Assembly: GCF_036588685.1 (NCBI RefSeq) | Contig: NC_086374.1 | Location: 63,116,001-63,180,000 of the forward strand | Direction of reading: 5' to 3' | Source of the DNA: Mytilus trossulus | Taxonomy: Eukaryota | Length of the DNA stretch: 64,000 nt | Shown here: positions 1-64,000 of the stretch, piece by piece | Layout: every line of letters starts with the position of its first letter | How positions within the stretch are numbered: the first letter of the stretch is position 1 | Notes under the pieces: generated by a model | Seen by the model: the letters and a program-made list of their open reading frames with translations, nothing else | The model's database searches: none | Told to the model about the DNA's origin: nothing | Made by a program: the position numbers and the translations under genes

Positions 1-341
1 ACGAAGTGATAAAAAGTTGCATTTTTATCAAATAACCTCCTACACACTGCAAAGACAATGCTTCAACCTCTTTTCTTAAGATAATGAATCGTTTATGTCT
101 ACATTTCTTTAATTATCAATGAAACATTGCTGTTTCATCAACTTTGTAAAAATTGAAAATGTCTGATGACGGAAGCAACTGAAAGCAAGTATCGTCAAGA
201 ACAGGGCGACTTGTTTTCGCTTTTGGGGGTTGGGGAAAGCGAAGTGACGGTCAGGAAAGCAACTTCTTCGCCCAAATCGCATGGTAGCTTGAGCCCTGTT
301 TAAGGTGAGATGCATGTAGTGCTAACAAACACAGAACTTAC

Positions 342-3300
342 AGGCAGGTTTAATTCTTCACTTTTCCATACAGATCTAGCCATGAGATTAGCTGTGTAAG
401 ATGTCCCAGGTTCCTCTAACCTGTGTAACCAACTCTGTAATATTTCAAAAACATTATAGAAATTTTCCTTATAATGAATTACACTTTATACCAATGCATG
501 CTGTGAACACACAATTACTGACACTTACCAAATCATGCTGTAAACTAACAATTATTGACACTTAACAAAGCATGCTGTGAACACATAATTACTGACACTA
601 ACAAATGAATGCTTTAAACTTACAATTATTGACGTTTACCAATGCATGATGTAAACTAACAATTACTAACTTACCAAACCATGCTTTAAACTATCAATTA
701 CTGACACTTACCAAAGCAGGCTGTAAACTAAGTTACTGACACTTACCAAGGCATGCTGTAAACTAACAATAATTGACAGTTTGCATGCTGTAAACTAACA
801 GTTACTGACACTTACCAAGGCATGCTGTAAACTTACAATTACTGACACTTACCAAAGCATGCTGTAAAATAACAATTACTGACACTTACCAAATCATGCT
901 GTAAACTAACAATTACTGACACTTACCAAGGCATGCTGTAAACTAACAATTACTGACACTTACCAAGACATGCTGTAAACTAACAGTTACTAACACTTAC
1001 CAAATCATGCTGTAAACTAACAATTACTGACACTTACCAAAGCATGCTGTACATTAACAATTACTGACACTTACCAAGGCATGCTGTAAACTAACAATTA
1101 CTGACACTTACCAAAGCATGCTGTAAACATTCATGATCATTGGTCTCCTGTGCCATCCTAATAGCTTCATGTAATGCAGCTAATGATTCATCTCTGAAAT
1201 AAAATCAAAACAATTGTGTTAAAATGTGGACACAAATATATGACATATTTAATCTTAATAACACCATGTAAACTGGAAAGGTTAGATATCTAAATAACTT
1301 GCTTAACCTTGCCACGTGGAAGGTCATAAAAGGTCATTGCAAAATTTGGTATTTGATTGAAAGTTTTCCGATAATGTTGTCATCAGAATGTGCAAATTTG
1401 GAACCAGTTGAAGAAATTCACAAAGATGGACCATCAAAAGAGTTTGCCCCCTGCAAGTCCTTGGTCTGACAAAAAAAACTCAAAGTTTTGTAAACTCTGT
1501 ATAACTGCGAGTTGCTTTCACTACACTCACTTGAAAATTTAACCACTATACTTTTAACATTGCTACTTGTCTCAAAATTTCTTCTTCATAATAAGAAATT
1601 AATCATTCCAATGAAACAAAATACATCCTTTAAAAGAAAATGAAATTTTGAAACACTACCTTAAAATCCTATAAAAACATTGCTCTTTTCAATACTACCA
1701 TATAGTGAAATCAACTTTACCTGTGCCCGAATCTGTAATGCAGTGAGGCAAGGTTAAGGGCAGCATAACGTCGACTTACTGCCTCTTCTCTGTTCTTGTT
1801 GCCTTGACTTCCATCAGAGCCAATGTTTGTGTTTCGATCAAAGTAATGATAGAGGTTATGAAGTGCAGTACAGTATTCTTTAACACGTAAACTGTTCAGA
1901 TAACTTAAAAAATGCTAAAATATATATATATAAGTTATTTAAAGCCCTTTGGTAAATATCAAGTTATATATTTTATTCATATTCATGATCAATTATTACA
2001 AAATGTCAAATGTAAGCACATGGAATGATGGTAGTCTAAGAGATAAGTGGAAATTTTGATTTGCACTGTCCCTTGTTAAGAATAAACATGAACAAATAAA
2101 AGGTGTATTGCTATACACAATTATATTAGCTCAAAAATGTACAGTTCTCAGAATTTTCCAATCAAATATGATTTTTGTACTAGCATTTTTCTTCAATTTG
2201 GGAGGGGGAATTCAACTAAATAGTTTTGAAACTTTATTTTTACAGCTAGGAATATTATCATTTGCAGCTAGGAACATTTAAAGTTCTTATCAAGCCATGC
2301 TTTAACTTACAGCTTCAGCCATGTCAGGATTTGATCTCAACATATCAGTTATCTTTTCTTGTAGCTTGGCTGGTGATAAAGCCTCATTCTCATTATGTTG
2401 CAATAAAAATCCCTGAAAACATTTAAAGAACAATCAAATGTGACATGTAATTAAGGAGGTTTGCTTGTCATGTTTTGGTCTTTTTGTCAGATTTTTGAAA
2501 TCCTCTGGTTTTATCCCTTTGAATTAAACCCCTATCAATATATACTTGTGTCATGGATATCTATTTATTTTGAAACTGAGCAGCAAACTTCCTTAACCCT
2601 TTCACTGATTGCTACCCACAGAAGCTACTCTGTGACAATGGCTTCCCTGGCTAGTATTACTCAAGTGAGAGATCTTCATAATAAATGTCTATAAAAACTT
2701 GTTTGTAGTTATTTGTTTATTTATTTCATTCACTAACACCATGTTCACAGTTTTGTTCATGTTTTGATAATTTTTTCTTCATAAAATATTCAAATTTTCA
2801 AATTTTTCGCCATTATCTAGGTGAAATTCTCAAAATTCTAAATCGCATTTTTTTTTAACCCATAACGGCAAAATTTTGAAAATTTTTATGAGGCTGTACA
2901 AATTCCTCATACTGAATGATGTCCATTCCAAGTTTTTTGTACATAAAAACGACATTGTATGTCAAAAAAGTATACTAGTTTGGCTTCAATTCTTCCATAT
3001 TCTTTCAAAAAAATGTTCCCTCATTTCAAATTCTCATAAATTCTGTAAATTTCCTCTGATTTTGACACAAATTCAACAAACCGAAGCGACATGTTTACAC
3101 TTTCATCCGGGTATTAATCAAAGAAAGATAACTCATGTTTGCACTGTTTTGAGCAGGAAATATAAAAGAGGTATTCCGATCCCAGTAAAACAGGACTCAT
3201 CGTCAGCTGTCTGAAGCGTGAATCCCGGTAAACCGGGACTCATCGGCGAAAAGGTTAAGCTAAACTCTTAATAGGACAGTGTAAAACAGAGTTAATTAAA

Positions 3301-6300
3301 ATGTATCACAATTTTTGTTTAGAACTACAATAGTTCTTTCAATTTATAAGTTGAATACCAAATAAATTGAAAATATTTGAATGTTATTTTTTAAGTTATA
3401 AAAACGACATGGCTTACTGACAATGAATATGATCTTTGCTTCATATTCATTGACAGTAAGCCATGTCGTAATCATTGAATTATTTGAACAAAATTTATTC
3501 TGAAATTAATTGTACCTCCAGGCTTCAAAGCTAACCTATACTGGCATGCCAAGTTCACCCAGTTGCAGAAGAAATTTTATTAAGTGTATTTTTAAATGTA
3601 GATTTTTTTATGGCTTCTACATCATTTATTGGTAATGATTTTTATATCCTGCAGGGAGCCTTTTCAGTTAGCTATATTCTTGAAGTCCTATGGAAAGTTG
3701 ATCACCTTTCATATCCAACAGTCACATACATAAAATGTTTCAAAGTACAAAATAAAATAAAATAGACTATAAACATCTAGCACTGACAAAAGTTTTAAGG
3801 CTTATTAAAAAGATGTTGTTTGAGACACATCGCACATGAGTTTAGTACTGTAAACACATATCTCTTCATATCTCAGTTTCTGTATCTGCTGTATATACTT
3901 AGTAATGGTTACTCTCAAATACCATCACTATTGTAAAGCAGAAAGTAAATGTAAAAGACATTACAAAAATATTCTACCTGAATTAAATTCAGTGAAAAGT
4001 TGTTGTCTTTTAAATATAGGAAAAGATTCAGCTATAACTGTAAGAAGTTAAAGAGAATCTGTATTTATGTATAATTCACATGACCTTTTTCCCCACAGAA
4101 TTTAGAAAAAAACATTTTCCTTACTTGTTGAAATGTGAGATTCAAGTAAGATTAAAATTGTGCGTGTCATTTACTGTATTTTACAGTAAATAAAATTGAG
4201 AATGGAAATTGGGAATATGTCAAAGAGACAACAACATGACCATAGAAAAAAAAAACAACAGCAGAAGGTCACCAACAGGTCTTCAATGTAGCAAGAAATT
4301 CCTGCACTCCTTTCCAGTCATAAAGCCAAATAATTTTGTTCATGTTACTAATTGTAGAAAATAACCTAAGAAATTCAAGTTTTTATCTTATTTCCTGCTT
4401 GTAGCAAATTTGAACTTTCAAGCAAATATCTGTGCATTGTGCATGCCTAGATTAAGTATTTTGTTAATACAATACTGTAAGAAGCTGTAAGACCTAGTTT
4501 TTAATGCAGACAAATTACCTGTCTAGATATAAAGTATTCTGCCTGTTTGTAGGAGAAGAATCCACCATCAACATCATCAGATTTACTATAAAAAGAAAAC
4601 ATTGACTTGTAAAACATTGAAATCATATCATTTCCATGACCAGTAAAACTCTTTTAAGGGAGTACCCAACACTTGCACTAAAATTAATTTGGCTCGTTTA
4701 ATTTTCATAAAATTTTGTCAAAGTACTTACTTTGACCCTTTAACAAAAATATAAAAAAATCAAAAATTTTGAACCAACCGTTTTGTCAGAAAAATTACAC
4801 TGGTTATATAGCAGTTTAACAAACACCAAGTTTGATCATTGAGAAGCTTAATATTCCGTTTACAACACAACGTAATTCAAACGTTTAGCTGACTTTACAG
4901 AGTTATCTCCCTGTAGTGTTAGGTACCACCTTAACAATACATTGATGTCTAATGTTTTAAATGTGTTTTACAGGCAAACTGGAACCCTGCACCCTTGATC
5001 CAACATTCTGTCTTCTTTGAATTTTTCATTCCACATTATTCCAACCTAACTACTGAAGTATATTTGGTATACTATATATCTATAAAGTTGAGTATAAAAA
5101 TTATCCCAATTAAGATATCTATCCTTTTGCTCAATTTTATACAGTGGTCTTATTTGTACCCAACAAACATTAAACTGTAATTATACTGTTTTGTTGAAAA
5201 AGTAAATACTTTAATGGAAAGATATAGGAATATATAGCCTATTAAACTTGAAACAAAAATTAAATTCAAATATTTAAAATTTTTAATTTATCATTTTAAT
5301 CTATACAAAAAGTAAAAAAATAAATCTGAACTAAACATTACATACAACTCATTTAACATCAATCCTAATTCTATTAAATTGCCTTGAAAAATTTCAATTA
5401 GTGATCCACTGGCAAAAAAATCAACATCATAATCACTTTTATTCTTTATAATTTTAACAAAGGGTCATATCAGTAATTACAAAGACCTCTAAAGTATCAT
5501 GGCCAATGTAACATTTTGTCTAAAGAATTCCTCATATTGTCATTTTTTTTAATAAAAATAGAATCACAATGGATACATTAATGTTCCACAATTCAATTTA
5601 CATGTTTCCATGGTTCAAAAAAATCTCTGATGCCGGAGACTTTTTTTTTAGGTTGTTCTTTCTTATGTATTAAGAGACATGTTACATCTTACAAAAGATT
5701 TTCAGACTTCAGCCAGTTTTAGATCTGTATTAATGAGTCACAAAAATACATACCCATCGCCATGGTGACTTCTTTCAAATGACTTTCCTAGACCAAGGCC
5801 ACTCCTAAATCTACCAGACTGACTTGTGATGGAGTCAATTAATGATCCCCCAAACTGATCACTCTCGTCCATCCCCAATCCAACTTGTCCAGCCTCATAA
5901 TAATCCTTATATCTCGTAAATAACTTTGTCACTTGGGAAAATGATAGCTTTTCAAATGCTACTATCATTCTTCTAAGGAACAGACCTGTAAATACAAATA
6001 TACATCTGATGTATAGAGAAATATAAATTGCAAATACATTCAGTATATGTGCACTTTTTATACACAAGTTTCATTGGTGCAAGATTTATAATTAAAGGAA
6101 AAACAATAATATTATACACAGTAATCAATCAGTTGCATAGAAATCATTGCTACTAACAATTTTAAAAGATGATGAGAGCCCTAGGGAGGGGCAGTCCACC
6201 AGCATTTGTATGAAGCCAGTGGTAGAATAGTTATCAAAGGTACCAGTATGATAATTTAGTACGCCAGACGTGTGTTTCGTCTACATAAGACTCTAGAAAA

Positions 6301-8373
6301 CAGTTATTGTGGATTCATTATTATTCGTTGGATATCAATTTTCTTGGATTTCATGGTTCCAGATGACAAATTTTCTATAGGCTTGTATGCAGACTTGTGT
6401 AAAACCAGGAAATTATAAATCCAAACATGTAAGTTTTCCTAGATTTAAGAAAAAATTGGTGCCCAAAGAAATAAATGAAACCCCAGTAAAAGAAATGACC
6501 ATATAAGTATTTTCGAGAAGCGTTTCTTGGCTTACCGGCATAATATAGATATAGGAAGATGTGGTGTGAGTGCCAATAATGCACACTAAGAATCATACCT
6601 ATTTAATATATAATTTACCTAGTATACTACTAGCACTGATAACCCCATTAGATGGGTCACTTAGTTGTTTTGTCACATCTTGGAAGAAATCCATCAACAG
6701 TAACACACCTTCCTGGTAAAATCCTTTTAACCTACAATATAAACACATAAAGAGTGCATCATTATTTCAATAAATCTACCAAGCCCATATGTGTATTGCT
6801 TTTGATTTTCAATTTCTATACATCAGGAAACTAGCTGACAAATTTGGTAATAAAAATTTTAAACAAACATTTGTTGAACATGCTATTGCAGAAGAACTCT
6901 ACAATGTTTCAACACATTCCAGAGATTAAGCTAAATACCTTAAATTTCAAACATTACCTTGACATTCATTATTTAGAATTTTTTAAGTCTATTTTAAATG
7001 ATTTAAAATAGACTTAATAGATTTAATCTATACAAAAAATGTTAGTTGATATTTTCACACGGGTACCAGATATAGTTGGTAAGCATGCATGTTATTTTAA
7101 ATGTATGAACCATAAATTGCCAATAGAACAAGTTCGTTTTTGGGGTGACAAAACGTGATAATTGCATTTGTGATTTATGCAATTTATGTGAAATTGGTGA
7201 TGAATTTCATTATCTAATTAAATGTACTTTTATTTTCAATGTAAAAAAAAGGTTCATTGCCCTGTAATTTGTATACAAAGCCAAATGTTATAAAGAATTG
7301 TGAACTTTTTTGTTCTGATGACTATAATTTAATTACAAGTCAAACTTGCCAAAATTTGTTATAAATTAGATTGGCCTTCCAATGCAAATTCCTTAAATCA
7401 TGTACTTTGTATATACCATTGAATATGTAACCATGTCATTCTATTATATCATTATTTTTTATATTTGTATACATATTATTGTTTTATTATTACTGTTTAT
7501 ATTCACATACCCCTGATGGGGTCTTGACAACTAAAAAGTTTTAAAGTTTCAAGTTGCATTTAGAGTGAGATATTATACTTGGGAGTTGGGATGGGGGAAT
7601 TAAAATGCATTTTTTTACCAAAATATTATGGAGAAAAAACTGGTTTTATTACTCCTTAATCCAATAAACTAAAACCAATGGTTACCAAGGACATATTGTT
7701 TCAAATTTCAACTTTTATAATTTGTCTACCATTCAGATTAGTTTGTTTTATCTACCATGAACAGTGTATATAAATATGGTGTTAAAACAAAGTCTTCTTT
7801 GTTAGTCATGTATAAAGTACAAATACAAACCTTTCAGCAAATATTTCATAATGTGTTTGTTTCAGTATAGGCTGAACTTGGTCAGTTAAATCTTTCAGGG
7901 TCATGTCAGGACTCTGAAAAGAATGGTATAAAAGTATGTCAAGAAATTCAAGCCAACTGATTGAGTTTAAGATACTTGCACTAAATACATTCCCCCGTTA
8001 ACCTCAGGTTTTAAAATGAAGCTATGATGGATTTTTGAGAAAAAAAAATTAACATTTTCTTTGAGTTGTGAAGCAAGCTGCTCAAAACATTTTGTGGTGT
8101 GGGATATAAAAATAGGTATCTCACCTGAATAAGTTTGAGTATTGATGTCATGAAGTCTCGCTTTTCTCGTTCTTTAAATTTTTCTTCACTAGTGGTATCT
8201 TGAGCACCAAATCCCACAAAAACAGGAGGCTTCTGATGTCTTCTCATTTCTATGTACTCGTATATCAGTACCATTAATGATATCTTGTGTGGTGTTACCT
8301 GCTCCTTCAGTGGTTTTTTACCAAAAGGTCCAAAAATAAACAAGTCTTTCTGATGATTTGATGCACTTGACAT
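342..8373 (-). CDS. ANAPC5: Anaphase-promoting complex subunit 5, 5' portion (continues beyond window start). Coding exons: 8373-8125, 7913-7831, 6731-6619, 5985-5754, 4585-4519, 2412-2311, 1914-1721, 1193-1112, 434-342
   Basis: All junctions are GT-AG and phase-consistent. Translated motifs typical of APC5: VTPHKISLMVLI, GLFLRRMIVAFEKLSFSQV, SYKQAEYFISRQ, AEAHFLSYLNSLRV, HYFDR, RYAALNLASLH, EAIRMAQETNDHECLQHALSWL. The ATG exon opens with an acceptor at 8392, so upstream non-coding exons must exist. Confidence 0.95.
480..1128. repeat. 37-bp tandem repeat (~17 copies) derived from the ANAPC5 exon end plus splice donor
   Basis: Unit GACACTTACCAAAGCATGCTGTAAACTAACAATTACT, period 37 (e.g. 1081 vs 1118), more degenerate towards 480. 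The last copy overlaps the exon 1193-1112 end. Confidence 0.95.
2593..3258. mobile_element. Non-autonomous piggyBac-like DNA transposon (MITE)
   Basis: TTAA|CCCTTTC ... GAAAAGG|TTAA termini with TTAA duplication; subterminal palindromic GGACTCATC repeats at 3180-3247. Confidence 0.65.
4654..4934. mobile_element. MITE with ~20-bp TIRs flanked by TTAA
   Basis: TTAAGGGAGTACCCAACACT ... AGTGTTAGGTACCACCTTAA. Confidence 0.7.
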
Positions 8374-9741
8374 TTTGCTTTGATAACGTAATCTATTAAA
8401 GAAAAAAAAAAGTATTAACAAGTTCCATCCTAAATTCACAGATTTACAGTAAAAACAAAAGCGTTCAGAGCTTATGGTTCATTAATAATTTGATAAGCAT
8501 ACTTTATAAGTCCCATTTTAATTTGTATGTGGTGTCCCAGTCAGGAGCCTGTAATTCATCTGTTGTTGTATGTTTATGTAATTCATATTTGTTTTAATCC
8601 TTAAGGTTGCACTTTGTAAATACAGCTGTTTCTCAAAACACGCCTTTTTTGGGAAGATCTTGAATATTCATAGAAAATTAATTTTGTTTACATACTGGTT
8701 CCCAGTTATCATGGTTATGCTCTCTGTGTTCCATCTCACAGAGACATAACTTAGGAATGTTACCAGTTAATATACATGTGCATATATTGTTTAAATTGAA
8801 ATATGTGGTAACCTTTCATTTGAGGTAGGGGTAGTTAAGAAAATTATTGTTAGTTTAAACTCTGAGAAGTTCAGGGCATATAAACGTTGAACATATGCCG
8901 CACAGCCCTATATTTTGACCTTTGAAAAAAATTGTGGTGCATATGATCTTTCAATTCTAGGATAAGATTTTTTTCAAAACTTCATAGTAAAAGTGGTACA
9001 GTTTTAGCAGTAAAAAGAGTTCCTGTGGGAAATTGCATTGTCAATTTTTACAGAAATGCTATATCATTTAGTTTAAGTATCAATCCTGTCACTGGTTATA
9101 AGCAATTGTTAAGTATTTTATCAATTACAATTAAGATATTACAACATCATTCTATTGTTGTTTTATCATAAGTTTGAATCTTTAAGCTGTTATCTTTATA
9201 CTAATTTGCAGGAGAAGAAAAGTTTTCTTACTAAGAGTACAGAGATTGCATCAACCAGATGCTTGAAGTTTTTCATTGTTGAAGACATTATCTGATCATA
9301 TCTGTGGTGCTTGGTAACAAGTCTAATTCTTGTTCAATTCAATACATTTTTTTTTTAGATTTCATTGCTTCAATTTATTAATAATTTCAAAATGAAATAC
9401 TCTTTACATTAGACTACAAAGAAATCAAGAATTTCAAAGGTGACATTCAATACACATAATTCGGAAATTTCAAAGTTAAAAGAGACACACATAGGACTAA
9501 AAGTGATTCAAATAGCTCTCTTTTTTCTTCTGGTCAGGTGAGCTAATAAAAGCTATCACTTCTAAATAAAACATAAATATTTAACCCCACTCTTCCCCCT
9601 TTGTGATAGTGATTGTAATTTTTTAACAAGTTCTTAAACATGGTTTGAAATTATGTCATTTATTCTCAAAGATTCAATAGAATTTGTACAATACTTCTAT
9701 GTATAATATCCATTAAATATGTATTTATATAACCTACTTAC

Positions 9742-9803
9742 CTGAATATACAGCTGATAAACTATAAAATATATTTATAAACTTGTTATCGTTCCTGTTT
9801 TAC
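9742..9803 (-). other. Putative non-coding (5'UTR) exon, unit 1
   Basis: TTTTACAG acceptor and CAG|GTAAGT donor; homologous to 11070-11140, 12563-12643 and 16557-16611; nearest upstream candidate for the ANAPC5 acceptor at 8392. Confidence 0.6.
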
Positions 9804-10016
9804 CTGTAAAATACAAATGATGATTTAAACAAAAATACAAATTGAAAAAATATGCAGTGATTATATGCAGATGATTTAATCATGATAATAGTTTCTGCAA
9901 TATATGTTTCCTTTAAACACACACCTGAATAAACTAACACACTTGTTTTGCAAATCTTGAGACCTTTTATGTAAATATAATAAACTATAGCTATGTCATA
10001 CTACATTTCCAGCATG

Positions 10017-10023
10017 TATATAA
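10017..10023 (+). promoter_or_regulatory. TATA box (TATATAA) at -31 of structured RNA copy 1; equivalent boxes at 11356, 12848 and 16818
   Basis: Same spacing to the GGAGA start in all four copies (-31, -31, -31, -30). Confidence 0.6.
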
Positions 10024-10047
10024 TTATCATAAAATGTAATAGTTAGT

Positions 10048-10312
10048 GGAGATCTATATCCATTATGCTTGGCACTGTAAATATTATAATAGTGTTATTG
10101 GACTATTGTACGAATGTTTAATGGTCATGTCACCTTGAGATTTTCTGAGTCCTAGAAAGATTAAAGTGGCATACCTGAACAGCATGTGCTACTGAATGAT
10201 GAGTATATCTATACTCTAGCCTAGTTCCCCATACGAGTATAGATACACTTAACAAGCATTTCATCAGCAGTGAATCAGGGCTAAGAAACAGGTGGTAAAA
10301 GATCTTCGTTTT
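10048..10312 (+). ncRNA. Unassigned structured ncRNA, copy 1 (putative Pol III transcript, ~265 nt)
   Basis: GGAGATCT pairs with AGATCTTC; CCATT/GGTGG; CTTGGC/GCTAAG; four hairpins with G-U pairs on the + strand; ends GTTTT. Confidence 0.7.
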
Positions 10313-11069
10313 AATGAAAAATTTCTTAGGAATGTTTTTTTCTTTTACAATTAACAAATTATGAAATATGGTTTATAATTTTTTGGGGTGGATGATGACA
10401 GATTTATAAAAGATTTTATAATTATGTCTATTCAGTTTTACTATTAACCCTGCAACTTTTACATTCCTCAGTGTATAATTATCAAGTAATTTATTAATTA
10501 CAATACAGATATTACATCATGTCATTCTGGTCTAATCATTATGTGTTATTTTTTTATTGAATTATTTTAAATAATTTGCAGTGGAAGAAAAGATGAAATA
10601 TTTCTAATTAGAAATTCCAAGAGCCATGCACCACTCTCAGGTATTTATGCCATGTTGTAAACCCTTCTAAACAAGTATCAAGCCTTTAGCCCCCATGAGT
10701 TACATAGCTACTGACTCTTAATGTTGAGTGCTCAACTAATTAGTTTAACTCTACCATATGTGTATGTCTCTGTTAAACAACACTTGATCCTTGTCAGAGA
10801 AATGGTTGTATCTTAAAAGACTATTTGTCCTTCTGTGAATATGCTAATGATTAAAGATCTTTCATGATAACTGTTAACTTAATTACTTTTCTATCCTTAG
10901 GAACATCAATTGCCTGAGATACTGATTAGACACACATGTCTAATAGCTGAAGACAATTTCTCTTGTTGTATGTGCTGTCTCAATCACATATTCCTAACAC
11001 TTATTCTTATAGTTTATTGAATGAATGTACAACAACACTATATGTATAATATTCATATAATCTACTCAC

Positions 11070-11140
11070 ATAAATAAACAGGTGATTAAATGTATAAAAT
11101 CTATTTATAAACGTTCATTGTTATCGTTCCTGTTCAGTAC
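11070..11140 (-). other. Putative non-coding exon, unit 2
   Basis: TTTTACAG acceptor, GTGAGT donor, conserved GGAACGATAAC core. Confidence 0.55.
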
Positions 11141-11386
11141 CTGTAAAAGTAAAAAAAGCTTAAAGACAAAAATATCAATTAATTACAAATGAAGAAGTGT
11201 TTTAACAAATAGGCAATAAAATAAATCTAAAACATACATGACATATGTTTCTCTAAACATACAAAGATAAGCCAAAAACTCTGATTTTGCTAAGCATAAC
11301 ACATAATATGTAAATATAATAACTCCTAGTGATGTAAAGCTACATTTTCTGCATGTATATAATATTCATACAATGTAAATGTTAGT

Positions 11387-11711
11387 GGAGACCTAAATCC
11401 ACTATGCTTGGCACTGCTAAGGTAGTGTTATCGGATTATTGAATGAAACTCAATGATCATGCCACCTTGAGATCTCTTTCTCACCTTTGGGCCCTAAGTT
11501 GAGAAAGAGATGTTGATGTGGGATACCTGACCCACGCCTGAATGAATGCCGGTTCAGTGAAGCTATACTTTAGCCTGTTTTCCCAGCTTCTACCTGTAGA
11601 CAATAGGGAAAAATCTGGGAAACCAGGCTAGAGTGTATCTCTACACTGAACCAGCATTCATTCAGGCGTGGGTCAGGGCTAAGAAACAGGTGGGTAAAAG
11701 ATCTTCGTTTT
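11387..11711 (+). ncRNA. Unassigned structured ncRNA, copy 2 (~325 nt)
   Basis: Same scaffold. ~150-nt near-perfect hairpin 11526-11677 (CCTGACCCACGCCTGAATGAATGC / GCATTCATTCAGGCGTGGGTCAGG) and a second hairpin 11462-11520; TATA at -31; ends GTTTT. Confidence 0.75.
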
Positions 11712-12562
11712 GCAAAACTTTTGTATGTTTTTTCCCATATACCAACATATATGCTTCAGTAATGTCATTGTCAACTTCTTAACTGTATATAAGTCACAAA
11801 AACTTAATTTTTCAATTTTCCTACAGATAGAAGTGGAGTGAAATCTGATGAAGAGGAATAAAAAAAAAACAACATAAGAATTAAATTAAAATTATTCAGT
11901 TAAATCCCTATCTTTATTCTTATTTTTAAATGTAGCATTTCAATAATTTTTCACACATTATTAAATTGAGCCTCCTCAGGTCAGTTATATTTTATTTTTT
12001 AACAGCTATCACACTATATAATAGTACATCTCTTTTAGCTTTATTGAGTTGTGTGCGCTGAGATTCTTATTATTAAACATCTAGAATTTAATTTTATCCT
12101 TTTTATATAAAGACACAACTGCATGGATTGTAGAGGGAATATTCAACTTTTGTTACTTACCAATCGTGAATGATGGATTTGAATGCAAAAATGAATTGTT
12201 ATTAGATTGACAGTTTCTGATATTAGTCGGTAATTTTAATTCAGCAACATCAAAGAACATTATGACTAATCTATTGATGTACGATTGAACAAAGTAGCAT
12301 ATAAATCACATTAAAAAAAAAAATCATAAAGCTGCTTACAAAAATTACTTAATATGTACATGCATGACATGTATGCATTATAAATTAGTGAATCCTTTTA
12401 AAACATAAAGAGGACTTGTTGTCCAGGATTTTCAAACCCCCCTTTTCAATAGTGCTTCCATATTATGTACAAGATTTTTTGAACAAGATAAACATAATTA
12501 TGTCGTTTTCCTCAACAATTTAAAAGATTTCATACAACCATTCATATATATAACCTACTAAC

Positions 12563-12643
12563 CTGAATAAACAGTAGATAAATAAAATATAAATATAAAA
12601 ATCTATTTATAAAAACTTTAAACTGTTGTCGTTCCTGTTTTAC
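12563..12643 (-). other. Putative non-coding exon, unit 3
   Basis: TTTTACAG acceptor, CAG|GTTAGT donor, conserved GGAACGACAAC core. Confidence 0.55.
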
Positions 12644-12878
12644 CTGTAAAAGATAAAAATAAATGTTTTTACCCAAAAATTACAAATGAATAAATATAGA
12701 ATTGATTACATCAAGGTAATAACACAGTTTATATAACATGTTAACTTAAACATTCATATGATAAGCCTAAAAACGGATTTTGCAAAGTACTTATACCTTA
12801 TGGAAATATTCTAAACTATAGCTACAAATAACTACATTTTCTGAGGGTATATAACGTTTAGAAACTGTAAATGTTAGT

Positions 12879-13210
12879 GGAGACCTATATCCTCTATGTT
12901 TGGCACTGCGGAAGTTAGTGTTATCAGACTATTGAATGATGTTGAAAGAAAGTCAATGGTCACCCCGCCTTAATACCTTTGTCTCCACTTAGGGCACTAA
13001 GTGGAGAAAGGGGTATTGATGTGGGGTACTTGACCCACTGCTGAATGAATACTCGTTCAGTGTATCTATACTCTAGTCTGGTTTCATGTCTAGTCTCTGT
13101 ATACAACAGGGAAAAGCTAGGAAACCAGACTAGAGAATAGATTTACTAAACCAGCATGCATTCAGGAGTGTGTCAGGGCTAAGAAACAGGTGGTAAAAGA
13201 TCTCTGTTTT
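12879..13210 (+). ncRNA. Unassigned structured ncRNA, copy 3 (~332 nt)
   Basis: Same scaffold with compensatory changes (TAGTCTG/CAGACTA vs TAGCCTG/CAGGCTA in copy 2); GGAA loop in the first hairpin; TATA at -31; ends GTTTT. Confidence 0.75.
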
Positions 13211-13628
13211 GATGGATTTTTTTTTTTTTTTCAATCAATACTGGCTGCTCACATAATAACTTATGTCCATGTATTATAAATATAACAAGAGTTGCCATTG
13301 CTAGCAAGCTGCAGCCATTTCAAAAAAATTTAACAGTAAATGCACAAAAATGCATAGCTACATTTGTAAATTCATTTTTCTGTACTATTTTATATTTTTC
13401 CCCCATTTCCATGGCAACATGGGCTATTTTGAATTTTTTACATTGTTTGCCGTTTCCATGGCAATGTCAGCCATTTAGAAAAATAAAAAAAATAATGTTG
13501 CTGGTGCTACCACGCAAGTTGTCCATGATTTATACAAAACTGCTATAAAGTATTCAACTAATTCATAATGCCCAGTTTTAAAAAAAAGTTATTTTAACAA
13601 ACTTGACTTGGACTGCTTTATATATAGA

Positions 13629-14567
13629 AACTAGAGGCTCTAAAGAGCCTGTGTCGCTCACCTCGGTCTATGTGCATATAAAACAAAGGACACAAATAGA
13701 TTCATGACAAAATTGTATTTTGGTGATGGTGATGTGTTTGAAGTTCTTACTTTACTATACATTCTTGCTTCTTACAATTATATTTTATAATGAACTTTGC
13801 CCATTAGTAACAGAAAAAAATATTTGTTAAAAATTTACATAAATTTACCAAATTAATGATAATTGTTAAAAATTGACTATAAAAGGCAATAACACCTCAA
13901 GGGGTCAATTGACCATTTAGGTCATGTTGACTTATTTGTAGATCTTACTTTGCTTAACATTATTGCTGTTTACAGTTTATTGCTATCTATAATAATATTC
14001 AAGATAATAACCAAAAACGGCAAAATTTCTTTAAAAATTACCAATTGGAGGGCAGCAACCCAACAACCACTTGTTCAATTCATCTGAAAATTTTAGGGAA
14101 GATAGATATTGACTTGATTAACAATTTAACTCCTTGTCAGATTTGCTTTAAATGCTTTGGTTTCAGAGTTATAAGCCAAAATCTTCATTTTACTCCTGTT
14201 CTATTTTTAGCCGTGGTGCCAATCTTGGTTGGATAGCCAGGTCATCAGACACATTTTTTAAAACTAGATACCCCAAAGATGATTGTGGCCAAGTTTGGAT
14301 CAATTTGGCACAGTAGTTTCAGAGGAGAAGATTTTTGTAAAAGATTACTCAGATTTATGTAAAATGGTTAAACATTGACTATAAAGGGCAATAACTCCTA
14401 AAGGGGTCAACTGACCATTTCGGTCATGTTGACTTATTTGTAAATCTAACTTTGCTGAACATTATTGATGTTTACAGTTTATCTCTATTATATCTATAAT
14501 ACTATTCAAGATAATAACCAAAAACAGCAAAATTTCCTCAAAATTACCAATTCAGGGGCAACAACCA
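13629..14567. mobile_element. Interspersed repeat with an internal ~500-bp duplication (HINE/pearl-like, unclassified)
   Basis: Begins AACTAGAGGCTCTAAAGAGCCTGTGTCGCTCACC (palindrome); 13866-14070 is repeated at 14368-14567. Confidence 0.55.
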
Positions 14568-16556
14568 CGGTGTACAGCAACTTAACTATGCACGGTACAG
14601 AAGGATTTATGTGGTTAGCTATTAAACACCGTACACAACGCTTTTTTTGTAATAAAATATCGAAAAAAACATATGCATGAAAGATTTTAATGCCAATTAT
14701 TGATACAACTATACTTAGTACACACACACACAGTGGCCTTCTATCAGAAAAAGAGTTGCAGTGAATGCATTGAATGCAATCAGTAGGTTGGCAGTTATCA
14801 TTAAACATATAAATTTGGAAGTCTGAAGAAATAAATAAAAGAAAGGAAATTGTAGCAAGTCTACACTTTGACCAGTCACCTATAATGGTTTACTTTTTAC
14901 TAATTGTGACTTGAATGGAGAGTAGTCTCATTGGCACTTATATATACCACATCTTCTCACATCTATAAATAACTGAATAATAGAAGTTAAGCTATTTTAA
15001 AGTAATCTTCACAAATTCAATTATAATTTACCATTTTTGGAAAATTTTGTTAGCATCTTTAACAAATCAATAGAATTCAGCTACTCCTTTAGTTAAAACT
15101 AAATACATACAATGATATATCCCATTTGCAGATTTAACCCCCATCTTAAGCTTTAAAAAGTCATGCTTCTTGGAAATATCAAGTATAATGGAATCATATT
15201 GGATTTGCACTGAAGCCTTTATTTCTGAAGATTTTAGCAAAAAGTTACAATACATAGCCCACCTGCCTTGGATAGATAAACTATGTGCAATGCTTGCAAT
15301 TCTGATTTTAAATATTTTGAAATGAAATTTCGTGCATTACTATTGGAATAGGTTTTAAATTTGATAAAAGTACTAAAATTGCTGTTAGAGTAAGTTGGGG
15401 CCCAAAGACTGCCTAAGAAAGGGCCTGCTCCAGTCATTCAGTGATTCCCTATATACTCAACCATTTTTTTCCGACAAAAGGGGGAGCTTGGTTTCCTGGC
15501 CCACTTCAAAATCTGCTTCTGTTGCCATGATTGATCATAATTATTTTCTGTTTAGTTTCTTTATAAGGAAGTTGTTTTGTCCTGTGTTCTATAATCAGTA
15601 TAGATGTGGATCTGATATTAGTCAAGTCTTTCTCAACAGATTATTATAGTTTGCTGTTACATCACTGTCCCAGGTTAAGGGGAGGGTTTGTGGTTTTTTT
15701 TATATATAGACTAGACCGTTGGTTTTCCCGTTTGAATGGGTTTACACTAGTAATTTTGGGGCCCTTTATAGCTATAATGGTTTACTTTTTTTTTAAATTG
15801 TTATTTGGATGGAGAGTTGTCTCATTGGCACTCACACCACATCTTCCTATATCTATGTCCCATATGTGCCACATTCTGTGTGTGATGTCGAGAACCAAAT
15901 TTTAATTTTTTTTTTAAATCTATTCCATACAGTCATGTCTTCAGTTTATTATTTTGTACATAAATCAGGCGGTTAGTTTACTGTTTTGAATTTATTTCAA
16001 TTTGTCATCATGGTCATGTCAGGCACTTTTACAGCTTGCTATGTAATACTGGTTTTGCTCATTGTTGAGGACAGACTGGTGACCTGTAGCTATTAATGTT
16101 TTTCCTTATTCGGTCTCTGATCGAAATTTGTCTCATTTGAAAACATGCACAACATCTCCTCTTTATATTGACAAGGTACATGAGGTAAATATAAGTAGTG
16201 CAGCAGGTAATTTAATAAGTCATTCTTTGGACACCTGTACAGGATTATACTACAAATAAGGCTTATAAGTAGGTGTTTGAAAGTTTTAACAGTCCAGTAC
16301 TGTCACAAAATATGAAGCAGGACCAGTCTTTTGAAAATTAAACTGAAAAAATGTATAACACATCTACATCTATACTTTTTTTATGTACATTAATAACTAT
16401 ACAGAAATAAATGTTAATCCTTGTAGAACATTTTACACCATAGCCCTTAAAGCTGTATAATTATAATTAGTAACTTAATACAGTCTTTACTTTTAAATAA
16501 TTATATTACTTCCCTTAAGAATATTTCAAAACTAAAAATAAATGAAAAATACCTAC

Positions 16557-16611
16557 TTTGTAACTGACATCACTATTTTTAGAAACCAGTTATGGTTCTT
16601 TTTCTTTAAGT
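16557..16611 (-). other. Putative non-coding exon, unit 4 (divergent)
   Basis: TTTCCCTTTCAG acceptor, GTAGGT donor, GAACCATAAC core; 237 nt from the RNA copy 4 start (236-247 nt in the other units). Confidence 0.5.
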
Positions 16612-16847
16612 CTGAAAGGGAAATAATGATGTAATTAAGATGTTAAATAAAATGAAATAATAAAAAAAAATTACAAATTTGCGTGAAAGTTGCCAATAAT
16701 TCTAATCAATTGTGTTTGCATTGTAAAATCTTATCTTTAACACAGAAATTGAAAATAAATAACTGATATATGTAAATATATCTATGATTATTAGGTAATG
16801 AATAAACATTCTTCATCTATATATAACTCTATGTTGATTACATAACT

Positions 16848-17342
16848 GGAGACCTAAGTCCTCCAAGCTTGGCACAGGGCGTCCAGTGCTATTGGGTTGT
16901 AGGGGGAAACAACCATGCTCTCTTGTGGTTCTGTTGCCTGAAGTGTTATTTGACATTTAAGCAAAAGCAAAAAAGTTCATAAATGTGATGAACATGATGA
17001 AAAAGAAGAAGAAAATAAGTCATGGCAAATACAGGCTATCAACCAAAATATTTATATTTATCTATATACAGAAAAGAATCAAGCTGGAACAAAAGAATTC
17101 ATAAATTGAAATGCAAAGAAAAAATTGTCAAAAATGTCAAATACATATTCAGGTAGCTAGCCACATTAGCTCATCTCTGAATTCTGCCCTGCTCAGTGCC
17201 TATTCCTTAAGACTATCACCTTTAAATTGATAAGGTAAGTATACCAGGTAAGAACACATTTAAGGTGATAGTGTTCTGAAATTTGTACTGTTCAGTGTAT
17301 ACTTCAGAGCTAATAAGCAGGTGGTAAAAGGTCTCTGTTTTT
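16848..17342 (+). ncRNA. Unassigned structured ncRNA, copy 4 (divergent, expanded, ~495 nt)
   Basis: GAGACCT/AGGTCTC, CCTCC/GGTGG, TTGGC/GCTAA, CAC..GTG, GGTTGT/ACAACC and CTGAAGTGT/ATACTTCAG are retained. TATA at -30, T5 end, and no internal T4 over ~490 nt. Confidence 0.7.
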
Positions 17343-18511
17343 GCATTAAAAAAAAAGAACCTAGGTACTATCATTAAAAAATTAAGTGTTCAAACCTGGC
17401 TGAATCATTTATTTTTAGTAAATGACTTTTTTTTTGTTTTGTCAAAATGGTCTAGAGGCAAATTGGTACAACAGAATTGGTTAGAGAGGAATGCCACATT
17501 GAATTGATATCAAAATGGCAAAAAAATGAATGATCCCATTTGGCACCCTTATCTTTTGGGTTATAATCTAGTTTTCAGTTGTTTTATTGTTTTTTATTAG
17601 ATCATGGATATAAATAATAAAATAATATGTCTCTAAAACAAATTTCTTTTTGTTTTGAGATCTTTTAACAAGTTACTTTCATTTTGTTTTACAAAATAAG
17701 ATTAAATAATTTTCAAACTGCAGTTTTGTCTAAAGATTACACTTATATACATGTATGAAAGATAAAATGATAGTAACATGTTGTAAGTTTATCTCACTGT
17801 GTACCTATTAACACACACGCCAGACAGACAACCAACAAAATCAGTAACTTATTTCAACCAGAGAGAAATTAATCATATAATCCCTTTTTTGGAAAACAGG
17901 AACACTGCATATTAATGTAAAGGTAACATCCATACTTATCTTAGATTATTCCTTTATTTTTTGTTTTTCTCAAGGACTTTATATTGGCTTATCCATGTAA
18001 ATCCAACAAAGCATGTGGTACATATATACAAATGATGTATATATAATATGTATATAGGAGTGCACATGCTGGAATGATTACTGTTAATTCAGAAATTATT
18101 GTGTGCATTTATTATTGCGATTTTGTCATTTACTACTAAAATGCGATTTTTATTTCTGCAATATTGAGAAAAATCCTGTTTTAATAATTTAAATAAAACA
18201 TTTCAAAATGGGAGTTTAAATAATATCGATTATATCCCCGTCATATTTTTCGCAAAAATTTCTGAATTTACAGTACTTTACCTCATAAAGTTGAAAAGTC
18301 TGAAATATAAGTATCACATAAACTTTACATTATCAATGATCTATGTAATTGAGGTCAGAGAAACTGGACCCTGCCAGACAGACATGCCCACCTTACACCA
18401 ACTAAAGTTGACCAAAGTAGTATCTTTGAAGCTGGCCAAATTTATTAAAATGACCATGCCAATGATCCATAAAAAGGAGGTCAAGGTCAGATAAATTATA
18501 AACCAGGCAAT

Positions 18512-18890
18512 CAGACTTCTCTTGAACTGAATTTTAATGTGCGTATTGTTATGCGTTTACTTTTTTACATTGGCTAGAGGTATAGGGGGAGGGTTGAGAT
18601 CTCACAAACATGTTTAACCCCCCCACATTTTTGCGCCTGTCCCAAGTCAGGAGTCTCTGGCCTTTGTTAGTCTTGTATTATTTTGATTTCAGTTTCTTGT
18701 GTACAATTTGGAAATTAGTATGACGTTTATTATCACTGAACTAGTATATATTTGTTTTAAAAATAGGGGCCAGCTGAAGGACGCCTCCGGGTGCGAGAAT
18801 TATTCGCTACTTTGAAGTCCTGTGCTGGGTTTTTTTTTATGGTAGGGTTGTTGTCTCTTTGACACATTCCCCATATCCATTCTCAATTTT
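18512..18890. repeat. Abundant interspersed repeat (unclassified); related fragments at ~4191-4310, ~33921-34200, ~57457-57520
   Basis: Shared GTCCCAAGTCAGGAG and GTTGTCTCTTTGACACATTCCCCAT..CATTCTCAATTTT blocks in both orientations. Confidence 0.7.
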
Positions 18891-20895
18891 AATCATTCCT
18901 TACACTAGTTGACCTATTGTTTAAAGTATCTGAGAAAGATATCTTTGACAAAGAAACTTGAAAATGTGGTAAAGGTCACATGAATCATACCAAATGAATA
19001 TGTACACCTTAAAATCATTTAATACATTAAATATAGTTGACCTTTTGCTTATAGTATGACGATAAAAGCAGACACAATAAAAAAAATGTTTCAACAATGA
19101 CCATTGTACCATGAAAATGAAGTCAAAGTCAGATGAACATGTACACCTTCATGACCTTACAATTTGCTCTAACACCATGCAAATACAGTTGACCTAATTT
19201 TGCATATATATATTTTTGAGATACAGACTAAACCACAAAATTTTATCACTGATCCCTGAAATGGATAGAGGTCGGGTGGACTCTGTCTGTGATTGAATTT
19301 TCAAGGATTTCATATACCAAATTAGATGGCAATTATCATAATTGTACTAACTCATATAAGCATGCAAGCAAGCATCTTCTACCTTCTGAATCTAAAGTTT
19401 AAAGTTTGAACAGTACTCCTTGTTTCTCATCATGCTGATTCAGTAACTTTTGTTATAATCCAGACAAAATTGAATCAGCACAAGAAAAAGCATATATCAT
19501 TTATTTTCATTATAAATAAAATTGAAAGGTGGTCTGGATTGGCTTTGATAAAAAGAGAATGATAGCCAAGCTGCTTTAACAATGATGACATTTGTATATG
19601 GACATGATGGATGGTTGGAGGTGAAATAAATGTGAGCAAAAATGAGCATTTGGAACAACACAAATAAACAGAGATCTTGCATTCTCACAATTCTTTAATG
19701 GTTTGATCATAATCATTATCTAATGCTTGTTCATGATCATGATGATAATCAGTCTTAGTCTTTGGTTTTCTATGTTGTGTTTTGTGTACTTTTGATTGCC
19801 TGTTGGTCTCTTTCTTTTTTAGCAATGGCATTGTCAGATTATTTGCTACTTATGATTTAGAATGTTCCTTTGGTTTCTATTGCTTCTTTTTGACAACTGT
19901 AGTTACAAGATGGTAAGAGTTCAGAATACAAGTCTATAATGGGGTGAATGTAATTGAGAGAACATCCGTACAAATACTTTTATATATTCATTCATTCTGC
20001 ATCTTAACTGTTGACACCGAGATATGTTGTGTTTCTCATCAGGAAATCCAGAAAAAGACAATCTAATGGACAGCAACATTGCTTATAATTGATTCAAAGT
20101 CACTTGGCCATGAACTAAGGGTCAAGGCTTTGAAATAGTCATCAAACTGATAAATAAGGATAGGAATGCAACATTACTATTGACTCCTATGCCTAGGAGT
20201 CGATATTAAGAATTGAACGATGCACAGTAAGTGCATGAATTTTTCATGCTACCTGATTGGAAGATATTAGAAGACATGAATAATCAAAGTTTATTGATTG
20301 GTTAGAACAATCCAAACCTAGTAAATGACCTTCAATCCTGTAAATATCAGATTTGTCCTCCCTTTTAAACGTCAATTAAAACGATATATGTGTGACCTCA
20401 CGTGTGTGGTTAAATTTGTTGATTGATGCACATGGCTATTCTAGTAAATGAATTAATCTACAAAGCGAGAGCACTTTCCATTTCCATCAGCTAAGAGTCG
20501 ATCATAGCTCTTTTTTGAAAGGCTAATGCTTGTAGAAACTATAATTGATCTATCACAAGTAGTTCCTATCAAGGGACATTAACAAAAAACTTCATAATTG
20601 TTGACCCATCTGCTGGAAAGGCAACACCTTACTCAAGCCTTTTGCACGAATGTCACACACAAGATGAAAACCTAATTTAGTCCTTTAAAATTGTTTTAAT
20701 AGTTATAAATGCTTGTTAATGATAATTGCCAAGAATCAAATAGTTAACCAAAAGAAACTTGTTGTTTAATTTGTATTTAAATTGATTAAATAACTGAACA
20801 CATTATGGTTACAACTACATGTACTTAGAATCTCAGACTTTATTTAGCCTGCAGTCCCCTTAGTTTAGTAAGAATAATCTGTAGCACAGTCAGCA

Positions 20896-21819
20896 CTACA
20901 ATTTTTGAACTGTTTCTATGCATCTATCTTTGAAATAAATATGTCTGTCCATTTTAGGGTTATGGTCCTTCTTACAGAAGAATGAAGTCAATGCCATATT
21001 GCTTTTGTCAGCATTTTCGTCTTCATCATCATCTTCCCATTTCACAGGGGCAGCATCTTTTTCTAAAATAATGGCTGCCGTAGACCAACTAAACCTAACA
21101 AATTGTGGAAAACCGAATACATAGTCCATATTGTTTGCAAGGAAACTTTTAGTGTTAGGATCAGCTGGATAGCCTGAGCCATATTGAAGATCTTCCGTAT
21201 TTATTTCTTCTTGGAACTTCCATTTTTTGACAGCTTTATCTCTGGTGACTTTAGCACATATACTGGCTGCACTGACAATTGGGTACAAAGAATCAGCTTT
21301 CTTTGCTACTGTAATGTCAATTGATGGGAATATACCTTTAAGTTTCTCTTGGTATTTAGTTGGATCTCCCACTGTATCAACATAAACTTCAGCAATGTTA
21401 GCTCCCCTTTCAATTGCGAGAGCCACCAGCCTGATAGCACAGTCATGTGATAAAGCATTAAGGTTATATTTTGTTCTACGGAGCATGCTAGTTGATATAA
21501 AAGTAGGGGAGAGCACTTCAACCATCCATCCAATCATTTCATTGGCTTCATTTATCTTATCAAAGATGCTCTCTCTTTGATCTTCTGTCAAGGTCTTAGA
21601 ATCAGCAAATCCCATTTCTCCAAATTTCTCCTTCATGGATATTGGACTAAAACAAATTCCATAAACCATAGGACCTAGTACTGGTCCCCTTCCTGCTTCA
21701 TCAATTCCCAACCAGCATGGTTCTGACTTGACACAATCTGGCAGTGGAGATTCTAATATTAAATTTTTCATATTATCTTCTTTCTCCAACTTAATTTCCA
21801 CTTCCTCCTTAACGTCCAT
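20896..21819 (-). CDS. RNASEH2A: Ribonuclease H2 catalytic subunit A, single coding exon, 307 aa
   Basis: LGIDEAGRGPVLGPMVYG, ADSKTL, YNLNALSHD, VYVDTVG, KADSLYPIVSAASICAKVTRD, YGSGYPADP, FGFPQFVRFSW. Splice acceptor at 21860 (TTTCTCTTCAG); AATAAA at 20844-20839. Confidence 0.98.
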   Translation of the reverse strand: MDVKEEVEIKLEKEDNMKNLILESPLPDCVKSEPCWLGIDEAGRGPVLGPMVYGICFSPISMKEKFGEMGFADSKTLTEDQRESIFDKINEANEMIGWMVEVLSPTFISTSMLRRTKYNLNALSHDCAIRLVALAIERGANIAEVYVDTVGDPTKYQEKLKGIFPSIDITVAKKADSLYPIVSAASICAKVTRDKAVKKWKFQEEINTEDLQYGSGYPADPNTKSFLANNMDYVFGFPQFVRFSWSTAAIILEKDAAPVKWEDDDEDENADKSNMALTSFFCKKDHNPKMDRHIYFKDRCIETVQKL

Positions 21820-23881
21820 ATTGAACTAAATTTCTGATATCAAATAATTGTCTCCTGGATCTGAAGAGAAATCAAAATGGAAAATTTAGAACAGTGCCTC
21901 TGTTTGAATATAAATGTTTAAGCACCAGCATCACAAACAATATCCATTGATCATGTTGATGGAGTTATGTTTGTAAAAATAACATGCATGCATGACATGA
22001 TCTGTTAAAAATCTTTTTTTTTTTTATTTGAAGGAAGATTCATTCTGATTTATGTCCCTTGCTGTACATTTTACATGTACATGTAAATATGTATATTGCA
22101 AGAAAATGATATTTTAGAGCATTCACCTGTAATTTGTTTTTAATCTAAAGCCCAATTATCGTAGAGACTCAGAAATCAATACATCAAAATACTGGTATTT
22201 GAATAAATGCTATGTCCATGCAATTAACAATAATTGTGTGAGCGACAAATATACTGTAAACAGAGGCTTCCTGAACAAAACTTCCCATTTTGATTTCTAC
22301 AATAACATATATAAGTATATCACATTTCATTAGTGTTTTTTACACCAGAAATTTTAATGTTCTTTAATTATAACAATACTCATGAAATCATGATACATGT
22401 TCTACCTTAACATTTACAATATTAATTTATTGAACAGTTCAGTAATTCAGTTTGTCATAAGTATAGAACATTGTCCCATAAAATTGCATAAACATGTATC
22501 ATCCTGGTAAAAAACTTAAGGATGCTTAAAATAAATACAATGAACATCAAAAACACCATCTTATTATAAGCACCATATTACCATGATGCTAACCAGGTGC
22601 TCTGCAGGGCACAGCTTTGTATGACCGCGGAAGTCAAATCCTGAACAGTTGGGGCAATTATGGACATAACATTCAAGCTTGATACAGCCCTGAATTTGAA
22701 CAAATCTTAATCATGTTTTGAATAGTGTACTGTTAAAAAAAAAATCCTTCCTAAATAAAGTGAGATTTTGTTAATGTTTTATTTTGTGTTGAATAACACT
22801 TTATCATCATAATCATGTTTTGGTTAGTGTATTGCTATAACTTTGTTTCATTGACTTGTTTCAAAATAAAGTGAATTTATAACTACATTTTTTTTTGGTG
22901 TGTTGATTTTTTTTTTAATCATGTTTTGATTATAATATGGGGAGGAAGTCCCCAATAACAGCAGAAAAATCAATAAATTTTTTTTTTTTAAAATCGGGAA
23001 AATTTCCCAAATTTTTCATTCTACTAATGAACTCAAAATCGTTAACTTTTTTTTTCAGATCTACTACCTGTTCCGGTTTCCCAGCATTTGCGCAGATATC
23101 TGTCTTGTTTGCATGAGACTTTGATTTTTTTTATATTTATCAGTCTAGTAAAATATAAGATTGGATCTCAATACAAATTCAATTTTAATAATTGTTTGAT
23201 ATGAAAAAAACGTTACCTGATGAAAACGTTTCTTTTGTTTACATCGAATATGACGTCATAACTTAAAGAACGTCACAGCTAATTCCCTAACAACAGAACC
23301 AAAATCGGGAACGTTACGTACGGTATTTCGGTTTCTTTTATCAACATGATTGAATTAAAAAAAATAATACATACAGACTTCGTCCCCATTCACAGGTTAT
23401 GCCTGCCTCATATTAGTGTATTGTTATATTTTATTTTTCATTGTTTCGGATCTAAGGGACCAAGCTGTTAAAAACAATTATCTTTTGTGTTTTTCATTTA
23501 AAATCTTCAATGTTTTACTCATACCATGTCATACCAAGCCAATTTATACATTCAGCAATGTTCAGTTAAAGCAATTTAAAACAACAATCATGATTTTCCA
23601 ATTATTCTACTGGAATTTGAATTAAAATTGGGCGCGAACGTGTAGAGTGCGAACGGACCTTGGGTGCGAACGTGCGATGTGCGAAAGTGTATTGGGCGCG
23701 AACGGACCTGATACCTGACACTGAATACAGAATACACTGACAGGATATACTGTTTTAATTAATAGAATATTTTGAATTCAAAAAATTTGAACTGGAGCGT
23801 GCTTGATGGAGGTAAGAGGTAACTCGTTTTCATATGCTTTATATCAAATATGAAATTCAAGATATGGTAATGTGAACTTAC

Positions 23882-24167
23882 ATTATTTAACAGCTCAAAG
23901 ATCTTCAGGGTACAAATTGTGGTCTTCTCACTTTCGCGCCATTTTTATCTATGGAAACAGTCAGAGGTGCACCGAAAAGCTGTCGAAAACTGTATCTAAA
24001 CTTCTTTTCATACAAGGAATGCAAAACGTTTGATTTTTAATAGTAAATGTACTTTTTAATTGTACAAGACTGAAAAAATTACCTAAAAACGTTTCAAACG
24101 TGTAGATTCTTTACAAACTGACTTCGTGTCATGAAAATGCGCACGCACACGCAATATCCGGTAAAGA
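23882..24167. promoter_or_regulatory. Bidirectional promoter and minus-strand first non-coding exon (donor GTAAGT at 23881)
   Basis: Local CpG enrichment; E2F-like TTTCGCGC at 23932-23939 overlapping YY1-like CGCCATTTT; NRF1-like TGCGCACGCA at 24138-24147; GOLGA2 ATG at 24168. Confidence 0.7.
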
Positions 24168-27100
24168 ATGGCCGACACTGCGAAACGGGAGAAAATTGCT
24201 GCCGCTAGGAAGAAGGTTATCATCCTATTCCATTATCCCATTATCACTCAATTTACATATATATTGTACAGAAATGGAAGAGTTTTTTTTCCAAATCAAA
24301 TGACCGATATGTATAGTTAGGTTTCTGTATATTCCTCCTTTCTCTCGTCTGTTATTTTGACAGCAGCCGGTTCATCGGTTCATTTTTGCACACAATTATA
24401 AAAAAAAATAAGCTTTATTTATCGTCGGCAAATTATACAAATAAGGAAAACATGAATGCAAATGAGCTGATACATGATTTTTAATAAATAGAGACAGTCT
24501 GTTTGCTGTGATATAGAATTAATCAGCATAACAGACAGTCAGAGCTCAGACATAAATAAGTCTGAATCTGCTTTTGACTCATAGAGGTCTAAAGTTGTAA
24601 GTTTTAGGATTTGTCTCCCTTTAATGTAAGACAAAATATGACTTGAATTAGTCCAATATTGTTAAACAAGAAATAATTGACCAGAATCAAAAAGTTGCAA
24701 ATATCGACTCCTACAAGTCGATGAGTGATCAAAATTGGTGAACTTCAAGACCCACGCATATTTATAAGGAGGTCATGCATCTAAATCAAATAATGACAAC
24801 ATTAAAAGACAATGCTTTGTCTTCTAAAGAAAAATATGAATGAGAGTCTAAAAAATCGGAGATAATGATAATTAACCTTACAATGCAACCACCTGGAATC
24901 ACACTCAATGAGGTAAAACATCTGTGTTTAGTAAGGATGTTCAATTAGATAATTAAATATAGATAGCTCAAGTCCTTGTGAACTCTCATACAGGTTTTTG
25001 CTGTCATAGGTGGTGTAGTTTGGTCACAAAGTAACATTAAGTTTTATCACCAACATAAATAGACCTAAACAAGTCTGTCATTTTCTGACTTAGATAAGTC
25101 TAAAATTGAAACTACATTTTTATAATAAATACATGTTTCGACTTATTTAAGTCAAAAACAAAAATAGACTTGTTTATGTCTGAGCTCTGACTGACAGATA
25201 TGATCTTTAATACACCTTATCGCTATTTGTCCACCATTACTGGATATCACACAGGTTCCCATAAAATGTTGACGTCATAAAACAAAACATCTGAAGTCAC
25301 AATGGAAAAGTGATTGTTGTGTGCGTCTAAAGGTCAAGGGGACGGTCCGGCCGAGTAGGATAATAACGATAAGGTGTATTAAGTCCAAATTGTGCCGGAG
25401 CCTTGATCATAAAGACTAACTTGATGGTAAAAACTGTTCATCAACAGTGATCACTACTAGCACTTCTGCAAATATACTAGACACAAGCCTGTGAAACATA
25501 ACTACCAACCCTCTTGTTTTGAGTAGGATACCCCGTCGCAAACGATGAAGTATCTTGCTTTCCTATGTTTTGACCTTGAATAACCAGAGTTTGTATCTGT
25601 ATATATGTTGAAGACACCAATTCTGGCTTTTATTCAACGGGAGAGAGAGAGACACCTATTGCAGTCAGGAGTACAAGTGTATTTTATTTACTTGAAGAAG
25701 TAAAAAAAAATATACACATATAAGTAAATTTGTAGGATACTTATACAAGTGGATTTTATTTACTTGTATAGGTAAAAAAAAATTGACTGAGTTATTTCCC
25801 TTTCGGCATTCAGATTTTTTTACTTGTATCTACATGTTTCATTTTAGGTCCTCTGATATTTGTAGGCCTAGGTATGGATTGTGTTGGACTTGTTGTAGTA
25901 CATGTCCGTTCTGGCTTTTGTTCTTGATGCTAAGAATATAGCACTTCTTTGCGTTGAAACGCATGCCCAAATTTTTGGCCCATACCTCCAGATTTTGGAG
26001 GTCTTTCTGTAGGCGTGTGTGGTCATGTTGGTTATTTAAGTGAGGCAGTTATCTGGCAAATCCTGACCTATGGTTGTACTGCATCTGGAAGGTCATTAAT
26101 GTGGCAAAGGAAGAGAAGGGGTCCTAGTACTGTACCTTGTGGTGCACCAGAGTCTACCAGTCTTCACGATGAACTTTTAAATCTACAGGCCCAGAGCTCA
26201 ATTTTTGAAAATGTTTAGTAAGATTCTGTTGACCTGTAGAAATGATCCTTACAGGCCTGAGAGCAATTTTACAAGTCTGTGCTACCACTTAGCATGAAGA
26301 CTGGTCTACTGAAGCTTCTTCTGATTCCACTCCATCTACTACAGCTTTCATTTTCCTTTGGGTTAGGAACATTTCCAATCATTTATTTAGTGGTCCTCTT
26401 ATATATATAATTATTATTCTGTATTCGCTCATGACTTATTTATTGATTTCAATATAGAAATAAACCTAACAATCAGCTACATGTATCCTTTGAAAACTTG
26501 GGTCTGACAGTAGTTTTAATGTTGTCCTTCAATATATAAGGAATCACAATTAAGTCCTGCTATGTAATGTAAACTCCAGTTCAATATAAAGATAGAGGTC
26601 TGTCTAGATCAAGGAGCAGTGTAAAAAAGAAATAGATAAATGCGAATCCTAATGTCATGAATGTCGAGCAGATTTGAAGGAAATATTTTCAATTTTATGA
26701 CCAAGTTCACTAGACAATAAATATTTTCACACATCATTTCAATTTCTGCTGGTGGTCTGTTCGATGTACAAAATGTATGTAAGCATGCTTAGTGAAGGAC
26801 TTGTAAATAAAATCAAAATATGGAATATTATGAGTTATGAGACTTGAAGATATTGAAACAGGCTTGTATAGATTATAACTTTGAATTTAAGAAAAAAATA
26901 CATTTTTTAAATTTTTGTTAGAGTATTGTAGAAACAGGTCATATATTTAACTTGAAAATGTTGTTCATACAAAATCTATGACAGCTCAGGGGAGATCTCC
27001 CTCTTTAAAGGTTTCAGAGGTTGGCAGGTTTGCTGCGAAGTACATACTGAGCTGTGGGAAATTGCTTTCAAGACATTTTTGCCACACTATCTGTTTGTTT

Positions 27101-30100
27101 CAAACGCTGTGTTTTGGTCACAATTGAATTGTCCATACTTTTTCATATTGTTAATGCTGTATAAAAAGGAATTTTCCTGAAACTTTCTACCTTACAAATT
27201 ACCATTCTACATCCACATATTCCTACATAGTAGGATGGCTTTGTCAAAAATTCACCTGCACTAGTACTGATTATAGCTTATAAAAATATACAAAATAGAA
27301 CATGTCTTTAATATCACCAATTCATAAAATCAAGCGTGAAAATGAAAAATACAAACATCCCCACAGGTAACAGTTAAAAGATTAATTTCAGCATTACCAT
27401 ATAGCCAAAACGACTACAAAGTATGGCGTGACTATCCTAATGTCTGTGGCCAATAAGCTAATGCCACTGAAATTTCTTTCATCGCTTCAAATCTATACAA
27501 CATAAAAACATATTATAATCTCTCCTGTAAACTCTTAGAACTTGATCTTTGTAATGTTTGTGCAGTTTAGCCAGGACTCTATCACTTATAACATGTATAA
27601 ATTCACATTGTGGTAAAAAGTGAAAAGCAATAAGTTGAAACAAAAATAAAATTTATATGTAATATTTTTTCCCTTATTGAATATATAGTAAAGGAATAAT
27701 ACAGCATAAGACATAATACAGGCGATTAAAATGGTTCAATTCCAATTTATTTTTCTACTGGCTGAAGTCAAGAACATTTGTTCCCCTCTGGAACATGCAA
27801 TTTTACCTGCATATATACAAATGTATACAGAAAGGTCAGAGAAGCTCAGGTTGAAAATTCATAAGGGATCTATTGATAATATATGCAGCAAAAATTAACA
27901 CATTAAATTGTTATATTCATGTAAAGAAAACATTACTTTATTGAATTTTCTCATGACAGGAGCATGACATGCATGAGTCGACTAACTAAGTAAAAAACAT
28001 AAATGTGAAGAAAAAAAAATACATTTTGGGAATAAGTGACCTGAAAGATTATTATATTACATGTAATTAATTGGTTCTAATTGATTTTCACTGGCATATT
28101 ATAATTAATAAAATTGCAGTAATGAATGCATATATTTAATATTTCTGTTTCAGTTGAACCAGTTTAAGAAGAAAACTGGGAAAACTTCTCCAGCAAATGC
28201 TAAAAAGTCTAAGATTAATGACGAAAGTACACAGAACCCAGAAAATGAAATAAAGCATACAGCTGAAAACACATTCCAAAACCTTAATGGTAATTCTGCA
28301 ACAGATATAATCCAGGTAAAATACTTTCAAGACATACATTTCTACCTTGTCACGCAGATAATATCTAAGTAAAGCATATTCCATCTGTGATGACATTAAT
28401 GTTTTTGTAATAAAGATACATTTACAGATAGGACAATTTGTGTCCATAGCAGATCTTGATCCTTCTTTTTTGACAATGTCATGAGTGTCTCAAGTTCAGT
28501 AAACACTGGGGAAAATCCAAAAAAAAATATGAATAAAACAAAATTTCTTCAAAATACTCCATTTGATATTAGACTGAGAGAGCAATTGTTTCTTATAGAC
28601 CTGATAGATTTGATATATTTTGTACAGTTATAAAAAGGAACAATTTATGTATTGCATAATTCCTGGAATACATATTCAAGTAGCAGAAATGCTTATTTGT
28701 CTTCACTAGCTAGTCAGTCAAAAGTTGATGTTATTATGATTCAATGATGACAGTCAATAAATGTATATATGTTACAGCATATTTCAGTCAGTAAAAAATC
28801 TATCTCTCTGTAGGACTAAGCTACTTTAAAAGGAGGGAAGTTTACCTTACCTAACAATGACTTCACGGTTCAGCTAACAAGCAAGCTAACCAAAGATATT
28901 ACCATTAGCTACATACTGACTGAAATGTGCTGTAAGAAGTTAAGTGTTATTGTAGAATTTTATAAATATGTAAAAAAAAAAATATATATACGTTTGTTTG
29001 TATTTACATGTGTGAATAAGAGTAGATTTAATAATCTGAGAGTCTCCTATTTTTATTCAGACTAGAGATTCTCCAGACTCCATAGAAAACAGAACAGATA
29101 GTGAAGATCTGAAGTAGGTTAAATATACACAAACAACTTACAATCATGACAATGTAGCTTAGATATTTCATTTGATGAAAAACTCACATTCATTTTCCCA
29201 GTTTTATTGACATATTCAACATTTGTGCATGTGTACACATACATGAGCATATAAAGATAAAAAATTTACTAACAAAAAAAAAATGTTGCTAACTTTACTT
29301 TAGATAAACAAATTTACCATCCATGCAGAGTTTAGCGTCATTAATACCAATGCGGTAATAGTATACATGATATTTATGAAATATCGTTTTTAAATCAAAA
29401 TTTCTTAAACTTTATCCTTTTATACAATCATTAAAGGATAGATATCTAAAAAAAAATGTTTTTCTGAAGAATTTTGAGCCTTTGAGATCACAGTTAAGAG
29501 ATTTAATTTCAATTCTAACTCCATATTTTTGGATAAATAAGACATTGGTTTTAAGAGAGACAATCACTGTTACTATAAATTGTTCATGAATGAGGCTTTC
29601 CTGTATATATATATACAATATTTTTTATTAAATGAAACATCTGTGAAATGATAAATGTTTTTTTATTTATCCAGTAAAATGAACACACATCCTAATTTGC
29701 CTCCAGGAAGGTACTTTCAGATTTCTTCTTTCATACTAATTAATCTGTTTTCTTACCTTGTTGGTCACATGTAGATGAGGTATTATTAAATATTATTAAC
29801 TTACATTACCATAAATTGGGTTATTTTGGTTGTAGTTTTATTTTGTGCCTCCGATGAAAGTGCCAAAAGTTAAACACACGAAAATAAATAAAACACTAAG
29901 AATTGAAAGGCCAAAATGGCATACCGGTGCAACAATATCATTATGTTAATTCTTAGAGAAAACATTTTATGTTATTATATCTTCTGTATATTTACTACAA
30001 TTCAATACATAGTCAAAATCTGCAAATAAATTCCTCATATAATTTGACAACATTACTATACAATTTTCAATAATAGTCAATTTTTTCGGAAAGAAAACAC

Positions 30101-33100
30101 AACATGAATTTTTATTTACAAATGTCATAAATATGCCAATCTATTGCCTTTTTACGCTGTTGTTCTGCCAGAGGTATAAGGATTCAAATTTAAATCCTTG
30201 TTTGTCAATAGATTAACATGTACTGCATTAGAGATCATTAAAATTTATTTCATAGGATATTTGTAAAAAATAATGATCTATGGATCTATATATATACGCC
30301 ATTATCATGATTATAGCCAGACGCCAAAATTTCCCAATTTACAGTATTGAACTAAAATGATATTTTATTATGTTCAATATCTAAAAAGGTCTGAATTTAG
30401 AGTAAAGTTTACTAAAATTTTGTTTACATGTAATTTTAAAAATGCCTGATAGATGGCTATTTCTGTTTTATTCATATTTAGTAGTGTTTATTTATACCTA
30501 CTTGTGACTGACAGAATTGAACTTTGAACCTGTTTGTATTTATCTGATATAACTGTGTCAAACATTTCCCAGTGATCATGTAATCAGCATGAAATAGATT
30601 AAAAATTAGAAATAGTTTTTGAATGATATGCATGGATTTATTTTACTCTCCACATAATCTTTTTCAACAACTTCAAACGTGGTCTAACATCATATTTTGT
30701 GAAATTCTGGAAATTCTGAAAGAAAAGTCCTTATAATGAATCTTTGGATAATTTCTTCAAGTGTCTATTTTTACATCCAAGTAAAATCATAAAATGTATA
30801 TAAAAAAAGATCATTGTTTACATTGTTTGTTTTCTTTCAATCCGTTATACTTGTACCAGAAGTAATGAAAAATCAGTTCGTCATGAAATTCCTTTAAATG
30901 ATATGGCCATGCAAGAATGGAATATTAGTGGATAAAAGTAGAAACTTTTACATATATACATGCAGTTAATCATTTTAATCATGATCATTGTTAAGGAAAA
31001 TTTGAATTATATTAAACGTTTGATCCAATTTTGGATCGATTTTGAAACTTTTAATACATGTATCAGGAATTATAAGTATTGTATTAATATGTATGACTCT
31101 TAGCAATGTATATAATCCCACATATTCTTGAGAGCCTTGCACTTGACCATAGTGAATGCCAGACTTGACTAAGAATACTAACAAATCCATGACCTGTCTG
31201 TTAGAATTTACATGTGTAAAGATTATTTAATAAATGTTTCTGAAATATTTTCTACATATATATATCTTATACTGCTATCCAGACTTTCTCAATATGTAGA
31301 CACAAAGTTTCAGAAAGATTGATTTTGAAGAGAACCAAATTCTCATTTCATATTTTATTAAATAGAAAGATCAAGTTGAATCATCATACTGATTAGAAAA
31401 AGTGCCATGTTAATGTTTACATGTTTATTTTTATATATTTTCTTTTATCAAGGTTTATAAAGTATGATTGTCCACAAGTTACCACAATGATTTCATCCAA
31501 AACATGAAAATTTTTACTTTTAGATATTGAATAGTTAAGCTAACACATATAACACATTAGTGTCATAGACATAGTGACATACTGTATGTATTAGGAATAC
31601 CAAATTAATGATTGACATGTGTTTTTCAGGACTACAGCTTCCACAGAAAGTCTACACCAGCTATCAAGACAGCTAAATGGTCTTTTGGCAGAGGTATAAC
31701 CATTGATTTTGCTATTTACGAAAAGGTTTTCGCATTGACGAAATATATCAAATCAATTTCGTCAATTAAATTTTGAAAAAATATTTTCACATCAAAATAC
31801 TATAAATCTACATGTACCTGTCTTTATGTATTTGACAAGTTTATGACCCCCACGTTATTAACATTTTCAACAGGTGTTACAAGTTGTGATTACAACTAAT
31901 CCGCTTATTGCCATCTGATTGGTCACTCTTTCGTTAATTATTAATAAACCTCAGAAATTGACCTTCATAATTATTTCCCCAGGAAAATCAGTATAGTCAT
32001 GATAGTTTCGTCATTTCATCAAAATTGTTGCCCCTGTATGGATTGCATTTGAATTTCAATATTTCTCAAAATATTACAATTTGAAGTTTGTTTGTTGTAC
32101 ATTTTTGTAGATTCGTCATTCAAATGCATTTTCATCATATTTGATACAAAGGTTCATCAAAATCTTTCGACAATTTCCATTTAAGATATGGAACTTTATG
32201 CTTCCTGTACTCTATATAACTATGAAAGTAGTAAACCTGATCTTATCTTGATTTGTTTACAACTTCCTTTCAGTTATTATAATCCTTCCTAAAAGGATTT
32301 TATACAGTTCCAACTTAATAGAAATGATTTCCAAACACCAATTTATACGTTTTATAAGGATAATGATTATGCAGTGATATAATTGTTGCAAGTTAATTTC
32401 TGCTGTGATTCCTTATTTAAAAAAAATGAATTCAACTTTTGTTGTTTGGGAATGTCCCCTGGAACAAACTGAAGAGAAATTGTGAACAAAATGTCTGGAT
32501 CTGATGTCAGAATGTTTCATAATAAGGGCCAGTAGTCCAATACAGTCAAATCATAATCATACAATACTGACTGCCAATCATACCTAAGTCCTTTAAAATC
32601 TGACAAAGTCAAAGATGAAGCTAGTGATATACATCCTTGGTCCCTTGCTGTTACACAAAAAAAAGGTTGATTTTTATAGTGTGCAAGAGTGACTAAAGCC
32701 CTCAATATCCTAGCTTAAACCCTGTGTATAACAAACATTTGTGTTGCTGTTTTAATTTTATAGTTGTAAAATGGGGAAAAAACTAGCTTTTAAAATTTGA
32801 ATAGATACACAATCTTCTAAAAGACCTCTATAAAAGGGGATCTCCAGAATATGGATATGATCCAAAATGCATGTACATGTATTGTCACTACATCATGCAA
32901 AGGTCACACGCATCAAGAATTTGTTGCTTATTAACTAAAGCAAGATGGAATATTATCATTAGCTGTATTTCATACAATTATTGTTTGAGAAACTCATTTC
33001 ATGTACTAACTAATGTTGTTGTGGTTTTTTTTTTAAATAAAAGAAGGTTGTGACACTTTTACAAAAATATTAAAAACATATACAAAATTTGCAATTGGTA

Positions 33101-36100
33101 AAAGTTGAATGTTTCATTGCTCTTGCTGCCAAGTTCCATCGACTGCTGCATACCATAGAAAAATGTATCCATGAATTTTGCCACGCTTTATATTTTGAAT
33201 TACTTTTTTTATTCATTAATATAACTTTTAAGATAATTATCATAATTCCATGTTTAACTAAATGAAGAAGTCATTATATTTTAGTCCAGTGCATTGATCG
33301 GAGCAGATGATTTGGATACATCAAGTGTAGAAGAACTTGAAGTAAGTAACATAAAATGTGCTTTATTTTCAAATGAACATCTGGGCAACCAACAAATCAA
33401 TCAATCATTTTAGATAACTTGTTGCCATCCCTAATATAAATGAACAATATTGTAATATTTATTAACTACTTGACACACCAGCAATCAATTAGATGTTTTA
33501 AGGTGGGGTCTTAAAAACAGTTTGATATTTACCTTATCATACCCCCATAAAGAGGAGATTAATTGCATCTGCTATTCTTCTATACCCTCCCATCCATCAA
33601 ATGAAATAATTGTAATTTTCTTTCAAACTACCAATTACAATCAAAAAATTATATTTGGTATGAGGCTTTATGTGAGCATGCCATAAGCAGTGGTATCATA
33701 TGGCGCTATCTATTTTGTGGCTTTGATTAATGTTAGGAAGAAAATATAAGAAATTATATCCATATAATAACACTATATGTGAGTAGATACTATAATATGA
33801 TTGTTTTACAGAGAAGAAATCAAGATCTTGCTGCATTGTTAGAGAAACATTCCCAGGCTAATGAGCAATTAAATCTACAAATACAACAGATAGTAAGTGA
33901 TTTATTGTTATGCTTACTAAGAAAATTGAGTATGGAAATGAGGAATGTGTCAAAGAGACTACAACCTGACCATAGAACAGACAACAGCAGGAGGTCACTA
34001 ATAGGTCTTCAATGCAGCGTTAATTCCCGCACCCTAAGATGTCCTTCAGCTGGGCCCTAAACAAATATACATACTAGTTCAGTTATAACGAACGAGTTAC
34101 TAAACTCCAAATTGTACACAAGAAACTAAAATTAAAAATAATACAAGACTAACAGAGGCTCCTGACTTGGGACAGGCGCAAAATTGCAGCGGGCTTAACT
34201 ACTAGCAGTTAACTGACATGCCAGCTCCAGACCAATTAAACTGATTGAAAGATCATGTCTTCATTATATGAATATCAGGCACAATCCCTCCCATTACAAT
34301 GCGTTAGGGGTTTAGTGTCATACCATCATTACATATATGAGAAGAACATAACCCGTGTCATTAATTGTCATGATGTTTTGTTTACATTTAATTCAAGTTT
34401 TTTTTGTTATTTAAGAAAATATAACATATTACATTGTTTTTAATCAACGCTTTAATAATTGATATTACAGACCAAAAAGTCATTGTTATGTAAATGTGAG
34501 TAGATAGACCGTCTAATTTATTTTCCTTATACCCTACATAAGCCTTTTATTATTACAGAGAGATCATTCTAAAAATCTACAAGGCCAACTAGAGAGGGAA
34601 AGGGAAAATTTTCTTACAAAACAGAAACAGGAACTAGGACCATTAAAAGAACAACTTCAGGTAAGTTAGACATGCAAGTTTTCAGCAAGCTGATATTTGT
34701 GATGAACTATTGGTTCTTAAAATTATTATATAAAAGGCTGCGATTTGGTATGATTGACAATGAGCAACTATTTGACCGAGTATAAGCTGACTCACAGTCT
34801 CTCTATTTCATGTTATGCATGGGTAAGGAGTCAATAATTAGCACATTGCTAGTAGATATACATGTTATGATGACATTACACCTTTATTTAGTATTAGGAC
34901 TGTACACTAACCAATTTCTGTTTTTATGCATTTGTCTTGTAGAAAATACCCTGAATATAAATGTCAAAGTATAAGAATATGTGAGAAAAAAAAACAAAAA
35001 AAAAAAGAAAAAAAATCAAGAAAATAGTAGACAAAGAGGGCTAGGAAGTGCTAAGCAGCATGTAAAAATAGAAACAGTGGCTTTGTCTATCAGACAGTTG
35101 CCAAGTACAAACTGCTGATGCAGATACATTTTCTTTATCATTAAATGTTGTGGCATAACAAAATGTCTTTTGATTTCAAGTGTAAAAAATATGAGAAATA
35201 GTGAAGTTGAAAGCAGAGGTCAGACGTGGACTAATACTGAAAATCATAAATATTCTTCAATAATTACATTAGATGTATGTTTCATTATAATACGTGATTC
35301 TGATTGGCTAACTGCACACCGCGTGTTATTCCTTCAGCAATTGCATCACTCAATAAAACTTATCATCCATGATAACACGTGGTCCCACAATAAAGTGCAC
35401 ATGTGAATTAAATAAAAAACAATATAAAATTCGTGTTTTCATGACCATAGCTAAAAAATGTAATTATAAGTATTGAATGCTTCTTTTCGTAACTTTATAG
35501 GGTTGTAAATGCGTTGACCGTGCGTACATTTTTAGAATTAAGCGCTTCCGCGCTTCATACAAAATGTACTTCGGTCAACGCTTTTACATCCCAATAAATT
35601 TACAAAAAGAAGCATTCAATTCTTAAGTAACACTGAATTAGTACATTAGAATTTATTTACATTTATTTGAACTTGATTTATACTTAGATTTCTTTTACCT
35701 TTGATTTTTACTAGGTGCATATACAAACAATTGGCATATTAGTGGCAGAAAAAACTGAAACACAATCACAGTTAAACCAGTCACAGAAATTAGCTGAGAC
35801 CAGGTTTAGTAAGTATCCAAAATAACCTCAATTGTTCACAAATATGTATTTGATTGACATTAAAAATTTTGAAATTAGTACATGAATATACATCTTCTTA
35901 ATCTTTTGAAATACATTTCCATACAATATGTACAATAGTTCTTTTGATGACTGAGTTGTTTACATCATTGGTTAACATTACCAAGTATTGTATTTTAAAG
36001 AAAACATTTAAAATAATTAGTTTTGGTTAATAGATATTATTAGGGAATCTCGATCAATATTATATCTTTGCATAATATATTTAAAACAGATGAAATAGAA

Positions 36101-39100
36101 GAACTCTCAGGAAGATTAAAAGCTTCAAGACAAAGAGTAGCAGATTTAGAAAGAAGTCTCTCAACAACAAGTTCATCTAGTCAACAGTTTCAAAAGGTAT
36201 TATACATTTTATCAGTTAAGTGGCTGATGCACTAAAACATACATGGGAAACTGGAAAGGAAATTACAAAATGATTTAACCAACTATAGAGGCATTTTTTT
36301 CAATTTCTCTGAAATATTGACTGTACTAAAAAGAATATGATACTCACCCATACTTAAAATTTCAAAGTGTCTTTCCTGAATTAGATGCATGTTTTAAGGG
36401 GACAGCTTTTAAAACATTTTGTAGAGAAATTTTGTATACAACAATTACTGCATTTTTGGGAGAATTTCAGAATATTGCTGTAACAATAATGAAGCACTTT
36501 CACATCTTTGTAACTTTGGATTTAGAATATTAAGTGCCACACCAAAGTAACTGTTTTTCTTTGTTTGTCAATCAAAGTTCTCATTCAATAAATTGATGGT
36601 TTAAACATAACTAACATAAATTTTGAATATAAGTTTATTGTATGTACAAGTTTTTCAAGTTTTGACATGATTAGTTGTGATTGCTGACTGTGAAAGCCAA
36701 TGGTTATCAATGTATTCAGACAAAAGAAATTATAAGCATAGCCACTTTTTATTGTCAAGCCTTCGACTTTTGTTGAAAAAGCGAGACTAAGCGTTCCTAC
36801 ATTCTGTCGTCGTCGGTGGCGTCCACAAATATTCACTCTGTGGTTCAAGTTTTTGAAATTTTAATTACTTTCTTAAACTGTACTGGATTACTACCAAACG
36901 TGGACAGAAGCTTGTTTATGATCATAAGATAGTATGCAGAAGTAAATTTTGTAAAAAATAAAATTCCATTTTTTCCGTATTTTACTTATAAATGGACTTA
37001 GTTTTTCTGACTGAAACATTATATTCACTCTGTGGTTAAAGTTTTTTAAACTTTTAATAACTTTCATAAACTGTACTGGACATGGACAGAAGCTTATTTA
37101 TGATTATAAGATAGTATGCAGAAGTAATTTTTGTTGAAATAAAATTCCATTTTTTTCGTATTTTACTTTTAAATGGACTTAGATTAATTTTCTGCCAGGA
37201 AACAACACATTCACTCTGTGGTTAAATTTTCAAAAAATTAATAATTTTCTGATCAATATTATTTTTAATTTGTACCAAACTTGGACAGAAGCTTGTTTAT
37301 GACCAAAAGATAGTATCTAGAAGGAAATTTTGTTAATATTTTGTACCTGTGTATCTATATTTTACTTATAAATGGACCAATTTTTTCTTTCAGTTAACAT
37401 TACATACCATTTGCAGTTTAAGTTTTTAAAACATTTATTAGATTCATAAACTATCCTAGATTTTTACAAAACTTGGACAGAAGCTCCTTACAATCAAAAG
37501 ATAGTATCAAGAGGAATATTTTTATTGATTTTTTTCCTCATTTCTGTTGAGCCTGCAATTTTCAGTAAAAGTAGGCGAGACACTGGGTTCTGCGGAACCC
37601 TAACAATTTTTTTTAACATCAGCTTGAAACAGTAGATACCTTTTGTTTAAGTAATCATTATCCATCTACTTTGTGTGTATGTTTAGTTTCAATTGTGGAG
37701 ATTGTAATGTTTATATATATATTTTCCTCAAAGAGTGAGATAAGAAGTTAGTTTATTATTTATTTTATTTCAGAGTAGTAAAGACTATGCTAAAGATGTT
37801 GACAGATTAAAATTGGATTTGTATAAAGCAAAGTAAGTGAATAGAAAATGGTTAACTTCTTGTTCTTTAAATCTCTTGTTAAATTAAATAATTGATGATT
37901 GATTTATTTTCTCAACAATTATTTTATAAATAATCAGCATGAAAAAGGAATAATTGTATTTTCAAAGACAAAAGGAATTAGAAACAATTAATTTGTATAG
38001 CAGCACTACATTTTTATGTGCAGTCTTGGATAGTATGTTTTCTGGCCTGTACTTTTGTTTGACTTTCAAATTCATTTAATTAGTCATTCTGTCCCCTAAA
38101 AGGTTAAAGGTTAAAAGATAACTCTGAAGTTGTGGTCAATTCATCTTGAAGCTTAGTAATCATAATCATTATTATATGAAATTTAAAAAAAATGTGTTTC
38201 TTTCAAATTATGGTTTGAAACAGATTGCACAGAACATTGAAATTATATAGTGTTGGAAGGGCATGGTGTCAATGGACTAATAGCCATTTTGAGTGTTAAA
38301 AATGTTTACAATAGTGTAATGAAAATAACTTGCCATTTTTCGCGTTTTACAGCAAATCAAATGAAGAACTGCAACAACAGACTTCTGAGTTGTCTGGTAA
38401 ACTTCAAGCAAAGGTAGGTAATCCATGATCAAGAAGGAACAAAATGCAGTCAAAAGATAAGTCTTGATAGGGCCTCTTTTTGACCTTTTGCATTAGAATA
38501 TCAAAAGTTGCAAAGTTACAAATCTATCAAAAACTTCCTTCAGCTGTTCATTAGAATTTTAAAACAATTAATCATCTAAATTAGATGATCAATTGTTTTA
38601 AAATTGGTCTTATATATTTTCATTAGAGCTTTACATGTTTTACATGTTATACTGATGGCAGTCTTATGATTCAACTTTTTTTAATGTGCAACACCTTAGA
38701 ATAAACTGAGGCAAAATATACCAGATAGACAAGCAAAAATCATAAGGTTAAGAAAAAGGCAAGTATACCGATGCAAAACCCAACAAAAACACCAACGAAG
38801 GTCTGAATAACAATACATAGAAAACTAAAAGACAGCAATATCTTGTATGTGTTAATAAAAAGGCAATACATGTATTGTACTGTATTCATCTACACATGAT
38901 CTATGACCTTTGATAATATGTCTTTAACTTTGGAATTTTGTGTATAAAATAAATGGTTTTAAAGAGTTTTCAAACTATATAACATAATTTATAAACATTT
39001 ACAGGTGACTGAATGTACAGGATTAGAACAGTCAATTGATGAACTGAAGAATAAATTAGAAATGGCGGAATTATATAGTAAACAAGTATCTAGTCACCAG

Positions 39101-42100
39101 GATGGAGGACAGGAATCTCTCAAAATTGTAGAAACACTAAAACAAGAAAAGGAAGAATTACTCACTAAAATCCATGAGGTATGATCAAACACTCAAAAAT
39201 AATTGTTACATTCATATTTGTGTTCTTTATGGGAATTTCCAATTACTTTTAGAAATTTTTTATGCCCCATTTATGGGCATTATGTTTTCTGGTCAGTGCG
39301 TCCATTCGTTTGCTCTGTCTCGCTTCAGGTTAAAGTTTTTGATGAAGTTGAAGTCCAATCAACTTGAAACTTTAAAATAGTAGAAATGTTCCCTATGATA
39401 TGATTTATCTAATTTTAAGGCCAAATTAGAGATTTTATCCCATTTTTTGGGTCCATTGAACATATAAAATGATAGTGTGGATGGGGCATCCGTGCACTTG
39501 GGACACATTCTTGTTTTACTATGGATTCATTCATTTTTGTTGATACAATATTTTATGGATCTAGAAAAAAAAATTATGGATACCTTATTTTGTGGTTTGA
39601 CAATATCTGTGCAGAAAGTTGTTGGAACATTAATTGACAATTTATTGATTCTATAGAATATTTTTTTCATTCACGCCCTATGCGACACATGGCGCTAACG
39701 GGAGTTGTATTGTATATATATATTGATTTTTTTATCGTGATTTGTGTATGCAAAGTTTATGGTGACTTGAATTGTTTGTCTTAAAGTTCAGAATTATTTG
39801 TAAGCTCCATATAACTCAGGTATTGGAAAAGTTACACTCCATATGTTAAGGGAAACTTTTACAGTTTCTGATTAAGAAATGTTCTGCTTTATTTTGGTTA
39901 TGTAAATGGATGGTTGTTAATTCTGATTAATAAAACCAAAACTTTGTTGTTCTTTTATACCTTGAATACTAAATGAATGATTCAAATTGTTATTGATAAG
40001 ATAATAAGACAATTCTATCTGGTTTTCAGTATACAGAGGCATTCCAAAGAGTGAGTACAGAAAAAGACCAACTAAGTGAACAATACCAACAGTACATGGA
40101 CCAGTTACAGGGACATAATAAAAAGTTAACTGAACAGGTAACTCACCACAGGGCTTTCATAAAATATTTCCACCAATTTTTCAATCCTGTTTTTTACCCC
40201 TTTAGACAGTGTACCCCATTACAAAAGATGGACATAACCTTATGATAAAGCCTTTAAACTATTAAAGGACTATTAACTTCATAGACTGCATACTTTTTTC
40301 AGTTTTTCATGCAAGAAGGAGACTACAAGACCAAAACTAAAAATTGATATGAATAAAGATTTGATGAACAGTTGTTTCAGTAAAAATATGAACAAGACAT
40401 TCTTTTGCGTTGAAGTCACAGGTACAAATGTATTAATAAAGCCAACATCACTGAGTTTACCAAAATAAAAAAAATAATAGCTGTGATCTTTGCAAGAATT
40501 GGATGCAATGAGACCAAAAAAATGACAGCTAATACATTTTTTATGAACTGTTATATACACATATTCAAATGTATAGTAATTGTTTGTTACTTGTATTTTC
40601 TATAGATCACATCATTAACAGAGGACAGAGAAAATTTATTAACAAGTCAACATGACTTAGAATCTTCAGTATTAGAATTACAACGACGAATAGGTAAGTA
40701 ACTATAGTTTGATGTGTAACTTAATGCTAGTGGTAGAAAGAAAAGTGTGTGGCTTTTTTTTTAGAGTAATTGCCCTTAATATACACAAGTTAAACTTATA
40801 AGCTCTCTTTATTGCTGTGATATGTAAACTATAGAATGAGATATGTACATGTATATGAAATCTTTTATGGACAATTGTTTGCTCTACAATGTTAATATCA
40901 TCCCTATATAAAAATGTTTGGTTTTGAAATTTTTATTGTTTCTCATGTAAGTTATTCACAAATTTTTAAGAATCTGGGCTATCAAAAGTTTGACAAATTT
41001 GTTATTGATACCTGTATATAGGTTAAGACTGTATATAGACCTTTATGAGTCAACTTGTTAATTTTGTTATTTGACTGCTGTTTCATTGATGTATAAACAG
41101 TTACTTCACATTTTCTTTCTTGAAAGCATTCAGTAAAAACCTTAAAATGAATAAACCCATTTTGTGATTCACTAGAATTATTAATGATTTATAGTCAATT
41201 GTAAATGGGACACAAATAAAAGGATTTATGTGTATTTTTACAGAAGATGTTGATAGCAATAATACCAGTGCCAATAATGATTTGATTCTACAGAAAGATA
41301 ATGAAATGCATCAATTAAGAGAAAAACATGAGGATTTTATACAGAAGTATGAAGCACAGATGAGAGACAACGTCCAGCTTAGCAGGTAAATTGATTAACA
41401 TTTAATAAAAGAAAGTATAATAACAAGCATGGGTCACTCTACTGGTTGTGCAAAATTGTCAAATTTTGTATAGATTAAGTATGGAAAATAGAAAAAGTGG
41501 GAACACAGGACTTGTTTTCTTGCTACATTTTAAAATATATAAATTCACAATGCTTTCTATAATGAAAGTTACTTTATCTGATTTATCTCTCATAAAATCT
41601 GAGTTATCTCCCCTTATGTGGCAAAGTTAAAAAAAAAAGCGCTTCGTCATGTGTGATATATGTAAAAGATGCAAATGATATACAATTGGTTAATTGATAA
41701 GGTGGTCTAAACTGTCAGTCTGAAGATATTTTTATTCCCAATTTATGGGCATTATATTTTCTGGTCGGAGTGCCCATTCGTCCATCTGTCTGTCCCACTT
41801 CAGGTTAAAGTTTTTGGTTGAGGTTGTTTTTGATGAAGTTGAAGTCCAATCAACTTAAAACTTAGTACACATGTTCCTTATGATATGATCTTTCTAATTT
41901 TATTGCCAAACTAGAGATTTTCCCCCATGGTGACGTCACGGTCCATTGAACATACAAAATGATAGTGTGGATGGGGCATCCATGTACTAGGTACACTTTT
42001 TAAATATATAAAACATTATTTTTTTTTTAGCATAGGCACTAAAAGATTGACAAATTATTTGTATGATAACTTATTTACAGACTTTTAGAAGAAAAAGAAG

Positions 42101-45100
42101 AAAAGATTACACAGTTGGAAGACAGGATGTCAGAAGTAAACAGAGAAGATGGAGACAAAGCTCATCTACTGGAGAGTATTCAGAGTAACAAAACAGCTCT
42201 CAGTCGAGCACTTACTCAAAATAAAGAACTTAAACATCAACTAGCAGAACTACAGAATGGTTTTGTTAAAATGGTAAATATTTGATAAGAAATTATGTTT
42301 CATTGGCTGTTTAATCTTCTTTTATGAGCAACCTTTTATCTTTATTTAGTGCATTGATATAAAAGGAATAATCTGATACTCAGGATGAGACATTACATAT
42401 AGCACTTAAGATAATAGTTGACCAGGCAATATTTAAAAAAAAATATAAGTTCGTAATAACAATGATTGTTGAAATAACTTATACTGTTACTTTTACAGAG
42501 TAATGAGAACATGGAATTGATGACAAGGATACAGTCAGAACAACATAGCTCTAAAGAATTGTTTTGTAAACTTACCCAACAAGAAGATGAACTTCGAGTT
42601 TTGAGAGATGCTGTAAGATTTTAAGATGTCTATATTTATACAACTAACCTTAGCAGTATTTGTATTTAGTTTATAAAAAACCACACTCTAGTAGGGGAAA
42701 ATGGCCGCTATATTGCATTTACCTTGTCTGATTGAAAATCAAACTAATATGTCTGTGACACTATTGCCAGGTACTTATGACAGAAGTGACTTCATATTTG
42801 GTCAGCATCGAATTATCAGTCAAAAGTTTTAAAGGGGGCACTTTCAGATTCATCAGAAACTTACTGTTTACCTATACTTTGAATTTTTCAATGTGTTGAT
42901 TGGACTTAATATTTATATGTCATGTTTTATTTGAAAAGTATATGTAGCATAAAAACTAAATATCTATGCTGCAACATAAAGCAGTTGCTATGATATTTAA
43001 TTTAAATAAAAGATATTTCATTTCATCCTTTGCCATCAGTCAAATAGTAATTGAAATATTAAAAAATGGCTTAAGAACAACCATGTAGGTGGGGTTTTTT
43101 CAATTGTATTTTGAAAAAAATAATCAAATATAACTCTCATTATTTTTTCCATAACAGTTATCTGTGAAACAGTCGAAGTTAACAGATTTAGAACATTCTA
43201 CTCATGAGGCAAAGAAGGAAATGTACCAACAAGAACAATTACATGATAGACTGAGACATTATGAAGCTCAAGCTCAATTGGTGGAAAGTCTGGGTAGAGA
43301 ATTACATAATTCACAGGTATTCAAAGAACATCTATATGTACTTTATGTCAAATAACTTCTTCATGTCCCTATGAAGTCAAATGCAAAAGAAACATGTTGT
43401 TACTAAAAAAAAATTATGAGCCAGTATGAAATAGAAGGAACGTGAGCCACAAAAATTCTTTTTCAGTTAATGTCAAAATCATTCTATCGCTATGAATAAA
43501 GGATGCATAATTATTTCAAAATAAATAAATTTGGTGTATTGACTGATTGGTTTAAAGTATAACTTTTATTTTCAATGTTGTCAATTTTTATGGCGACACG
43601 CCCACTCCGATCTTGTATATTCATACGCCAACATGTGTGTTATGTTGTTATTTTTAATATATATAATATAAAAAATTATTTGAGCCTTTTTTTTTTTATA
43701 GAAATTTATTTATAATTAATGGCAATAATTTATTTTGAATTTATTGAACCATAAGATTAATTTTATGGTTCAATAAATTCAAAATAAAAAATAGCCATTC
43801 ATTAATTAACTACAGACATCAAAACAATTCCTTAAGGATAATGTATTGATAATTTAGGTGTATATTTCAGATAATAATAAGAATGATATAAAAAATATTT
43901 GTCAAATGATTTTACTTTATTCAGAATTAAATCATAACTACTTTTATGTCTAGGATATGGTAGAAGCCCTCAAAACCCAGAACAGTGAGTTGAGAACCAT
44001 GTTAATTAAAGCTACTAGTCATAAAGAGAATGGTCACACAGACTCTGAGGAGGAGAAGAAGAGGGATGATGTGGTAAATATATAATTACACATACCACAA
44101 TTTTTACCAATGAGAAATAAGTTTATGCTTCAAAAATGCATCAAAAATTTATGTGAATGTCCTAAGGCTTGTGTTAAATATAAGCTTTGTGAAAAGAATG
44201 GGAAACAAATGTAAATGTTTCATAGATTTTATGTGAAATGAAAGATGTGCATTCACAAAATATTTTCATGTAAAACATCATTTCATTTGAAATTCATGTA
44301 AGTCATGCTTGCCTATATAGCTATGTACTCATGTAGCAATCATATCAATCATACAATTAATGACAAAGGTGATTCATCTGAAAAAAGGCTACACATTTTA
44401 AAAGATTTTACAAATCAAATGTCATTTATTATGATATGGATGATAAATCAACAGCCTGATCAAGAACTAAAAATTGATTTTTTATTTACAATGGAATATA
44501 GTGTAGAAAGGGGAGTGAATTCCCCTTTCAAACTTTTCATAGTGCATCTCTTATAATTTATATTTCCCATGACCACATTTAAAAGTAATGGTAGTTTCAT
44601 ATAACTTTGCATAATGAACAAAATGTCAAAAATGAAATGCATAGAAAATAAATCATGGATTTAATTTGTTTGCATGTACCATCATTGTGTCATTTTAGGG
44701 CATCATTTGCATCAAATTTGCTTATTGTATTTATCATGTTGTTATTCTAACTCTCCCTACATATTTTTTTAATTAACTTGATATGTTTTATCTTTCACAG
44801 ATAGATTCCTTATCTTCAGCCATTCAACAGTTAGAAATAGAAAGGAACCAACTAGTAGAGAGTCTTAAAGAACAGAGAGAATTATCTGACAGTCTGTCTA
44901 TCAAAGTATCAGACTTACAAGAGGAAGTTGTCCAGAAAAGTAATAAAATATATGACAACACATTTTTTAAACACATAGAATATAGAAACTTAATCTTCTA
45001 TTGAAACATAAAAATCTTAAAGGTTGTTTAACCATTTGCAGACATTTACTTTAAAGAGCGTTCAATTTATTGGGCAATTGAGTACTGGAAATTCAGATAT

Positions 45101-48100
45101 TATTGAGAAAAATGCGACAGTGTTGTAAACACAATAATTTAAACTCGCATTTTGAAATATTTTATATGAATTAAACAGGATTTTACTCAAAATCGTAAAA
45201 ATTTAAATCACATTTAAGTCTTAAATAACAAAATCGCAATAATGAATGCTTGCAATAATTTCTGAATTTACAGTATTTATTTTTAGCCTATCAGTTTAGA
45301 TAAAAGTCATCTTTAAACTGTTATTTTCAGACACTTTAGAATTTTACAAGGTGTCAAAATAAAATGTATTTATGATATTTGTGTAAATTTATAGTATTAG
45401 TCTAGTTAAATTGATTATATATGCATTAGATATTCACATATATATCCTAAAAAATAGTTCAATCATTCTGAAATTCATAAAAATAGTTTTATATATGTAG
45501 AAATATTGTAAAAGAGATGAATTTATACTGTATCAATAAAAGTCCTTCAGAGAATTCCCCATTCTTAATCTTTGATAGAAATTTAAAAAAAAAAATATTC
45601 AGGAATAAGGGATATTTGGACTTGCATGTATCCATACTGTTACTGTTTCTCAGTGTCATATTTTGTATTTTCAGGTGCATTCCTGTCAGAAGATTATAAT
45701 ATAGTCAGTAGAGTAGAGTATGAGCAGTTAAAACAAGCCATGGAATTAATACAGGTATATTGGATAATAATGATTACTTAAAAATACCAAAATTATATTA
45801 TAGAGAGTTTTTAGAATAAAATTCAAGTGGACAGTACAATTCTAGGACAACTGAAAATATATCAGGATAAGTGTAAAAACTATACCAATGAAACTAAAAT
45901 AAAATGAAGTCTTGTAAAGCCCTGAATCTGTTGCTACTGAAAGTTTTATCCTGATCCATATGCAGCAACCATCGTCTTGTTTGGAAATCTAAAGTCCTCA
46001 GAGTAAAACACTGTACAATAAATGAAATATATGGAAAAATATGTATAAAAGCGCTTCATACTAATAATGTGCACACAGTCAACGCTTTTACAACCCTATG
46101 AAGTTACAAAAAGAAGCATTCAATACTTATAATTACATTTTTTAGAAAAGATAATGAAAACACGAATTTTATAATTGTTTATTTAATTCACCTGTGCACT
46201 TTATTGTGGGACCATGTGTTGTCATGATTGAAAAAGAATAAAGTATTATGATGAAACATACATCTAATGTAATTATTGGTATGTTATCATTTTAAAGGTT
46301 ACAAGTTTATGAAATTATATTCGTACATCAATGTCTTTCATACAACAATAACAAAAACTGAAATCTATTGAATTGATACATTTTGTAATTATTCAAAATT
46401 ATATCATAAACCTATACTTAATTATTAAATAATGATCCTGTTAAAGGGATACAATCCCACACTGATGTTTTGGAATCTAAGCATAATACAAAGGAATGTC
46501 ACTCTTGCATACAAATGGCACATACATATAATTAAATTACTGCATTTGTGATCCACTTTCAATGAAGATTCTAAATTATTAATATAACCAAAAGTTGTTA
46601 ATCTATAGGATAGTGAAGACTAATGTAAGCTAACCCAATGTACAATATATTTCTTTGAACTTTTTTAAAACTTACCCAGTAAAATGCTCGAGCCACTTGC
46701 CTTTCATAGCTCATAATTAACGTTTTTACACAATATTTTAAGAAAGTAGTTAAAGATTATTTGGTTCTCAAAGTGTAAGACGCAATAAAAATCATATGTT
46801 TGCATCAACTTACCCAAATACAGATTTAATTAAGTCCTGAACATTTCAACATAGTTTGTTTATCTTTATCAATACCAGTTATAAACAAATCACAAGTTCA
46901 TGTTAAGATCCGACTAAATACCTATATCCTGATACCGTCAGGTAAATACGCTAAGTCAAGGTCAATAACTTTAGTTTCAGTTGACAATCCTATGTCCTAT
47001 AGTAACGATACAATTTTTTACCACACAATATTTACAGAGGGACCTACAGAGATGGCTCCCATCTCAATGATGTCTAGTTCAGGTTATCCCCAAGTATCAT
47101 TCATTTAAAAAATCATGCTTGAAAACTTGTTTAATATGTTTACTGATAATTTGTAAGTGTCTAATAAGTTGCCTATCTCCCATGTTATACTTTATGTTGG
47201 AAGAATATCAAGTCTTTTTTTATTCATTATTATTGTTGATTTTACTTACAGAATAAGTATATGAAAGTGATGAGAGATAAGGCTGAGTTATCAGACAAGT
47301 CAGATGAACTAGAACATACAGTATTACAGCTACAGGGAGAATCAGAAACTATAGGTATAATTTAGTTTCGGTAGAGGGGGGGGGGGCAATTTTAAGTCTT
47401 GGGGAAACATTTTGAAATGGAAATTTTAAATCTGAGTGAAACATAGTTAAATGGCAATTTTAAATCAAATGGAAGCATAATTTTATATTAAAAAAAAATA
47501 GCAAATTGAAATCACAGTGATTTAAATATGAGAAATATTTTTATATGACTTGCCATGGAAACTTTATCATGCAATCATACTGCACTTCAAAGATATCGGC
47601 AATTTTTTTTATATCTGGATTCTGTTTCATTAGGCAAATTAAACCTTTATATTTCTGTTGTTATGCTAAAACCAATAGTTGTTTGTTAAATCCAAACAAA
47701 CCGGCAAAGTGCTTAATATTTTGATTGTCTTAACACAATTTCATATTTATATATACATATTTATATCGGTCAGGTGAATACATCTCCTTATATCACCACC
47801 AGAGGGCAATTTTACAGCAGAGAGAATTACAGAAAAACGATTATATTTCACATTTAGCCAAAGACAGAGAAGAAATGTCGGTAAGTTTGATGAATGACTA
47901 AAAAATAGATTTGTACCAAGACCAGAGCAAAAACATTATTTTCATTAAGTAAATTTACATTTCACAAAGTGAAAGGGCAGGGTTGAACCATTAAAGTATT
48001 CTGACTGTGTACACTTTGAAGCTGGTACTCTATTTCAATTAAATACTCTGAAAATGTCTTTTTAATGATATTGTGCACCCATTTTGTCTTCATCAAACAA

Positions 48101-49440
48101 GAGAAGGACTTTGCAAAACAAAAACTTAGACTTATAAATCTGTACAAATAATACAGGCAAAGATTGATGAAGTTGTTAACCCGACACTAACATAAAGAAC
48201 TTCAATTTCTCAAATACCAGGTTTATCTGTTTTATTTACACTATTACTGTAATTTAGTGAGATAAACATATTTCATACTGTTGTCTAAATGAGTAAGTTT
48301 TAACCTTTTCAATTATTATTCAGTTAAAACTAGGAGAACTACAGACACTAATGATGCAGTTACTAGGAGAGAAAAATATGTTACATAATTATCATGAGGA
48401 ATCGTCTATAACCTCCCCTGATGTCAGTATACAACCTCATCTTAGTCAGGAACCTATGGTCAATGGTACAGGTATGTTAATTAATGGTTGATGGACTTTT
48501 CTAACTTTTATGATAAAACAGACTTATTTTGGCTGATACTTAATTTTTCAGTGTTGAGACATTTTTCAACTACTTCCCCCTCATTTTAATTTCAAGATTT
48601 TCAAATTTTCTTGATGTGTTTAAATAAGGAAAGATCCAGCTATAACATTTTTAGGATGATTTATATATTTACATTATTTTTCTACTGTGGAAAACTATTT
48701 GGTTAACAATATTTTAAAGTATAAAAGTTCCATGTTAGTGGAATATCTTCAAAGCTCAACATAAAAAATAATTAAAAAAAACAAAAAAAAACTTTTTACT
48801 AGTAAATATTATTATAAACATTTCATAGAATCAACATCATTGCAAATTATATATATAACAATGTGATTAACCTAGTCCATGCAACTACAGAGTGTAACCA
48901 TCAATTAAGAACAAATAAACGAAGGTTTGAAAAATTATTATTATATAAAACAACGCTTTAAGATGGTTGTCTGAGGTATTATGTCTTCAGGTATTTTATA
49001 TTATGATGAAGAGAAATAAACAAGTATATCAGTGTGTCACATATTAAATACATATTCTTGGGCCCTTTCTGTTCAAAGTTGATTATTTTCCAGATTGGCC
49101 CGATTATACTAGTTCAGAAGAAGATTCAGACAGTGAAGTGGAAACCATTGTCGGTGGACAGGAAGGAACAACAGACACTTTAGGGGAGGAAACTCCTCAG
49201 GACCATATGAACCACAACCACCACCATCATAATCATGAACATCATAATCACGAACATCATCATCATATGACAAAAGACCAAAGACCTGATAAATCAAAAA
49301 CTAGTGAAAATACAGAAGGCACTGCCACAAAAATAATGAACCTATTATCAGAAATAAGTCATAACAATTATACTGATCGAACTGTTGATCATAACTTTTT
49401 ACCTTGTAAATATTGTAAGGGGAAGGTTTATAATGTATGA
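24168..49440 (+). CDS. GOLGA2: Golgin A2 / GM130, ~969 aa. Exons: 24168-24215, 28154-28315, 29061-29113, [29675-29710 optional], 31630-31693, 33285-33341, 33812-33892, 34559-34660, 35715-35808, 36090-36196, 37774-37832, 38353-38413, 39005-39178, 40030-40137, 40606-40693, 41244-41385, 42081-42273, 42499-42612, 43158-43316, 43954-44073, 44801-44939, 45675-45754, 47252-47354, 47774-47880, 48324-48471, 49094-49440
   Basis: Phase-consistent GT-AG chain. GM130 motifs: [86 protein letters not shown]; C-terminal hydrophobic tail (..KVYNV). Confidence 0.93.
24536..25193. mobile_element. MITE with ~28-bp TIRs and 5-bp TSD (ACAGA)
   Basis: ACAGA|CAGTCAGAGCTCAGACATAAATAAGTCT ... AGACTTGTTTATGTCTGAGCTCTGACTG|ACAGA. 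Confidence 0.8.
25207..25382. mobile_element. Small MITE
   Basis: TTAATACACCTTATCG ... CGATAAGGTGTATTAA inverted termini. Confidence 0.7.
25900..26400 (-). mobile_element. Degenerate non-LTR retrotransposon (CR1/L2-like) reverse transcriptase fragment
   Basis: Minus-strand peptides [37 protein letters not shown] and [12 protein letters not shown], with stops and frameshifts. Confidence 0.85.
26158..26303. mobile_element. 146-bp MITE nested in the LINE fragment
   Basis: GTCTAC|CAGTCTTCA ... TGAAGACTG|GTCTAC; removing it restores the RT frame (..[12 protein letters not shown]..). Confidence 0.8.
28772..28935. mobile_element. MITE
   Basis: TTACAGCATATTTCAGTCAGTA ... TACTGACTGAAATGTGCTGTAA. 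Confidence 0.7.
35268..35626. repeat. Interspersed repeat; partial inverted copy at ~46050-46270
   Basis: Shared GGTCCCACAATAAAGTGCACA and TTACAAAAAGAAGCATTCAAT blocks; internal inverted repeat. Confidence 0.65.
36748..37613 (+). mobile_element. HINE/pearl-like non-autonomous element with internal tandem repeats
   Basis: 5' palindrome TTCGACTTTTGTTGAA, GTC/GGC microsatellite, ~180-bp internal repeats, 3' hairpin GGGTTCTGCGGAACCC and T-run; second copy at 53474-54113. Confidence 0.75.
39256..39517 (+). mobile_element. Short HINE-like repeat; second copy at ~41728-41995
   Basis: TTTTATGCCCCATTTATGGGCAT ... GGATGGGGCATCC.. present in both copies. Confidence 0.7.
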
Positions 49441-52400
49441 GGTCACTAATATTGTAGATTTTAACCAATAGAATTCATTGATTTCATGATCAGAGAGTTG
49501 TTGGCATAGGTCATGATCAGTAATGACAGACCAAGCTACCTCAGTTGTCAGTGAATAAGTCCATTCTGGTAATGGATTCAAAAAATGAGTGTGAGGGTTG
49601 CTTATCGTTGCTAGATACCCACTGAAATAAAAGTGGCTGTGAATTATTTTATCTGTTTTCATGGTTTGCCAGAAAAGCTTTGGTTCATGGGCTTTTAATT
49701 TCACATTCCAGGCTTGCCATGTAGAAAGATCAACGAAAAATTTTGTCATTCAGATGATTATTTTTATTTAATGTTTCTTGTGAAACATGAAATCTTCCAT
49801 GAATAAAAGTACTTCAAGCTAGTATATTCTAAATTTGGGGACCAATGCTGTCTACATCTTATAAGAAAGATAAACGACTAGAACATGTATGTCAAAATGC
49901 ATGAGTGTAAAGGAATAGATTTATAAGCTTTATAGGAGATTATAAAAAGGATTCCAGGAACATTGTTTTGCCTTACTACATTATTAAAGTCATCAATAAC
50001 AAAACCTTGCATCAGACTAAGGAGTGCAATAAAATGTTGGAATAATTATATACTCTAAGACTTTTTAAATAGTTTTAAATGTTCCAGTTGTAAACTGAGT
50101 TTGCTGATAGGTAGATAATATTTTGAATCCAACTTCGCTTCAGTATTTTCATGAAAACATTCATATTCATCAGTGAGAGTTCTGCTTATTTGTAAACATT
50201 GAACAAAATTGGGCTAATTTCTTTGTATTCAAGTGCCTATAAGCACTAGGCTAACAATTTTGATAACAAGTTTATGCCGGTTGTTACTGATAGATCCATT
50301 CACATGTTTTATTATTTGATTTCATGGTGAGAAGTCCATCATTTTAAGGTTTTGTTTGTTTTCATCAGTTTTAAATTATTATTTTTTTTGGAAAGAATTA
50401 GAAACGGTTATTGTTCATCCATTGATACCATTGGTCACCTCCATTTATTCATTTCAATGTCATTTCATATACCCTGATGAGTCTGACTGGTGAATGTATC
50501 CGTGATATGTTTATCCACAATGTGTCTTTTATAGACCAAACTGTTTAGAAAGTTAACCAACAAATAATAGGTAACTGGATTGAATTATGATATCCAGAAA
50601 CTGAATATTCCATGCCTTGCCATTTGTTTATTATTTTGAAAAAGTGTCTTGCTCTTTCAATTTTATTTCTATAAAAAAAAATTCCTGTCACAAACAGAAA
50701 TGTGTTTGCTCAACTCATGCCTGGGTATTTAGGTCTTAAGGTTTTTAGCATAATCTGTGATATCTTTATTTATCTATTTTAGTACATGTAATATGATCTT
50801 TATTAAAAATTCAACATGACGAAAATTAAAAGTATGTTTCTGAGCATGCATTATTATGGGGAGTGCTCTTCACATGTATAGGTACTGGGTGTGCTCGATG
50901 TACTGTGATTTTTAGGTTATAAGTCAAGTTTTCTTTGAAAATAAGGCAGTGTTAATTTAACCCTCTCTGTTTTTTTCAACCAAGTCAAATCTTGATTTTT
51001 GTTTAAAAATATGTCATATTCCACAAATGCAATAGCTTTCTTCAAAAGCATCTGTTTCCTCATACTGTATTTAATTTGCTCTGAAGGTTAAATATTTCAT
51101 AACTGCTTACAGAATCATAAAATACATGGTTACTTTATAGAAATGATCACATTGTAAGGCAGAATATCAATTATGGTGATTCTAAGGAAATGAAAACATA
51201 CATAGGTCAAAAGCTTGAAAATTAAAAACTGCTGGTACAGTTATTGTTGAATAGCACCAATCATACAAAAAGAACTGGATGAAATTTCAGCAAGGTACTG
51301 CATTAAGAAATATATGTACAAAACAGACTTCCAAATATATATATATATATAATGAAAGCAAAATTAATATATTGTTTCTCTATAGTATTGATATTAAAAA
51401 GATTTTGATTTCATTGTTCTTTATAATTGAACAACCTTGTACAAAAAGTATTTTATTTATAGCTGGCCTATTATTATAGTGGGGAAACTGTATATCTTAT
51501 GTATATCAAATGCATTTAGGAAAAAAAATATGTTAATAGTACAGATGTGTATGAGTCTTGTTTGTTATTTATAAGTTAAGGGAATGTAAGTGAGATCTAT
51601 ACTAGAAGATGCATCTATATTAAAAATGTAAATGGCTTAAGATATGTCTTAAAGATTTAGCCAAGTATACTTCAAAATTATCAAATACATAGTTCAACAA
51701 GTGTCATATATACCATATCATATAAATTCTGAACTCTGTTTAGTTAAGTTATTGTGCTAATAAAACCATGATTGCAGTGTGATTAATAATTGGTTGTGAT
51801 GGGTTGCTGTTACTCCTAAATCACTACATTCATAGATTGTTAAACTTGTTAAAATAGACGGCCTTTGTATACAATACAATACATCATTTTCATTATCAAG
51901 TGATATCTATCATATTATGTTATTTCAAAGGGAGGCTTGCTTTATTTCTTAGTTTTTAGTTAAATTTGAGGAAAATAGAATCGTTATGGTGAATATGTTA
52001 ACTTTTCACCTTGCAAAGTTGATAAGACTTAGAAGCATTTTTCATTAATACTGGTCTTTGAACTCTTAAACATGTGATTCCCAAGGAATTCTAAACCTCT
52101 TTTTAATGATTTAAGAAAGACAAATTATAAAACTATCAATTTTTAAAACATATTTCATTCTTGAATATAAAGTTCAAGCATTAGTGATGAATATTTTTCA
52201 AATTTTCTATTTTTCTGTTTTCATGTTATGAATAGATTCTCTTCAATGTTATGTTTTGAATTTTATGCATTTAATAATTGAAACAAACTTTAGGTATTTT
52301 AAATGGTGATGATAAGAGAAAACAGTTCAGCCAGAAAGTTGTTTAGAAATTTATTCCAAACAGTAAATCTGACAATATTAAATTTAAGGGTATGCCATTT

Positions 52401-53076
52401 AGGCTGCAAAAAAAAAACACCTGAAAAACATTGTTTTTCTTAAAAATTTGCCACAAATACTTGACATAAATATCCACTAATTAAATTATTTCACCTTGTT
52501 ATACTCTTGAGATGGCTATCAAAACTTATCAGTAAAAACATCTTTAGTCTATGAGTCTCTATCGGATCATTTATAGATAAATCTAATTTTACTTTACATG
52601 GACACATGTTCATTATATTTCTTTCAAAATCAAGAACATAATGAAGAAACTTTTGAATCTACATTAATAGTAAAAAGTAAAATCACGAAAATACTGAACT
52701 TAGAGGAAAATCAATTCGGAAAGTCCATGATCACATGGCAAAATCATATAACAATATGCATCAAAAACGAATGGACAAGAACTGTTATATTAATTAAATG
52801 TCTTTTTATATGAAATTTTCTGTTTTCTCATTTGTCAATTCCCATATACTATATTACAATAGATAATTGCCAGTAGTAAGGTGCTCATATAAATACATGA
52901 AGTAGGATGGTACACTTGTTAGCCTTGTAAGGGGATTATTTGTTAAAACATTTCATTGTTATGTATAAGTATAGATTTTCCTTATACTATGCATTTTATT
53001 TATTTATAATAAAAAGAAACCAATATCATTTGCATTATTTAAGTTATTTATACTGCATTTAGAATAGTATAGTGCC

Positions 53077-53234
53077 CATACCCGTAGCCAGGGGGGTTCG
53101 GGGGTTTCGGACGAACCCCCCCTTGAAAACAAATAAGCACTGTTAAAGTCAATGTTCTGTTCGAATTGTGACTGTTAAAGTTGAGTTTGTGAGTCCAACG
53201 AACCCCCATTTGGAAATTCCTGGCTACGGGCCTG
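53077..53234. mobile_element. GC-rich MITE
   Basis: CCCGTAGCCAGG ... CCTGGCTACGGG inverted termini. Confidence 0.7.
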
Positions 53235-53473
53235 GTGCCTGTAGGCCCATATCCAGTTAGATATGGAAAAATCCAAATAGCCCTTGTTTACTGCAGTTTA
53301 TCTTGCACTGCTTGTCAAATTGGAATGAGCCATGTCGATTAAATAAAGGTTAAAATTCTAGAAAATTCTAAACACACTAATTTAATCATTTTGCTTAAGC
53401 AAATATTCTATGGGATGAATATGCAACTATAAGTTATTAAAACTAACTAGCATTTGTGTATGTCTAATTTCAT

Positions 53474-54113
53474 TATTGTCGAGCCTTCGACTTTAGTCGA
53501 AAAAGCGAGACTAAGTGATCCTACATTCCGTCGGCGGCGGCGTCAACAAATATTCAATCTGTGGTTAAAGTTTTTGAAATTTTAATAACTTTCTTAAACT
53601 ATACTGGATTTCTACCAAACTTGGACAGAAGCTTGTTTATGACCATACGATAGTATCCTTAAGTAAATTTTGTTCTTATAAATAGACTTAGTTTTTTCTG
53701 CAGGGAAACATTACATTCACTCTGTGGTTAAAGTTTTTAAAATTTTAATAACTTTCTTAAACTATCCTGGGTGTGTACCAAACTTGGACAGAAGCTTATT
53801 TATGATCATAAAATAGTATCCAGAAGTAAATTTTGTAAAAAGATAACTCCATTTTTTCTGTATTTTATTTTTAAATAGACTTAGATTTTCTTTAAGTTAA
53901 CATTACATACAGTTTGCAGTTCAAGTTTTCAAAACATTCATTAGATTTATTAACTATCCTAGATTTTTATCAAACTTAGACAGAAGCTTCTTACAATCAT
54001 AAGATGGTATCAAGAGGAAAATTTTTATTGATTTTTTTCCTCATTTTTGTTGAGCCCGCGATTTACAGCAAAATTAGGCGAGACACTGGGTTCCATGGAA
54101 CCCTTACAAATTT
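53474..54113 (+). mobile_element. HINE/pearl-like element, second copy
   Basis: Homologous to 36748-37613 with fewer internal repeats. Confidence 0.75.
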
Positions 54114-55629
54114 TATCACTTACCTAACAATTTTTTCACAGATCAACAATGAACATATTATTTCTGAATTTAGAGAATCTAAATTGAGAGCATTTGCTTT
54201 GAGTCAAGTCAAACAGTGTCAAAAAAAAACAGAGATCTGGTATGTATGCCTGTGAGACAACTATCCACTAGAGACCAAAGTACCAGCAAGTAACCATGAT
54301 GTTTTCTTTTACAAATACTATTAGGTATACTGTTATTATGTTTCATGTTTCTTAAATAATATTGTAGACTTGAACAACAATTGGTAGAATCACTTTAAAC
54401 CAATCTAAAGATCTGGATACCTTTATTTAAAAACAACATTCAATATAACCTTAAAATAACTCAACAACTGTTAGACATGTACAAAATGTATTCAATTGTG
54501 ATAAATATGTATAAACAGTATTAGACCGTTGGTTTTCCTGTTTAGCCATGATTAATTATATAGTCTTCAATATATAGGAGAGTGGTCTTTGTTAAAGATG
54601 CACTTAGCTTCAGGTGCGTTGTTATTAAACAAAAATTGAAATTAAACAAAAGAAATAAACCTCCTTATTACTTAGAGAGCGTAAAGTTAAACATGACCAA
54701 GTTGGTATACTTTAATTGTTTACATCTGTTTCTATGACCGGCTTTAAAAGAATAAAGTAGACACACGATTTAGGATGGTTTTACATCTAATAAACGTTTT
54801 ATAGTTATAGAATGTAGCTTTTATATTTAAATCAGAGGTAAGTTTTCAAAAAGCGTAAATTTACAGTTGGATCTATAATATTCCTAAGCATAGATTCAAC
54901 CGAAAGATCTATACTTTGATGCATGCTAATATAACAACATTTGCTGTACCAAAAATGAATTAAATTGGTAAAATGATAAATCTTTCCAATGATTCATAAT
55001 AGCAGAGTTGTTGTGCGTGTTTGAAGAACAACAAACAAGTATCGTGCTACAAGTAAAATTAATTTTCAGTATTTTTTTCCCCAATTTTATAGTGGTTCAC
55101 TTTCAGTAGTATTCTCAATCTGATACTCTATTAGATGATAGACAAACTTTGATAAATTGCGTTCGTCTGTCATCACATATTTCAAAGATCTTCGACGAAA
55201 CTACTGAACATTTTTGAACCAAACTTCAACTTATTGATCCTTTTAGGTGTATGCATATTATGAAATAAGTAATTGTGAGTATCCATGATTTAACCAGAGA
55301 ATTAGCAACACATACATCTAAATTAAATTGAACATTTAGTTAGTTTATTAATTTTTCCAAAAAGAAATTTATCTTTCGTCTTTTATCCTTTGTGATGTCC
55401 TTTTGTCAGAGAGATATTAAAAAAGCGGACCATGAGATGTTTATTTGATTTGCCGGACATTTATAATAATAACTATCATTTACGCCGTAACAATTCAAAT
55501 ATTTGGTAATCTTGACCATATCTACATGAGGACAGAGATTACATAAGATACATCATCGTTTATGCGGATACAAGTTCTATGTACATGCAGTTAAAAAAAA
55601 TAACTATACTTTTCGTTGGAATTTTAACA

Positions 55630-57061
55630 ATGGAAGTCAAAATTGTTAAGGTGTTTATACTGTTTGGATTGTTGTTAATTTCATTCGTCCTAGGATTTAT
55701 ACCTATCAAATGGATTTGGCATTTCAAAGAGAAAACAAGAGAAAAATCTAGAACTTTCCATTTGGTGATAAGTTGCCTCAGCTGTTTTGCTTCCGGTGTT
55801 TTTCTTGCTACATGTTTACTGCATTTACTTGTTGATACACGTTTGACCTAGGAAGAGAGTTGAAGGACGTCGAGACACTTTCAGAGTACCCAGTATCAGA
55901 GTTTATAATGGCGATTGGTTTATTGTGTATGTTAGCAACGGAACAGTTGGTCATGACGTACTAAGAATATACAGAAAACAAAGAGGAAACTGAAAATAGT
56001 CATCTTTAATACTCATAGAAACGAATCTTCCTTTGAAATGAACGAACGGACCGAAAACGATGCAAACAGACTTTCTCGACCAGAAGAACAAAAAATCTGT
56101 ATGAATATGTCAAAATCTTCTATTGAAGGTTTGAAACAAGACAATACAACCTTGGGGAGACCCAGCGCAGGTCAGAATAAGATGTCACCCGCTGAAATGC
56201 ACGCTTCACAGACCGACAATTCTGTGTTCAGATCAATATTGCTGATTTTAGCCTTATCTCTGCATTCAATTTTTGAAGGACTTGCGGTTGGGCTTCAGAC
56301 AGAGACATCATCTATTCTGAAGATTTTTACTGGTCTTGTGATACATACAGGAGTCATATCTTTTACCCCGCCACATTATTTATGTATGTGCTTGTCCCAA
56401 GTCAGGAGCCTGTAATTCAGTGGTTGTCGTTTGCTTATGCGTTACATATTTATTTTTCGTTCATTTTTTTTACATAAATAAGGCCGTTAGTTTTCTCGCT
56501 TGAATTGTTTTACATTGTCTTATCGGGGCCTTTTATAGCCGACTTTATGCGGTATGGGCTTTGCTCATTGTTAAAGGCCGTTCGGTGACCTGTAATTGTT
56601 AATGTTTTTTGTGTCATTTTGGTCTTTTGTGGATAGTTGTCTCATTGGCAATCATACCACATCTTCTTTTTTATATTATCTCAGAGTTCGCTGTCGTACT
56701 GTGCATCAATGAGATCACTTTTGATCTTTTCGGTGGCATCTCCAATCGGTGTTGCCATGGAGTTGATCATAGATGAATTGGGAACTGGCCGTACGGTGAC
56801 CCATAGTTGTTAATGATTGTGTCATTTTGTCTTTTGTGGATAGTTGTCTCATTGGCAATCTACCACATCTTCTTTTTTATATCTTCGCCTTCATTGGCAA
56901 TAGGAATTCTAGAGGGATTGGTTTGCGGAACTTTCCTGTATGTTATGTTTTTCGAAATGCTTTAAAATGAATTCAGTTATTCAGACAAACGAATGCTAAA
57001 TGTATTGTTCTTGTTTGTGGGGTTTATTTGCATGTCTGCCTTGCTTATTATTCATGACTGA
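55630..57061 (+). pseudogene. ZIP/SLC39 (ZIP1/2/3-like) zinc transporter pseudogene, intronless
   Basis: SCFASGVFLATCLLHLL, EYPVSEFIMAIGL, RSILLILALSLHSIFEGLAVGLQ, ASPIGV, ILEGLVCGTFLYVMFFEM. Frameshift at ~55850, in-frame stops (~55962, ~56962), repeat insertions at 56365-56675 and 56787-56882. Confidence 0.88.
56365..56675 (+). mobile_element. Interspersed repeat inserted in the ZIP pseudogene (shorter related insert at 56787-56882)
   Basis: Interrupts the ZIP frame after GVISF; ends GTTGTCTCATTGGCAATCATACCACATCTTCTTTTTT, a motif also seen at ~14920 and ~15820. Confidence 0.8.
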
Positions 57062-57878
57062 ATTATTGTTATTCTTTTAGGTAAGACTCGGTCGTTTCTA
57101 GATGTCCTACGCGATCTAATCAAAATTTGTGAATTCTGATTTGACAACAACAAAAATATCTTATAAATGGCACACCTCTCATTTGAAAAAATAGATAAAA
57201 GAATTGAAGTCTTCTTTATTTAGGGTAGCAGCAATCTTCATGATGCAATGCCAGTTTGAAAAAAGACAGTATAAAAAGAAACTGAGAAGGTGAAACAACG
57301 AAAAAGATGAGTGGATTTTAAGTGGGGCAACAGGCGCTGGCTTCCACTCAGTATGGGGTATATTAGCAGTTCTATGGTAGTTTGCTAAATCTATTCTTCG
57401 GTTTAGAAACGACGCTATTCTAAGCTTAGCATCTTGTACATATCGATGGTTGATAATAAAATTGAGAAAGGAAATGGGGAATGTGTCAAAGCGACAACAA
57501 ACCGATCATAGAGCAGACAACAGATGAATATATGATGCCATTTTAGTTTTTATAATCGTTAGGTTGTTATCTCATTGACGTATTTCTCACTTCTCTCAAT
57601 TTGTACATTAAGTGTATGTATAGTATCTATTTTGCAGCATATTTAATACATAAATGACTAGGTGTATACTGCAGTGACTCAGCACTAGCGGATTTGGAGG
57701 GGGCGTAGAGGGCGTACCCTTTACTTTGTCTTTTTTTTTTTTTAAAGTTAGACTGTACAATGAATACGACTATAGATTTCGTTAACTTTGTCATTTCTCT
57801 TATATATGAATAAATCTAAAGTTAAACAAAAATAAAAGATTTATTCAACAAACAAATAAAAAACGAAAATAATTATAA

Positions 57879-60800
57879 TCAATGTTCAAAATCTTCATCA
57901 GGTTTGCTATGACAACAAAATAGTTGACAGAACCATTGTCGAAAGCTCGTGAATCCACTAATAGGTTTGGATTGAAAGTCAACTTCTATATCTATTACAG
58001 AGTCTTTTGATTTTCTAGTAATTGTTGAAACATGTGTGTCTTCTAATACTGATGAAAAGAATGGCTTTAAATGTGGTCTTGGAGTTTCTTCTGTGTCACT
58101 TAAACTAATACTGAACCATTCACTGTCTGTTGTCCTTGATGTGTCTGGTATATCTAAAAGAAAATGGAACTTTATTAACAGAGGAACAGTGAAAGTCATT
58201 TTTTTTAAATGATCGCGATATGAATAGAAAAAAAACTACTTTGAGTGTGAAAGTTGAGAACATAAATTTAAATATTTTCATACTTGCAACAAACAAATGG
58301 AATTTTTAATGACCTTGACTAGCTATACAGCCCTACCACTGCCGGCTCAAATTTATAGTGGGTGTCTTCCTCCATTTTGGATTTTGAAGAAGCAGATAAC
58401 TTTGTTCTAGATATTTGATGAAAAAGCATGATAAAAAATTCTACCAATTTTAATTAAGACTCCCTAGCCACCTTAAAATGTAAATCAAATTCAAAATTTC
58501 ACTATTGAATTAATTAGGTTTTTCGTGAAAAAAATATGTTGTGTGACAATTAGTGTTGATATCCAACATTTGCAAAAAATCATTATGAACCGAAAAGCAA
58601 CCAAAGGTTATGAAATATAGATGAAGTCAGATAGAAAAATGTAATTTTATAAAATGTACCTTCATCCTCTATTTCGTCATCCAATGTCGACAAATCTAAC
58701 TTTAGTTCTGCCTTTAAAGCAAGCTGTTTATCAATGATGTCTTTTGTTGAAGGCTTGTTTCTCTGAAAAATAGAGTCAAGTTAAGTGTTATTAGGTCTTT
58801 TTTGCCATTCTTGATATAAAAAATGGAGAGTTTCTGTTTAGAAAGACCACCCCAGTAATTAATAAGGAATACAATTATTTGATATGCTTTTATCTAATGT
58901 TATTTTGACATTTTGTTTCAGTATGACTTGGGATTATATACAGGACTTCACCAGTACATGTGAATCAATGCTGTAAAATGTCGTTTCATCTTTTACTGAA
59001 ATTAGTTTAAAAATAGTTGAATAGCAATATCAATACTATTTACCTTAAATACTTTGTTGACTATCCACTGAAGAGGTCCCTTCGTTTTAGGAACAGTTTC
59101 ACTTATTACAGATCCGTCTAGTTCTTCTGAAAAACAAAGCAAGAATGTTCGTAAATTATACACTTGAAAATGTTGAAACACAAACAAATAGCTTAAACTC
59201 ATTATTCAGTATTTTTTTTTATTGACATGCACTAGTAATATACTTTCTTGTCCATTTAGGTCACAAGTTCACCAGCACTTCAACTTTTGCATTACATTTT
59301 CAAGTTTTAATTTTCCAATTTGATCAGCAGTATTTATGTATTGAGTGATCAATTTCTCCAACAGTTTTCAACCCAAATCACTGAAACTACACAGTAAGAT
59401 TGCACATTTTTTCGTACTAGGACATAATTTTTATCTATACTTACTGTTGATCTCTGCATTCCACGTGTCTGTCGTTTGGAAGCTTTGATAATTGTAAAGC
59501 TGTTCTCTCACAAACGAGTTAATTCTTCCTTCTTTCACCGGTGAAAGGAAGGGTCCTGGTTGTCTTATCTCAACTGGTTCCTCTTTAAGATGCAGTTCTT
59601 GTTGTGAAGTTAAAGCCTTCTCTTTATTGTCTTTTGGCTGTCGAAAATAAATTTATATAATATATGAAAATATGAAAATTGCGATATTACTGTAAACTTT
59701 TGCTATCTATGCTCAATATTGAAACAGGTCGGTTTTTTTTTGATTTTCATTAAACAAGAAAAAAATCATGATCTACCGATTGATTAGACGGTTGTTTTTA
59801 GGAAAGTGTAATTGTTTTAAGTATTAACACTATTACTATAGGTTTTTACACAAAAATAAATACTGCTGTACTTATAGTTAAAATGTTGCGTTCCTTAAGA
59901 CCCAATACTGAATACTCAGACGATCAAGTGAAGTGGACGAAACGTGCATTAAAACAAATGTATTTAAATACCTCCTGGGAATCACGCCGCAGTGAGTCAA
60001 TGTCGGTGGCTGGTTTCCAGAATTCTTCAAATTGTTTCTTTATCTGTTCTTGTTCTCTTACTATCCTTTTTCTCTCCTTTTCTTCTTTGATAGTTTTCTC
60101 TTTGGTATATGCGTCAACAAGTTTATTGTATTCAGCATCTCTGACGGATTTGTAAAAGGCAGCTCGTTCATTGTCGTCTGTTAATTCTTTGGCTGAAATA
60201 ATCTGTTCTTGTTCTCTTACTATCATATTTCTCTCCTTTTCTTCCTTAATCATCTTTTCTTTGGCATATGCGTCAACAAGTCTATTATATTCAGCATCTC
60301 TGACGGATTTGTAAAAAGCAGCTCGTTCATTGTCGTCTGTTAATTCTTTGGCTGAAATAATCTGTTCTTGTTCTCTTACTATCATATTTCTCTCCTTTTC
60401 TTCCTTAATCATCTTTTCTTTGGCATATGCGTCAACAAGTCTATTATATTCAGCATCTCTGACGGATTGGTAAAAAGCAGCTCGTTCATTGTCGTCTGTT
60501 AATTCTTTGGCTGAAATAATCTGTTCTTGTTCTCTTACTATCCTATTTCTCTCCTTTTCTTCCTTAATCATCTTTTCTTTGGCATATGCGTCAACAAGTC
60601 TATTATATTCAGCATCTCTGACGGATTTGTAAAAAGCAGCACATTCATCGGTGTCTGTTAATTCTTTGGCTGAAATAATATGTTCTTGTTCTCTTACTAT
60701 CATATTTCCCTCCTTTTCTTCCTTAATCATCTTTTCTCTTGCATATGCGTCAACAAGTTTATTGTATTCAGCATCTCTGACGGATTTGTAAAAAGCAGCA

Positions 60801-61462
60801 CATTCATCGGCGTCTGTTAATTCTTTGGCTGAAATAATATGTTCTTGTTCTCTTACTATCCTATTTCCCTCCTTTTCTTCTTTAATCATCTTTTCTCTTG
60901 CATATGCATCAACAAGTTTGTTGTATTCAGCATCTCTGACGGATTTGTAAAAAGCAGCACATTCATCGTCGTCTGTTACTTCTTCTTCTCTGTTATTCAA
61001 TGGTATTTCTTTCTCGTTATAATTAACTATTTGTACACCAGACTTTATGTTACCTTCTATTTCGCTGAAAATGAAACCAAGGAATATTCAGAACCATGCG
61101 ACGCTGCTCAGGAAAATTATACCCCATTCAATAAAATACATAAATAGTGAAGAGGACAGGTTCAAAGGGAGCAATCAGACTCACTGAATGCCATTTTTTT
61201 CAGAATTAGACAAAAGGTATATCTAATTGAAGTAATAAACATTCTTGTAGTGTTACAATCTTTAATTTGGTTATAGACAATATTCAATAGTTCTTACATT
61301 ATATAATAAATTAAGTCTAGAATATAAAATTTGTTAAAATATGAAAGCATTGCGAACTTATACCATATAAATGGTAGTCAGTACCTACCTGAAAGGAGCT
61401 TGAAATAATGACACCATTAAAGTACGGATATTCCATTCAAGACTGTTATTATCGGTCTCCAT
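57879..61462 (-). CDS. Uncharacterised 606-aa protein with six 53-aa repeats. Exons: 61462-61389, 61064-59972, 59637-59445, 59126-59044, 58762-58660, 58153-57879; likely non-coding first exon with donor at ~61825
   Basis: Six exons with GT-AG junctions join in frame (1821 nt) from METDNNSLEW.. to ..FCCHSKPDEDFEH*; no family recognised. Confidence 0.75.
60043..60985 (-). repeat. 159-bp coding tandem repeat x6
   Basis: Unit ELTDDNERAAFYKSVRDAEYNRLVDAYAKEKMIKEEKERNMIVREQEQIISAK; period 159 nt. Confidence 0.97.
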
Positions 61463-61541
61463 TTCTATTCTGGAAAAAAGAGTTAGGAAAACTAATTTTA
61501 ACGTTTTTCGAATTTATTTTGCCTAATTTGTTGTAATTAAA

Positions 61542-61734
61542 NNNNNNNNNNNNNNNNNNNNNNNNNNNNNNNNNNNNNNNNNNNNNNNNNNNNNNNNNNN
61601 NNNNNNNNNNNNNNNNNNNNNNNNNNNNNNNNNNNNNNNNNNNNNNNNNNNNNNNNNNNNNNNNNNNNNNNNNNNNNNNNNNNNNNNNNNNNNNNNNNNN
61701 NNNNNNNNNNNNNNNNNNNNNNNNNNNNNNNNNN
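61542..61734. other. Assembly gap (193 N)
   Basis: Run of N. Confidence 1.
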
Positions 61735-64000
61735 ATCCGATAAAACACTCAATGTTTGGTTTATTTAATCTATTGCGCGTTCGTGCATTATCTCTGTGTT
61801 TTTTTTAATGTGAATAAAAACTTACCAACTTATTCTCGATTTCTGAATCTGGGACAAATGGTTATATTAGTTTAGAATCGTTAAATAAAGCGTGTACACT
61901 GCTGAAGGCAAGTTTTAAACAAACTGGCGACGTTGCCAAAGAAATATTAGAATTATGACGTTTCTAGACGTCAAGGATCATGTGACATAGTTTCGGTCGA
62001 GGTTAAACTGTACATGCTCCCTGTTCTAAGAGCATCAATAGCAAATAGTATTATTTAACAACAGTTTACATGGGTTCCAACAACCTCTATGTAAAGTTGA
62101 CCTAAGATAAATTTTGCCATTCTTTAAGGTACGATCGGGTTATGTTACGTGTTTCTACATCCATGATACATGTGAGCGAATTACTGGGGAAGGCAAATCC
62201 AGTAAAACGCTTCGAATTCGGTCGCACGATTTTTTTTTATAGCGAGTTCTTTAAATTTTAACTGGTTATATCTGCGCATACTTGTGTTAACGTATTGCAT
62301 TTGAATTCTATGCTTACTGCTGCTAGATAAACCGCCTACCTTCAACTTACTTTTTAATTCTTTTATATGTGTTTGGTGTATTTGCAATTGTACACCATTT
62401 TACGTATATGAATCATTGTTTAATATTCCAGCAAGAAATAAACCATAATCAAACATGAACAGATTATAACATAGATGATAAAGTAGGCAGTACTTCTACT
62501 AGTATTTCTTTACTTGAAATACAAGAGCCTTTTCACAATTATTTTATGTCAATAGTTCTTTGAAACAACCAATATTGAAATAGTTCTATTATTCTAACTT
62601 TGTAGTATGGCTGTTAGTATGTATGGTCAGATTAGTATACTAAACTTACTTGCGTCAAAAAACAAATCAGTTCAAAATTGCAAAGTTGTGAAAAATTTGG
62701 TTTTGAGAAAAAAGTTTACAGGATATCAAATACACCAATAAATTTTGCTAATTGAATGTTGCATTGGTTTTCCTCTCTTTTTTTTGCTGAGCATGACGCC
62801 GAAGACAAAAATAAATAGTCTTACCTTACAATGTGATTCCTACAATCTAAGTATTCTTCACAAAACTTTCAAAATTCAACTTTAGATATTCAGGCGTAAA
62901 AAAGCGGCAGGCAGTTAGATAGCAACGTTCTAATCTGATACAAGGTTGCCAGCGAGGTTTGTGACGTTTCGACGTTAGATATCATGTGGGAACGTTTGCG
63001 TTAACTGATTGGTGTTGCATGAACTTCAATCAATCCAACCAATGTGAGTCTTGGTGGATATGGCCGAATAGTAGTATTTTCTTTCCCATTAAACTTAAAA
63101 GAAGTTAGAAATATTTCTCGCAAAATTTATCAAAATTCGGTTGAAACTATAGTATAGTTAATTTAAAGAGTTTGGAAATATTCCAAGACCGCTTTATTGC
63201 TTCTCACAAATCTCCAATCCTTAAATGTGTAGGATTGTTGCTTGTACAATATTTTTTTTACAACTATACCAAAAGTACTACTAACTTTATCTATTACCTT
63301 ATATCGAATAAAGTACTTTTCTGAATTTCATATTCGTGATTTTTCGTTTTGTTTGTGAGTAAGTAGCGTTCTGGTGAATCGACCTTTATAAAATAGTTGG
63401 ATTTCTTCTTCTTAAGATTTTTTTTCAACTTTTAAAACATTTTCTTCTACTTCAGAAACATTTTAATAGCCCAACCACATTCTGTGTAAGTTGTTTCAAT
63501 ATATAAGCTTGTAACTTAGTATATATGTCGTTGGTATTCGTTTGTTGTTCCTATCCAGTGGCGTAGCTTGGCCATTTTTAAGTGTACGCCCGAAGCTCAG
63601 CTAGGTTTCTGATGATCACCGGTGGTTTCGAGAATGAGATATAATTTGTCAAAAAATTCATCAATACCAACACACTTTAGAGTCTAATTAGTTTATCGTT
63701 TATGTTTTCCATTGTGTTGATTTGGAAACTTATTGTCATTGGCTAAAGAGAAAATGTTTAAACATTGGCATAGCTAGGTCATTTTTATGTGTACGCCCGA
63801 ACATCGGTGAAGGGTCGAAAGGCCCTATCGTGTCCAGGCAAATGAACCAGCTGTACATGGTAGTAGATGAGCGGGTGCGAAGCCTCCGCGGAAGTTTAAA
63901 AGTTATCGAGAATGGCATACCATTCCTGTCATTGAAAACTCATCAATAACAGCATTCTTTAGATTCAAAATGATTAATCTATTCATTGATTATTCCGAAT

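Follow-up and report, generated by a model that had tools for sequence, protein, structure and literature searches.

Four clustered genes for a candidate new structured Pol III RNA in a mussel

The window, the whole 64,000-nucleotide stretch of DNA analysed here, carries four copies of a structured RNA that matches no described family and that, judged from its sequence, is a candidate new Pol III RNA in a lophotrochozoan. Most likely, with a probability of roughly one half, it is a lineage-specific structured Pol III RNA in which a protein-binding handle is constant and the double-stranded arms vary; the view that the four copies are tandem duplicates of one gene is part of this reading and shares its probability. 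An earlier note had described four homologous elements, and these were indeed found, all on the + strand, at 10048-10312 (copy 1, 265 nt), 11387-11711 (copy 2, 325 nt), 12879-13210 (copy 3, 332 nt) and 16848-17342 (copy 4, 495 nt). A covariance model of the 5' core, R1, scored them at 83.7, 94.9, 82.0 and 71.8 bits, respectively. BLAST, two motif patterns and an R1 search of the 1.3 Gb genome recovered the four copies only, in agreement with a multicopy but non-dispersed family. Since the family is confined to one locus, a dispersed repeat of the MITE or SINE type was rejected. The earlier note places the cluster next to a putative ANAPC5 gene; one open reading frame of this neighbour was compared with Pfam and gave no match.

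The fold proposed from the sequence, with the stems P1, P2 and P3, a CAC..GUG hairpin, a UAU linker and a CUGA..UCAG arm, is shared by 4/4 copies, and an independent MFE fold of each copy gave the same architecture. The MFE z-scores of copies 1-4 are -4.4, -15.6, -11.0 and -4.4, and the MFE of copy 2 is -171 kcal/mol. According to folding and covariation, the RNA ends pair with each other in a closing stem, in which P1 (GGAGAYCU with AGRUCUYY), P2 (CCNYY with GGUGG) and P3 (YUUGGC with GCUAAK) are set apart by two internal loops that are A-rich and conserved and in which no protein-binding motif was recognised. A 5-nt GUUUU overhang extends beyond the closing stem at the 3' end. P3 opens into a junction of four hairpins, the short A (CAC/GUG), the short B and the rod-like C and D. 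The handle, formed by 30 nt at the 5' end and 33 nt at the 3' end, is near-invariant in 4/4 copies. The arms are not: C and D vary in length and sequence between copies, with pairing kept. They are short in copy 1 and long and near-perfect in copy 2; in copies 2 and 3 the arms have unbroken runs of 12-24 bp and total about 25 bp and 70 bp, and in copies 1 and 4 many loops interrupt them. In copy 4 the core is conserved and the arm sequences are unrelated to those of the other copies yet still paired, with an A-rich insert of ~200 nt in arm C.

The claim that the stems covary was supported within a sample of four paralogues, three of them close. Copies 1-3 show 12 double-changed pairs versus 5.0 +/- 1.7 in shuffled controls, and a value as high as 12 was reached in 1/500 shuffles. 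In the same three copies 92.9% of cells are paired, versus 35-42% after sliding the partners. Between copies 2 and 3 there are seven double changes, all of which (7/7) keep the pair and none of which break it. Copy 4 contributes compensatory pairs in P1, in B and at the base of D. A family under selection for structure is suggested by these four paralogues.

The Pol III type-3 reading of the gene layout is well supported by sequence signals. The TATATA reported 30-31 nt before the first G starts at -31 in copies 1, 2 and 3 (10017-10022, 11356-11361 and 12848-12853) and at -30 in copy 4, where the box is TATATATA (16818-16825, at -30/-28). Further upstream, ATGTAAATAT is located at -79 in copy 1 (9969-9978) and copy 2 (11308-11317) and at -78 in copy 4 (16770-16779), and copy 3 has ATGGAAATAT at -79 (12800-12809), all on the + strand. 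A comparison with the U6 promoters of the species, as the earlier note had proposed, revealed the same layout: the U6 genes of this genome carry ATGCAAATAT at -78, TATA at -30 and a +1 G, and 4/4 copies combine ATGYAAATAT at -78/-79 with TATATA at -30/-31. The U6 genes on contig C10 have an additional TTTGCA at -100, which recurs near -100 in two to three of the four copies (at -101/-100 in copies 1 and 3). A similar layout is found in the MRP gene of the same genome, with ATGTAAAT at -82 and TATA at -35/-33. The promoter blocks of copy 4, the most diverged copy, agree with those of copies 1 and 2 at 12/12 and with those of copy 3 at 10/12 positions; its upstream region outside the blocks is only 44-52% identical. 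The -78 motif is absent from the vault genes of this genome, so that the promoter match is specific to the U6 class. At the other end of the genes, the expected oligo-T run is present directly after P1, one base on, as T4 in copies 1-3 (10309-10312, 11708-11711 and 13207-13210) and T5 in copy 4 (17338-17342), likewise on the + strand.

Judged by these signals, the promoter of each gene would be external and U6-type (type 3), and Pol III would start at the G of GGAGA and stop at the T4-T5 run. The assignment to the + strand, drawn initially from wobble pairs, held up: on this strand there are 52 G-U pairs versus 8 A-C 1x1 mismatches, and in 4/4 copies the + strand has an MFE better than that of the - strand by 13-23 kcal/mol. 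Inside the RNAs T-runs are depleted: in 1,400 nt of RNA, runs of at least four T number 2 and runs of at least four A number 15, versus ~13 per kb of each in the flanks. As had been noted, an internal T4 occurs once in copy 1 (RNA position 94), once in copy 2 (RNA position 192) and not at all in copies 3 and 4, and copy 4 is rich in A-runs, with 10 of at least four A. The internal T4 of copies 1 and 2 could stop Pol III early.

The type-3 Pol III repertoire of animals comprises U6, U6atac, 7SK, MRP, RNase P, the Y RNAs and selenocysteine tRNA. This short, familiar list seldom grows, and a newcomer has usually pointed to new biology; snaR, nc886 and the Pol III telomerase RNAs are examples. The absence of familiar motifs from the elements was borne out by Rfam, which gave nothing at gathering score and, at E<=10, matches to generic miRNA-hairpin models only, on the long arm D, with 22-35 bits versus gathering scores of 58.6-119. 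The 7SK, MRP, RNase P, U6 and vault genes were all located elsewhere in the genome. Accordingly, 7SK (RF00100; three genes on contig C7, 53-57 bits), RNase MRP (RF00030; a single strong gene, 130 bits), RNase P (RF00009; a single strong gene, 139 bits) and vault RNA (RF00006; genuine genes with box A/B) were rejected, none of these models matching the locus. GAUC, which occurs in the 7SK 5' hairpin, is not conserved in P1, where copies 2-4 have GACC. RNase MRP and RNase P RNA are marked by a P4 pseudoknot built from CR-I and CR-V; none of the conserved regions of 7SK, MRP or RNase P RNA were found in the four elements. These three RNAs share with the elements the promoter class and a similar size range, MRP through its ATGTAAAT and TATA. 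Pol III telomerase RNAs of ciliates, plants and Hymenoptera are similar in their type-3 promoter, both-ends stem and hairpins round a central circle. Telomerase RNA was rejected, as its template is complementary to the telomere repeat and no (CCCUAA)n 7-mer is present in any copy; mollusc telomerase RNAs are of the box H/ACA type (PMC8480181).

Under the preferred reading the RNA would be a ribonucleoprotein scaffold. The invariant closing stem and its loops form a candidate protein-binding handle, the U-tail would bind La as in other fresh Pol III transcripts, and the variable double-stranded arms may act as modules specific to each paralogue, much as in Y and vault RNAs. Vault RNAs are alike in being clustered Pol III paralogues with a both-ends panhandle and a variable centre. 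They use internal box A/B, however, whereas the elements are without box A/B and carry the U6-type -78 element. The cluster suggests a new ribonucleoprotein or a new route to small RNAs. It also allows the U6-class promoter of the mussel to be defined by ATGYAAATAT at -78 together with TATA at -30, a definition of practical use for expressing guide RNAs in bivalves and for detecting more Pol III genes.

That route to small RNAs is the alternative that survives best, although it is unlikely. Here the same Pol III genes would have small RNA as their main product: arms C and D would be diced into paralogue-specific siRNA- or miRNA-like guides, and the constant handle would serve export and processing, as in natural shRNA-like genes. 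The near-perfect arms of copies 2 and 3, with their long unbroken runs, fit this proposal, and their pairing is far more perfect than a scaffold requires, which counts against the scaffold. The weak Rfam matches are to generic miRNA-precursor models on arm D, and the arms evolve fast with pairing kept. In addition, the paired 5' end with its short 3' overhang resembles the minihelix export signal, a feature of VA RNA and pre-miRNAs. On the other hand, loops break up the arms of copies 1 and 4, and the arms of copy 2 have no second match, and hence no extended target, in the 1.3 Gb genome in a search that would miss 20-nt matches. An shRNA-like gene cassette, in which an invariant handle carries diversifying hairpins with another guide set for each paralogue or, in view of the copy-number variation among other individuals, each haplotype, is more doubtful still; if true, an animal would possess a rapidly evolving, heritable system of guide-RNA cassettes.

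Whether the elements work at all has to be weighed against the contig evidence. Among Logan assembled contigs no discrete transcript was visible. Low-depth contigs from RNA-like runs span the predicted 3' end and the promoter (e.g. 11597-11775 and 11297 onward), and such contigs crossing the gene ends could be antisense host-gene intron RNA or DNA. Contigs of other individuals and species contain hybrid and deleted units, with joints 11469>13020, 10015>12847 and 13128>11639; therefore the cluster is unstable. These observations, together with the internal T4 of copies 1 and 2, the 11 non-G-U 1x1 mismatches of copy 3 and the 200-nt A-rich insert of copy 4, speak for a non-working locus, in which the copies are decaying duplicates, or DNA palindromes kept by arm-to-arm gene conversion, the promoter blocks are fortuitous or vestigial and no more than one copy yields a stable RNA. 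This is improbable: gene conversion would neither raise G-U over A-C to 52:8 on a single strand nor deplete T-runs on one strand, and under it neither the exact spacing of the promoter blocks in the diverged copy 4 nor the invariance of the closing stem would be kept.

There is little probability that the RNA is a double-stranded RNA decoy or modulator like adenovirus VA RNA, EBER or nc886; such a Pol III RNA would be abundant and would use its long duplex arms to occupy dsRNA-binding proteins (sensors, ADAR, Dicer), with no guiding or scaffolding. VA RNA and EBER are of viral origin, and nc886, a relative of vault RNA, is made by mammalian cells. All three have a both-ends terminal stem, a central junction and long duplex arms, and with its Pol III origin and apical duplexes the predicted RNA would follow the plan of VA RNA I; VA RNA and nc886 can in addition be a source of small RNAs. 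They differ in having internal or mixed promoters and a length of 100-170 nt, and no sequence or model similarity links them to the elements, which resemble no Rfam 15 family. Moreover, conservation of the handle at the sequence level suggests a specific partner and not generic dsRNA binding.

A slightly slimmer chance is given to a highly diverged functional counterpart of Y RNA, as a partner of the Ro60-like (TROVE) proteins of the genome. TROVE-domain open frames are numerous: six loci on contig C9 have intronless frames of ~490-540 aa, most of them matched in two pieces, and exon-sized TROVE matches occur on C4. The vertebrate-trained Y_RNA model (RF00019) has zero matches in the whole genome, which leaves room for a diverged counterpart and does not show that Y RNA is absent. 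Like human Y genes, the elements are about four clustered paralogues with an external type-3 promoter, a looped stem of paired ends, a U-tail and a variable interior. Yet the locus has no Y_RNA match even at E<=10, and P1-P3 differ in sequence from the Ro60-binding helix (GGUCCGA/UUGAC, with a bulged C), which the closing stem does not contain. Y RNAs are 70-115 nt long versus 265-495 nt here, a size 3-5x that of any Y RNA, and have one loop in place of the multi-hairpin junction and long duplex arms.

Finally, it is very improbable that the - strand is the one on which the structures function, within introns of an antisense host pre-mRNA and with the copies alternating with its mini-exons: spliced - strand mRNA exons do flank copy 2 (12643-12561 and 11138-11070) and each duplicated unit holds one mini-exon of the host gene, but the - strand folds worse in 4/4 copies and would carry A-C mismatches, and promoter, start G and terminator are all on the + strand. 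Orthologous copies were found in contigs from runs of other organisms, with about 86% and 93% identity in organism C.

The four homologous elements described in the earlier note lie exactly where it placed them, at 10048-10312, 11387-11711, 12879-13210 and 16848-17342 of the window (C2:63116001-63180000), all on the + strand, and are referred to as copies 1-4 (predicted RNAs of 265, 325, 332 and 495 nt). Copies 1-3 are 78-86% alike across their alignable parts, and the likeness of copy 4 to them is confined to the upstream blocks and to ~30 nt at the 5' end and ~33 nt at the 3' end of the RNA. The common architecture claimed for them was recovered when each copy was folded alone, with z-scores against dinucleotide shuffles of -4.4, -15.6, -11.0 and -4.4 for copies 1-4. 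The ends of the RNA are joined by a closing stem, in which P1 pairs the first 8 nt with the 8 nt just before the terminal GUUUU, P2 consists of 5 bp of CCNYY with an invariant GGUGG, and P3 of 6 bp. P1 and P2 are separated by a 4x4 internal loop, AWRU over UAAA, and P2 and P3 by a 3x5 loop, AWG over AARCA. P3 closes a junction that comprises hairpin A (CAC..GUG) and its 3' linker, YUAUY, as well as hairpin B and the rod-like arms C and D; arm D starts with CUGA/UCAG. Arms C and D measure approximately 42 and 106 nt in copy 1, and approximately 66 and 150 nt in copies 2 and 3, where they are near-perfect duplexes. In copy 4 they measure ~250 nt, including a ~200-nt A-rich insert, and ~134 nt; their sequence is unrelated to that of the other copies and the pairing is retained. 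The closing stem with its loops, hairpin A and the linker are the sole part conserved in sequence across all four copies, and in these four paralogues the arms appear to be selected for pairing, not for sequence.

The + strand folds better than the - strand in four of four copies, by 13.5-23 kcal/mol in minimum free energy (MFE). In a helix without selection on the RNA, transitions are expected to yield G-U and A-C in equal number. In the folds of the + strand, G-U pairs number 52 and A-C 1x1 mismatches 8, a ratio that is inflated because MFE prediction favours G-U pairs; the - strand folds contain 24 G-U pairs. An RNAalifold consensus of copies 1-3 comprises 105 pairs, and 92.9% of its cells are paired, versus 35-42% with partners slid. 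Both sides have changed in 12 of these pairs; shuffles gave 5.0 +/- 1.7, reaching that value once in 500, and slid partners gave 4 at most. Between copies 2 and 3, all seven double changes preserve pairing; of the single changes, 14 preserve it as a wobble and 11 disrupt it. For the comparison of stems in all four copies, copy 4 was entered into the alignment by hand. P1 pair 6 then reads U-A, C.A, C.A and C-G in copies 1-4, and P1 pairs 1 and 2 swap G-C and G-U among copies. In P2, GGUGG is constant and U and C toggle on the 5' strand. With copy 4 included, three of the six basal pairs of hairpin B and two pairs beside CUGA/UCAG in arm D show compensatory changes. The stems thus covary as had been claimed, with pair-keeping double changes above the shuffled level, and this covariation gives the predicted fold good support, of the kind that a handful of paralogues can offer short of a phylogenetic test.

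The upstream regions were compared with those of Pol III genes of the same genome, located with Rfam models. Both U6 loci examined carry an octamer-like element, ATGCAAATAT, at -78 and a TATA at -30, and TTTGCA at -100 occurs in the locus on contig C10 only. This C10 locus is a tandem array at 26.48-26.51 Mb (L008-L016) of ~25 near-identical genes with mixed ~720 and ~1160 bp spacing, from which the species' U6 promoter reads TTTGCA at -100, ATGCAAATAT at -78 and TATATA at -30. The MRP gene has ATGTAAAT as its octamer-like element at -82 and a TATA at -35/-33, and TTTGCA was not seen there. Copies 1, 2 and 4 carry ATGTAAATAT at -79/-78 and a TATA at -31/-30, with TTTGCA at -101 in copy 1 only, and copy 3 carries ATGGAAATAT at -79, a TATA at -31 and TTTGCA at -100. 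Over the upstream 79 nt copy 4 is just 44-52% identical to the others; its 12-nt block at the octamer-like element matches copies 1 and 2 in 12 of 12 positions and copy 3 in 10 of 12, and its TATA is intact. In this genome the vault RNA genes combine boxes A and B with a TATA but lack the -78 element, and therefore the promoter match of the copies is specific to the U6 class. ATGTAAATAT also occurs in the window at 22081 (+) and 48665 (-), where neither a TATA nor a gene follows; both sites are regarded as chance.

At the 3' end, T4 (T5 in copy 4) stands one base past P1 in each copy. Runs of four or more T occur twice in the 1,400 nt of RNA and runs of four or more A 15 times, compared with ~13 of either kind per kb in flanks and spacers. 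Set against the Pol III reading is the internal T4 that copies 1 and 2 each contain. With this reservation, the type 3 layout proposed in the earlier note held up against the species' own Pol III promoters, the octamer-like element and TATA being placed as in U6, with MRP similar, and an oligo-T end following. Together, these sequence signals say that the copies would be transcribed by Pol III, as type 3 genes, from the + strand.

No Rfam 15 family matched anywhere in the window at gathering score, in keeping with the absence of diagnostic motifs of U6, 7SK, Y, RNase P and MRP RNAs reported before. At E<=10 the matches were generic miRNA-precursor models alone, in arm D, at 22-35 bits versus thresholds of 58.6-119. 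7SK, MRP, RNase P, U6 and vault RNA were rejected as identities because each has genes elsewhere in the genome, including three 7SK genes, 28 U6 matches (26 above cut-off, most in the C10 array) and at least 19 vault RNA genes. The vault genes above the Rfam cut-off form clusters (L036-L041) at C4:62.74-62.78 Mb, C1:5.66-5.69 Mb and C2:51.65-51.75 Mb, and their genes have boxes A and B, a TATA upstream and T5 as terminator; documentation of vault RNAs from protostomes is sparse. Telomerase RNA was rejected, no copy having a telomere-template 7-mer; in molluscs, telomerase RNAs belong to the box H/ACA class (PMC8480181). No RNA of this kind was found described for molluscs in the literature searched.

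A dispersed repeat was likewise rejected. BLAST with copy 2 against the 1.3 Gb genome matched the cluster alone, and the 5' motif with at most one mismatch found exactly the four copies (control, 0). The 3' motif found copies 1, 3 and 4, copy 2 carrying an extra G. A covariance model limited to the 5' core gave the four copies 72-95 bits, the next candidate reaching 19.8 bits. The dispersed copies expected of a MITE or SINE were thus not encountered in this genome. Among metagenome contigs the conserved 3' motif gave four bacterial matches, taken as chance, and among viral contigs none. The prediction that copies 1-4 are a new family among lineage-specific, structured Pol III type 3 RNAs is supported by these sequence comparisons.

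Assembled Logan contigs, which cannot show starts, ends or strand, were placed on 9950-13300. Three runs, presumed to be RNA, contain a spliced - strand mRNA with exons 12643-12561 and 11138-11070, joined 12561 to 11138 with GT..AG; it continues to near 16559 (-), a placement made by eye from an 18-letter loose end. The predicted RNA genes therefore lie antisense within introns of a host transcript. A host mini-exon is found ~250-320 nt upstream of copies 2 and 3, and seemingly of copy 4 as well, and a paralogous block at ~9740-9810 lies upstream of copy 1; with one antisense mini-exon upstream of each copy, the mini-exon is therefore part of the duplicated unit. These runs also contain low-depth contigs, which lie over the spacers and across the predicted gene ends and may derive from intron RNA or from DNA.

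A DNA run of another organism contains orthologues of copies 2 and 3 at ~86% and ~93% identity. Contigs from runs X6, X11 and X13, of other individuals or species, show the joints 11469 to 13020 with 36 other letters, 10015 to 12847, and 13128 to 11639. One paralogue, ~86% like copies 2 and 3, has 36 nt in place of arm C; other contigs run from unit 1 into unit 3, or return from unit 3 to unit 2. Such joints imply hybrid or missing copies in other individuals, and hence a dynamic cluster, and point to copy-number variation through unequal crossing-over in other individuals and species. Copy 4 is more widely spaced because transposon-like repeated blocks intervene between it and copy 3 (13600-14560 and 14870-15850), which include a tandem pair of ~480-bp units and, in duplicate, a '...ggagagttgtctcattggcact...' segment.

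Beyond the demonstrated fold, strand asymmetry, promoter identity and single-locus distribution, a working can be proposed. Pol III would start at the G of GGAGA and stop at the T-run, and La would bind the U-tail. Together with hairpin A and the linker, the near-invariant closing stem and its pair of A-rich loops may form the recognition site of a specific protein, and the arms may serve as paralogue-specific double-stranded modules. This reading of a ribonucleoprotein scaffold is ranked first, with a probability of about one half. A precursor of small RNAs is ranked second and is considered unlikely. More doubtful still, and third, is that the copies are non-functional or decaying. Ranked below these three are a decoy made of double-stranded RNA, a - strand intronic element and a substitute for Y RNA. 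For the last, the Rfam Y_RNA model has no match in the whole genome and TROVE (Ro60-like) open frames are numerous, but no defining Y feature is found in the copies. A likeness of hairpin A and its 3' linker (CACUGC/GUAGUG, then UUAUC) to the upper stem in human Y4 and Y1 is regarded as coincidence, given the inverted strand order, the unconserved loop part and the lack of a Y_RNA match.

The TROVE expansion on C9 comprises six loci (L048-L051; 13.85, 15.53, 25.53-25.56, 33.84-33.85 and 38.07 Mb) whose open frames lack introns and span ~490-540 aa, the majority being matched as two pieces, and exon-sized TROVE matches occur at C4:83.38 Mb. Within the window, an RNASEH2A-like intronless ORF of 307 aa (20896-21819, -) encodes a full Ribonuclease HII domain (Pfam E 3.8e-49).
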